Assembly: GCA_021782175.1 (NCBI GenBank)
Contig: JAJXVL010000002.1
Span: 1-43,267 of the forward strand
Source: a bacterium
Lineage (GTDB): Bacteria; Patescibacteriota; Minisyncoccia; Phycocordibacterales; PALSA-1337
Length of the DNA: 43,267 nt
Direction: 5' to 3'
Part shown: positions 1 to 43,267 of the stretch, piece after piece
Numbering within the stretch: the first letter of the stretch is position 1
Layout of the letters: the number at the start of each line of letters is the position of its first letter
Program-made: the position numbers and the translations under genes
Notes under the pieces: generated by a model
The model's database searches: none
Told to the model about the DNA's origin: nothing
What the model saw: the letters and a program-made list of their open reading frames with translations, nothing else

Positions 1-71
1 TCCTGACAACTCTCATGACTCTGGTCGGTGCCGGCGTTTTGTACATGGCCATTCATTTGGCCAGTTTGTAG
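1..71 (+). CDS. C-terminal fragment of a CDS entering from the left edge (hydrophobic tail, family unknown)
   Basis: The frame beginning at nt 3 is open to TAG 69-71 (LTTLMTLVGAGVLYMAIHLASL*). Only 22 codons are visible. Confidence 0.3.
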   Translation, partial: LTTLMTLVGAGVLYMAIHLASL

Positions 72-122
72 CAAATGCGCCAAAAGCGCCCTTGGCCGCG
101 TATGTGTTAGACTGAAACTATC

Positions 123-1472
123 ATGCTACGACCACATCTAGTCATTCTGGGCGCCGGCTTCGGCGGCGTCTATGTCGGGAAGAAGTTAGCCAGGCAGGTG
201 CGGCGCGGTGAGCTCGATATCACCATCGTCAACCGCACCAATTATTTTCTTTTCACACCCTTGCTCCATGAAGTAGCCACCGGCGCTCTCTCACCATCGA
301 GCGTAGCCGAGCCTTTGCGAGAAGTTTTTGCTGATACCAGCATCCGGATTGTCCAAGCTTCGGTCAAACAGATCGATCTAGCCAAACGCCAAGTACATTT
401 GACCGAGAATGAAACAGCTACTTTGGATTATGATTATTTGATTATCGCCACGGGCGCCGAGACCAACTACTATGGCTGTGAAGGCGCTGCTGAGTTGACC
501 TTGCCGCTCAAGAGTCTGGCTGACGCCGTAGCCATCCGGCATCGCGTGATTGATGTCTTCGAGCAAGCCGTCCTCCTGGACGATCCCGAAGCTCGGAAAA
601 AACTCCTGTCCTTCGCTGTAGTTGGCGGTGGTCCGACAGGAGTAGAGCTTGCGGCTGAACTAGCCGAATTCACCCGGGGCATCACATGTCGCTACTACAA
701 CGGCGAACATTGTCTCTCGGATGGTCGTGGCAGCTGTCAGCCAGAAGAAGTGACGATTACTCTCGTCAATGCCGGCAAAGAAATTCTAGAGCCTTTTTCA
801 CCGGCTCTGCGTGCCGCCGCTCGAGCCAAGCTGGAGAGGGAAGGTGTCATTGTCAGGAATGGTGTCAGTGCTACCAAGATAACCGCGCAAGGACTTGTTA
901 CAGCTACCGGTGAGACGATCTCGGCTTCCATGGTAATGTGGGCGGCTGGCGTCAAAGCCACGGCTCCAGCTTTTCTCGGTGAAGCCCCGACCATGGTTGC
1001 TGGCCGGCTTGCCGTCGATGAATCTTTCCGCTTGCAAGGCCAAGAACGAGTCTTTGCTCTCGGCGATGTAGCCGCCTATTTCAATCCAGAAGCGGTCAAA
1101 GAGGTCAGTTCACCAGTCCCAACCCCCACTACCACTGCCACGGTTCCAACTCCGGTCAAACTACCCCGACCGTTACCGATGTTGGCTCAAGTCGCTTCCG
1201 GCGAGGCTCGCATTGTGGCTGCCAATATTGCCGCCGCCATTGCCGGACGTAGCCCTCAATCATTCCGCTATCATTCCAAGGGCAGTATGGTCTCTGTCGG
1301 GCAATGGTTCGCCATCGGTCAGATTTTCGGTCTACGTTTATCTGGTCGATTGACTTGGTGGTTGTGGCGCACCATCTATCTCTTCAAATTTGCTTCCCGC
1401 AAGAAGCGTTTGCGTATCGCTTTTGAATGGTTCCTGGAGCTATTCTTCCCACGCGACATCACCAAATTATAA
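123..1472 (+). CDS. ndh: Type II NADH dehydrogenase (NDH-2), FAD-dependent pyridine nucleotide-disulfide oxidoreductase
   Basis: 449-aa ORF. It has an N-terminal GAGFGG dinucleotide-binding motif, a second GGGPTGVE motif, a GDVA motif and an amphipathic/hydrophobic C-terminal tail (TWWLWRTIYLFKF) typical of membrane-associated NDH-2. Confidence 0.85.
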   Translation: MLRPHLVILGAGFGGVYVGKKLARQVRRGELDITIVNRTNYFLFTPLLHEVATGALSPSSVAEPLREVFADTSIRIVQASVKQIDLAKRQVHLTENETATLDYDYLIIATGAETNYYGCEGAAELTLPLKSLADAVAIRHRVIDVFEQAVLLDDPEARKKLLSFAVVGGGPTGVELAAELAEFTRGITCRYYNGEHCLSDGRGSCQPEEVTITLVNAGKEILEPFSPALRAAARAKLEREGVIVRNGVSATKITAQGLVTATGETISASMVMWAAGVKATAPAFLGEAPTMVAGRLAVDESFRLQGQERVFALGDVAAYFNPEAVKEVSSPVPTPTTTATVPTPVKLPRPLPMLAQVASGEARIVAANIAAAIAGRSPQSFRYHSKGSMVSVGQWFAIGQIFGLRLSGRLTWWLWRTIYLFKFASRKKRLRIAFEWFLELFFPRDITKL

Positions 1473-1582
1473 TTGTGATCGAGGAGGTGTGACATCTTCC
1501 CCAAGGCTTTGGTTATATAGGGTAAGCACGGCACGCTTTAGATGTCGTGCTATAATTTTGCCCGAAATTTGCCTGAAATTGC

Positions 1583-1588
1583 TATAAT
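1583..1588 (+). promoter_or_regulatory. Extended -10 box TGcTATAAT, 6 nt upstream of ATG 1595 (leaderless-type promoter)
   Basis: Exact TATAAT preceded by TGc. The spacer to the ATG is 6 nt (gtgggc). Confidence 0.55.
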
Positions 1589-1594
1589 GTGGGC

Positions 1595-3466
1595 ATGAAG
1601 CCGCCCGAAGATCTGGAAGAGAAAGTTTTTTATTATTTTGATCTCGGTCTGATCGTTTCGACAACGGTCGTCCTCCTTCTATCTTTGTTGGGACCTTTCT
1701 GGGCACCGCCAACCTTGGCGGTTTTGTCTTTTTTGGGTTTGATCCCCGTGGCTATTTCTGCCGGCCAATCACTGATCCATCGGCGGATTTCTGTGGATTT
1801 GTTGGCTTCAATTGCTCTCATCTTCTCTCTGATTGCCGCCGAATGGACTTCGGCCGCCTTTATCACCTTGATGTTGGCTTTTGCCCGTGCTTTTGATCGT
1901 CTGACCCAGGCCCGAGCCAAACGCATCATTCAGAGTTTGATGAAATACAAGGTTGATCTGGTCAGGCTTCAGATCGGCGAGACCGTCAAGGAAGTTCATT
2001 TGGCCGAAGTCAAAGCCGGTGACCATGTGGTGGTCCAGGCCGGTGATCGTATGCCGGTCGATGGCACGGTTATTTCTGGCGAAGCCGCCGTCGACGAATC
2101 CTCCCTAACCGGTGAGAGTGAACTGGTCTCCAAGAGGGCCGGTGACAAGGTCTTCACCGCCACAGTCAATGAGTCCGGTTCGCTTCTGGTCAAAGCTGAG
2201 AAGATTGGGGCTGACTCCACACTTGCGCGCATTATGGTCTTGGTCGAAGAAGCCAGCCGCTCCAAGAGCCGCGCTGAGCGTATGGCAGACACTTTCACTC
2301 AGTGGTATATCGGCCTGTCTCTCGCCGCTTCGATCATCATGTATTTTGCCGGCCTCTCAACTCAGGAAATTCTGGCTATTTTGCTGGTGGTTTGTGCCGA
2401 TGATATTGCCGTAGCCGTGCCGCTGGCTTTCACAGCCGCTATTGCACGTATTGCCAAGCGCGGCGTCATCGTCAAGGGTTCAGCGGCTCTAGAACAACTT
2501 TCACGTCTGCAATATGTCCTCACCGATAAAACCGGCACTCTGACGAGTGGTAAGCCCAAAGTCGTCGAGGTCAAAGCTTATAGCACTTTTAGCAGGGCGA
2601 CAGTACTCAATCGCGCTGGTATGGGCGCCGCCGAATCCAAACATGCCGTGTCGCGAGCTATCGTCGAATATTTGACCAATCAGAAACTATCCATTCATGC
2701 TCCTCATGAATCGCGCGAAATCTCCGGACAGGGAGTAATCTTCCGGCACGGGGTCGAGGAGATGATCCTAGGACGCCCGTCCTTCCTCGAAGAACAAAAA
2801 GTCTCCGTACCAGAAGTAGTGAAGCAGGATGTAGCGGCAGCCAAAGATGCCGGAGAGGGGGTAGTTGTCCTCGCGGTGAATGGTCAGGTGGCCGGTCTGA
2901 TTGCTTATCATGATGAATTGCGTCCGCGCGACCGTGAAATCATTGCCCAAACCAAAACTTTGGGAGTGCGCGAGTGGCACATGTTGACCGGTGATAATGA
3001 ACGAGCTGCCGCTGTAGTAGCCAGACAGCTTGGCATCCAGCATTACCATGCCAATATGACCCCGGAGTCCAAACTGTCCTTGGTTCATCGTTTCGAGCGG
3101 GAACATGAGCCAGCCGTGGTTGGCTATATCGGTGATGGTGTCAATGACGCCGCTGCTTTGGCTCTGGCTGATGTTTCGATTGCCATGGGCGGCGTCGGGG
3201 CCGACGCCGCCATCGAAGCCGCTGATGTCACTATCATGCATGATCATCTGGAACGCCTGCCTCAGACCTTGCGCACTGCCCAGATCGTTCGTCATATCAT
3301 GTGGCAATGTTTCGGTATCTGGTTTGTGACCAACGCCTTTGGTCTGGCTTGGGTTGTGATCGGTATTCCTGGTCTAGGGGTCCTCGGACCAGCGGGCGCG
3401 GCCGCTTACAACTTCTTGACAGACTTTATTCCGATCGGTAATGCCTTGCGGGCAGGCCGGAAATGA
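1595..3466 (+). CDS. P1B-like (heavy-metal-type) P-type ATPase lacking an N-terminal metal-binding domain, with CAD in place of the CPC transmembrane motif
   Basis: The track ORF starts at GTG 1589; I prefer ATG 1595, which sits 6 nt after the TATAAT. P-type signatures present: LTGESE, DKTGTLT, MLTGDN, GDGVNDAAAL. SKHAVSRAI resembles the P1B SEHPLA motif. About 623 aa. Confidence 0.85.
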   Translation: MKPPEDLEEKVFYYFDLGLIVSTTVVLLLSLLGPFWAPPTLAVLSFLGLIPVAISAGQSLIHRRISVDLLASIALIFSLIAAEWTSAAFITLMLAFARAFDRLTQARAKRIIQSLMKYKVDLVRLQIGETVKEVHLAEVKAGDHVVVQAGDRMPVDGTVISGEAAVDESSLTGESELVSKRAGDKVFTATVNESGSLLVKAEKIGADSTLARIMVLVEEASRSKSRAERMADTFTQWYIGLSLAASIIMYFAGLSTQEILAILLVVCADDIAVAVPLAFTAAIARIAKRGVIVKGSAALEQLSRLQYVLTDKTGTLTSGKPKVVEVKAYSTFSRATVLNRAGMGAAESKHAVSRAIVEYLTNQKLSIHAPHESREISGQGVIFRHGVEEMILGRPSFLEEQKVSVPEVVKQDVAAAKDAGEGVVVLAVNGQVAGLIAYHDELRPRDREIIAQTKTLGVREWHMLTGDNERAAAVVARQLGIQHYHANMTPESKLSLVHRFEREHEPAVVGYIGDGVNDAAALALADVSIAMGGVGADAAIEAADVTIMHDHLERLPQTLRTAQIVRHIMWQCFGIWFVTNAFGLAWVVIGIPGLGVLGPAGAAAYNFLTDFIPIGNALRAGRK

Positions 3467-3472
3467 TTCTGC

Positions 3473-3478
3473 TATAAT
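3473..3478 (+). promoter_or_regulatory. Extended -10 box TGcTATAAT upstream of the DoxX gene (about 41-nt leader)
   Basis: Exact TATAAT preceded by TGc, immediately after the ATPase stop codon. Confidence 0.45.
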
Positions 3479-3519
3479 AGCCTCACCTTATCAGGGGTTG
3501 ATGTAACAATTCAAATCAT

Positions 3520-3909
3520 ATGATTACCGCATTTATGCTCGGTCGCGTTATTCTAGGCCTTTATTTCCTGGAAGGCGCTTACGGACATCTCGTCAAGCCG
3601 GCTGGTCTCATCGGCTATGCCAGCTCCAAGGGCGTGAAGTCACCGAAGTTTGCTGTTATCGGTACAGGCATCCTCATGGCTCTCGGTGGCTTGTCACTTT
3701 TGCTAGGTGTCCGACCGCATTACGGCTTGGCTTTGCTCATCATTTTCCTTTTGGGCACTTCCTTCAAGATGCATGCCTACTGGAAAGAGACTGATCCGAT
3801 GGCCAAGATGGGTGACCGAATCAATTTCACCAAGAACATGGCTCTGATCGGCGCGCTCCTCATGATGTTCGCGATCGCTTCGCCTTGGGTCTACGCCCTC
3901 AATTGGTAA
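3520..3909 (+). CDS. DoxX family membrane protein
   Basis: 129 aa with four hydrophobic helices. N-terminal LGRVILGLYFLEGAYGHL and the KMHAYW region are DoxX/DoxD-like. Confidence 0.7.
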   Translation: MITAFMLGRVILGLYFLEGAYGHLVKPAGLIGYASSKGVKSPKFAVIGTGILMALGGLSLLLGVRPHYGLALLIIFLLGTSFKMHAYWKETDPMAKMGDRINFTKNMALIGALLMMFAIASPWVYALNW

Positions 3910-3928
3910 GGTTGTTTTTTCTGTCAGT

Positions 3929-3967
3929 AACAAAACAGCAGACGGTTCATCCGTCTGCTGTTTTGTT
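3929..3967 (+). terminator. Rho-independent terminator after the DoxX gene
   Basis: Perfect 17-bp stem AACAAAACAGCAGACGG / CCGTCTGCTGTTTTGTT with a 5-nt loop, running into a T-rich tail. Confidence 0.8.
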
Positions 3968-4014
3968 TTGAAACCTTTAGTCCCATCAATCGTATTTTAT
4001 CGGAGAGTAGTCTG

Positions 4015-4122
4015 TACCAGTGACACATTGTTCTTTTGAGCCAAAGCCGAAGGTCGTGCCGAAACAATCGATGAAGGTCCGGCAGGTTCGTTTTGTCTCA
4101 AAAGAACAATGTGTCACTGGTA
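4015..4122 (+). repeat. Hairpin element copy A: 26-bp perfect stem around a 56-nt conserved core (candidate structured RNA or MITE-like element)
   Basis: 4015-4040 pairs perfectly with 4097-4122. The core 4041-4096 matches the reverse complement of 15254-15313 at 52 of 55 positions. Confidence 0.6.
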
Positions 4123-4155
4123 TTGTATTCACTGATTAGTTAATCCTGAAAACCA

Positions 4156-4161
4156 TATAAT
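4156..4161 (+). promoter_or_regulatory. TATAAT box placing a transcription start at the base of the multi-stem element
   Basis: Exact TATAAT. The first paired nucleotide of the long closing stem (G4169) lies 7-8 nt downstream, the expected TSS distance. Confidence 0.4.
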
Positions 4162-4168
4162 CCTAAGA

Positions 4169-4277
4169 GGGACTTCAATGTTCGGTCGAAAGGACCCTGT
4201 GAGCGCGACTGGCGCGAGCATAGAGGAAATTCCCAGCAGGGAATTTCCGTGTCCTGGAGACCGAATATTGAAGTCCC
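4169..4277 (+). ncRNA. Candidate structured ncRNA of unknown family (closing stem plus three inner helices)
   Basis: - P1: 4169-4187 pairs with 4259-4277 (19 bp, including one G4180-U4266 wobble that is only valid on the + strand).
- P2: 4191-4195 pairs with 4251-4255.
- P3: small GC hairpin at 4203-4216.
- P4: perfect 10-bp hairpin, 4225-4234 with 4239-4248, loop AGCA. Confidence 0.45.
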
Positions 4278-4289
4278 TTGAGGATTCGA

Positions 4290-4334
4290 GGGCTATTTGA
4301 TGCTAACTATCTTAGGGCTATTCAAGGCTAACTA
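4290..4334. repeat. Two 20-nt imperfect direct repeats at 25-nt spacing
   Basis: GGGCTATTTGATGCTAACTA (4290-4309) and GGGCTATTCAAGGCTAACTA (4315-4334) are identical at 17 of 20 positions. Confidence 0.5.
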
Positions 4335-4367
4335 ACTGATGGTTTCTGATTATTCAACAAGAAATTA

Positions 4368-5138
4368 TCAGTTGTTCCTCGGTATCGTCACATGCTGTTC
4401 ACCGAAAACTCCTGGCGCTACCGCGTATTTCGGAAAATAAATAGTAATCTCGTAGTCCGTGAAGGTGAAATTCTGGAAATTATCAGCCACTGGTGCCGTC
4501 CCATCATCCAGGATGCTTTGCGAGAGGTGACCGTTTGACGCCTGAGTCAGGGTGTCAGTCAGTTGAGACTTGGCTAAGGCTGATAATTTGGTCAGCCAGT
4601 CTGGCTGGTTAGGGAAGAGATCAGCTAGAGTCATCATCATACCGGTTTTTTCGTCGAAATTGAAAGTCTGCAATTCTTGATGACCATTGGCGCCACCGCT
4701 ATAGGAGTCATAACGCTCAATGAAGCTGATATAGTGCCCGTTTATTTGGGCGGGTTGCCAAGAAGCTATGAATGAGTAAGCACTTGGTGCTAGCTCGGCC
4801 AGAGGATCACCCGTAGCTTTCCTCGCGGCCTCGCTCGAAGCTACCTCAGCCCGGAAGTTTGCCAGGCGGCTTGTAGTCGAGGAAGCAATCATCTTATTCC
4901 AGGCGGCCGGTAGAGACGAAAACTGTGGGTATTCTACATTGACGATAGGTGAGGAGGTTGCTGTCTCGTGAATAGAAACAATTTGCATCGGTATCGTCGA
5001 GGTGTTGGAAACTGCGGTTTGAGTGGCAGGAGCCGAGGTCAGCGGGGTAGCGTATTGCGCACTGATGAAGTAAATACCTGTTAGCAAACCGATCAAGAGG
5101 ACTAGAATCACGATCAAACTGGTAGTGGATATTTTCAT
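4368..5138 (-). CDS. Membrane-anchored DUF3298/DUF4163 (RsiV-like extracytoplasmic domain) protein
   Basis: 256 aa with an N-terminal TM helix. YPQFSS, TFNFDEKTGMMMTLADLF and the C-terminal YEITIYFPKYAVAPGVFG match my recollection of the DUF4163 + DUF3298 pattern. Confidence 0.65.
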   Translation of the reverse strand: MKISTTSLIVILVLLIGLLTGIYFISAQYATPLTSAPATQTAVSNTSTIPMQIVSIHETATSSPIVNVEYPQFSSLPAAWNKMIASSTTSRLANFRAEVASSEAARKATGDPLAELAPSAYSFIASWQPAQINGHYISFIERYDSYSGGANGHQELQTFNFDEKTGMMMTLADLFPNQPDWLTKLSALAKSQLTDTLTQASNGHLSQSILDDGTAPVADNFQNFTFTDYEITIYFPKYAVAPGVFGEQHVTIPRNN

Positions 5139-5191
5139 GAAATGATTGTATCTCGCTTTGCTGGTGCTGGCAAAGAATCTTCGTAGCGCAG

Positions 5192-5197
5192 TATAAT
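5192..5197 (+). promoter_or_regulatory. TATAAT box 7 nt upstream of ATG 5205 (leaderless-type promoter)
   Basis: Exact TATAAT with a 7-nt spacer (aagattt). Confidence 0.5.
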
Positions 5198-5204
5198 AAG
5201 ATTT

Positions 5205-7568
5205 ATGTCTAATATTACTTTGACCGGTTTGTCAGCGACCGAAGCTGCCAAAAGATTGGAGACCTACGGTCCCAATGTTATCGAAGAGAAGCGCAAGTCA
5301 CTCTGGAAGCGTTTGATTCATTGGTTATTGTCGCCGATGTCGCTCATGTTTATTGCGGCTGGTGGTTTGTCATATTGGTCCGGCGAGGTCAACGATGCCA
5401 TCGTTATTGCTGTTCTTTTTCTCACTAACATTGGCGTGAGTATCTGGCATGAAGCCAAAGCTGACACGGCCCTGGAAAAGCTCAAGGCCAAATTGGCTGT
5501 TACCGTCAAGGTTTTGCGTGGCTCAGACTGGGTATCTTTGCCGGCTGCCGAACTAGTCCCTGATGATATTTTGGAGCTATCCACCGGTGACTTGGTGCCA
5601 GCCGACATTCTCTTCTTGGATGTGCGCAATGTCACCGCCAATGAGGCCTCCGTGACTGGTGAATCTCTCCCCAAACAAAAAGCCGTCAATGATACTGGTT
5701 ATGCCGGCACCTTTGTGGCCACCGGTCTAGCTCATGCTCGAGTGACGGCTACTGGCAATCGGACATATTTCGGCCAGACGCTTAGTTTGGTCGAAAACGT
5801 CCGCCGGCGCAGCCAGCTGGAAAAAGATATTTTGGCTGTTTCCAAATTCTTGTCAGTAATCAGTCTGGTGATTTTGAGTATTCTGACTGTAGTTTTGTAT
5901 ATGGCTCAGCTGCCTTTGCGGGAAATTGCTGCTCTAGATATCTCAATGTTAATCGCGGGCATTCCGGTGACTTTACCGACCATTATGACGCTCATTATTT
6001 CCGCTGGGGTGGTGGCTCTGGCAGGCCAAGCCGTCATTGTCCGACGTTTGTCAGCTCTAGAAGATCTCGCCAATGTCAATCTGCTACTTTCTGACAAGAC
6101 TGGTACTTTGACGGAGAACCGCATCATTGTGACCAAGATGGCGGCCCTGGATGAGAAGCTCTCAACCACGGAGATTTGGAGTTTGGCCACGGCGGCTGCT
6201 CCGCGTCCCAATAACAATCCGCTGGATATTGCGGTGTTGAACAAGGCTACGGAGTTGAATATCACCCCGCTGCCGGTGATTGACTTCGTGCCTGGCGATT
6301 CAGAGCGCAAACGCACTACGGTCTGGCTGGATTGGCAGGGGATCAAGCGGGTGGTTTCCTTTGGGGCGCCGCAGACTATCCGTGCCCTTTCCACTATGTC
6401 GGCCGATTTGGCCGCGCGTTATGATGCCCTCGTGGCTGAGGCGGCCAGTGGCGGTTTCAGGGTCCTCTCTCTAGCTTGGGGTAATACCGAAACCGAAGCC
6501 GCGCTGGCGCCTATCGCTGTCTTTTTCCTGGCTGATGCTGTGAGGCCCGAAGCCGGACCGACTGTGTCTTTCATGAATCAGTACGGTATCGGTGTCAAAA
6601 TGGTCACTGGCGACGGTTATGATGTCAGTGCCCATGTAGCCTCGCATCTCGGCTTGCCCGGTCGCATCGTCAAACGCGAAGAATTGGAGGCTCACCCGGA
6701 TGAGATCAAGAAAGAGTTCGAGAGTTTGGGTGGTTTTGCTGAGGTCATGCCCAAGAACAAATACGAGATCGTGATGATGGCTCGTTCAGCCGGACATGGT
6801 CATGTTGTGGCCGTGACTGGTGACGGTGTCAATGATGTACCACCAATCAAGGCTGCCGATGTCGGTATTGCTGTGTCGAATGCCGTCGATGCTCTGAAGG
6901 GTACGGCTGACATTGTCCTCACTGAACCAGGCATTTCTGTCATCAAAGACGCCATCATTGAAGCTCGCAAAATTTTTGTGCGTCTTTACAATTATTCAAT
7001 TTATCGTATTTCTGAGAGTTTCCGTCTGATCATCACGATCGCTGTGATTGGTGTACTCTTCCATACTTATCCGCTCACGCCGGTACAGATCATCCTGATT
7101 GCTCTCCTGAATGATTTGCCGATTATTACTATGGCCTATGATCGCGTCGCTGTCCCGATGGCTCCGGCGGCGGCCAATCCCAAGAAGCGCTTCACTCTTG
7201 CTACGATCTTTGGCTTGAATGGTGTGGCGAACAGTCTCTTCCTCCTCTGGTTCGCCGTTTCCTGGCTCCACTTGCCCTGGGCCGTGGTGCAGACGATGTT
7301 CTTCTTGAAACTGACTGTCTCGGGTCACATGCTCATCTATCTGGCTCACACGGAACGGCCTTGGTACTCATTCTTGCCAGCCAAGTCGATCATCTGGGCT
7401 ACTTCGCTGACACAGATCGTGGCCTCCTTGATTGCTTTCTTCGGCTTCCTCACGGCCCCAATCTCCATAGCTTATATCGTCCTAATCTGGGTCTGGTCCT
7501 TCGGCTGGATGCAGATTGGCGAGCTCTCCAAGCGCCTCTTCTACCGCTGGTTTCCGCGCACTGCTTGA
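5205..7568 (+). CDS. P3A-type (plasma-membrane H+-ATPase-like) P-type ATPase
   Basis: 787 aa.
- The N-terminus GLSATEAAKRLETYGPNVIEEKRKS resembles plant/fungal H+-ATPases.
- P-type signatures present: TGES, DKTGTLTENR, MVTGDG, GDGVNDVPPIKAADVGIAV.
- The M6 motif LLNDLPIITMAYDRV parallels ILNDGTIMTISKDRV of plant AHA2. Confidence 0.8.
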   Translation: MSNITLTGLSATEAAKRLETYGPNVIEEKRKSLWKRLIHWLLSPMSLMFIAAGGLSYWSGEVNDAIVIAVLFLTNIGVSIWHEAKADTALEKLKAKLAVTVKVLRGSDWVSLPAAELVPDDILELSTGDLVPADILFLDVRNVTANEASVTGESLPKQKAVNDTGYAGTFVATGLAHARVTATGNRTYFGQTLSLVENVRRRSQLEKDILAVSKFLSVISLVILSILTVVLYMAQLPLREIAALDISMLIAGIPVTLPTIMTLIISAGVVALAGQAVIVRRLSALEDLANVNLLLSDKTGTLTENRIIVTKMAALDEKLSTTEIWSLATAAAPRPNNNPLDIAVLNKATELNITPLPVIDFVPGDSERKRTTVWLDWQGIKRVVSFGAPQTIRALSTMSADLAARYDALVAEAASGGFRVLSLAWGNTETEAALAPIAVFFLADAVRPEAGPTVSFMNQYGIGVKMVTGDGYDVSAHVASHLGLPGRIVKREELEAHPDEIKKEFESLGGFAEVMPKNKYEIVMMARSAGHGHVVAVTGDGVNDVPPIKAADVGIAVSNAVDALKGTADIVLTEPGISVIKDAIIEARKIFVRLYNYSIYRISESFRLIITIAVIGVLFHTYPLTPVQIILIALLNDLPIITMAYDRVAVPMAPAAANPKKRFTLATIFGLNGVANSLFLLWFAVSWLHLPWAVVQTMFFLKLTVSGHMLIYLAHTERPWYSFLPAKSIIWATSLTQIVASLIAFFGFLTAPISIAYIVLIWVWSFGWMQIGELSKRLFYRWFPRTA

Positions 7569-7579
7569 GAAATCACCCC

Positions 7580-7608
7580 TTGACTGTTCGGAAGCTTTCC
7601 GTTAATAT
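7580..7608 (+). promoter_or_regulatory. Sigma-70-type promoter for the arsR-family gene (TTGACT, 17 nt, TAATAT)
   Basis: -35 TTGACT at 7580-7585, exact 17-nt spacer, -10 TAATAT at 7603-7608. Confidence 0.55.
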
Positions 7609-7629
7609 TCAAATGTTCGTTTGAACATT
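7608..7629. promoter_or_regulatory. Candidate operator: nested inverted repeats just downstream of the -10 box
   Basis: TTCAAA(7608-7613)/TTTGAA(7620-7625) and AATGTTC(7612-7618)/GAACATT(7623-7629). The position fits autoregulation by an ArsR/SmtB repressor. Confidence 0.4.
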
Positions 7630-7653
7630 CCAGGGAGCTAACTAGGCCCAATT

Positions 7654-7959
7654 ATGAAAAAAGCTATTTCAAACAAAGCCAAACAGCCCAGTCGGGCCGC
7701 TCTGGCTCGTCGTTTGGCCGTCATTGCCGATCCGACCAGGCAGAAGATCATCCGCTTGGCGTTTGCCGCTCAAGGTGCCTGTGTTTCCGATCTGGCCCAA
7801 AAGCTCAAGATGAGCGTGGCCACGGTTTCGCATCACTTGAATGTCCTGGCGAAGGCAGGTCTACTCGCTCCGACACGCGCTGGTCAGAAGATTTGTTATA
7901 TCTTGGCTGATACACCGTTCAATAGGGAATTGCGAGCCTTCATGACCAAATACCTTTGA
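7654..7959 (+). CDS. ArsR/SmtB family transcriptional regulator
   Basis: 101 aa with a winged-HTH core, CVSDLAQKLKMSVATVSHHLNVLAKAGLL. Only one Cys sits where the metal-sensing CVC site would be. Confidence 0.85.
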   Translation: MKKAISNKAKQPSRAALARRLAVIADPTRQKIIRLAFAAQGACVSDLAQKLKMSVATVSHHLNVLAKAGLLAPTRAGQKICYILADTPFNRELRAFMTKYL

Positions 7960-8017
7960 GTTTTAGTCAGATGAATTAGAATTATTAAAAATTTTATCAA
8001 ATAATCTTGTCAAAAAT

Positions 8018-8350
8018 ATGTCCAAAGTTATCAATGCAACTCAAGCAGATTTCGAAAAGGTAGTTCTCAAGTCCAAACTGCCAGTCCTGGTGGATTTCTG
8101 GGCGCCTTGGTGCGGGCCGTGCCGGATGATGGCCCCGATCCTCGATGAGTTTTCTGTGGAAATGGACGGTAAGCTCAACATTGTCAAAGTCGATGTGGAA
8201 GAACCGACCAACCAGATGCTTGCCGCTCAGTATGAGATTCGTAGCATTCCCAACATGAAGCTTTTCAAGGACGGTAAGGTGGTTCATGAATTTGTCGGTC
8301 TCCGACCCAAGGAAATGTTGGCTTCAGAGATTGCCGAGGTCTTGGCCTAG
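8018..8350 (+). CDS. trxA: Thioredoxin
   Basis: 110 aa with the WAPWCGPCR active site and typical thioredoxin length and layout. Confidence 0.9.
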   Translation: MSKVINATQADFEKVVLKSKLPVLVDFWAPWCGPCRMMAPILDEFSVEMDGKLNIVKVDVEEPTNQMLAAQYEIRSIPNMKLFKDGKVVHEFVGLRPKEMLASEIAEVLA

Positions 8351-8375
8351 GTGACATTTCGGTCTGTTTCGGGGT

Positions 8376-8381
8376 TATAAT
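8376..8381 (+). promoter_or_regulatory. TATAAT box 7 nt upstream of ATG 8389 (leaderless-type promoter)
   Basis: Exact TATAAT with a 7-nt spacer (aggcgaa). Confidence 0.5.
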
Positions 8382-8388
8382 AGGCGAA

Positions 8389-8988
8389 ATGGATAATATC
8401 CAACCAAAAAACCTGTCAGACGCTGAAATCTTGGCTGTTTCCCTGAAACAACCCTCAGTGTTTAGTGAGTTGGTGGAGCGCTATGAAAAGGCTTTTTTGC
8501 GCAAAGCCGTCTCGATTTTGCGGGACGAGGAAGATGCGCGGGACGCGGTACAAGAGACCTTCGTGCGGGTTTATGCCGCGGCCAACAAATATCACGAGCA
8601 GGCTGAGGCTACTTTTGCCTCTTGGGCTTATGCTATTTTGACCAATCAATGCTATACGACTTATCGTAAGCGTCAGAAACATCAAGCGGTTTCTTTTGAA
8701 GCTGACCCTGAGCTGGCGGAAGTCTTGCCTGACCAAGCCGGGATCAATGAATTCGAGCGGCGCTTGGATGCCAATGAGATCATGGTCATGCTGTCTCGGT
8801 TGCCGCTTCTTTTGCGACGAGCTGTAGAACAACATTTCCTAGATGGTCTACCAGAGAAAGAGATCGCTCGTCGTGAAGGAGTCTCTCACGGCACTATCAG
8901 ACAACGTATTTATCGGGCCAAGCAGCAATTGCGCGAATTGGCTTTGAAGCCTGCTTATCAACCGGCTAATCATATTTCACCATCATGA
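8389..8988 (+). CDS. ECF-type sigma-70 family RNA polymerase sigma factor
   Basis: 199 aa. Region 2 (DARDAVQETFVRVY, FASWAYAILTNQ) and the region 4 HTH (LPEKEIARREGVSHGTIRQRIYRAKQQL) are present. Confidence 0.85.
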   Translation: MDNIQPKNLSDAEILAVSLKQPSVFSELVERYEKAFLRKAVSILRDEEDARDAVQETFVRVYAAANKYHEQAEATFASWAYAILTNQCYTTYRKRQKHQAVSFEADPELAEVLPDQAGINEFERRLDANEIMVMLSRLPLLLRRAVEQHFLDGLPEKEIARREGVSHGTIRQRIYRAKQQLRELALKPAYQPANHISPS

Positions 8989-9347
8989 ATTATGCCACTC
9001 AACTAGAGAGAGATGTCATGATCCGTGTGCGGACGATATATTTTTTGCGTCTCCTCACCAGTCATCGGGCTATCCAGGCGGTACTTCTCACGGCTTCGGT
9101 TTTCTTCACGGCCGTCATTGTCTCGGTACCGAATGTTATCCATAACATGTCTCGTTTGCCGGGGTTCATGGACTATTTGAATTATCTGTACGCGGCTTTC
9201 ATGCATACTTCGTTCTATGTCGAATCCAGCCTGATTCTAGCTGTGTCCATTGCCATTTGGTTGGTGGTGGATCTCTGGCGTGGACTCAAACCACAACGTC
9301 TCCTCAAAATCCTCAGCGGCCGTGCTGGACGACTAGCAGCTATGTAG
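8985..9347 (+). CDS. Membrane protein, putative anti-sigma factor (paralogue of 20340-20756)
   Basis: Its ATGA start/stop overlap with the sigma gene indicates coupling. 120 aa with two TM segments. It shares a GF(M/A)DYL motif and overall architecture with the protein downstream of the second ECF sigma. Confidence 0.5.
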   Translation: MNYATQLERDVMIRVRTIYFLRLLTSHRAIQAVLLTASVFFTAVIVSVPNVIHNMSRLPGFMDYLNYLYAAFMHTSFYVESSLILAVSIAIWLVVDLWRGLKPQRLLKILSGRAGRLAAM

Positions 9348-9404
9348 TTCTGATTCTGGGAAAGAATGAGCTCGTTTCGGATACAGCCCAGTGCCCGAGC
9401 ATGT

Positions 9405-9410
9405 TATAAT
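9405..9410 (+). promoter_or_regulatory. Extended -10 TGtTATAAT, 10 nt upstream of ATG 9421
   Basis: Exact TATAAT preceded by TGt. No Shine-Dalgarno sequence lies in the 10-nt spacer. Confidence 0.5.
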
Positions 9411-9420
9411 CTAGAGGCAC

Positions 9421-11142
9421 ATGGCTTCTATCTCTGAAATCCAAAAAGAAATCCAAAAAATAATCGAGGGTGAAGTAGAAAACGATGCGGAAGCTCTGAC
9501 TCTGGCTTCGCATGACGCCAGTCTCTTCGAGGTCAAACCGCAGGCAGTGATTCATCCCAAGAATACTGCTGATATCAAGAAGCTGGTAGCCTTCGTCAAT
9601 CAACAGAACAGCCAGGCCAAGCCGCCGAAGCTTACTCTGACCGGCCGCTCGGCCGGGACAGATATGTCCGGCGGACCGCTCTCAGAGTCACTCATCGTTT
9701 CTTTTACCCGTCATTTCAATCATATTCTAGGGGTCAAAGCCGAACCTCAAGGATCTCTCGGCGGCTCTTTCCCTGATGTGGCCGTGACGGGTTACGCCAT
9801 CACTGAGCCGGGTGTTTATTATCGCGATTTTGACAAAGAGACTCTCTCGGTTGATGGTCAGATTATGCCCAGTTATCCGGCTTCGCGAGAACTATGTACG
9901 GTTGGCGGCATGGTCGCCAATAATTCTGGCGGTGAAAAGACTTTGACCTATGGCAAAACTGAACAGTATGTTCGACGCGTCAAAATGGTTTGTGCTGATG
10001 GGGAAGAATATGAGTTCAAGCCGCTCTCGTTCGATCAGGCCGCCAAGAAACGCGAACAAAACAATTTTGAAGGAGAGATTTATCGCCGCATGCACGAACT
10101 TTTGGAGCAGAATGAAGAAGTTATCGCCAAGGCCAAACCAATCGTTTCCAAAAATTCCTGCGGTTATTATCTCTGGGACATTGTCGATCGTGCAAAGAAT
10201 ACTTTTGATCTGACCAAGGTCATTGTTGGCTCCCAGGGCACTCTGGGCCTCATCACGGAGATCGAATATGCCCTGGTCAAACCCAAGCCTTTCTCGCATC
10301 TCTTGGTCGTTTTTCTGAATAGTCTAGATCAGTTGGGGGAGACGGCCACGCGCATCTTGCAATTCAAGCCGGAAAGTTTCGAGTCATACGATGATCAGAC
10401 TCTCAAGGTCGCTTTCAAATTCTTGCCTCAACTGATGAAGCAGATGGGCGGTAACTTGGTTACGCTCGGCCTGGAATTCGTACCGGAAATGCTGGCTGTG
10501 CTCGAAGGTGGTGGTCTGCCCAAGCTGGTGCTCATGGCCGAATTTACGGCTGATACTGATGCCGAAGCTCTCGCGGCGGCCCAAAATGCCAGAGCCTCGC
10601 TGGTTGATCTGCATGAGAGGATGCGCGTGACCAAGACAGCCAACGATGAGCACAAATACTGGGTCATTCGCCGCGAGAGTTTCAATATGCTGCGCAAGCA
10701 TATCCACGGTGTGCGCACGGCGCCGTTCATCGATGATTTTGTGGTGCCGCCTACATCCTTGCCTGAATTTCTGCCGAAGCTCTACGCAGTGCTGGACCCT
10801 TACAAGAAAGATCTGACCTATACGATCGCCGGCCATGTCGGTGATGGCAATTTCCATATCATCCCGCTCATGAATCTGGCCTTGCCGCGTGCTCATGAGA
10901 TCATCAGAGAACTATCAGTCAAAGTTTACGAGCTGGTTCATCAGTTCCACGGTTCCATTACCGGTGAGCACAATGATGGCATCATTCGCACTCCTTTCGT
11001 GAAGATGCAGTACGGGGAAGACATGTACAAACTCTTCGTAGAGACCAAGAAGATTTGGGACCCGCGAGGCATCTTCAATCCCGGCAAAAAGGTCGAGGGC
11101 ACTCTCGAATATGCTTTCGATCATATCGTCAAAAGCTCATGA
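9421..11142 (+). CDS. FAD-binding oxidoreductase (FAD-linked oxidase, GlcD / D-lactate dehydrogenase-like)
   Basis: 573 aa with an FAD_binding_4-like N-terminal half (GRSAGTDMSGGPL, GSQGTLGLITE) and the C-terminal FAD-oxidase motif HVGDGNFH. No TM segments. Confidence 0.8.
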   Translation: MASISEIQKEIQKIIEGEVENDAEALTLASHDASLFEVKPQAVIHPKNTADIKKLVAFVNQQNSQAKPPKLTLTGRSAGTDMSGGPLSESLIVSFTRHFNHILGVKAEPQGSLGGSFPDVAVTGYAITEPGVYYRDFDKETLSVDGQIMPSYPASRELCTVGGMVANNSGGEKTLTYGKTEQYVRRVKMVCADGEEYEFKPLSFDQAAKKREQNNFEGEIYRRMHELLEQNEEVIAKAKPIVSKNSCGYYLWDIVDRAKNTFDLTKVIVGSQGTLGLITEIEYALVKPKPFSHLLVVFLNSLDQLGETATRILQFKPESFESYDDQTLKVAFKFLPQLMKQMGGNLVTLGLEFVPEMLAVLEGGGLPKLVLMAEFTADTDAEALAAAQNARASLVDLHERMRVTKTANDEHKYWVIRRESFNMLRKHIHGVRTAPFIDDFVVPPTSLPEFLPKLYAVLDPYKKDLTYTIAGHVGDGNFHIIPLMNLALPRAHEIIRELSVKVYELVHQFHGSITGEHNDGIIRTPFVKMQYGEDMYKLFVETKKIWDPRGIFNPGKKVEGTLEYAFDHIVKSS

Positions 11143-12230
11143 AGCCTTTTCTCAAACAAAAAAAGACCAGCAAACTGCTCGGTTGGTTGCTAGCTGGATT
11201 GTTCGCGGTCATCGCCACACCTTGGGTGGTTTCAGCGCATGAAGTTTATGTTTTGTCCTCTAGTCAGATCAACCAAGCTCTGGCCATGCCATCATTCAAT
11301 CTGTGGACGGAGATTGTCAGCCATCTTAGTCAATTCGGCTTCTGGGCTTTCATCGGTATCTTGTTGGTCTTCGGTATTTTCTGGATTTCCACCATGCGTT
11401 TCCTAGAAAGACGGCTCGATCCTTTTTTCTTGAAAATAAGACCTTATGCCACTTTCATCGCCCGCTTAACTATCGGTCTGTCGTTCTTGGCGGCAGCTTT
11501 CTATCAGGCTATTTATGGCCCAGAATTGCCCCTAGTAGCCAATTTTGGCCCCTACGCCGGCCCAATTACTCTGGCTCTAGTACTTATCGGTCTGGCGATT
11601 GTCGTGGGCTTCTATGCGCGTTTGGCGGCTCTAATAGCTCTTGTCCTGTATGGAATATTGGCCTACGAACACGGCTCGTATATGCTGACCTATGTCAATT
11701 ATCTCGGTGAGATCATTGTGCTTCTGATCCTCGGGGCACATAGTCTCAGTTTGGATCGGCTCTTCCGCAGGAAGTCAGCTGGTTCACCTGTCTCTGTCCG
11801 GCCAGCGTGGTTTCGTAATTTTGCGGATTATTTGAAACCTCGCAGTTTCGCCATCCTGCGAGTACTTTTTGGTACGGCTCTGATCTATGCTTCGGTCTAC
11901 GCCAAAATTTTGCATAATGGTCTGGCGCTGCTCACTGTGGAACAATATCATCTCGACAAGCTTCTGGGATTTGAACCGCACTTCCTGATCATGGGCGGAG
12001 CTATCGTGGAGATTTTGATCGGGTTGTTCTTCATTCTGGGTATTGAGATTCGCTTCACTTCGCTCTTCCTCCTTTTCTGGTTGAGCTTGTCGCTGTGGTT
12101 CTTCGGGGAAGTGGTCTGGCCGCATTTGATCTTGATCGGCATCCCGATCGCTTATGTCTTCTATGGTTATGATGACTATTCGGTGGAAGGATATTTCTTC
12201 CGAAACAAGAAATACGAGCCGGTTTTGTGA
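11139..12230 (+). CDS. Polytopic membrane protein, apparently two DoxX-like halves in tandem
   Basis: I moved the start to ATG 11139, which overlaps the TGA of the oxidase gene (ATGA). The first 28 codons of the track ORF lie inside the oxidase CDS. About 363 aa: an N-terminal signal/TM, then two roughly 150-aa helix bundles, each resembling DoxX (inference by eye). Confidence 0.55.
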   Translation: MKPFLKQKKTSKLLGWLLAGLFAVIATPWVVSAHEVYVLSSSQINQALAMPSFNLWTEIVSHLSQFGFWAFIGILLVFGIFWISTMRFLERRLDPFFLKIRPYATFIARLTIGLSFLAAAFYQAIYGPELPLVANFGPYAGPITLALVLIGLAIVVGFYARLAALIALVLYGILAYEHGSYMLTYVNYLGEIIVLLILGAHSLSLDRLFRRKSAGSPVSVRPAWFRNFADYLKPRSFAILRVLFGTALIYASVYAKILHNGLALLTVEQYHLDKLLGFEPHFLIMGGAIVEILIGLFFILGIEIRFTSLFLLFWLSLSLWFFGEVVWPHLILIGIPIAYVFYGYDDYSVEGYFFRNKKYEPVL

Positions 12231-12267
12231 TTGAGTCCATTTTCTTGTGATACAAATCTATTCTTCC

Positions 12268-12525
12268 ATGAAATCAGGCAAACATTCGTTGATTGAAGTT
12301 GTGGGTTGGTACGGCGTCATTGCTACGATCCTGGCTTATTTCCTAGTTAGTTTCGGTGCGCTGGCGCCAACAAGTCTGTGGTATCAGGGCTTGAATCTGA
12401 CCGGCGCCCTGGGGGTAACTTGGGAGACTTGGTTCAAGCGGGATTATCAACCCTTTTGGCTCAATCTGATCTGGGCCTTGATCGCGTCGGCGGCCCTAGT
12501 CAACTTGTTTGTTCATTTACAGTAA
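12268..12525 (+). CDS. Small three-helix membrane protein (family uncertain)
   Basis: The track ORF starts at GTG 12247; the first ATG is at 12268. About 85 aa and strongly hydrophobic (VVGWYGVIATILAYFLV, LIWALIASAALVNLF). Confidence 0.45.
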   Translation: MKSGKHSLIEVVGWYGVIATILAYFLVSFGALAPTSLWYQGLNLTGALGVTWETWFKRDYQPFWLNLIWALIASAALVNLFVHLQ

Positions 12526-12590
12526 TTTTTTTGGAAAATCACTCGTAAGCACCAAAAGATTTAATTTTGTAGTAGTATATTCAAACAAAA

Positions 12591-13397
12591 ATGCCTGACG
12601 CTCATATTTCGGTAAATAGTTTGACCAAGAAATTCGGGGATATTGTGGCGGTGGACAATGTTTCCTTCGAGGTACCTTCTGGTTCCATTTTTGCTTTCTT
12701 GGGTCCGAATGGTGCCGGCAAAACCACTACTATCAAGATGTTGACCACTCTCATGAGACCGACGGCGGGAACGATCAATATTGCCGGTTTTGACCCGGTT
12801 GTGAGTGCCAACGATGTCAGACGATCCTTTGGTATTGTTTTCCAGGACCCCTCGCTCGACGATGAGTTGACGGCTCATGAAAATATGTTTCTACACGCTG
12901 GAATGTATGGTGTTCCACGCTCGGAAACAGCCAAGCGTATCGAAGAACTTCTCAATTTTGTGGAACTTTGGGATCGACGAGATAGTCTGGTCAAGACTTT
13001 TTCTGGCGGCATGAAAAGACGCTTGGAGATTGCTCGGGGTTTGCTGCATACACCCTCTGTCTTGTTTCTGGATGAACCAACAGTTGGTCTAGATCCCCAG
13101 ACTCGCAATCATATCTGGTCATATTTGAAAAAGTTGAATCAGGAGCATGGTCTGACTATTTTCTTCACCACTCATTATATGGACGAAGTGGAGAGGGTGG
13201 CTGACAAGGTTGTCATCATCGATCATGGTCGGATTATTGCTTCCGGTACTGCGGTGGCAATCAAAGAGCAGGCAAGCGCCGCGTCGTTGGAAGACGCCTT
13301 CATCAAGTTGACCGGCCATGCGATCCGCGATGATGAAGCCGGCGCGGCTGATCATATGCGTCAAATGGGCCGACTTTGGCGCGGCGGCCGTCGTTAA
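12591..13397 (+). CDS. ABC transporter ATP-binding protein (ABC-2 / DrrA-like exporter subfamily)
   Basis: Walker [10 protein letters not shown], signature FSGGMKRR, Walker [12 protein letters not shown]. 268 aa. Confidence 0.9.
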
Positions 13398-13404
13398 TAC
13401 GAAC

Positions 13405-14172
13405 ATGAAAAACCCCAAGACCAACTTCTTATACGCTCTATATATTCTCTGGTTGAGGCAGCTCAAACGCTATCTCCGTTCGCGTTCGCGCATCATTGGT
13501 TCGCTCGGTCAACCGATCCTTTTCCTGGTGGCTCTGGGGTATGGTCTCGGTCCAGTTTTTGCCAAAGCCGGTGATGGTAATTATCTGCAATTCCTCGCCC
13601 CGGGTGTGATTGCTATGAGTATCTTGTTTACAGCCATCTTCTCCGGCATTGAAATCATCTGGGATCGTCAGTTTGGTTTTCTGAAAGAAACAATGGTCGC
13701 GCCAATCTCTCGCTTCACCATCATGCTCGGTCGGAGTTTGGGCGGAGCTACGGTTGCTTCACTACAAGGTATCATCGTCTTTCTCATATCGGTCGCTGCG
13801 GGCTTTCGCCCGGAATGGTCTCTGGTACCTCTGGCGATCATGTTTATGATGTTGATTGCTCTGGTTTTTACAGCTCTAGGTACAGCTGTAGCTTCAACTC
13901 TGGAGGATATGCAAGGTTTCCAATTGATCATGAATTTCGTGGTCATGCCGGTATTTTTCCTTTCCGGCGCGCTTTTTCCTCTGGATCAATCACCAACGAT
14001 CCTGAAGCTTATTGCTTATGCCAACCCTCTTTCCTATGGTGTTGATAGTTTGAGGGGTACCTTGGTTGGTTTGACTAGTTTCGGTTTGGGATTAGATATT
14101 GCTGTTCTATCGGTTGTAGCTGTCATTTTTGTAGGAATTGGCGCCTGGCTTTTCAGCCGTATTCAAGTCTAA
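13405..14172 (+). CDS. ABC-2 type transporter permease
   Basis: I moved the start to ATG 13405, 7 nt after the ATPase stop; the track extension overlaps the ATPase gene. About 255 aa with six hydrophobic helices, typical of ABC-2 permeases. Confidence 0.8.
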   Translation: MKNPKTNFLYALYILWLRQLKRYLRSRSRIIGSLGQPILFLVALGYGLGPVFAKAGDGNYLQFLAPGVIAMSILFTAIFSGIEIIWDRQFGFLKETMVAPISRFTIMLGRSLGGATVASLQGIIVFLISVAAGFRPEWSLVPLAIMFMMLIALVFTALGTAVASTLEDMQGFQLIMNFVVMPVFFLSGALFPLDQSPTILKLIAYANPLSYGVDSLRGTLVGLTSFGLGLDIAVLSVVAVIFVGIGAWLFSRIQV

Positions 14173-14200
14173 GAAGTTCCTTGGGCATTTTCTCAGTGTT

Positions 14201-14227
14201 CTAGCGGGTGTATAATATACTCGCTAG
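14201..14227 (+). promoter_or_regulatory. TATAAT box (14211-14216) embedded in an imperfect palindrome CTAGCG...CGCTAG
   Basis: Exact TATAAT 27 nt upstream of ATG 14244. The flanking inverted repeat, 14201-14206 with 14222-14227, could be an operator. Confidence 0.4.
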
Positions 14228-14243
14228 TTAATCAACACCTAAT

Positions 14244-14582
14244 ATGGAAAAATTCCAAGTCGTCCTCATCTTCTTGTCTGTCATGGTTGGAGTGGTCTCG
14301 GCAGTTTATCTGTATCAGGCTGTCGGTGAATTCCTGACTCTGCTCAAACGGCCATTGCGCATCATTGCCACCGGTATGTTCGTGGTAGCTCTGGGAGTGC
14401 TCTTGGCGGCCTTTATTTCATACGAAGCTTCCTTCGGAATTGTTTTGGGTTATCGAGGTGTACCCCTGTCAGCTTTTTTCTATCTACTATATTTTATCGG
14501 CTCCCTGACTATCTTCTTCGGTGTTCGGCAACTTTCCTCCAAAACTCCCAACAAGACTGTCGATGTTTCGCTACAAGGTTAG
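14244..14582 (+). CDS. Small membrane protein, unknown function
   Basis: 112 aa with three hydrophobic helices and no recognisable motif. Confidence 0.45.
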   Translation: MEKFQVVLIFLSVMVGVVSAVYLYQAVGEFLTLLKRPLRIIATGMFVVALGVLLAAFISYEASFGIVLGYRGVPLSAFFYLLYFIGSLTIFFGVRQLSSKTPNKTVDVSLQG

Positions 14583-14597
14583 CTTTCAAATCAAATC

Positions 14598-15146
14598 ATG
14601 AAGCATTACATTGTCGAAGAGAATCCTTTGTCGCATCTATTATTTAACAACACCAAACTGGCTTGGTTCTGGCTGGTAGTGAGGTTGTACGTAGGCTACG
14701 AATGGCTCTCCGCTGGTTGGGAAAAGCTCCACGATCCGACTTGGACCGGTGCCCAAGCCGGTACGGCCCTGGGCGGTTTTTTGAATGGGGCCGTAGCCAA
14801 GACGGCCGGTCTTCATCCGGATGTGCAGAGTTGGTACGCTTGGTTTCTGGAACATGCCGTGATGAATCATCTGGGACTCTGGGCCCATCTGGTTACTTAT
14901 GGTGAGTGTTTGGTCGGTGTCGCTCTGATTATTGGTTTGTTTACCGGCATCGCGGCTTTCTTCGGGCTTTTTATGAACTTGAATTATCTCTTGGCCGGCA
15001 CGGTCAGTACCAATCCGGTCCTGTTTGTTTTGGCTATTGGTATTTTGATGGCTTGGAAGGTGGCAGGCTTCATCGGTTTGGATCACTGGGTTTTGCCACG
15101 TCTGGGTACTCCTTGGCAGAAGTTTGAAACAGGCACGGTGAAGTAA
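14598..15146 (+). CDS. DoxX/DoxD-like family membrane protein
   Basis: 182 aa. WFWLVVRLYVGYEWLSAGWEKL and the following helices resemble DoxD/MhqP-type DoxX proteins. Confidence 0.65.
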   Translation: MKHYIVEENPLSHLLFNNTKLAWFWLVVRLYVGYEWLSAGWEKLHDPTWTGAQAGTALGGFLNGAVAKTAGLHPDVQSWYAWFLEHAVMNHLGLWAHLVTYGECLVGVALIIGLFTGIAAFFGLFMNLNYLLAGTVSTNPVLFVLAIGILMAWKVAGFIGLDHWVLPRLGTPWQKFETGTVK

Positions 15147-15186
15147 TTTACCGACTCTTGTTCAGTCATAATCCCGACTCAAATCT

Positions 15187-15207
15187 AGAAGACCAGCCTG
15201 GTCTTCT
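15187..15207. terminator. Short hairpin downstream of the DoxX-like gene (weak terminator candidate)
   Basis: AGAAGACCA / TGGTCTTCT forms a 9-bp stem with a 3-nt loop. No clear U-tract on either strand. Confidence 0.35.
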
Positions 15208-15231
15208 CAACATATGTCCTGACGAAGTGAA

Positions 15232-15335
15232 AGAGCCCTAGCATATCCTTTTGTACCAAAACGAACCTGCCAGACCTTCACCGACTGTTTCGGCACGACC
15301 TTCGGCTTTGGTTCAAAAGGATATGCCAGGGCTCT
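15232..15335 (-). repeat. Hairpin element copy B (inverted relative to copy A)
   Basis: A 22-bp stem, 15232-15253 with 15314-15335, has a single A15240-C15327 mismatch that becomes a U-G wobble on the minus strand. The core 15254-15313 is the reverse complement of the copy A core. Confidence 0.6.
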
Positions 15336-15382
15336 CTCGTGTGTCGGAGCAAGAATCAGGTGTGAGGATGAGGGTCTATGCA

Positions 15383-16066
15383 CTACCACGGATACGGTTC
15401 GTCGTTGTACCAGAACCCGCCGGTGGGTGGTCGGGAAGTGGCCAGTTTGAATATTTGTGTAGCCGCTTCCGCCGGTGTGATCGGGGCTTCTGAGCCACCC
15501 ATATCTGTCTGAACCCAGCCGGGATGCACAGCTGAAACAATCGTGCCGTTGCCCTCATGGAGCAGTCGAGCAGCCAGAGTGCGTACATACATATTGAGAG
15601 CCGTCTTGGAGATTTTGTAGGCCGGATAATGATAAGGTTCATGCGAATCATTCAAGTGATCCATTTCCTGGAGCGAGCCGGCCTGTGAAGAGAGGAACAC
15701 AACATGTCCTGATTGATTGAGTAAGGGCAGAAGTTGCTCGGTAAAATCAGCAGTACCGATCAGATTGACTTCTAGGGTCTGACGCAGTTTGTCGGGAACT
15801 AGGTGAGTTTCTTCTTCATCGCACAGAATGCCAGCATTGTTGATCAGGACATCTATAGTTATGTTGTCTTTCTTGAGATTTTCAACACAATTCTTGATAC
15901 TCGCTTCATCAGATAAGTCCAAGGCATAATGTTTGCTTACTCCTTGTGGCAAGTCTGAGGTGCTCTGGTAAGTGGTGCCAATAACCCGCCAACCTTCAGT
16001 GGCAAATTTTTCGGCCAGAGCCCGGCCAATACCGCGGCCGACACCGGTGATCAAAACATTTTTCAT
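15383..16066 (-). CDS. Short-chain dehydrogenase/reductase (SDR) family oxidoreductase
   Basis: 227 aa with the N-terminal TGVGRGIGRAL Rossmann motif, NNAG, and the catalytic YxxxK (YKISK). Confidence 0.85.
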   Translation of the reverse strand: MKNVLITGVGRGIGRALAEKFATEGWRVIGTTYQSTSDLPQGVSKHYALDLSDEASIKNCVENLKKDNITIDVLINNAGILCDEEETHLVPDKLRQTLEVNLIGTADFTEQLLPLLNQSGHVVFLSSQAGSLQEMDHLNDSHEPYHYPAYKISKTALNMYVRTLAARLLHEGNGTIVSAVHPGWVQTDMGGSEAPITPAEAATQIFKLATSRPPTGGFWYNDEPYPW

Positions 16067-16072
16067 AAAGCT

Positions 16073-16078
16073 ATTATA
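16073..16078 (-). promoter_or_regulatory. Extended -10 TGcTATAAT (minus strand), 6 nt upstream of ATG 16066
   Basis: The minus strand reads ctgcTATAATagctttATG. The box lies in the 18-nt gap after the permease stop. Confidence 0.5.
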
Positions 16079-16084
16079 GCAGAA

Positions 16085-17314
16085 TTATTCGTACCGCAGA
16101 GCTTCAATCGGATTGAGCTTGGAAGCTCGGCGAGCCGGATAATAACCAAAGACGATACCGATACCCGCTGAGACGCCGAAGGCTAACAAGATTGATGAAC
16201 CAGAGATAGTAGTCTCGAGCACCCCAAGAGAAGTGATCGTGTAAGCAACCAGCCAGCCAATCGTTACGCCGATGCCGCCGCCGATCACCGTCAGGGCCAC
16301 GGCTTCTGACAGGAATTGGATATTGATATCAGCCGCTTTGGCGCCAATGGCTTTGCGCAGACCAATCTCGCGGGTGCGTTCGGTCACAGTGGTGAGCATC
16401 ATATTCATAATGCCGATGCCGCCGACCAGCAGGGAAATGCCAGCCACGGCCCCCAGGAGCCAAGTGAAAGTACCGGTAACACTAGAAGCGGCCGAGACAA
16501 TATCAGCCTGGTTGAGGACATTGAAGTCGGCCTTGGTGGGATCACTGATCTTGTGCCTGCTGAGGAGTAGGCTGGTAATATCATTTTGTACCTGGGTCAT
16601 GGCGCTCTGATCCGTGGCCGAAACACTAACAGAACTAAGATATTTGGTGCTGCCGGTCAGGAATAGCTGGGCAGTCGATAAGGGCACATAAATAATGTCG
16701 TCTTGATTGCCTGGACCACCAGTTGAGCCTTTGGATTTGCTGACGCCGACGATGGTGAATTGCAAGCCCTTGATCCTGATTGTTTGACCAACCGGCTCAG
16801 TACCACTCGCGAACAAGTCGCTGGCGGTAGTTGGGCCGATGACCGCGACTTTGCTCATGTTGCTGACATCGCTTTCAGAAATGAAGTCGCCATCCGAAAC
16901 TTGGACATTACGGACAGTAGAGTAGGCAGGTACAGTACCGATGACTTGAGTATTGGTGTTGGTCCCTGGAGCGGTGATTTGATAACGGCCATCAAGTTCA
17001 GGAGCCACGGCACTGACCCCGCTCACCTCGCTAGAGATAGCATCAGCATCAGCAGGGGTGAGAGTCTGAGCCGCGCCGCGGCCTCCTGAAGCTCCGTATC
17101 CGAAAGAACGTTCGGCGCCAGGGAAGATAATAATCAAATTGGAACCAATTGCTTGGATGCTTGATTGGATAGAGCTCTGGGCCCCTTGGCCGATCGATAC
17201 GAGGATGATCACGGAACTAATGCCAATGACGATGCCGAGCATGGTCAGAGCCGTACGGATTTTGTTGGCCGTCAGAGCCGAAAAGGTTTCGTGAATAAGA
17301 TCTTGGGTAGTCAT
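16085..17314 (-). CDS. ABC transporter permease, MacB/FtsX-like with a large extracytoplasmic domain
   Basis: 409 aa: TM1, an extracytoplasmic domain of about 250 aa, then three C-terminal TM helices (FtsX domain; GLRKAIGA motif). Confidence 0.85.
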   Translation of the reverse strand: MTTQDLIHETFSALTANKIRTALTMLGIVIGISSVIILVSIGQGAQSSIQSSIQAIGSNLIIIFPGAERSFGYGASGGRGAAQTLTPADADAISSEVSGVSAVAPELDGRYQITAPGTNTNTQVIGTVPAYSTVRNVQVSDGDFISESDVSNMSKVAVIGPTTASDLFASGTEPVGQTIRIKGLQFTIVGVSKSKGSTGGPGNQDDIIYVPLSTAQLFLTGSTKYLSSVSVSATDQSAMTQVQNDITSLLLSRHKISDPTKADFNVLNQADIVSAASSVTGTFTWLLGAVAGISLLVGGIGIMNMMLTTVTERTREIGLRKAIGAKAADINIQFLSEAVALTVIGGGIGVTIGWLVAYTITSLGVLETTISGSSILLAFGVSAGIGIVFGYYPARRASKLNPIEALRYE

Positions 17315-18027
17315 GAATTTTCGGAGTGATTGATGATGCGACGATTGGGATTGGTGCTATCTTCGACAATCACGCCGTCACGGATCCGGATAATACGCTT
17401 GGCGTGATTGGCAATATCTGGCTCATGGGTAATAAGCACGATCGTACGTTTTTGTTCTTCGTTGAGGCACTGGAAGGTACCCAGGACAATCTCGCTGGTT
17501 TGGGTATCCAGGTTGCCAGTCGGTTCATCAGCCAGGATGAGAGAAGGATTGTTGACTAGAGCTCGGGCAATGGCTACACGCTGGATCTGGCCACCCGAAA
17601 GCTGGTTCGACATGTGCTGGTAACGGTCTGGTGTCAGACTAGCGCTCTTGAGAGCAGCTTCAGCTCTTGTCAAACGTTCAGCCTCTGGCACGCCGGCATA
17701 GATGAGCGGCAGGGTCACATTACGGATCACCGTAGCGCGAGGTAGGAGATTGAACGATTGGAAAACGAAACCAATACGATTGCGTCTGATCTCAGCCAGT
17801 TCATCATCAGACAATTTGGAGACATCATGTTTGTCCAAGGTGTAAGTGCCGGAGGTCGGTGTATCCAGGGCTCCTAGAATATGCATCAAGGTTGATTTGC
17901 CGGAACCGGAGGGTCCCATGATGGCTACGAATTCACCGTCATTTATAGTGAAGGAAACTCCTCGCAGGGCATGAGTAGCCATGTCCCCATTCATGTAGGT
18001 CTTGGTAATATTTTTGACTTCAATCAT
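17311..18027 (-). CDS. ABC transporter ATP-binding protein (MacB/LolD-like)
   Basis: Walker A GPSGSGKST, signature LSGGQIQR, Walker B ILADEPTGNLD. Its stop overlaps the permease start (ATGA). Confidence 0.9.
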   Translation of the reverse strand: MIEVKNITKTYMNGDMATHALRGVSFTINDGEFVAIMGPSGSGKSTLMHILGALDTPTSGTYTLDKHDVSKLSDDELAEIRRNRIGFVFQSFNLLPRATVIRNVTLPLIYAGVPEAERLTRAEAALKSASLTPDRYQHMSNQLSGGQIQRVAIARALVNNPSLILADEPTGNLDTQTSEIVLGTFQCLNEEQKRTIVLITHEPDIANHAKRIIRIRDGVIVEDSTNPNRRIINHSENS

Positions 18028-18042
18028 GATAATAGTGGCAGC

Positions 18043-19812
18043 TTAGCCCCCAATCCTAACAGCCCGGGTAGTCGCTCCACCGGCTCTATTGCCACCACCT
18101 AGAGTACTGAAGATACTCGGGGCGCTACTGGTATTGGTAGCACCACCCATTGAAGTACGAGTAACCACCCACTCTTTCTCGCTCAAACCGCTCAGGATCT
18201 CTGTATTGGTATCATCACTCAAGCCGACAGTTACCGGCACATCCGTCGGAATCTGATCCGTGGATATGGTCAGGCTCATGCTTCGGCCGGTTTTGGCATA
18301 AGCATTGTTAGCATTACCGGAGTTACCAACGAAAACGTTTCTCGTAGTTGTGGCTAGGGTAGTACTGCTTGCCGTGCGGTTTTGTCTCGCCGGCAAAAGT
18401 GAATTAACGACAGCTTCATTCATGACTTGTACATAGCTGTGACCGTTCTGAGTTTTCACGGCGCTTGAAGGCACGATCAGCACGCCGTCCTTCTCCTCGG
18501 TGGTAATGACAGTGTTCACGCTCATACCAGGCCGGATGCGGACATCGGCAGTGTTGATGTCTATTTTGACACCATAAGCGACAACACCGCTTGAAACTGT
18601 ACCAACCAGATCAACTTCGCTGACCGTACCCGTGGCTTCTAGGCCATTGATAGCATCGAAGGTCACAGCCACACTTTGGCCGACTTGAACTTTGGCCGCG
18701 TCGACTTCGTCGAGTGAAATGTTGGCAACTTTTTTGTCGCCGATGATTGTGGCAATAACAGTACTGCCACCGGCTTGGTCATAGACACTGACAGGCAATC
18801 TTCCGATCACGCCATCGAAGGGTGCTCGGATGAAATACTCATCATAAGTTTGTTGAGCCTGATTGACTGATAGTTGTGAAGCCTGGACCGAGAGAGGGTC
18901 GGCACCGGCAATCAAATTGTTCAGGGTATTGCTGGCGCTGGCAATACTGTTGTTGGCGCCGCTCACACTGGAGAGGTCTCCGTTTATCGTGGTCGTCCAT
19001 GAAGCAATATTGCTCTGGGTGGAAGGCAGAGTCTTGGTCTGGTAATTTGGCTGAGTAGCCGCGATATAGGTCACCGTATTCTGAATGTCGGTCAAGGCTG
19101 TAGCAGCGGCGCGCAAGACATCGCTGGTGTCGCTAATCAGTTGTTCAATACTGGAAGTAGCACTTTGTCCGGATGTGGCGTGATATTCAGCGAGCACTTT
19201 CTGATATAGGTTATTGGCCTTGTCATAGGCTTGACCGGCATTGGCGCGATAGTTCTGAGCCGTAGCAATCAGGGAAGTGGAGTTGGCTGTACCCAGGAAA
19301 CCAGACTGATCATAGAGTAAATTGTTGGCACCAGTCATGACTGTTTGTAGGTCAATAAAGGACGCGGCCACTGAATTCAGGCCATCACTATAAGCTTTGT
19401 TCAAACTGTTTTGGGCATTGAGGATATCTCCAGGTTTGGCTGGTTCGGTCAATTGAGCCAAAGAGAGCTCCGCACTCTTGAGGTTTTTGGCCGCGGTGGT
19501 GTTATCAATAGTAGCGATCAATTCACCGGCTGTGACACGATCCCCTACCTTTACATCAATAGAAGTGATGGTTCCAGAAACTTGGCTGGTCAAATCGATT
19601 TGTCTGGATGCTGTGACCTGTCCGCTGCCGGAGACGGTCTGAGTGATCCGACCAATTGTGGCTGGAGTCACGGTGTATTGAGTGGTAGTTTGGCCATTGC
19701 CGGCAGTAGAGGCAATCTTGTAGGCCCCGATAACTACTACGATAGTAATAAATATCGATAACTTCTTATGTTTCCGGAAACCCGTGCTGAGCGAGCGTTT
19801 GATTTTGTTCAT
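18043..19812 (-). CDS. HlyD/MacA-like membrane-fusion (periplasmic adaptor) protein with a long coiled-coil insert
   Basis: The track start is TTG 19827; I prefer ATG 19812, preceded by AGGAAAAA. It has an N-terminal TM, a lipoyl-like motif (VSGTITSIDVKVGDRVTAGELIATID), a long Ala/Asn/Ser/Thr-rich hairpin and a beta-barrel region. About 589 aa. Confidence 0.8.
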   Translation of the reverse strand: MNKIKRSLSTGFRKHKKLSIFITIVVVIGAYKIASTAGNGQTTTQYTVTPATIGRITQTVSGSGQVTASRQIDLTSQVSGTITSIDVKVGDRVTAGELIATIDNTTAAKNLKSAELSLAQLTEPAKPGDILNAQNSLNKAYSDGLNSVAASFIDLQTVMTGANNLLYDQSGFLGTANSTSLIATAQNYRANAGQAYDKANNLYQKVLAEYHATSGQSATSSIEQLISDTSDVLRAAATALTDIQNTVTYIAATQPNYQTKTLPSTQSNIASWTTTINGDLSSVSGANNSIASASNTLNNLIAGADPLSVQASQLSVNQAQQTYDEYFIRAPFDGVIGRLPVSVYDQAGGSTVIATIIGDKKVANISLDEVDAAKVQVGQSVAVTFDAINGLEATGTVSEVDLVGTVSSGVVAYGVKIDINTADVRIRPGMSVNTVITTEEKDGVLIVPSSAVKTQNGHSYVQVMNEAVVNSLLPARQNRTASSTTLATTTRNVFVGNSGNANNAYAKTGRSMSLTISTDQIPTDVPVTVGLSDDTNTEILSGLSEKEWVVTRTSMGGATNTSSAPSIFSTLGGGNRAGGATTRAVRIGG

Positions 19813-19839
19813 TTTTTCCTGGAGCAATAATTGTGCAGT

Positions 19840-20343
19840 CTAACGGATAGGCTGTTGATAATTCTGATTGGTACCTGAAGCCATATTCTGATTCAACAAG
19901 GGCATGATGCGAACAAAAGAAGCGATGATTCTTCCAGACTTGTCTGGTGAACCGATAGCCACGAGCACATCACCGAGACTGATGTCACTAGTGGTGGCTG
20001 TCCTGCGGCCAAAACGAATAACCGTTTTTGGTTCGAGGACAATGGCTTTTTCCACTTGGTCCGGACCTTTGACGGCAATTACCGGGAAATTGATGGCGAT
20101 GACCTGTCCGGCGGCACCGTTGGCCACAGAAATATCATCCTGATCAGGTTTGATATCGAAAGGTGAACCCGGCCCACCGAAAACTTCGGCATAATGACTA
20201 TCCCAACCACAGGAGAATTGTGCCTGACGCCAACCGACAGCCGCCCCAGCCCAGAAGATTATAAGCCCAATGAGCAAGATGGCCAGGACTACGATGATGC
20301 GAGAGACCAGAGAATAACCGATGAAGGCCTTGAAGTGTTTCAT
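19840..20343 (-). CDS. Membrane-anchored hypothetical protein (DUF5666-like beta domain, tentative)
   Basis: 167 aa with an N-terminal TM. The C-terminal pattern TVIRFGRRTATTSDISLGDVLVAIGSPDKSGRIIASFVRI resembles DUF5666. Its start overlaps the upstream stop (ATGA). Confidence 0.45.
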   Translation of the reverse strand: MKHFKAFIGYSLVSRIIVVLAILLIGLIIFWAGAAVGWRQAQFSCGWDSHYAEVFGGPGSPFDIKPDQDDISVANGAAGQVIAINFPVIAVKGPDQVEKAIVLEPKTVIRFGRRTATTSDISLGDVLVAIGSPDKSGRIIASFVRIMPLLNQNMASGTNQNYQQPIR

Positions 20344-20756
20344 AGACTTGAATAGCGCAAATCATTAATGTTTAAAACGAGCTGACGTACAGCATAAATG
20401 GCAGCTACTGTTGTGGCCAAAACCGCAGTCATGCCTACGATTGGTGCAGATTCTGCCAACGACAACAAGAGAGCGTGCCAGGAGCCGAGCAGTTGGAATC
20501 CATCAGAAGCCAACAAAGAAAGATAATCAGCGAAACCAGAAGCCGCGGCTCTTTCGGCTGCATACTGCCAGGCCGGTATGAGCGCGACCACAGCGGAAAC
20601 AAATAAACCGCCATAAGCCGCGATGGCGCCACGCCTTTGCCAGGCACGGCGTTTGGCAATCCGAGTCATGACAGCCTGACAGAGAGCATCAGATTGCTCC
20701 GCCCAGCTCACTTTTTTGTTGCTAAATAATGGATTCATACTTTTGGCAAGTGACAT
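20340..20756 (-). CDS. Membrane protein, putative anti-sigma factor (paralogue of 8985-9347)
   Basis: 138 aa, immediately downstream of the ECF sigma gene, with two or three TM segments. It shares the GFADYL motif with the other sigma-adjacent protein. Confidence 0.5.
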   Translation of the reverse strand: MSLAKSMNPLFSNKKVSWAEQSDALCQAVMTRIAKRRAWQRRGAIAAYGGLFVSAVVALIPAWQYAAERAAASGFADYLSLLASDGFQLLGSWHALLLSLAESAPIVGMTAVLATTVAAIYAVRQLVLNINDLRYSSL

Positions 20757-20786
20757 TTTGACACAGTCGTTTTTAATACGTTTGGT

Positions 20787-21383
20787 TCAATGATTCTGGT
20801 GCATTAGATGTTTCTTGAGTTTACTAAGTGCTCGACGGTGCCAACTCTTGACGGTATTCATCGGTTTGGCTACCACTACAGCGATCTCTTCAAAAGTCAG
20901 ACCATCCTGATAGTGCATGATCATCACCGCTCGATGTTCCGGGTGCAGAATTTCCAAGCTTTCATCAAGTATTGATTGGTTGGCCTTTTGCTCGAAAATA
21001 TCAAGCGGTGTAGGTTCAGTTGATTCCAGTGTGTCCTCGAAAGATAGTTCACTGTCATCGGGGTCCATATCAGAAAATGAAAAAGCCCGCCGTTTCTTCA
21101 GGTAGTCCAGAGCGGTATTTCTGGCAATAGTGTATAGCCAAGGTCGAAAGGGTTTGGACGGGTCGAAACGTTTCAAATTTTTCCAAACTTTGAAGAAAGT
21201 GTCCTGGACGATATCTTCAGTATCAGCTTCCAGTTTGGCGTATTGGCGGGCGAAGTACCACACAGATTGCAAATAGCGCCTCATCAGTTCTTCGAAAGCT
21301 TGATCTTCGCCAGCGCGACTTCTCTCGATTAGCGCATAATCTGTTGTTTCTGGTAATGACATCGGCCTAATCATACTACACAT
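20787..21383 (-). CDS. ECF-type sigma-70 family RNA polymerase sigma factor
   Basis: Region 2 (DTEDIVQDTFFKVW, FRPWLYTIARN) and the region 4 HTH (LTFEEIAVVVAKPMNTVKSWHRRALSKL) are present. The start is ambiguous: ATG at 21383, 21374 or 21362. Confidence 0.8.
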   Translation of the reverse strand: MCSMIRPMSLPETTDYALIERSRAGEDQAFEELMRRYLQSVWYFARQYAKLEADTEDIVQDTFFKVWKNLKRFDPSKPFRPWLYTIARNTALDYLKKRRAFSFSDMDPDDSELSFEDTLESTEPTPLDIFEQKANQSILDESLEILHPEHRAVMIMHYQDGLTFEEIAVVVAKPMNTVKSWHRRALSKLKKHLMHQNH

Positions 21384-21399
21384 TGCCTCTTAGGCGAGG

Positions 21400-21405
21400 T
21401 ATAAT
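21400..21405 (+). promoter_or_regulatory. TATAAT box 6 nt upstream of ATG 21412
   Basis: Exact TATAAT with a 6-nt spacer (gctccc), the same geometry as the other leaderless-type promoters in the window. Confidence 0.45.
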
Positions 21406-21411
21406 GCTCCC

Positions 21412-21516
21412 ATGGCCAAAAGAATCAACACCAGACCGCGAACTTCGCGTTCGCGCAAAACCAAGAAACGCTTGGCAGTCAAGCATGCCAAACGTTTTGG
21501 TAGCAAGGCTCGTTAG
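21412..21516 (+). CDS. 34-aa highly basic small protein (hypothetical, not in the ORF track)
   Basis: MAKRINTRPRTSRSRKTKKRLAVKHAKRFGSKAR* has 15 Lys/Arg in 34 residues. It has its own TATAAT and is followed by a strong terminator at 21542-21570. Confidence 0.4.
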   Translation: MAKRINTRPRTSRSRKTKKRLAVKHAKRFGSKAR

Positions 21517-21541
21517 GCGTACATTTCAGAACTTATCAAAC

Positions 21542-21570
21542 AAAACCGACTGTCTGAACAGTCGGTTTTT
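21542..21570. terminator. Bidirectional rho-independent terminator (small ORF / aspS)
   Basis: AAAACCGACTGT ctga ACAGTCGGTTTT has an 8-bp GC-containing stem flanked by an A-run and a T-run. Confidence 0.75.
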
Positions 21571-21597
21571 GGTAGGGAACAAATAGATCCAGTCCAA

Positions 21598-23007
21598 CTA
21601 TTTTTGTTTGGCTGGTTTTTCTACTATTTTGAGGCCTAGCTCACGATATTGTTTCTCTGAGATTTCCGAAGGCGCTCCCATCATCAGATCTTTGCCTTCA
21701 CCAGTTTTGGCAAAAGCAATGACTTCGCGAATATTGGGCTCATTCTCGAGAAGCATGACCGTGCGATCGATACCCGGGGCAAATCCACCGTGGGGTGGAG
21801 TACCAAACTTGAAGGCATCGAGCATGTGGCCAAATTTGGCGCGCTGCTCCTCGGGTGAAATATTCAGGTATTCGAAGACTTTCTGCTGCATTTCCGCCTG
21901 GTGAATACGGATAGAGCCAGAACTTAGCTCGTAGCCATTCAAGACCAGATCGTAGGAATTGGCGCGTACAGACAAGAGGTCTTGGCCAGTCATGAATTTG
22001 TCGCGATCCTCGTCCTTGATCGAGCAGAAAGGATGATGAGCGGCTTGGATATTGCCATCCTCATCCTTTTCAAACATGGGGAAGTCCACGATCCAAGCAA
22101 AAGCCAGCTCGTCAGGGTCCTGTTTGTTCTCGCGCAAGTCCGGCTTGTCGCTGCCGTACTGTTTCATCGACTCGGCATAAGTTAGACGCGGGAATGGTGC
22201 GGTAGTGATGCGCTTGTTGGGGTAGAGTGCCCGAATCAATTCGGTGAACATTGCCTCAGTGTATTGCAAAATGTCTTCTTGGGTCACGAAAGACATTTCG
22301 AAATCGAGCTGAGTGAATTCTGGCTGGCGATCACCGCGTGTATCTTCATCACGGAAACAGCGGGCGATCTGGAAGTATTTCTCGAAGCCGGCCACCATGG
22401 AGAGTTGTTTGAATTGTTGAGGTGATTGCGGCAGAACATAGAACTTGCCATGTTCCAGGCGAGAAGGAACAACATATTCACGTGATCCTTCTGGTGTACC
22501 CTTCATCATGATGGGTGTTTCGATCTCCACGAAATCGTGGCGGTGCATATAGTCACGGAAGAAAGTGATAATGCGATCACGGGCACGGATGTTCTTCTGC
22601 ATGCGCGGGCGACGCAGGTCCAAATAGCGGTATTTGAGGCGCACATCCTCGCTGATTTCGCGACCATCACTGCGCACATCGAAAGGCGGTGTTTCAGCCT
22701 CGTTGAGCACTATGAGCTTGGTTAACTCCAGTTCGATATCACCGTTTGCTTCGTCTGCCGAGACCATTTTGGCTGGACGTTTGTTGACTGTGGCTTCAGC
22801 TTGGATAACCCATTCGGAGCGTACGCGGCCAGCGATTTCATGAGCTTCAGTGTGATTGGGTAGGGCTACAGCTTGGACTTTGCCGCTCATATCACGCAGA
22901 TCCAAGAAGATTAGTTTGCCATGATCACGGCGCACATCGATCCAGCCATAGACCATGACTGTCTCACCAACAGCCTGTTGTAAATCCTTGATGTAAGTTC
23001 TTTTCAT
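21598..23007 (-). CDS. aspS: Aspartate--tRNA ligase, bacterial-type core without the GAD insertion domain
   Basis: The track start is TTG 23043; I prefer ATG 23007, which sits 7 nt after TATATT. 469 aa. Motifs present: GTPEGSREYVVPSR, QSPQQFKQL, FEKYFQIARCFRDED, GSDKPDLR, HHPF, GGFAPGIDR. Confidence 0.9.
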   Translation of the reverse strand: MKRTYIKDLQQAVGETVMVYGWIDVRRDHGKLIFLDLRDMSGKVQAVALPNHTEAHEIAGRVRSEWVIQAEATVNKRPAKMVSADEANGDIELELTKLIVLNEAETPPFDVRSDGREISEDVRLKYRYLDLRRPRMQKNIRARDRIITFFRDYMHRHDFVEIETPIMMKGTPEGSREYVVPSRLEHGKFYVLPQSPQQFKQLSMVAGFEKYFQIARCFRDEDTRGDRQPEFTQLDFEMSFVTQEDILQYTEAMFTELIRALYPNKRITTAPFPRLTYAESMKQYGSDKPDLRENKQDPDELAFAWIVDFPMFEKDEDGNIQAAHHPFCSIKDEDRDKFMTGQDLLSVRANSYDLVLNGYELSSGSIRIHQAEMQQKVFEYLNISPEEQRAKFGHMLDAFKFGTPPHGGFAPGIDRTVMLLENEPNIREVIAFAKTGEGKDLMMGAPSEISEKQYRELGLKIVEKPAKQK

Positions 23008-23096
23008 GGACCGCAATATACCACGAAGACAGGCTCTTTTCAATGAGATTATACGGTCATGAATCGCTCGTAAAGAATGCGGCGATTGAGCTGTGT

Positions 23097-23102
23097 TATA
23101 AT
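23097..23102 (+). promoter_or_regulatory. Extended -10 TGtTATAAT, 8 nt upstream of ATG 23111
   Basis: Exact TATAAT preceded by TGt. Confidence 0.5.
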
Positions 23103-23110
23103 CGTTTCGT

Positions 23111-24136
23111 ATGAATCAAACTCAAGACCTTCATCCCGAAATTAACGCTCTAGCCCCGGCTGTTCTCTCTCTGGTCAAACAGGCTCACTCGATTTTGCTC
23201 CATTGTCATCCTTCACCGGATCCAGACTCAGTCTGCTCGGCCCTAGCGATGAAGTTTGTCTTGGAGAAAATGGGTAAGCATGCCGTGGTCATCCAGGGTG
23301 ATTCGAAATTGCCCCCAGCCTTCGAACACTTTCCGGGAGCGGGGGATATTGTCAGACAGAATTTTTTTGAGATTGATCACAAAGAATTCGATCTATTTAT
23401 TTCTCTGGATAGTTCAACCATAGATAGAGTTTCGAATGTTCAACCGGTAGTTTTTCCGGACTATTGGCAAACAGTCAATATTGATCACCATCGGACCAAT
23501 ACGCGTTTCGCCCAGATCAACCTGGTGGCTGATACTTATCCGGCTACCAGTCAAATCCTTTTTGAGCTCTTTGCGTTGTGGGGAGTTGAAATGGATCATG
23601 ACATTGCCGCCAATTTGTTTGTCGGTATATATACCGACACGGGTGGTCTCAAATATCGTGGTGTTTCGCCAAAGACTTTCCATATCGCCGCGGCGCTTAT
23701 AGATCTGGTGCCTGATTTTAGCGACTTGATTTCCCAGATGGAAAATTCCAATACACCTGGCACGATTGCTTTCCAAGCTTTGGCTTTGAGCCATATAGAG
23801 ACTTTTTGCAATGGTCAGTTGGCCATGTCTATTATGACCAGAGCTGATCTGGAGAGCCTGAATATAAAAGATGACGATATTGGCACCAGCCAGATATCAC
23901 CAATTCTGCGGTCAGTTATCGGCTGGGATATTGACGTTGTGCTCTTTGAGGCTGAGACAAACAAGATCAAGGTCGGTTTGCGCACCCGTGATGCTGAGCG
24001 TTTCGATGTTTCCAGGCTAGCCGTAGCCCTTGGTGGTGGGGGACACAAAGCGGCTGCTGGAGCTATTTTGGCTATGTCTATACCAGCCGCCAAGGAGTTG
24101 ATAGTCGAAAAAGTAAAAGAATTATATAATCTCTAG
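23111..24136 (+). CDS. DHH family phosphoesterase (NrnA-like oligoribonuclease / pAp phosphatase)
   Basis: 341 aa with HPSPDPDSVCS (DHH motifs I-II), NIDHHRTN (the DHH motif) and the C-terminal DHHA1 motif GGGGHKAAAG. Confidence 0.8.
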   Translation: MNQTQDLHPEINALAPAVLSLVKQAHSILLHCHPSPDPDSVCSALAMKFVLEKMGKHAVVIQGDSKLPPAFEHFPGAGDIVRQNFFEIDHKEFDLFISLDSSTIDRVSNVQPVVFPDYWQTVNIDHHRTNTRFAQINLVADTYPATSQILFELFALWGVEMDHDIAANLFVGIYTDTGGLKYRGVSPKTFHIAAALIDLVPDFSDLISQMENSNTPGTIAFQALALSHIETFCNGQLAMSIMTRADLESLNIKDDDIGTSQISPILRSVIGWDIDVVLFEAETNKIKVGLRTRDAERFDVSRLAVALGGGGHKAAAGAILAMSIPAAKELIVEKVKELYNL

Positions 24137-24140
24137 TATT

Positions 24141-24821
24141 ATGAATATTTATTTCCGTTGGTCCATAGTAATCCTAGCGGTACTCGCTATCGTGGGGGCT
24201 TGGTTCTATTTTGATCATCGCTACAATGACCTGACACCACTTGATTCGTCCGCAGCCGCAAATCTGTCAGCCATTGTGACCCCTGCAACCTCCGTGTCTG
24301 GACAAAGTACTACAACCACTACTAACAATCATAATGTCAATTTCATGCATACCATCACTATTCAGACGAATTTCGGCCCGATCGTTTTCGAAACTTATGA
24401 TGCTGATGCTCCCAAGACCGTAGCCAACTTCATCACTTTGGCTGAAAAAGGTTTCTATAATGGCCTGATCTTCCACCGAGTGATCCAGGGCTTCATGATC
24501 CAGGGTGGTGATCCGACTGGCACCGGTATGGGTGGTCCGGGTTACAAATTCGCCGATGAACTCAATCCGAACACGCCTTCGTTCCAGGCTGGTTATGTCC
24601 GTGGCACAGTGGCCATGGCCAATGCTGGTCCGAACACCAACGGTTCGCAGTTCTTCATTATGCAAAAGGATACTCCTCTGCCACATAGCTATACGATCTT
24701 CGGTCGAGTGATCTCTGGTATGGATACCGTAGATGCCATTGCCGCTACGCCGGTCGACGGTAATGATCGGCCTCTTTCTCCAGTTACCATGGAGAAGGTG
24801 ACGGTGGAAAACACCAAATAG
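24141..24821 (+). CDS. Cyclophilin-type peptidyl-prolyl cis-trans isomerase with an N-terminal membrane anchor
   Basis: FHRVIQGFMIQGGDPTGTGMGGPGY and GTVAMANAGPNTNGSQFFI are present, preceded by a TM helix and a Ser/Thr-rich linker. Confidence 0.9.
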   Translation: MNIYFRWSIVILAVLAIVGAWFYFDHRYNDLTPLDSSAAANLSAIVTPATSVSGQSTTTTTNNHNVNFMHTITIQTNFGPIVFETYDADAPKTVANFITLAEKGFYNGLIFHRVIQGFMIQGGDPTGTGMGGPGYKFADELNPNTPSFQAGYVRGTVAMANAGPNTNGSQFFIMQKDTPLPHSYTIFGRVISGMDTVDAIAATPVDGNDRPLSPVTMEKVTVENTK

Positions 24822-24832
24822 GCAGGCTATTT

Positions 24833-25627
24833 ATGTCTGATTTCTACAACCCACGCCGCACCAAAGGTTTGTTTGACCCAGCCGCTACGGAGCCTTTCAA
24901 GGTTAGCCGTTCCAAGATCGATCTATTCTTGAACTGCCCGATGTGTTTCTATCTGGATCGTCGGCTGGGCGTCGGCCGTCCACCTGGTTTTCCTTTCAAC
25001 CTCAACTCAGCTGTTGATACTTTGATCAAGAAAGAGTTTGATATCCATCGCGCGGCCGGCAGTGCTCATCCGCTGATGTCCGCTTATGGTCTCAAGAATA
25101 TCAAACCATTCGCACATGAATCTCTGGATATTTGGCGTGATACCTTCAAGGGGATTGAATATTTGCATCAACCAACCAATCTGCGCATCACTGGCGCCAT
25201 TGATGATCTCTGGATCAACCAGGCCGGCGAATTGATCATTGTCGATTACAAGGCTACCAGCAAAGAAGAAAAAGTAAGTTTGGACAAGGAATGGCAGATC
25301 GGTTACAAGCGTCAGATGGAAATTTATCAATGGCTTTTCCGGCAAAATGGTTTCAAGGTATCTTCAACGGGATATTTTGTCTATTGCAACGGCCGCACAG
25401 ACCGCAAAGCCTTCGATGGTCGTCTGGAATTCGATGTAGACCTTATTCCTTACGAGGGTCAAACTGATTGGATTGATAAAGCCTTGCTTGATCTCAAAGC
25501 CTGTCTGCTTCTGGAAAAATCTCCCAAGCCCGCCGCCGAGTGTGACTATTGTCGGTATCGCAAAGCAGCTAGGGATGTCCAAGTTTCGGTTGTGGCACCA
25601 AAGCGGAAGAAGGGATCGTCACATTGA
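24833..25627 (+). CDS. PD-(D/E)XK nuclease family protein (Cas4/RecB-like, four-Cys)
   Basis: IDDL...IIVDYK (D, D/ExK) and the QxxxY-like EIYQWL are present. Cys pairs CPMC near the N-terminus and CDYC near the C-terminus suggest a Cas4-type Fe-S cluster. Confidence 0.65.
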   Translation: MSDFYNPRRTKGLFDPAATEPFKVSRSKIDLFLNCPMCFYLDRRLGVGRPPGFPFNLNSAVDTLIKKEFDIHRAAGSAHPLMSAYGLKNIKPFAHESLDIWRDTFKGIEYLHQPTNLRITGAIDDLWINQAGELIIVDYKATSKEEKVSLDKEWQIGYKRQMEIYQWLFRQNGFKVSSTGYFVYCNGRTDRKAFDGRLEFDVDLIPYEGQTDWIDKALLDLKACLLLEKSPKPAAECDYCRYRKAARDVQVSVVAPKRKKGSSH

Positions 25628-26765
25628 AGGTTGTGCCCAAACCGGCCCGACTGGAAAACTTGATTTTGCCGTGCAGTTCGCGCTCAACAATGCTTCGAGC
25701 CATGATCAAGCCGTAGCCGTGTCCATTGGGTTTGGAAGAAAAAGGCCGTCGCATGATCGCGCGAGCTTCTTTGTTTGTCATACCACAACCATTATCGATC
25801 ACAGATATTTGCCAACCACCATGTTTGGCACGTGATACCGCCACTCTGACGGTGAGAGGCACTTCCGGGAATCTTTGTGCTAGGGCGCAGGCCTCAATGG
25901 CATTGTGCAAAATATTCAAAAAAATTTGTTCCAAGCGCACGGGGTGTATCTTGACATAGCCTGTTTCAGGGCATTCGAGCATCAACTGCACCCGATTGAT
26001 CCGGGCATTATAACTGACTATGTTTTTGGCCATTAGCAAACTCTCCGCCAAATTGGCCGAAGGTTTGGATTCATTTGTAGTTGGGTTGATAAAAGTTCTT
26101 CTCAGATGATGCATGAAATTTTCCAAGTGTCGGCCGGTGTCAATCAGACCGGCCAAGTCTTTCTCGAGTATGTTCAATTGTGAACCAGCTATCATGTTGG
26201 TGTACTGAATCTGGGTTGCCAGACCTGCCAGAGGAGTCATTAGATCATGGAACAAACCTTTGGATAATTCACCAAATTGAGCGGCTCGAGCCAAGTGTTC
26301 CAACCGGACAGTCTCACGGTGATAGATCAGTCTGATCATGAGTCCTATCAGCAAAAAACCACCAGCAAAAGTAGTCATATCAAAAAAGGTGATAGTGGTT
26401 ACTTGCCAATCAGGTAATAGGGGATTGACGGCTTCTCTGATACTCAACAAAATAAAAACAGCTATGACGCTGGCGGGAATACTAGCCATGCTGATGGATC
26501 CTGACAACAAACAGAGAGTCAGAATAATCAAAGGTAAACCGATCAAAGTATTGAACCACTGAATCTGCCAGAACCAAACGGCGTAACTTATGGCAAGGAT
26601 AAAAAATACCCACAAAGAAATGAAAATCAAGCTGCTAAAAGAAGCGGTGAAACTGTCGGTCCAGTTACTGGCTGCTTGACGCCACAATCCCGCCGCTTGA
26701 GCCTTGAAGGCTTCTACGGCGGAAAGCGTTTTTGCGAATACTTTTTTATGCGCAAAGGACGACAT
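25569..26765 (-). CDS. Sensor histidine kinase, membrane-embedded (no obvious extracytoplasmic sensor domain)
   Basis: 398 aa with about five N-terminal TM helices, the H-box FHDLMTPLAG, the N-box NILHNAIEA, and G-boxes DNGCGM and GHGYGL. Confidence 0.85.
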   Translation of the reverse strand: MSSFAHKKVFAKTLSAVEAFKAQAAGLWRQAASNWTDSFTASFSSLIFISLWVFFILAISYAVWFWQIQWFNTLIGLPLIILTLCLLSGSISMASIPASVIAVFILLSIREAVNPLLPDWQVTTITFFDMTTFAGGFLLIGLMIRLIYHRETVRLEHLARAAQFGELSKGLFHDLMTPLAGLATQIQYTNMIAGSQLNILEKDLAGLIDTGRHLENFMHHLRRTFINPTTNESKPSANLAESLLMAKNIVSYNARINRVQLMLECPETGYVKIHPVRLEQIFLNILHNAIEACALAQRFPEVPLTVRVAVSRAKHGGWQISVIDNGCGMTNKEARAIMRRPFSSKPNGHGYGLIMARSIVERELHGKIKFSSRAGLGTTFNVTIPSSALVPQPKLGHP

Positions 26766-26918
26766 GTGGCTCTGGCGATCTCGATCAGGGAAGATTTTGC
26801 TCGCCGGCGATCATAGCCCTTGATAATAAGAGTCATGTCGACTCATGACTCAGCAGCACACTATCAAATTAGGTCTAAAATTTTCTTCAAGAAAGATTAA
26901 AATCCAAATGAATTTTTC

Positions 26919-27590
26919 TCAGTGGCTTCTGATAAGATATCCGCGTCCGGGGATATTGATAATTAGTCCGGTCAAGCCTTTTTCGGAAAGTTTCCTGCGT
27001 AGATTCCTGATATGGGCTTCTACGGTATTTGAGAAAGGATTACCGTCGGCTGTCCAGATATGTTCCATGAGTTGGGCTCTGGAAACGATTGTATCGACAT
27101 GTTCCATGAAATATTGAAGCAAATTGAATTCTTTGCGAGTGAGAATAATTTGTTCCTCGGCATATGTGACAGCGTGAATGTTGGGATCCAAGACTAGTTT
27201 GCCAACTTGCAATTTGGGATTTCTGATGCAAGGTGATCTTCGGGTGATAGCTGATAATCTGACTCTCAACTCGTCTAGAGAAACAGGTTTGGTCATGTAG
27301 TCATCGGCACCTTCATTCAGAGCAGCGATCTTGACCTCGACCTCATCAGTCACTGATACAAAAATAATCGGCGTAGTCTTTCCAATAGCTCTGATCTCAC
27401 GACAAACAGTCAGGCCGTCTTTGTTGGGCAGGGCATAGTCCAAGACGATGGCATCATATTCATAACTGCGCGCTAGAAAAGATCCATCGGCTCCATCGTG
27501 GGAGATTTCGACGGTATGGAAATAGGCCGTTAGACTGTCTTTGACGATCTTGGCAGTGTTGCGGTCGTCCTCGACAACCAGCACTTTCAT
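26919..27590 (-). CDS. OmpR/PhoB-family response regulator
   Basis: I moved the start to ATG 27590 (MKVLVVEDD), 7 nt after TGgTATAAT. It has a receiver domain and a winged-helix output domain (TRKEFNLLQYFMEH, RGYLI). About 223 aa. Confidence 0.9.
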   Translation of the reverse strand: MKVLVVEDDRNTAKIVKDSLTAYFHTVEISHDGADGSFLARSYEYDAIVLDYALPNKDGLTVCREIRAIGKTTPIIFVSVTDEVEVKIAALNEGADDYMTKPVSLDELRVRLSAITRRSPCIRNPKLQVGKLVLDPNIHAVTYAEEQIILTRKEFNLLQYFMEHVDTIVSRAQLMEHIWTADGNPFSNTVEAHIRNLRRKLSEKGLTGLIINIPGRGYLIRSH

Positions 27591-27597
27591 GCGGGCT

Positions 27598-27603
27598 ATT
27601 ATA
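27598..27603 (-). promoter_or_regulatory. Extended -10 TGgTATAAT (minus strand), 7 nt upstream of ATG 27590
   Basis: The minus strand reads ctggTATAATagcccgcATG. Confidence 0.5.
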
Positions 27604-27609
27604 CCAGAG

Positions 27610-27627
27610 TTGCTTTTCCGGAAGCAA
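27610..27627. promoter_or_regulatory. Inverted repeat between the divergent regulator and rpsP promoters
   Basis: TTGCTT ttccgg AAGCAA, containing the palindrome TTCCGGAA, lies between the two -10 boxes (27598-27603 and 27633-27638). Confidence 0.3.
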
Positions 27628-27645
27628 TCTGGTAAAGTCTGCCCC

Positions 27646-28086
27646 ATGTTGACTATTAGATTACAGCGCGTCGGCCGCAAGCACGAACCAACTTTCCGAG
27701 TGGTTTTGACCGATTCCAAGAATGGCCCCAAGAGTGGCAAGTACTTGGAGAATCTCGGTTGGTACGATAGCCGTCGCAAGAACAGCCTTGATCAGCTGGA
27801 TGTAGAACAGATCAAACACTGGTTGTCCAAAGGCGCCCAAACCTCGGTGACGATTCATAACTTCCTGGTGAGTCACAAGGTTATTAGTGGCAAGAAGCTC
27901 AACGCTTTGCCTCGGAAAAGCCCAATCAAGAAAGAGGGTGAAGCTGATGCTTCTGCGGCCGCTCCGGTTACGCCAGCAGCTACAGAGGCTGCTCTTGCCC
28001 CAGCAGCTGCCGCAGTTCCTACGACTGAGGCCGCACCGGAAGCTGCACCTGTTTCTGAGGCACCGGCCAGTCCCGCGCAAGCTTAA
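27646..28086 (+). CDS. rpsP: 30S ribosomal protein bS16 with an Ala/Pro-rich C-terminal extension
   Basis: I moved the start to ATG 27646 (MLTIRLQRVGRKHEPTFRVVL), 7 nt after TAAAGT. 146 aa against about 80-90 typical; the last 55 or so residues are low-complexity A/P/E. Confidence 0.9.
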   Translation: MLTIRLQRVGRKHEPTFRVVLTDSKNGPKSGKYLENLGWYDSRRKNSLDQLDVEQIKHWLSKGAQTSVTIHNFLVSHKVISGKKLNALPRKSPIKKEGEADASAAAPVTPAATEAALAPAAAAVPTTEAAPEAAPVSEAPASPAQA

Positions 28087-28104
28087 TATTGCTGTTGTGG
28101 AAAA

Positions 28105-28140
28105 AATGGCCCCAAGCCGTCAATTGACGGCTTGGGGCCA
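28105..28140 (+). other. Perfect 16-bp hairpin between rpsP and the KH-protein gene (attenuator or processing candidate)
   Basis: ATGGCCCCAAGCCGTC aatt GACGGCTTGGGGCCAT, with no U-tract on the + strand. A second 9-bp hairpin lies at 28156-28182. Confidence 0.5.
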
Positions 28141-28206
28141 TCTGTTACAATTCACTGTAGTACAGGTTCGTTGTCTGTACGACTCTTACCAGCTATTTCA
28201 CTGAAT

Positions 28207-28557
28207 ATGCCATTAGACCAGCAGTTCCTAGAATTTGTGATCAAGGCTCTAGTCGACAATCCAGATCAGGTCAAAGTGACCCGTTCTGTAGATGAAATGG
28301 GTGTGCTCATGACCCTTGATGTGGCTGCCGCTGACATGGGCAAGATTATTGGCCGTCAGGGCAATACCGCCAAGTCCATCAGGACTCTCTTGCGTGTTGT
28401 CGGTATGAAGAATAATTCCCGCGTCAATCTGAAGATCAATGAGCCGGCCGGTGGTTTGCGTTCCGCCGAATATCAAGCCGAAAAAACCCAAGCCCCATCG
28501 GTTTCTTCAGCGTCCAAGACCGTAGATGAAGCCATGGCTGATTTGGATTTGGGATAA
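28207..28557 (+). CDS. KH-domain RNA-binding protein (YlqC/UPF0109-like) with a C-terminal extension
   Basis: I moved the start to ATG 28207. The core has the GxxG loop (GKIIGRQGNTAKSIRTLL) and the conserved position after rpsP. About 116 aa. Confidence 0.8.
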   Translation: MPLDQQFLEFVIKALVDNPDQVKVTRSVDEMGVLMTLDVAAADMGKIIGRQGNTAKSIRTLLRVVGMKNNSRVNLKINEPAGGLRSAEYQAEKTQAPSVSSASKTVDEAMADLDLG

Positions 28558-28596
28558 TTCGTAATTCCTCTTTTCTTCTCAAGAATTATTGGGAAC

Positions 28597-28625
28597 AAAA
28601 AGCGAACTTTTAAAGTTCGCTTTTT
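28597..28625. terminator. Bidirectional rho-independent terminator
   Basis: AAAAAGCGAAC ttttaaa GTTCGCTTTTT. It overlaps the last codons of the minus-strand DoxX gene. Confidence 0.7.
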
Positions 28626-29065
28626 GTTTGGGTGCCACCGGGCAAAACAATCGTCGGTGTGGCAAAAGCGTCATGACGCATGAAGCGGTCCAGGGTGAAC
28701 CAATCAGAACCGTTGAGCCAGATGGTTAGGGTGGCTGCCGCGATGCCGAAGTCGCGTACGCCAGTCGCATTCAGGCCGACAATGACAAAAATATCGATAA
28801 TATGCAGAGCCAAGAGAGCAGATGTCCATCGTGTGAAGAATCCCAACAGCAAGGCTGAACCCAGGATTATTTCGAAAATGGCGTTCAAAAAAACAATAGT
28901 AGTCACGGCCAGACCAGAGAAGTTAACAACACTATCAGGTACGTAAGCTACCCATTGATTGGGATCGGCAATCTGATTGATACCAAACCACAAGAAGACC
29001 AGAGCAATGCTCAGTCGCAAGACCACCGGGGAGAATAGACGCAGATTTTTCATAAAAGAAGTCAT
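28610..29065 (-). CDS. DoxX family membrane protein
   Basis: 151 aa with four helices. LRLSIALVFLWFGINQI and the GFFTRWTSALLALH pattern are typical of DoxX. Confidence 0.75.
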   Translation of the reverse strand: MTSFMKNLRLFSPVVLRLSIALVFLWFGINQIADPNQWVAYVPDSVVNFSGLAVTTIVFLNAIFEIILGSALLLGFFTRWTSALLALHIIDIFVIVGLNATGVRDFGIAAATLTIWLNGSDWFTLDRFMRHDAFATPTIVLPGGTQTKSEL

Positions 29066-29074
29066 GTTGATTAC

Positions 29075-29080
29075 ATTATA
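29075..29080 (-). promoter_or_regulatory. Extended -10 TGtTATAAT (minus strand), 9 nt upstream of ATG 29065
   Basis: The minus strand reads gtgtTATAATgtaatcaacATG. Confidence 0.5.
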
Positions 29081-29134
29081 ACACTATTATTGATAAGTAT
29101 TTATTATCCAGAGCATAATCTCGGTTCGGTTTTG

Positions 29135-30001
29135 TCAGAAGAAATGCCCAGGAAAATTCTCGGAAACAAGACTCTGACGATCGGCGTAGACAATCGCATA
29201 TGCAAAATCAAATTTTCGAGACAATTCGGCTGGTGAGGTGAAGAAGAGTGCCGTCGCCAGACCGTCGGCCAACATAGTTGTTTGAGCCGTGACCCAAAGA
29301 GCCTTGATGTGGCTGGGTGAGGTTGCTGTGTGAGGATCGATAATATGATGGAAACGATCCCAGGCCCGACGGTTGCCGGCCGATCCCGCCAAGCCACTTT
29401 TCTCGATTTCCGCCAAACCGATCACTAGAGCCTGATTGTCCGGATCTTCTAGGCCTACGCGTAGTTTATGTTTATCAGTCGACGAATAACGCAGATCACC
29501 GCCGGCGTTGACGAAATATTTTTGGAAACCAGCTTGCTCAATCATGTTTGAAACCAAGTCAATAGCATAACCCTTGCCGGCCGCGCCGAAATCTAGTTGC
29601 ACCGGTTTCAGAACATTCAACCAAGGCTCCTGATAATCAATCATCTCATCCCATGATTCAGCCGGGGCGATCTGAGTTTTGGGTTTCAGGGAATAATTCT
29701 CATCGTAGCCGGCATCCACTAGTACTTGGCCAATCAAGGGAGTGACTTTGCCGTTGGTGGTTTGCCAGAGTTCTCTATAGAATCGGATCATATCTCCGGC
29801 ATCAGCAGGCATCTTGTATCGGCCAGCCTTGTGAGCTATTTGACTGACCAGGGAGTGAGAACGAAAACGAGAGTAATTATTTTCGAAGGTTTCTAATCTC
29901 TCACGGATCAAGCCAATGATTTTTTTGCTGTCCAACCCGGTGTTATTATCCAGCCCAATTTCCCAGCTGGTACCGAGAGCTGTGAAGCTACTTTTTTCCA
30001 T
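29135..30001 (-). CDS. apbE: FAD:protein FMN transferase (ApbE family), no signal peptide
   Basis: I prefer the start at ATG 30001 (MEKSSFTALGTSWEI), 4 nt after the upstream stop. The track extension to 30055 is Pro/Lys/Arg-rich and overlaps the upstream gene. ApbE-like motifs present: AxGTxW, GFQKYFVNAGGD, HHIIDPHT, DGLATALF. Confidence 0.8.
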   Translation of the reverse strand: MEKSSFTALGTSWEIGLDNNTGLDSKKIIGLIRERLETFENNYSRFRSHSLVSQIAHKAGRYKMPADAGDMIRFYRELWQTTNGKVTPLIGQVLVDAGYDENYSLKPKTQIAPAESWDEMIDYQEPWLNVLKPVQLDFGAAGKGYAIDLVSNMIEQAGFQKYFVNAGGDLRYSSTDKHKLRVGLEDPDNQALVIGLAEIEKSGLAGSAGNRRAWDRFHHIIDPHTATSPSHIKALWVTAQTTMLADGLATALFFTSPAELSRKFDFAYAIVYADRQSLVSENFPGHFF

Positions 30002-30005
30002 TCTT

Positions 30006-30590
30006 TTAGGCTTTGGCCTTGGCCTTGATGGCGGCCAAGGCTTTGTTGAAGCCAATCGGTGTTAGGGAAGAACCTGAAACCACATCTAAGTTTACGGAAT
30101 CAACACTTTTGCCAACGACCATAGACTTGTATCCGTCAGCAAAGCGCTGTTGGTAATAAGAAGAAGTGCCATCGTTGGGCATCGGCGTGACACTGGCAGC
30201 ACTGATGCTGTCGTTCTTGATGGTAAGAGATACGCCGATACTCTCGATTCCGGCCGGTGATTCATAAGAACCTACTGCTGTGTAAGTACCGTTCTTGTAT
30301 TCATACATATGACTGGGCATGCTTGAAGCCATTGCGGCCGGTGGCATGGTGGTAGTCATCATCGTGCTCGGTGTGACGGTAGTATCGGCGGCAGTATGAT
30401 TCGTTGGGGAAGAAGCTGTATTGTTCGTGGTTGTATCCGTTGTCGCCGAAGGTTGATCAACCGCTGCTACGGCAGTGGCGGCCAGATTATTCGAGGTAGT
30501 TTTGCGACTGAAGAAGGCAATAACAAGCGCACTTAGAGCCACAGTGGCCACGGCGGTTAGGCTAACGTAAAATTTTTTGCGTTGGTCCAT
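30006..30590 (-). CDS. Membrane-anchored FMN-binding domain protein (predicted ApbE flavinylation substrate)
   Basis: N-terminal RKK plus a TM helix, a Thr/Ser/Asn-rich linker, then an FMN_bind-like domain ending in DVVSGSSLT, which resembles the Dxx[ST]GA[ST] flavinylation motif. Confidence 0.7.
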   Translation of the reverse strand: MDQRKKFYVSLTAVATVALSALVIAFFSRKTTSNNLAATAVAAVDQPSATTDTTTNNTASSPTNHTAADTTVTPSTMMTTTMPPAAMASSMPSHMYEYKNGTYTAVGSYESPAGIESIGVSLTIKNDSISAASVTPMPNDGTSSYYQQRFADGYKSMVVGKSVDSVNLDVVSGSSLTPIGFNKALAAIKAKAKA

Positions 30591-30601
30591 TTTATTTTTT
30601 T

Positions 30602-30607
30602 ATTATA
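30602..30607 (-). promoter_or_regulatory. TATAAT box (minus strand), 11 nt upstream of ATG 30590
   Basis: The minus strand reads ggaTATAATaaaaaaataaaATG. Confidence 0.4.
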
Positions 30608-30692
30608 TCCAGTGCTGATTGTTACGATATCAGTATAACAAAAGGTGCATGAGCTTGTTCCGACCAACCCGCGCTTGTGCTAGAGTGTGGCC

Positions 30693-31406
30693 ATGATTAC
30701 CTTCCATGTTATCAGTTTGTTCCCGGAGAGTCTGACTTCTTATCTGGAGGCTTCGATTTTGAAACGAGCCCAGAAAGAAGGGAAGATTGCCGTGAAATAC
30801 TATAATCCAAGGGATTTTGCGATTGGCCGAGGAAGCAAACCAACTTATGCTGAGCGTCGAGTAGATGATAGGCCTTATGGCGGCGGTCCGGGAATGGTAC
30901 TCGAAGCTGAACCGGTCATTAGAGCTATTGCCAAAGCTGTTGGACGCAAATTGAATCAAAAATCTTCCAAAAAAAAGGTCAAAATTGTTTTTTTCAGCCC
31001 GGCCGGTCATCAGTTCTCCAATACGGTGGCGGATACTTTCCGGAAGTACTCCGATATTGTTATGGTTTGCGGCCGTTATGAAGGTATTGATGCCAGAGTC
31101 AAAAAAGTTTTTCCGATGACTGACATTTCAGTTGGCCCTTATGTGCTTACCGGCGGGGAACTACCAGCTCTCATCATGATCGATACTATTACGCGCCGTT
31201 TGCCAGGCGTGCTCGGTCATGACGAATCAGTGGAAGAACGCCGCGTCTCTAGTCCGGATGTTTATACGCGGCCCGCTGCTTTCAAATACAAAAAAAAGAT
31301 TTATAAGGTACCGGAAGTTCTGCTACAAGGAAATCACGCCAAGATTGATCAATGGAAAGTTGGCCGACAGAATGGTTTTTCGAAGAATCAGAAGATTTTT
31401 AAATAA
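30693..31406 (+). CDS. trmD: tRNA (guanine37-N1)-methyltransferase
   Basis: The track start is GTG 30687; I prefer ATG 30693 (MITFHVISLFPE), 6 nt after TAGAGT. Motifs present: DDRPYGGGPGMV, CGRYEGIDARV, GGELPA. Confidence 0.9.
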   Translation: MITFHVISLFPESLTSYLEASILKRAQKEGKIAVKYYNPRDFAIGRGSKPTYAERRVDDRPYGGGPGMVLEAEPVIRAIAKAVGRKLNQKSSKKKVKIVFFSPAGHQFSNTVADTFRKYSDIVMVCGRYEGIDARVKKVFPMTDISVGPYVLTGGELPALIMIDTITRRLPGVLGHDESVEERRVSSPDVYTRPAAFKYKKKIYKVPEVLLQGNHAKIDQWKVGRQNGFSKNQKIFK

Positions 31407-31410
31407 AAAA

Positions 31411-31431
31411 GAGGCGTTGTTATAACGCCTC
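31411..31431. terminator. Hairpin terminator shared by trmD and the convergent gene
   Basis: GAGGCGTT gttat AACGCCTC. An A-run upstream gives a U-tract on the minus strand. Confidence 0.6.
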
Positions 31432-31447
31432 GGCTGTAGGATCTCCA

Positions 31448-31918
31448 TCAGGAGTGGTGCTCCATATTTCGATCCATGAAAAACTGGTCCAGTTCAGCGT
31501 CAGGAATGAGGCGATCCACTAGGCCGGCCTCCATAGCCTCATCGGCGCTCAGTTTTCCCAAGGGTGGAAATTCCACCAGGAAAGAGGCTTTATTGGTGCC
31601 GAGCCTCTCCTGACAAACATTGAGCAGGTTTATGCCCAGGGTTCGGGTCAAGCCTATGGCCAAACCGATTTTGTGCCCCTGGTAAGTCCGGACAGCTTCG
31701 AGAAACTGTCTGGCATTCTCAGGCGGCAAGACCTCCTTTTCCTTTTCTTCGATGACAACGAAGATATCCGGATAGTTCAGACGTCGCAAAATTCCCAGAA
31801 CAGCTCGGACCATCAGGATACCATCGTCATCAAGCCTTTTTGGAATGGGCAGAGTCCGTGTAATAACACATATTCTGACCCATTCTTCGCCAGAGAGCGG
31901 TCTTTCTTTAAAAGTCAT
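31448..31918 (-). CDS. Truncated ClpP/crotonase-fold-like protein without a recognisable catalytic triad (tentative)
   Basis: 156 aa, preceded by a canonical AAGGAGG Shine-Dalgarno 7 nt from the ATG. By eye it aligns with ClpP: RICVIT / RVIFLT, DIFVVIE / DIYLYIN, GLTRTLG / GQAASMG, VEFPP / IHQP, SADEAMEAGLVDRLI / SAPEAVEYGLVDSIL. Confidence 0.45.
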   Translation of the reverse strand: MTFKERPLSGEEWVRICVITRTLPIPKRLDDDGILMVRAVLGILRRLNYPDIFVVIEEKEKEVLPPENARQFLEAVRTYQGHKIGLAIGLTRTLGINLLNVCQERLGTNKASFLVEFPPLGKLSADEAMEAGLVDRLIPDAELDQFFMDRNMEHHS

Positions 31919-32214
31919 AACAATTCCTCCTTGGTAAGTATTTGTTTGTGCTGGTTATTTCAACCACACCATATTACGCAGTTATGAACAAGTCAACTTG
32001 ACTTATCACGGCTAATTTGATAGGGTCTCCTCAACTTCGCAGCTTGAGTTCTGCCCAAGCGGAGGATTAGAAAGGTTCAAAATTAATCCTACTCGTGTCT
32101 ACCCACTCGAGGTAATCCAAACATTTCGCCGTTCTCAATAGATGAGAGCGGTCTTTTGCGTTTTTGTCGTCCAGTTTTCATTACTACAGTTTCTTTATTA
32201 TCATTTTTACCAAC

Positions 32215-35406
<3,192 letters not shown>

Positions 35407-35450
35407 CCGAATGATTCAGATCCACTTAACTCTCATCATTCAACACTCAC

Positions 35451-38400
35451 ATGCAAACTCCCATCAAAAAACAAGTTGATTCACCTCAGTTTGATCTGGT
35501 CAAACTATCCCTTTCTTCACCGGAAAAGATTCTCGAATGGTCTTATGGCGAGATTACCAAGCCAGAAACCATCAACTATCGCACTCAGCGATCCGAGAAG
35601 AATGGTTTGTTCGATGAAAGAATCTTCGGTCCGGACCGAGATTATGAATGTTATTGTGGTAAGTATCGCGGCATTCGCTACAAGGGTATCGTCTGTGAAA
35701 AATGTGGCGTAGAAATCACTCGTTCGATTGTGCGCCGTGAACGCATGGGTCATATTGAATTGGCCACGCCGGTTTCGCATATTTGGTTCTTGCGTAGCGT
35801 CCCATCTCGCATCGGTTTGGTTCTCGGTATGACCACGGCTGATTTGGAAAAAGTTGTTTATTTTGCCGGCTACATCGCTATCAAGGTAGATCAGGCCGGC
35901 AAAGCCAAGTTCCTGAAAGAACTTGATGCTGAGTACAAGAACAAGGTCAAAACTGCCCAAGATGACAAAACCAAGGAAGCTCTGAAGGAACTCTTGCTCG
36001 GTGCTCGTCGAGAGATTGAGTCTATTGAGCCTGGCTTGGTCATGGATGAGGTCACTTATCACAAATATGCCGTCAAATACGGTGCTTTCTTCGAGGCCTC
36101 TATTGGCGCCGAAGCTATCTACGATTTGCTCAAGAAGGTTGATCTGGTCAAGCTGCAGCAGGAAATCGAGCAGGCTCACACTGACGCCAGCGCGGCCGAC
36201 CGTGAAAGGCTATCCAAGCGTCTGTCATTGGTGAAGCAGATGATCAAGGCTAATGTTCGTCCGGAATGGATGTTCCTGGTGCGCATTCCAGTAATTCCGC
36301 CGGGACTGCGTCCGATGGTGGCTCTGGATGGTGGTCGTTATGCCACCTCCGATGTCAACGATCTCTATCGCCGCGTGATCAACCGCAACAATCGTTTGCT
36401 CAAGCTCAAAGAGATCAAAGCTCCGGAAGTTATTTTGCGCAACGAGAAACGTATTTTGCAAGAAGCTGTAGACGCCCTGATCGATAATTCCATCAGACAT
36501 TCTTCATCGGCTGGCGCGGCCGCGCTCGCTCGTGAGAAGCGCGCCCTCAAATCGCTATCAGATGGCTTGAAGTCAAAGCGTGGTCTCTTCCGTCAGAATT
36601 TGCTCGGTAAGCGCGTAGACTACTCCGGCCGCTCAGTGATCGTGGTCGGTCCAGAGCTCAAATTGGATGAATGCGGCTTGCCCAAGCATATGGCTCTGGA
36701 ACTCTTCCGACCTTTTGTGATTTCCGGTCTCTTGAAGCGCGAGTTGGCCTACAACATTCGTGGAGCTAATCGTTTGATTGATGATGGCGCCAAGGAGGTC
36801 TGGGAAATTCTGGAAGAGGTAATCAAAGGCAAGTATGTGCTTCTGAACCGTGCGCCGACTCTGCACCGCTTGGGTATCCAGGCCTTCCGCCCGACTCTGA
36901 TCGAGGGTAATGCTATTCAGGTGCACCCGCTGGTTTGTACGGCTTTCAACGCTGACTTCGACGGTGACCAAATGGCCGTTCACGTGCCGCTCTCTGACGA
37001 AGCCCAACTCGAAGCCAAGGAAATTATGGCTTCAGACAAGAATATTCTGAAACCAGGTAACAATGATCCGACTGTGGCTGCCAAGATGCTCGATATTGTT
37101 CTCGGTTGTTTCTGGGTGACCAAACAAGTCCCCGGAGCCAAGGGTGAAGGCAAGATCTTCGAATCGCCGGACGCCGCCACGCTCGCGCATTCTTTCAAGG
37201 AAGTGGACCTGCGTGCCAAGATCAAGGTTCTGGCACCGACTGACAATCAGAAGTATGCCGCTCAAGCCGGAACGATCTTCGAGACAACTGTAGGACGCAT
37301 CCTCTTCAACAATGTTTTGCCGTCTGATTACATCTTCATCAACGAAGAAGTCGGTCGCAAGAAGCTCGGCGCCATTATCGACGATATGATTACGGCTCAT
37401 GGTGCCAATCATATTGCTCCGATTCTGGATCGGATCAAGACTTTTGGTTTCGGTTACACCACTTATTCGGGTACTACTTGGGGTATTGATGACATCATGG
37501 TACCGGCTGCCAAACATGAGATCATTACCAAAGCCAAGGACCAGGCTGCGGTGGTCACTGGTCAATTCGATGAAGGTTTGCTGACCGAAGAAGAAAGGGT
37601 TCGTAAACATGTGGAAATCTGGCAAAAGGCCAAAGGGGAAGTCGAGAAGACCATCCCTGGCTCACTCGACAAGATGGGCTCAGTCTACGATATGGTTACC
37701 TCCGGGGCTCGTGGTTCACTCTCGCAAATCACACAAATGGCTGGTATGAAAGGTTTGATTGCTTCTGTTTCCGGTGAGACCATCGAATTCCCGATCCTGT
37801 CATGTGCCAAGGAAGGTTTGACGCCTATCGAATATTTCATCACGACGCACGGTTCCCGCAAAGGTTTGACCGACACAGCTCTCAACACCGCCAAGGCTGG
37901 TTATCTGACCCGTAAGCTCTTCGTGGTAGCCCAGGACGTAGTGGTCTCAGAGGAAGACTGCGGCACCAAGGATTCTATTATTATTCACCGTCAGACGGCT
38001 TCTGGCATGAACATTCCGCTTTCCAAGAATATCCGCGGCCGCGTTATTGCTGAGGATATTCAGGTTGGTGGACAGGTGATCTTCAAGAAGGGTCATCTCA
38101 TCTCCAAGACCGACGCCCAAAAGATCGAAGAGGCTGGAGTCAATGAAGTCCGCGTGCGTTCGCCGCTCTCTTGCAAGACGGTTCGCGGTGTGTGTGCCCA
38201 ATGTTATGGTATGGATCTGGGTGGTAACAAGATTGTCTCACTCGGTGAGGCGGTTGGTACCGTAGCTGCCCAAGCTATCGGTGAGCCTGGTACCCAATTG
38301 ACCATGCGTACTTTCCACGCCGGTGGTACGGCTTCTCAGGGTGGTGATATCACCATGGGTCTGCCGCGCGTCGAAGAAGTCTTCGAGAAGCGCCGCCCCA

Positions 38401-39131
38401 AGATCCCCGCGGTTGTAGCGACGGTCAACGGCGTCATCATGGAAGTCAAGGATTTGGGCAAGGAAAAAGTGATTACCATGCTTCCAGAAATCGAAGATCA
38501 GACCAAGGGTGCCAAGCCGGCGCCGGTCGAGTACACCTTCTCTTATCGTCGTACAACCCTTGTAAAGGTTGGTGATCGGGTCAAGAAGGGTGATTTGTTG
38601 ACTGACGGCTCAGCTGATATTGATGAGGTCTTCGAATATGGCGGCGAGGAACGCGCCAAGGATTATGTTATTACCGAAGTGGGTAAAATTTACGAGTTGC
38701 AGGGTGAAACAGTCTCTCGCAAGCATATCGAGCTCATAGTCAAACAGATGTTCAGCCGCCGCCGTGTGCTTGAGGCTGGTGACACCAATCTGACCGAAGG
38801 TATGATCGTTGACGACATTCTTCTTTCCGAAGAAAATGCCGCCGCCAAGGCTGCTGGAGGTGCTCCGGCCAAGGTTGCCAACCTGATCATGGGTATCACT
38901 GAAACCTCTCTGTCTAGCAAGAGTTTCTTGTCAGCCGCTTCCTTCCAACACACGACCCGCGTCCTTATCTCCAATGCGGTGCGTGGTGCTTCTGATGACC
39001 TTTCAGGTCTGATGGAAAATGTGATTATTGGTCGCTTGGTACCGGCTGGAACTGGTTTCGTCGGTTCGGCCAAGCAGCAGATGCTCAAACGCGAACTGCC
39101 CAAGGATAATGCTGATACAGTCTCGGAATAG
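35451..39131 (+). CDS. rpoC: DNA-directed RNA polymerase subunit beta-prime
   Basis: 1226 aa with the zinc-binding CYCGKYRGIRYKGIVCEKCG, the catalytic NADFDGD, and bridge-helix and trigger-loop regions. Confidence 0.95.
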   Translation: MQTPIKKQVDSPQFDLVKLSLSSPEKILEWSYGEITKPETINYRTQRSEKNGLFDERIFGPDRDYECYCGKYRGIRYKGIVCEKCGVEITRSIVRRERMGHIELATPVSHIWFLRSVPSRIGLVLGMTTADLEKVVYFAGYIAIKVDQAGKAKFLKELDAEYKNKVKTAQDDKTKEALKELLLGARREIESIEPGLVMDEVTYHKYAVKYGAFFEASIGAEAIYDLLKKVDLVKLQQEIEQAHTDASAADRERLSKRLSLVKQMIKANVRPEWMFLVRIPVIPPGLRPMVALDGGRYATSDVNDLYRRVINRNNRLLKLKEIKAPEVILRNEKRILQEAVDALIDNSIRHSSSAGAAALAREKRALKSLSDGLKSKRGLFRQNLLGKRVDYSGRSVIVVGPELKLDECGLPKHMALELFRPFVISGLLKRELAYNIRGANRLIDDGAKEVWEILEEVIKGKYVLLNRAPTLHRLGIQAFRPTLIEGNAIQVHPLVCTAFNADFDGDQMAVHVPLSDEAQLEAKEIMASDKNILKPGNNDPTVAAKMLDIVLGCFWVTKQVPGAKGEGKIFESPDAATLAHSFKEVDLRAKIKVLAPTDNQKYAAQAGTIFETTVGRILFNNVLPSDYIFINEEVGRKKLGAIIDDMITAHGANHIAPILDRIKTFGFGYTTYSGTTWGIDDIMVPAAKHEIITKAKDQAAVVTGQFDEGLLTEEERVRKHVEIWQKAKGEVEKTIPGSLDKMGSVYDMVTSGARGSLSQITQMAGMKGLIASVSGETIEFPILSCAKEGLTPIEYFITTHGSRKGLTDTALNTAKAGYLTRKLFVVAQDVVVSEEDCGTKDSIIIHRQTASGMNIPLSKNIRGRVIAEDIQVGGQVIFKKGHLISKTDAQKIEEAGVNEVRVRSPLSCKTVRGVCAQCYGMDLGGNKIVSLGEAVGTVAAQAIGEPGTQLTMRTFHAGGTASQGGDITMGLPRVEEVFEKRRPKIPAVVATVNGVIMEVKDLGKEKVITMLPEIEDQTKGAKPAPVEYTFSYRRTTLVKVGDRVKKGDLLTDGSADIDEVFEYGGEERAKDYVITEVGKIYELQGETVSRKHIELIVKQMFSRRRVLEAGDTNLTEGMIVDDILLSEENAAAKAAGGAPAKVANLIMGITETSLSSKSFLSAASFQHTTRVLISNAVRGASDDLSGLMENVIIGRLVPAGTGFVGSAKQQMLKRELPKDNADTVSE

Positions 39132-39162
39132 TGAGGTGATCTGGAGTTGATCCAAGTTTTTC

Positions 39163-39190
39163 AAAAATCGGCTAATATTAGCCGGTTTTT
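39163..39190 (+). terminator. Rho-independent terminator after rpoC
   Basis: The CGGCTAAT/ATTAGCCG palindrome is followed by GTTTTT. Confidence 0.75.
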
Positions 39191-39217
39191 GATTTGTGAT
39201 ATGATACCGAAACAAAT

Positions 39218-39835
39218 ATGCCCAAAATACTCAAACCGATACCGGTCATTGTCATCCATGGTGGTAGTGCCTACGATACCTATGAACAGTATCTGACTGA
39301 TTTGCGTCGTGACGATTTCGATCCCGAAAGAGATTTGACCAAAGATTGGAAAACCGAACTCGGCAAGGTGCTTGGACGACGTTATCGAGTGATCAATCCG
39401 TGTATGCCTAATGCCGAGAATGCCAAATATCTTGAGTGGGCTATTTGGTTCAAAAAGTGCCAACCTTATTTTGCCGATGGCATGATCTTGGTAGGGCATT
39501 CTTTGGGTAGTATTTTCCTAGCCAAATATTTGGCCGAAAATCGCTTGCCCAAAAAAGTTGCGGCGGTATGTCTGGTGTCATCGCCCTGGTCTGATGCGAG
39601 CCACAAGAAGCCTTTGGGTGATTTCTTGCTACCGGCGAAATTTGATCGTTTGGCGGCTTATGGATCAAGATTGCACTTCTTCCATAGTGAGGATGACCCC
39701 ATCGTCAATTTCGCCAGTCTAGGGCACTATGCGAACGCTTTACCAGATGCCATATTGCATATCTACAAGAATCGTGGTCATTTCATTAGTCCAAGTTTTC
39801 CTGAAATAGTAAAACTCATTAAACAGCTTCATTGA
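39218..39835 (+). CDS. Alpha/beta hydrolase (YdeN/RBBP9-like serine hydrolase)
   Basis: 205 aa with the nucleophile elbow GHSLG, plus SEDDPIV and RGHF as candidate Asp and His of the triad. Confidence 0.7.
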   Translation: MPKILKPIPVIVIHGGSAYDTYEQYLTDLRRDDFDPERDLTKDWKTELGKVLGRRYRVINPCMPNAENAKYLEWAIWFKKCQPYFADGMILVGHSLGSIFLAKYLAENRLPKKVAAVCLVSSPWSDASHKKPLGDFLLPAKFDRLAAYGSRLHFFHSEDDPIVNFASLGHYANALPDAILHIYKNRGHFISPSFPEIVKLIKQLH

Positions 39836-39879
39836 AGCCAAGTTCGGCAAAGTCTGGCGCTTTGGGGTATACTACGCCC

Positions 39880-41670
39880 ATGAATCGTTCGACTGTCGAA
39901 GAAATCAAGGCCCGTCTGGCCATTGAGGATTTGATTGGCTCCTATATCAAGCTGGAGAAAGCCGGCAAATCATTCAAAGCACGCTGTCCTTTTCATCATG
40001 AGAAGACGGCTTCCTTCTTCGTTTCGCCTGATCGTGGCGGCTACTATTGTTTCGGTTGTGGTGCCAAAGGGGATATTTTTTCATTTGTGGAACAATTCGA
40101 AGGTTTGGACTTCAAAGGTGCTTTGAAGATTCTAGCCGAGAGAACGGGAGTGCCACTGGTCTTCGATCAGGCGGTAGATAGCGAGAGAGATCAGCTGTTC
40201 CGTATTATGGAAGCCGCGGCCAAATATTTCGAGGGAGCCCTAGCTCAAGCCAAAGAAGCCCAAGAATATATCAGTAGTCGTGGTGTTTCTGACAAAACTA
40301 GGACCGATTTTCGGATCGGTTGGGCACCGCTTGGTTGGCGTAATCTCTATGATTTCTTGCGTTCCCAAAAGTGGTCCAACGAGCTGATTGAACGCTCAGG
40401 TTTGGCAAAAAGAGCCTCAGACGGTACTGGTAACTACTACGATCGTTTCCGGGGCCGGGTAATGTTTCCGCTTTGTGATTCGAGCGGCCGAGTCATTGCT
40501 TTTTCCGGGCGTATTTTGAAGGATGATGGTCAGTCAGCCAAATATCTGAATAGTCCCGACACTCCACTCTTCGACAAATCTTCGGTGTTGTATGGCCTCG
40601 ATAAGGCCAAGAGTTTCATCCGCCGACTCGATTACGCTATTCTGGTAGAAGGACAAATGGACCTGATCATGTCACATCAAGCCGGTATCAAGAATACGGT
40701 GGCTTCTTCGGGTACAGCCCTGGCTGACGTTGAGGCCAACCGTGATGGGGTAGTCAATAATCTCGGACTGCTGAGGCGTTTGTCAGGCAATATTATCATC
40801 GCTTTTGATGCCGACACCGCCGGCCGCAAGGCCGCTATGCGTGCGGCTAGTATCGCGCTCACTCTGGGCATGGATGTAAAAATTGCTGATATCCAGGGTG
40901 GCAAGGACCCGGCGGATTTGGTCGCCCATAATCCTGAAGACTGGAAGAATATTTTGCGCGTGGCCAAGCCCATAGTGGAATTCGAATTGAATAATGTCAT
41001 CAGAGAGGTGTCTGATCCGCGCAAAATTCCCAGAGCCGTACGAGAAAGAGTTTTGCCGTTTGTGGTCGCCATAGGCAGTGCCACTGACCGCGCTTATGCC
41101 TTGAAGTTGATTGCCGACCGGACAGATTTGCCTGAAGCGGCCCTTTGGGATGATTTGGCTATGATCGAGGCCAAAACTCAACAGCCCGCCGGTGCAGTCA
41201 AATCCGAACAAGGACCGGCCAAAACAGCGTCATTCTCAGCAACGAATAGCGATATGACCTCGGCAATGACCAATGCGGCCAGATTAGATATGGTCTCTCG
41301 TCGTTTGATCGGTCTGCTCAATTTGATCGAGAGGACTGATGCACCAAAAGCGGCGGCCTATCGTACCAAGATCAATGAGATCGCTCCCGGCTCGTTCGAC
41401 CAGATGGTCCAACGTTCTTTGCCGATCTTGAGCGACTTGGCCTTTGAAGCAGAAGCTTTTTATGGTGCGGAACCAGAACGTTTTGACTTCCACATGACCG
41501 AACTGATTACCAATTATCAGGCTGATCTCTTGAATGGGGAATTGGTTGAGACTATGGCTGCACTCCGGGCAGCTGAGAAGGCCGGTGACCAAGCGGTTGT
41601 AGCCTCTCTGGCTCAAAAATGCCAAGAATTGTCAGCCCGCAAGGCGGTTATATTCTCGGCTCATAAATAA
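39880..41670 (+). CDS. dnaG: DNA primase
   Basis: The track start is TTG 39832; I prefer ATG 39880, 6 nt after TATACT. It has the zinc finger CPFHHEKTASFFVSPDRGGYYCFGCGAKGD and TOPRIM motifs (VEGQMD, DADTAGRKA). About 596 aa. Confidence 0.9.
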   Translation: MNRSTVEEIKARLAIEDLIGSYIKLEKAGKSFKARCPFHHEKTASFFVSPDRGGYYCFGCGAKGDIFSFVEQFEGLDFKGALKILAERTGVPLVFDQAVDSERDQLFRIMEAAAKYFEGALAQAKEAQEYISSRGVSDKTRTDFRIGWAPLGWRNLYDFLRSQKWSNELIERSGLAKRASDGTGNYYDRFRGRVMFPLCDSSGRVIAFSGRILKDDGQSAKYLNSPDTPLFDKSSVLYGLDKAKSFIRRLDYAILVEGQMDLIMSHQAGIKNTVASSGTALADVEANRDGVVNNLGLLRRLSGNIIIAFDADTAGRKAAMRAASIALTLGMDVKIADIQGGKDPADLVAHNPEDWKNILRVAKPIVEFELNNVIREVSDPRKIPRAVRERVLPFVVAIGSATDRAYALKLIADRTDLPEAALWDDLAMIEAKTQQPAGAVKSEQGPAKTASFSATNSDMTSAMTNAARLDMVSRRLIGLLNLIERTDAPKAAAYRTKINEIAPGSFDQMVQRSLPILSDLAFEAEAFYGAEPERFDFHMTELITNYQADLLNGELVETMAALRAAEKAGDQAVVASLAQKCQELSARKAVIFSAHK

Positions 41671-41703
41671 GCCCGAACTCTTGCCTGATCGTTTATCATC
41701 AAG

Positions 41704-41709
41704 TATAAT
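41704..41709 (+). promoter_or_regulatory. TATAAT box 30 nt upstream of the rpoD ATG
   Basis: Exact TATAAT in the 69-nt dnaG-rpoD spacer. Confidence 0.4.
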
Positions 41710-41739
41710 GATGTTCAATTTAATCTCACAGACTTTTAC

Positions 41740-43005
41740 ATGAGCACACACAAAAAAGCAGCCCATTCTGCCAAGCATTCTCGTCGTTCGACAGCACACA
41801 AAGCCCCAGCCAAAAAACCCTCAGCTCGTCCTTCTTCCAAGACCAAGGTCAAAGCCAAATCAACCAAGAGTAAGGTCAAATCTGCCAAATCAATCGGATC
41901 TGGCAAGGCCACTTCCGCCGCCAAGAACTTGGAAGCCAAGGCCACTATTCTGATCCAGAAAGGCCGTGACCGTGGTTTCGTGACATACGATGAAATTCTC
42001 AAGGAGTTTCCACAAATCGAAAATGACATTGTCTTTTTGGATGAGCTCTATGGTCAATTGTCTACTGCCGGCGTGGATATTCTCGAAGGTGGAGGTATTC
42101 TCGAAGTTGAAGAACTCAAGGAAAAGGAGAAGAAGCAGATGCCGCATTATTCGCGCGGCGGATCTGATAGCGCTTATGACTCGATCCAGATGTATCTGAA
42201 GGAGATCGGTCAGTATTCACTCATCAACGCCGCTCAAGAAAAAGAGCTAGCTCGCCGCATCCAGAACGGTGATCTAGAAGCCAAGAACCTGCTAGCCAAG
42301 GCCAATTTGCGTCTAGTTGTTTCCATTGCCAAGAAGTATGTTGGTCGTTCACCCGACCTCACGCTCCTGGATCTTATCCAAGAAGGTAATCTGGGCTTGT
42401 TCCGTGCCGTGGATAAGTTCGATTGGACCAAGGGTTACAAATTCTCAACTTATGCTACTTGGTGGATTCGCCAAGCTATTACACGCGCTCTAGCCGATCA
42501 GTCTCGTACTATTCGTGTACCGGTCCATATGGTTGAGACGATTGCCAAATACAAGCAAGTAGTCCGCCGTTTGATGCAGGATCTGGGCCGCGAACCCTTG
42601 CCTGATGAAATCGCCACCGAAATGGGCATGGATGTCGAAAAGATCTATCAGATCGAGAAAATCGAGCAAGATGTGGTGTCACTCGAATTGCCTGTTGGTG
42701 ATGATGGTGATGACAGCAAGTCCACTCTGCAGGATTTCATTCCGGACGACAAAATCCTTTCACCGGATCAGGAATCATCCCGTCGTATTTTGCGTGATCA
42801 GGTCAACACCATCTTGAATGATTTGTCAGATAAAGAACGCCAGATTCTAGAGTTGCGTCATGGTTTGAACGATGGTATTACGCATACCCTCGAAGAAGTC
42901 GGCCGCGTCTTCAACGTCACTCGCGAGCGTATTCGCCAGATTGAAGCCAAAGCTCACGAGAAGATCCGTCAGCACGATCAGTCCAATAGGCTCAAGAACT
43001 ACTAA
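41740..43005 (+). CDS. rpoD: Primary (group 1) sigma-70 factor with a lysine-rich N-terminal tail
   Basis: Region 2.4 ([13 protein letters not shown]), region 3, and the region 4.2 HTH ([23 protein letters not shown]) are present. It sits immediately after dnaG, as in MMS operons. Confidence 0.9.
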
Positions 43006-43020
43006 AAAGTTACTCTAAAC

Positions 43021-43046
43021 AAAAAACAGCCCGTGGGCTGTTTTTT
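43021..43046. terminator. Bidirectional rho-independent terminator after rpoD
   Basis: AAAAAACAGCC cgtg GGCTGTTTTTT. Confidence 0.8.
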
Positions 43047-43064
43047 GTAAATCACTAAATCTTA

Positions 43065-43267
43065 TTAGGATTTGCTGGTAGTTGAGGCAATACCCGATGG
43101 GGTAGAAGTACCAATCGTACTTGTAGCCATACTGTTCCCCGTGTAGCGAACTGTTGAGAGGATTTCTTCAACGGCCTTTTGATCGTTGGGCAAATATTTA
43201 CCGGAAGAGGTGAAGATCGCGATACCCAAACCATCGTGAGTCGAATGGGGAATCAGATAGAAAGGGA
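43065..43267 (-). CDS. C-terminal fragment of a minus-strand CDS entering from the right edge (family unknown)
   Basis: The frame is open from the window edge to TAA (43065-43067 on the + strand). It ends ...FTSSGKYLPNDQKAVEEILSTVRYTGNSMATSTIGTSTPSGIASTTSKS*. 67 codons are visible. Confidence 0.4.
   Translation of the reverse strand, partial: PFYLIPHSTHDGLGIAIFTSSGKYLPNDQKAVEEILSTVRYTGNSMATSTIGTSTPSGIASTTSKS

Follow-up and report, generated by a model that had tools for sequence, protein, structure and literature searches.

A module of 72 nt, conserved in sequence, crowns long hairpins whose outer stems are specific to their loci. It is known from at least three scattered copies in a candidate-phyla-radiation (CPR, Patescibacteria) bacterium, two of which are readable as DNA, and each of these two forms the tip of a long hairpin (copies A and B, in the 43,267-nt stretch of DNA that was analyzed as a whole, here called the window). 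The reading we favor, tentatively and at somewhat less than an even chance, is that of a dispersed, REP/MITE-like palindromic module that was copied into hairpin tips and folds as RNA in the transcripts of neighboring genes. We infer its mobility, its preference for hairpin tips, its transcription and its role at the RNA level from the features described below; judged from sequence, the family comprises three known copies in one lineage, and the mechanism is a proposal.

Architecture and pairing of the two hairpins

As delimited by repeat finding and folding, copy A is a complete hairpin of 108 nt (4015-4122) with its core in sense on the plus strand, and copy B one of 110 nt (15229-15338) with its core in sense on the minus strand. 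The arms of copy A (4015-4045 and 4092-4122) are 31 nt long and 97% complementary, with 26 bp perfect; those of copy B (15229-15260 and 15307-15338) are 32 nt long and, at the DNA level, 91% complementary. The repeat finder further returns an inverted match of 72 nt, at 90%, between 4033-4104 and 15248-15319; this is the conserved module (on the plus strand in copy A, on the minus strand in copy B), and it aligns without gaps. A 26-mer on the 5' side of the core, CCAAAGCCGAAGGTCGTGCCGAAACA, occurs exactly twice in the window, where 0.00 occurrences are expected by chance.

The gapless alignment of the two copies extends over 108 columns, of which columns 19-90 form the module (65 of 72 positions identical) and columns 27-81 its core (52 of 55 identical, all three differences being transitions). 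In the outer stem, identity is at chance level, with 4/18 positions identical in the 5' arm and 6/18 in the 3' arm. In copy A this outer stem consists of a 5' arm (4015-4032) and a 3' arm (4105-4122), both on the plus strand, which by alignment and pairing count form all 18 of 18 pairs despite the 4/18 identity of the 5' arm with copy B. From the base upward, the module contains a 6-bp CTTTTG/CAAAAG helix, three variable pairs, the elements P2-P4, and an apical loop of 18 nt. The 6-bp helix is the entire inner stem common to both copies; a previous count had put it at seven pairs (CTTTTGA/TCAAAAG). The three variable pairs just inside it (columns 25-27 with 82-84) differ between A and B; at pair 26/83 both bases have changed and pairing persists, and among the three, A and B have one mismatch each. 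Direct reading of the apical loop gives the hexamer AUCGAU in copy A (4067-4072, plus strand) and GUCGGU in copy B (15285-15280, minus strand); both substitutions replace A with G and leave wobble pairing intact. Both hexamers would be self-complementary as RNA, whereas as DNA only AUCGAU (ATCGAT) would be palindromic.

Over the 41 pairs of the common structure, 97.6% of pair cells are standard, and 13 pairs are changed on both sides between A and B, a count that rests on two sequences and in which 12 of the 13 changes sit in the unalignable outer stem. When the 3' partner is slid by 1-3 columns as a control, 34-46% of cells are paired. Alignment, pairing and folding agree with the central claim of the earlier note on this DNA, namely that hairpins recur at these two places with stems that pair in each copy without having a sequence in common.

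Folding energies differ between the strands (copy A: minimum free energy -59.3 kcal/mol on the plus strand, z = -10.7, and -57.7 kcal/mol on the minus strand; copy B: -64.4 kcal/mol on the minus strand and -53.2 kcal/mol on the plus strand, the sense strand being better by 11 kcal/mol). For A on the plus strand and B on the minus strand, z is about -11 and none of 200 shuffled sequences folded as well. As RNA on the minus strand, the stem of copy B has 25 consecutive pairs, two G·U among them; the 22-bp stem given for it previously is the Watson-Crick subset of this helix and understates it at the RNA level. In total, four positions account for five G·U cells, all of them on the core-sense strand (plus in A, minus in B), and no A·C cells occur; taken by itself, this bias corresponds to roughly p = 0.03-0.06. 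The G·U bias, the asymmetry in folding energy and the self-complementarity of the loop are each modest in effect and consistently point toward pairing at the RNA level; of the two options entertained in the earlier note, an RNA and a DNA cruciform, the G·U and A·C counts favor the RNA over a pure cruciform. Compensatory change together with strand-specific G·U pairs, the generic signature of a structured non-coding RNA, is present here, as judged from two sequences.

Neither hairpin is called as a whole in a terminator scan, the sole flag being a 5-bp stem within the core of copy B. The inner region or loop measures 46-56 nt, against the 3-8-nt loop of an intrinsic terminator. The sequence 3' of copy A is UUGUAUUC and that 3' of copy B is ACUUCGUC. 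Directly 3' of copy A stands TTGTATTC, with 5 T per 8 bases and without an uninterrupted T run; the statement that no U-tract follows is accurate for such a run and too strong for this T-rich stretch. An intrinsic terminator, which calls for a short G+C-rich stem, such a loop and an immediate U run, was rejected, as it had been before. A consensus promoter scan gave nothing convincing at copy A or B, and the two have neither a promoter nor a flank in common.

Genomic setting, third copy and searches for relatives

Copy A lies within a convergent spacer of 458 nt that separates a DoxX gene (3520-3909) from a DUF3298 gene (4368-5138). Between the DoxX gene and copy A stands the gene's own terminator, a perfect 17-bp bidirectional palindrome (3929-3967, without strand) with orthologues in the relatives L141 and L143 that carry compensated changes. 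Copy B is flanked by a DoxD/DoxX gene (14598-15146), to which it is antisense, and by an SDR gene (15383-16066), which it follows in sense 45 nt downstream. Among named relatives, the best matches to the flanking proteins come from MAGs labelled Patescibacteria or Paceibacterota. In Pfam searches of the window there is no transposase, reverse transcriptase, integrase/recombinase, HUH nuclease or Nop-domain protein, and the gene tables for the rest of the ~70 kb read from the same species show nothing suggestive of a transposase, reverse transcriptase or recombinase. Long palindromes are plentiful at gene ends in this genome: perfect, nearly loop-less ones are found in the same DNA at 28106-28141 (17-bp arms, 2-nt loop), 28594-28628, 43019-43048 and, as the terminator just described, 3929-3967.

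Copy A is identical in five contigs of the same species. The same DNA is present in the ENA contig ERZ27236847 k141_481910 and in the NCBI MAGs GCA_021833565.1 and GCA_027325705.1, in all of which the two elements are identical. Breaks in independent assemblies fall inside the elements, at 4029, 4093 and 15283, as fits a repeat or a strong hairpin.

A third copy was found by a protein search with the module translated in all open frames, which returned one public protein, P0200. Its first 23 residues, MKQNEPAGPSSTVSARPSALFQK, correspond to the module translated antisense in frame 0, with 21 of 28 positions identical to copy A; the remainder is pilin-like, and the N-terminal methylation motif is matched at residues 54-76. 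Judging from this arrangement, the N-terminus of P0200 is a mis-called open reading frame through a third genomic copy of the module, and the true start of the pilin-like protein is probably Met48. The third copy is located about 70 nt upstream of the pilin-like gene and antisense to it. Its core is a mixture of A-type and B-type variants and, in the back-translation of P0200, columns 25-27 and 82-84 could pair again via different bases. The back-translated flank beyond CAAAAG is unlike both A and B; over the outer arm, 8 of 14 determinable positions agree with copy A, where ~4 are expected, and the two arms are possibly related. The earlier note had counted an absence of further copies against its case, an objection that falls with this find. 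Its association of the hairpins with DoxX genes, in turn, finds no support: copy B is antisense to its DoxX neighbor, the third copy lies beside a pilin-like gene, and a congeneric DoxX ortholog is accompanied by an unrelated hairpin. The link is also weak because the window has four DoxX-like genes; the association of the module with DoxX is probably coincidental.

The module matches no catalogued family. Rfam 15 at gathering thresholds gives no match in the whole window and likewise none in the relatives, and in E-value mode only generic long-hairpin models are returned, miRNA precursors scoring 18-23 bits against thresholds of 85-190. Together with the lack of an IS, REP or attC signature, this agrees with the earlier note, which did not recognize the core as any RNA family, REP type or IS end. 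Several candidate motifs were compared by eye and dropped: a hammerhead (CUGANGA...GAAA), in which order and spacing are wrong; a group II intron domain V, of which the AGC/GUU triad is present, but within a 44-nt hairpin with the wrong bulge instead of one of 34 nt; SRP/4.5S RNA, for which there is only a short AGGUCCGG resemblance; and the sarcin-ricin loop, of which a 10-nt match occurs in a single copy of hp2 only, a separate hairpin family described below.

Exact 18-mers gave 63 matches in GTDB genomes, all by chance and mostly in MAGs of unrelated high-G+C lineages, and 38 in JGI metagenomes, all by chance; exact patterns gave 1, 0 and 14 matches in IMG/VR viral contigs, again all by chance; and BLAST of 4005-4300 against phages and plasmids gave none. 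A covariance model built from copies A and B (R1) found no third copy in 151 kb, including ~70 kb of the same species and ~67 kb of three family-level relatives, and in ~23 kb of genus-level relatives it found only unrelated long hairpins that score by stem alone and on both strands. In the 18-mer scans and the search with this model, the family was not found beyond one species-level lineage. The outer stem of copy A has no other match in ~90 kb of related DNA; against viral contigs, the outer stems gave no match and then two that were judged to be chance (a 17-base pattern with one degenerate position). A sliding-window RNAfold inventory proved too noisy in the high-G+C relatives.

Further hairpin families in the same genus

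Adjoining copy A is a Y-shaped hairpin of a separate repeat family, hp2 (4168-4278, plus strand). It is a three-way junction, with two more copies in the same species (L119, 8227-8339 and, on the other strand, 5147-5259) and orthologues in two congeners. Over five sequences compared, both partners have changed in 18 of 45 pairs, and the main stems contain no broken pair; folding of the sense strand is more favorable than that of the antisense strand by 10-14 kcal/mol. Against a congener of ~85% identity, hp2 is identical at 107 of 113 positions and the DoxX gene at 338 of 390, while the rest of the spacer is unalignable; the outer stem of hp2 is almost unchanged between the two species. The copy at L119 5147-5259 has a different outer stem on the same core.

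In the congener L141, of ~85% nucleotide identity, gene order and terminator are the same as here, and an unrelated hairpin of 122 nt (fam3), with a perfect stem of 29-32 bp, stands exactly at the site of copy A, between the terminator and hp2. Homology of fam3 to copies A and B was rejected, as their alignment scores lie within those of shuffled controls. In two further close relatives, L140 and L143, an inversion spans the 5.8 kb from the glucosamine-6-phosphate isomerase gene to DoxX; fam3 and hp2, and not the family of copies A and B, are the hairpins found within about 15 nt of its junctions. Hairpin families are swapped at orthologous sites and border an inversion breakpoint. In one CPR genus, long hairpins of ~110-120 nt at gene ends fall into at least three unrelated families, namely the module family, hp2 and fam3; none of these is in Rfam, and their pairing is kept by compensatory change.

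Relation to known elements and origin of the module

Taken broadly, the element would count among the dispersed palindromic repeats of the REP/MITE kind, and its build is unusual in that the top is conserved and the stem specific to the locus. In its working it is nearest to the hairpin-forming MITE/REP class, and it is a member of no family tested. Correia/NEMIS of Neisseria, ERIC, RUP and BOX are likewise dispersed intergenic elements of ~100-150 nt that form long hairpins when co-transcribed, have no gene of their own and occur in mixed orientation to their neighbors. Correia hairpins are substrates of RNase III and affect mRNA stability. In these MITEs, however, the long inverted repeats are conserved and a direct target-site duplication is present, whereas here 6 bp of stem are conserved and the outer 18 bp are locus-specific. 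Of the ends of a classical MITE, only the 6 bp of CTTTTG/CAAAAG that bound the 72-nt block are common to A and B, and the long inverted repeat outside is not conserved; a direct target-site duplication is absent at A and B, the flanks being inverted instead (...ATTGTT before and AACAAT... after copy A, ...CATATC before and GATATG... after copy B). No IS and no IS signature is present in the window.

REP and BIME sequences are also extragenic palindromes at the 3' ends of genes, and REPs act as stabilizers at the RNA level; they differ in their length of 20-40 nt (against 108-110 nt), in their GTAG or CGTC head and in their RAYT transposase, and no such head is found in copies A and B and no Y1/HUH transposase in the window by Pfam. 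IS1397 and ISKpn1 integrate specifically into the loop of palindromes and are a precedent for insertion at hairpin tips, although IS1397, a complete IS, has a transposase, a target-site duplication and sequence-specific REP targets, none of which is seen for the element here. Integron attC sites are likewise imperfect palindromes (57-141 nt) at the 3' ends of genes, with structure conserved over sequence, and are used as a folded single strand; their pattern is the reverse of the one found here, with R''/R' boxes conserved at the outer ends of the stem around a variable centre. An attC site was rejected, since there are no GTTRRRY sites, there is no integrase in the window, and the outer ends are variable and the centre conserved.

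The literature on non-coding elements of CPR/Patescibacteria appears almost empty, only the paper on TIGR-Tas having been found (PMC12045711). It reports, in CPR/Patescibacteria, arrays of hairpins with 'variable but consistently palindromic' stems and conserved loop motifs; the arrays are tandem, lie beside a Tas gene with a Nop domain, and carry box C/D motifs and variable loop spacers of 8-12 nt (PMC12045711). By the definition given there, box C is RUGAUGA and box D is CUGA, each present twice (PMC12045711). A TIGR or box C/D unit was rejected for copies A and B, in which only CGAUGA (A) and CGGUGA (B) are found, CUGA does not occur and the 55-nt loop region is constant; moreover, the copies are solitary and not in a tandem array, and no Nop- or Tas-like protein is found in the window by Pfam.

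In the mechanism that we favor, the 72-nt module would have been copied between loci more recently than their flanks diverged, landing at the tip of pre-existing long palindromes. The composite would then be transcribed with the neighboring genes and fold as RNA on the core-sense strand, where its 25-26-bp duplex might act as a barrier at the 3' end of the transcript or as an RNase III site, and its conserved top might bind a protein or a second loop. In both copies readable as DNA, the module makes up the top of a rod-like hairpin and stands exactly at the apex of a locus-specific helix of 18-19 bp. The abrupt drop in identity at the ends of the module, from 65/72 to chance level, speaks for insertion, as do the lack of a promoter or flank in common and the turnover at the orthologous site, where L141 holds fam3 in place of copy A. 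Candidate targets exist, since nearly loop-less palindromes are common in the same DNA, and the antisense position of the third copy upstream of the pilin-like gene provides the mixed orientation expected of an inserted repeat. Against insertion stand the small number of known copies, three with two readable as DNA, and the lack, in the DNA surveyed, of an empty palindrome, a target-site duplication or a candidate enzyme; the outer stems of A and B, moreover, do not show the A-tract/T-tract form typical of terminators in this genome. With the compensated pair 26/83 among the three variable pairs, the sharp boundary could mark functional constraint and not the edge of an insertion, and the possible similarity of the third-copy arm to that of A (8/14 versus ~4) would fit a slow divergence of old paralogs.

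Such paralogs are the subject of a second reading, which we regard as possible though doubtful: a gene family of small structured RNAs, in which the apical module is functional, binding a protein or making a loop-loop contact through its conserved part, and the basal helix has drifted to saturation by compensatory change. It accounts for the both-sided changes in the 41 pairs, including the one at 26/83 inside the module, for the confinement of every G·U to one strand and for the self-complementarity of the loop hexamer in both copies, and it finds a parallel in the sibling family hp2, with its 18 compensated pairs and its conservation above that of the adjacent coding DNA; the possible likeness of the third-copy outer arm to copy A would also suit it. 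It is harder to square with the lack of a common promoter or flank, the absence of copy A from the orthologous site of the congener, the mixed orientation to neighboring genes, and the failure to find a copy in the family- and genus-level relatives or in the genome and metagenome scans. A 55-nt core, including P2-P4, that is nearly frozen above a saturated P1 is odd for drift alone, and because hp2 keeps its outer stem, co-duplication and drift are hard to reconcile with unrelated stems around a 95%-identical core. The selection for the hairpin itself proposed in the earlier note survives as one of two viable readings, the other being that the module was copied into palindromes already present; the two are not fully exclusive, as by analogy with REP and Correia a repeat may also act as an RNA hairpin.

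It is unlikely that the hairpin works at the DNA level, as a cruciform recognized by a protein at a site of recombination, inversion or nicking, with the module as the binding surface. Long perfect inverted repeats could indeed extrude as cruciforms, assemblies break inside the elements, and very close relatives carry the 5.8-kb inversion; yet the breakpoints of this inversion belong to hp2 and fam3 and not to the module family, the stem of copy B is imperfect as DNA (91%) and perfect as RNA, the loop of A contains the palindrome ATCGAT, whose counterpart in B is not palindromic as DNA, and no recombinase or HUH nuclease gene was found nearby in the window by Pfam. Decidedly unlikely, in our view, are two bolder generalizations: modular, programmable hairpin RNAs of CPR bacteria, in which a constant scaffold would carry a swappable specificity duplex of ~18-26 bp with shRNA-like processing by RNase III, or a mobile module that would recognize structure and integrate at hairpin apices without sequence specificity or target duplication. 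A guide-like RNA that is shRNA-like or related to TIGR-Tas and takes its specificity from a variable duplex of 18-19 bp is very improbable: the architecture, a constant core on variable, self-paired arms, would suit it, and TIGR arrays offer a published case of variable palindromic stems with conserved loop motifs in CPR bacteria (PMC12045711), but there is no tandem array, box C/D motifs and loop spacers are missing from the copies, no Nop/Tas-like protein is found in the window by Pfam, and the stems have no meaningful match to viral contigs (none, and two by chance). That the module encodes a small peptide is barely credible. The apical loop offers a start codon, ATG in A and GTG in B (a change that keeps it a start), for frames that are open in both copies, 22 and 24 codons long, and leave the hairpin by its 3' arm; however, no Shine-Dalgarno sequence lies at a suitable spacing, the peptides are unrelated over their C-terminal two thirds, four other frames are open too, and no protein homologue was found in that frame.

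The architecture of the module family, a conserved top on a locus-specific stem, is uncommon. If the module does integrate at hairpin tips, this would be a structure-directed mode of insertion; if it is an RNA gene, it would represent a new, CPR-specific class of RNA. The three hairpin families in one CPR genus may merit more follow-up than the module family alone, hp2 among them for its strong covariation and its conservation above that of coding DNA. If the module was inserted at the centre of a palindrome, the empty site would read TACCAGTGACACATTGTT joined directly to AACAATGTGTCACTGGTA, without the 72 nt.

The hp2 family

Downstream of copy A, the DoxX-DUF3298 spacer contains a member of a second repeat family, hp2, an element of roughly 113 nt that folds into a Y-shaped three-way junction, of which the arm GAGCGCGACUGGCGCGAG is invariant. 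In the window it occupies positions 4168-4278, within an extended stem reaching from 4160 to 4285; further copies lie on a contig of the same species (L119, 8227-8339 on the plus strand and 5147-5259 on the minus strand), on a congeneric contig of about 85% nucleotide identity (L141, 3549-3661), and on a contig of a further close relative (L140, 2172-2284, minus strand). Across the five sequences compared, 18 of 45 pairs are compensated, among them, in the outer stem, a compensated indel. The antisense strand folds 10-14 kcal/mol worse than the sense strand, and between species hp2 has changed less than the DoxX gene beside it. A search of Rfam returned no match for hp2, whose case as a candidate new structured RNA looks strong.

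Y-shaped elements resembling hp2, with very long stems, also occur in a family-level relative (L123), whose ATPase is about 67% identical at the amino-acid level. There are two of them, at 9089-9234 (minus strand) and 15869-15981; one takes up the entire DoxX-DUF3298 spacer, in the opposite orientation, and the other falls within the first part of an ORF called at 390 aa.

Exchange, inversion and assembly ends at hairpins

In congeneric genomes, the exact place of copy A in the window is taken by a third hairpin family, fam3, which is unrelated to the others; its 122-nt elements (L141 3398-3519, L140 2311-2432) consist of a perfect stem of 29-32 bp around a 64-nt core. Very close relatives carry a 5.8-kb block, running from the glucosamine-6-phosphate isomerase gene through DoxX, in opposite orientations, as seen from L140 and L143 when set against L119 and the window: the order is DUF3298-hp2-fam3-GlcN isomerase in L140, and DoxX-terminator-flank of a 147-aa gene in L143. 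L141 and L143 are 98% identical and nevertheless differ in arrangement. The breakpoints of the inversion lie at most about 15 nt from the fam3 and hp2 hairpins.

Short, independent assemblies from several samples (in Logan and ENA) terminate within or at the edge of hairpin elements: three at window position 4029 (L067, L068, L122), one at 4093 (L069), two at 15283 (L073, L075), and one at about 4296 (L114). These ends could reflect extra copies, heterogeneity, or a drop in coverage at strong hairpins.

At another locus, a relative of about 84-87% identity (L142) carries an insert of roughly 950 nt (1928-2877) between a MacB-type permease gene and an SDR gene, which are neighbors in the window, where the insert is absent; it encodes, on the opposite strand, a 229-aa gene with no match in Pfam.

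A third module copy and small ORFs

A pilin-like protein with N_methyl and Laminin_G_3 domains (P0200, from a 3347-nt ENA contig) has a gene call that probably begins 47 codons too early, the surplus stretch (residues 1-47) running in antisense through a third copy of the 72-nt module. The apical loop contains a start codon in both copy A (ATG) and copy B (GTG), which opens a small ORF of 22 codons in A (4073-4141) and of 24 codons in B (15279-15205, minus strand); these ORFs share the N-terminus MKV(R/W)QVRF, have unrelated tails, and are probably meaningless.

Terminators, palindromes and DoxX genes

Terminators of this genome are near-perfect palindromes with loops of 2-5 nt (3929-3967, 21542-21569, 28594-28628, 43019-43048), in which an A-tract pairs with a T-tract, a bidirectional design. 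The genome also has 'empty' long palindromes, exemplified by the one at 28106-28141, which is perfect over 17 bp, has a loop of 2 nt, lacks A and T tracts, and is located between the S16 gene and a KH-domain (KhpA-like) gene, whose listed TTG start it overlaps. Of the genes in the 43 kb, four have a DoxX/DoxD domain (3520-3909, 14598-15146, 28610-29065 and 11055-12230, the last in its C-terminal part), and they lie among genes related to redox and metals: NDH-2, two P-type ATPases, thioredoxin, ArsR, an FAD oxidase, and ECF sigma factors.

Follow-up and report, generated by a model that had tools for sequence, protein, structure and literature searches.

A palindromic fold in a 458-nt intergenic gap of a Patescibacteria genome probably represents the conserved centre of a mobile repeat with many dispersed copies

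The window, by which we mean the whole stretch of 43,267 nucleotides that was analysed, matched solely mine-drainage metagenomes. The RpoB of its host showed 84-90% identity to proteins labelled Candidatus Parcubacteria, Paceibacterota and Taylorbacteria and, to go by such sequence comparisons, the host is a Patescibacteria/Paceibacteria (CPR) bacterium. An earlier note on this DNA had singled out a non-coding gap of 458 nt at 3910-4367, and this gap was borne out. It is bordered by two convergent genes, DoxX (3520-3909, + strand) and DUF3298/PdaC (4368-5138, - strand), and it holds the following features:

3929-3967, + strand: terminator-like hairpin with a T-run, of the intrinsic type, 3' of the DoxX gene; context only
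3973-4018, + strand: left fragment of el3, a third palindromic repeat, of which a full copy lies at L010:1100-1292
4015-4122, + strand: el1, a long hairpin of 108 nt belonging to a second multi-copy family; adjoins el2
4136-4335, + strand: el2 unit at the full extent of the window copy, with degraded outer arms and a conserved centre
4156-4161, + strand: TATAAT hexamer, in the window copy only, overlapping the outer ATCCT/AGGAT pairing in the decayed left outer arm
4169-4187, + strand: 5' arm of the 19-bp closing helix (stem A), with 19/19 pairs kept in four copies
4188-4190, + strand: GAA, the 5' side of a purine-rich 3x3 internal loop, opposite GGA at 4256-4258
4191-4255, + strand: three-way-junction core, an AGGAC/GTCCT helix around hairpins a and b
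4259-4277, + strand: 3' arm of the 19-bp closing helix (stem A), partner of 4169-4187
4289-4338, + strand: two tandem 25-nt units (AGGGCTA...CTAAC; direct repeat D1), a right-arm module of the repeat

The stretch 3973-4335 is a mosaic of el3, el1 and el2. Positions 4118-4295 were about 90% identical to the stretch that comes after el3 in L010/L011 and, at the window locus, el1 occupies the place where the remainder of el3 would be expected. In the outer part of el2, 4136-4150 pairs with 4321-4335 (inverted repeat I4), and the 25-nt right-arm module reappears after other el2 copies, as seen in the consensus of right-flank loose ends. The earlier note, which dealt with the fold of 4169-4277, had overlooked both el1, a hairpin element as strong as the fold that it described, and the wider palindromic symmetry around that fold, which reaches to about 4136-4335. 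In relatives the gap between DoxX and DUF3298 was 7 nt (L029), 82 nt (L028, where it contains a plain 24-bp hairpin) and 146 nt (L023, where it contains an element of el2 architecture but of different sequence). Since the same gap is only 7-146 nt long in the relatives, its length in the window is likely to be the result of insertions, namely of repeats nested in one another.

All the helices that had been described for the fold were found again at the same coordinates. These are the 19-bp closing helix, in which G4180-U4266 is the sole wobble, the AGGAC/GTCCT helix (4191-4195 with 4251-4255), the CGCG hairpin, which is contained in hairpin a (4197-4221), the perfect 10-bp hairpin b (4225-4248), which is capped by an AGCA loop and after which comes a conserved CCGTGT, and the outer ATCCT/AGGAT pairing, which is present in the window copy. 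The predicted minimum free energy of the RNA from 4156-4290 was -79.8 kcal/mol on the + strand compared to -36.6 ± 3.9 for shuffled sequences (z = -11.2, none of 200 shuffles being as stable) and -66.0 kcal/mol on the - strand (z = -9.3), and the + strand folded more stably than the - strand in all four el2 copies described below. The fold could not be matched by eye to SRP RNA, 6S RNA, tRNA, tmRNA or RNase P when it was first noted. In Rfam, which also covers ribozymes and riboswitches, no match to el2 in the window passed the gathering score, nor was there one at E up to 10, and for the four loci that hold other el2 copies nothing was found at E up to 0.01. What Rfam returned was noise, for example microRNA precursors on the neighbouring hairpin, el1.

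In contigs of four mine-drainage DNA runs the word depth was 150-500 over 4171-4276 compared to 5-10 on the flanking genes, which is a ratio of 25-45 and an upper bound for the copy number of el2, as related strains of the community share the repeat. The depth climbed at about 4169 and fell off between 4276 and 4320, and over the el1 core (4033-4104) it was 70-250 in the contigs on 3900-4400 of the same four runs. Contigs that enter el2 exit into many different flanks, and metagenome and MAG contigs of the locus stop inside el1 or at about 4279-4296. The earlier note had read the fold as a promoter-equipped ncRNA candidate, and a discrete gene of that kind is not what was found; el2 is a dispersed repeat. 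The four full copies are:

window 4169-4277, + strand
L010:1342-1450, + strand: downstream of priA (locus L010-L013)
L018:8229-8337, + strand: carries a compensated variant of hairpin b
L018:5149-5257, - strand: belongs to a second subfamily, stem-B

The locus L010-L013 was reached through a 53-aa ORF that a gene caller had called on one copy (P0001), and the two L018 copies were found on a 95-kb contig, in the 10 kb to the left and right of the window. In 61 kb of one contig there are three el2 and two el1 copies. The density of el2 is about one copy per 20 kb and genomes of this lineage are typically about 1 Mb, which taken together agree with the depth ratio of 25-45. The copies are scattered among housekeeping genes, for example rplK, priA and dnaG. 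El2 is multi-copy at unrelated loci, patchy among related species and nested with other repeats, and some relatives lack it in the corresponding gap.

These copies bear directly on the promoter that had been proposed, according to which the fold is an independent small RNA gene that starts from TATAAT at about 4168-4169 and yields a + strand RNA of about 110-130 nt. The exact hexamer is indeed present at 4156-4161, 7-8 nt ahead of the first paired G, but it has no acceptable -35 box and a sigma-70 scan called no promoter. Exact TATAAT occurred 25 times in the window compared to 12 expected, and in about 10 cases a start codon comes 4-11 nt after it. Because it is twice as frequent as expected and often stands right before a start codon, TATAAT can credibly be taken for a -10 box of this host, and probably for a working one, and the window copy alone could be transcribed. 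The G-U pairs, which favour the + strand, and a weak terminator-like stem at 4275-4292 would also fit a small RNA gene. However, the equivalent of the hexamer is AGAAGC, TTCTAC and AAGTAC in the three other full copies and TCAAAT, CTCTAT, CTGGAA and CCATAC in the flank reads, so an own promoter as a feature of the element did not hold up, and tens of copies without a common promoter are unlike families of small RNA genes. The lack of an Rfam match and a relative of el2 that lies inside dnaG also speak against such a gene. Compared across the copies, the TATAAT appears to be an accident of the decayed outer arm of the window copy and no feature of the family. We consider the small RNA gene a very unlikely reading of the fold, and a stand-alone small RNA gene as a property of the whole family is unlikely too. 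Three metatranscriptomes of the same study did not contain any transcripts of the host, the short rpoB/rpoC matches in them being from other species. No tRNA or tmRNA genes are present in the window.

When the four copies were aligned (alignment A4, ungapped, 109 columns) and pairs were counted on the predicted structure of the window copy, 97.7% of the pair cells remained standard pairs and 15 of the 43 pairs had changed on both sides in a compensatory manner, which none of 500 shuffles matched. When the partners were slid by 1-3 columns as a control, only 28-52% were paired. The stem-B copy, on the - strand of L018, has a different 19-bp closing stem (CAAAGCAGTCATGAAATTG...) which pairs at 19/19 positions, and 11 of the closing-stem pairs are altered on both sides in it. 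Compared to the stem-A copies its stem identity is 28-34% whereas its core identity is 84-88%; between the copies overall the core (4191-4255) is 84-97% identical. At least four stem-B copies with different flanks are visible as loose ends. In hairpin b there are three compensated pairs, 4227A>G with 4246T>C, 4229A>T with 4244T>A and 4232C>T with 4241G>A, which mark a subfamily that was seen in related populations of a second study; L018:8229-8337 is a full copy of the same variant. Variable columns made up 2 of the 23 unpaired columns compared to 38 of the 86 paired ones (Fisher p = 0.0014). The 21 invariant unpaired positions include the tandem G-A/A-G of the internal loop, which is the same in all four copies (columns 20-22 and 88-90). 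On the + strand there were 11 G-U cells against 4 A-C cells, or about 7 against 3 events, and this excess is suggestive of a bias to that strand. Covariation among related copies had been put forward as a check on the fold, and the helices were preserved through compensatory changes. Because the pairing is kept by compensation, because the closing stem can be wholly replaced and still be paired and because the unpaired letters are invariant, this pattern of substitutions indicates that the fold itself is under constraint.

A 40-codon ORF (4178-4300, + strand) overlaps the fold, and it could be argued that it encodes a small protein and that the repeat is a family of small genes, as stem-A copies have a GAGG-like motif ahead of the ATG, the gene caller called the 53-aa product on one copy and four of the six frames are open across the window element. 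However, between two copies the codon changes were 3 synonymous and 8 non-synonymous, the differences by codon position were 6/2/5 with the third position not favoured, and the stem-B copy has no in-frame ATG for this ORF. The product had no match in Pfam, and P0001 was the single protein of its type among 5.8 billion clusters. The substitutions in el2 track base pairs instead of codons, and the codon pattern of the ORF, which had been named as another check, is not seen in them. This substitution pattern contradicts the small-protein reading, which we find scarcely credible, and the ORF was rejected as a gene and is regarded as a by-product of the repeat.

A covariance model built from alignment A4 was run on relatives. 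It found the element in the DoxX/DUF3298 gap of L023 (L023:10783-10903) with 46.7 bits and an E-value of about 1e-8, another element at L023:4017-4139 with 26.6 bits, and one at L025:11812-11925 with 34.3 bits, which is 114 nt (38 codons) long and lies in the variable linker of dnaG. The L025 element folds at -74 kcal/mol (z = -9.6), and the reading frame of dnaG runs through it into the conserved C-terminus of DnaG. The elements of L023 and L025 have the purine loop and the GGAC/GUCC helix in common; in all of them hairpin b is preceded by YAG(A)GG, has the NGCA loop and is followed by CCGUGU, and their stems are unrelated in sequence. In five other relatives (about 94 kb) the model found no el2-like elements. 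The el2 family has a core of about 110 nt in a unit of about 200 nt, and it is defined by a closing helix that is 19 bp or longer and free in sequence, an internal loop of purines with tandem G-A, the GGAC/GUCC helix, and a three-way junction from which two hairpins arise, a short one of GC and one of 10-11 bp with an NGCA cap, CCGUGU coming next.

The neighbouring hairpin, el1 (4015-4122), folds at -65.6 kcal/mol (z = -10.2), and three copies of it have an identity of 90-92% over the 72-nt core. One of these is the second copy in the window:

15229-15338, - strand: el1 with the 72-nt core of the family and another closing stem, which is fully paired; between convergent genes

This SDR/DoxD gap, in which the second copy lies, is 18 nt in the relative L030. 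TACC...GGTA borders two of the el1 copies and not the third. In these three copies el1 appears to behave like el2, with a conserved core and an exchanged closing stem.

Searches further afield returned little. In species-representative genomes the 19-mer of the closing stem had three single matches in unrelated phyla, and these are chance matches since about nine were expected by chance by our own estimate. No match was found in JGI metagenomes with a 22-mer of el2 and the core pattern of el1, in the viral sequences of IMG/VR, or in phage and plasmid collections by blastn, and in the literature we found no description of such repeats in Patescibacteria.

The constraint on the fold leads to the question of what reads it. 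El2 could be a cis-acting RNA element, transcribed together with adjacent genes, that has been domesticated by the host as a 3'-end protector, as a terminator or insulator between convergent genes, or as an RNase III site, which is how REP/BIME, ERIC and Correia repeats act. In each of the four copies el2 follows a stop codon at a distance of 0-75 nt, and two of the copies are in convergent gaps. The covariation, the invariant loop letters and the more stable + strand form in every copy are in line with a function in RNA, as is the finding that relatives have either an element like el2 or a plain hairpin of 24 bp in this convergent gap. ERIC and Correia repeats have documented effects at the RNA level (PMC10969869). 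On the other hand, the orientation of el2 to the upstream gene is inconsistent, and in the two gaps between genes of the same direction the mRNA would carry the weaker - strand form. The closing helix is not followed by a U-tract and the DoxX gene has its own terminator at 3929-3967. No element is needed in the DoxX/DUF3298 gap of L029, since that gap is only 7 nt, and in L025 a relative of el2 lies within coding sequence. A domesticated RNA element is possible but unlikely as the explanation of the family, and it can coexist with mobility.

The reader of el2 could also act on DNA, el2 being a host site where a duplex or cruciform is bound or processed by a nucleoid protein, by a topoisomerase as in REP/BIME or by a symmetric dimer. 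A palindrome that binds a dimer would also show symmetric compensatory changes, the centres of the hairpins are near-perfect palindromes around GC (CCCAGCAGGG, CCCTGCAGGG and CCTTGCAAGG), and the copy number is high. However, no fixed duplex sequence can be what is read because the closing stems differ wholly between subfamilies and species. The asymmetric core and the bias of G-T over A-C favour a single-stranded fold, and the patchy presence among relatives does not suit a host site. We regard this as highly improbable.

A probable explanation, and the one that we favour, is that el2 is a non-coding palindromic repeat with dispersed copies, a structure-recognised mobile DNA like MITE, RPE and REP elements, and that the fold is the conserved middle of one such copy. 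In this explanation el2 would be non-autonomous mobile DNA of that kind, and its copying machinery would recognise a folded single strand or a cruciform and not conserved termini, in the way that HUH/Y1 transposases act on the hairpins of IS200/IS605 and REP. Recognition of structure would explain why the stems are free to change as long as they are paired, and also the lack of conserved ends and target duplications. Copies may survive mainly directly downstream of genes, and those that are read through would form very stable RNA hairpins which might, speculatively, end or protect transcripts. Several observations speak against mobile DNA. The centre of el2 is better conserved than its ends, whereas in a classical DDE-type MITE it is the other way round, and the constraint on unpaired letters could equally mean a host RNA function or a protein-binding site. 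The four copies had no sharp conserved termini, no direct repeats or target-site duplications were seen adjoining them, their exact ends being uncertain, and no consistent flanking target sequence, including a TA target, was found. Likewise, there was no transposase (Y1/HUH, DDE or other) in about 120 kb of host sequence and no joint of an empty-site allele among seven DNA runs.

It is quite unlikely, although conceivable, that el2 and by analogy el1 are an undescribed, structure-specified element of CPR bacteria in which the core of about 75 nt, with its fixed letters in junction and loops, is the functional unit and the closing helix is exchangeable. The core would then be a protein-like or ribozyme-like RNA module, or the site of a new mobilisation enzyme that reads hairpins, and it may insert at the dyad of other palindromes or the helix may carry information that is specific to a locus or a subfamily.

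When mobile DNA of known kinds is compared to el2, each kind accounts for part of it. Like classical MITEs, el2 is small (110-200 nt), non-coding and present in many dispersed copies, but it does not have the conserved terminal inverted repeats of MITEs and its outer arms decay outward. Like REP/REPIN, it is a high-copy extragenic hairpin in which pairing is kept by compensatory change. RAYT (Y1/HUH) and IS200/IS605 enzymes read a folded single strand, and an enzyme that reads a single strand fits the free stems, the fixed unpaired letters and the strand bias of el2. Unlike REP/REPIN, however, el2 has no GTAG-headed unit of 20-40 nt and is one long hairpin tipped by a three-way junction. In shape only, it is like the parvovirus ITR, where a long stem closes two small palindromes at a three-way junction. 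An HUH nuclease recognises the shape of the ITR in single-stranded DNA, but el2 is chromosomal, internal and multi-copy, has no replicon or Rep gene, and there is no sign of kinship.

With RPE it shares palindromes of about 100-150 nt, several families, tens of copies and a small, host-dependent genome, and also a location between genes and, in dnaG of L025, in frame without breaking the coding sequence. It differs from RPE in the phylum of the host, in that most copies are intergenic, and in being a three-way junction with invariant junction letters and no conserved encoded peptide; kinship in sequence is not to be expected. ERIC/IRU and Correia (CREE) repeats are, like el2, imperfect palindromes of about 100-200 nt that are dispersed at 3' ends in either orientation. 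They are often co-transcribed, fortuitous promoters are possible in them and their long stems are substrates of RNase III/E (PMC10969869). In Correia, however, the 26-bp terminal repeats are conserved and TA is duplicated, whereas the termini of el2 vary and no duplication was seen, and in contrast to both ERIC and Correia a promoter-like hexamer is not a family feature of el2. In pneumococcal BOX, RUP and SPRITE, different small repeat families cluster and insert into one another between genes (PMC10969869), and the mosaic of el3, el1 and el2 resembles these clustered and nested repeats, but BOX is made of the linear modules boxA-B-C whereas the core of el2 lies inside exchangeable stems, and their sequences and hosts are unrelated. 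Nested clusters of repeats, in-frame insertions of RPE and inversion of elements are ordinary for such repeats according to a review of MITEs (PMC10969869).

Some other candidates were considered and rejected. An integron attC was rejected as GTTRRRY is absent (GTTCGGT fails at position 4) and the copies are scattered among housekeeping genes; hammerhead and other known ribozymes as the motif is absent and there was no Rfam match; a retron msr/msd as no reverse transcriptase is nearby and the element is multi-copy; and a TIGR or CRISPR-like array as the copies are dispersed singletons.

For annotation, the result is that a false call of a small RNA gene is removed, and the breaks at the locus in assemblies and MAGs of this lineage are explained by el2. 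It is a new family within a known kind, the small dispersed palindromic repeats. Patescibacteria have very small, streamlined genomes, and in the one analysed here structured palindromic repeats of at least three families are present. Other Paceibacteria have relatives of el2 too, in one case inside dnaG. The strong covariation, the invariant unpaired letters and the exchangeable stems make el2 a clean case for asking whether its reader is a transposase of single-stranded DNA or an RNA-binding factor of the host.

The hairpin family el1, which adjoins el2 in the window, is present in multiple copies, one of which lies in L010, an assembly of the second el2 locus downstream of priA.

4015-4122, plus strand, window: el1 copy
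15229-15338, minus strand, window: el1 copy
L010:980-1087, minus strand: el1 copy

When these three copies were compared, the identity across the 72-nt el1 core was 90-92%, and the closing stem of the copy at 15229 was found to be 18 bp long, fully complementary and wholly unlike that of the other copies in sequence. The depth of el1 was 10-25x that of its flanks, and both copies in the window are set in a convergent gap after a DoxX-family gene.

The third palindromic repeat, el3, has 35-nt arms in L010 and in L011, the other assembly of the priA locus, and only its left part is present in the window.

L010:1100-1292: el3
L011:6588-6780: el3
3973-4018, window: el3, left part alone

At the priA locus el3 immediately precedes the el2 unit, and in the window el1 stands in the place of the right half of el3, which suggests a nested insertion or recombination between repeats. 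The order el3-el2-priA is common to both assemblies, but to the left of el3 they diverge, with a PKD-domain gene in L011 and el1 plus def in L010; either a strain has been rearranged at the repeat or a MAG contig is chimeric.

Three other strong palindromes in the window showed no relation to el1 or el2 by blastn and are probably bidirectional terminators.

28098-28149: palindrome, 26-nt arms, no spacer
28594-28628: palindrome
39161-39192: palindrome

Elements with the architecture of el2 and unrelated stems were found twice in L023, a locus of a relative with 62% GC.

L023:10783-10903: in the syntenic DoxX/DUF3298 gap, opposite orientation
L023:4017-4139: overlapping an annotated ORF (390 aa, no Pfam match) at the ORF's 5' end

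The unusual gene order at 32164-43005 of the window, where rpoB-rpoC is followed by a hydrolase gene, dnaG and rpoD and not by the ribosomal protein genes rpsL-rpsG, is kept in the related Paceibacteria loci L024, L025 and L031.

L025, whose host has an RpoB 90% identical, carries an el2-family element in its gene for DNA primase, inside the variable linker.

L025:11812-11925: el2-family element, 114 nt (38 codons), in frame within dnaG

In this it resembles Rickettsia palindromic elements that are inserted in frame.

Exact TATAAT occurs in the window at twice expectation (25 observed, 12 expected); four of the 25 sites serve as examples.

5192-5197: TATAAT
8376-8381: TATAAT
23097-23102: TATAAT
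16073-16078, minus strand: TATAAT

About 10 of the 25 copies precede a start codon by no more than 4-11 nt, a spacing which suggests that this CPR bacterium has many leaderless mRNAs.
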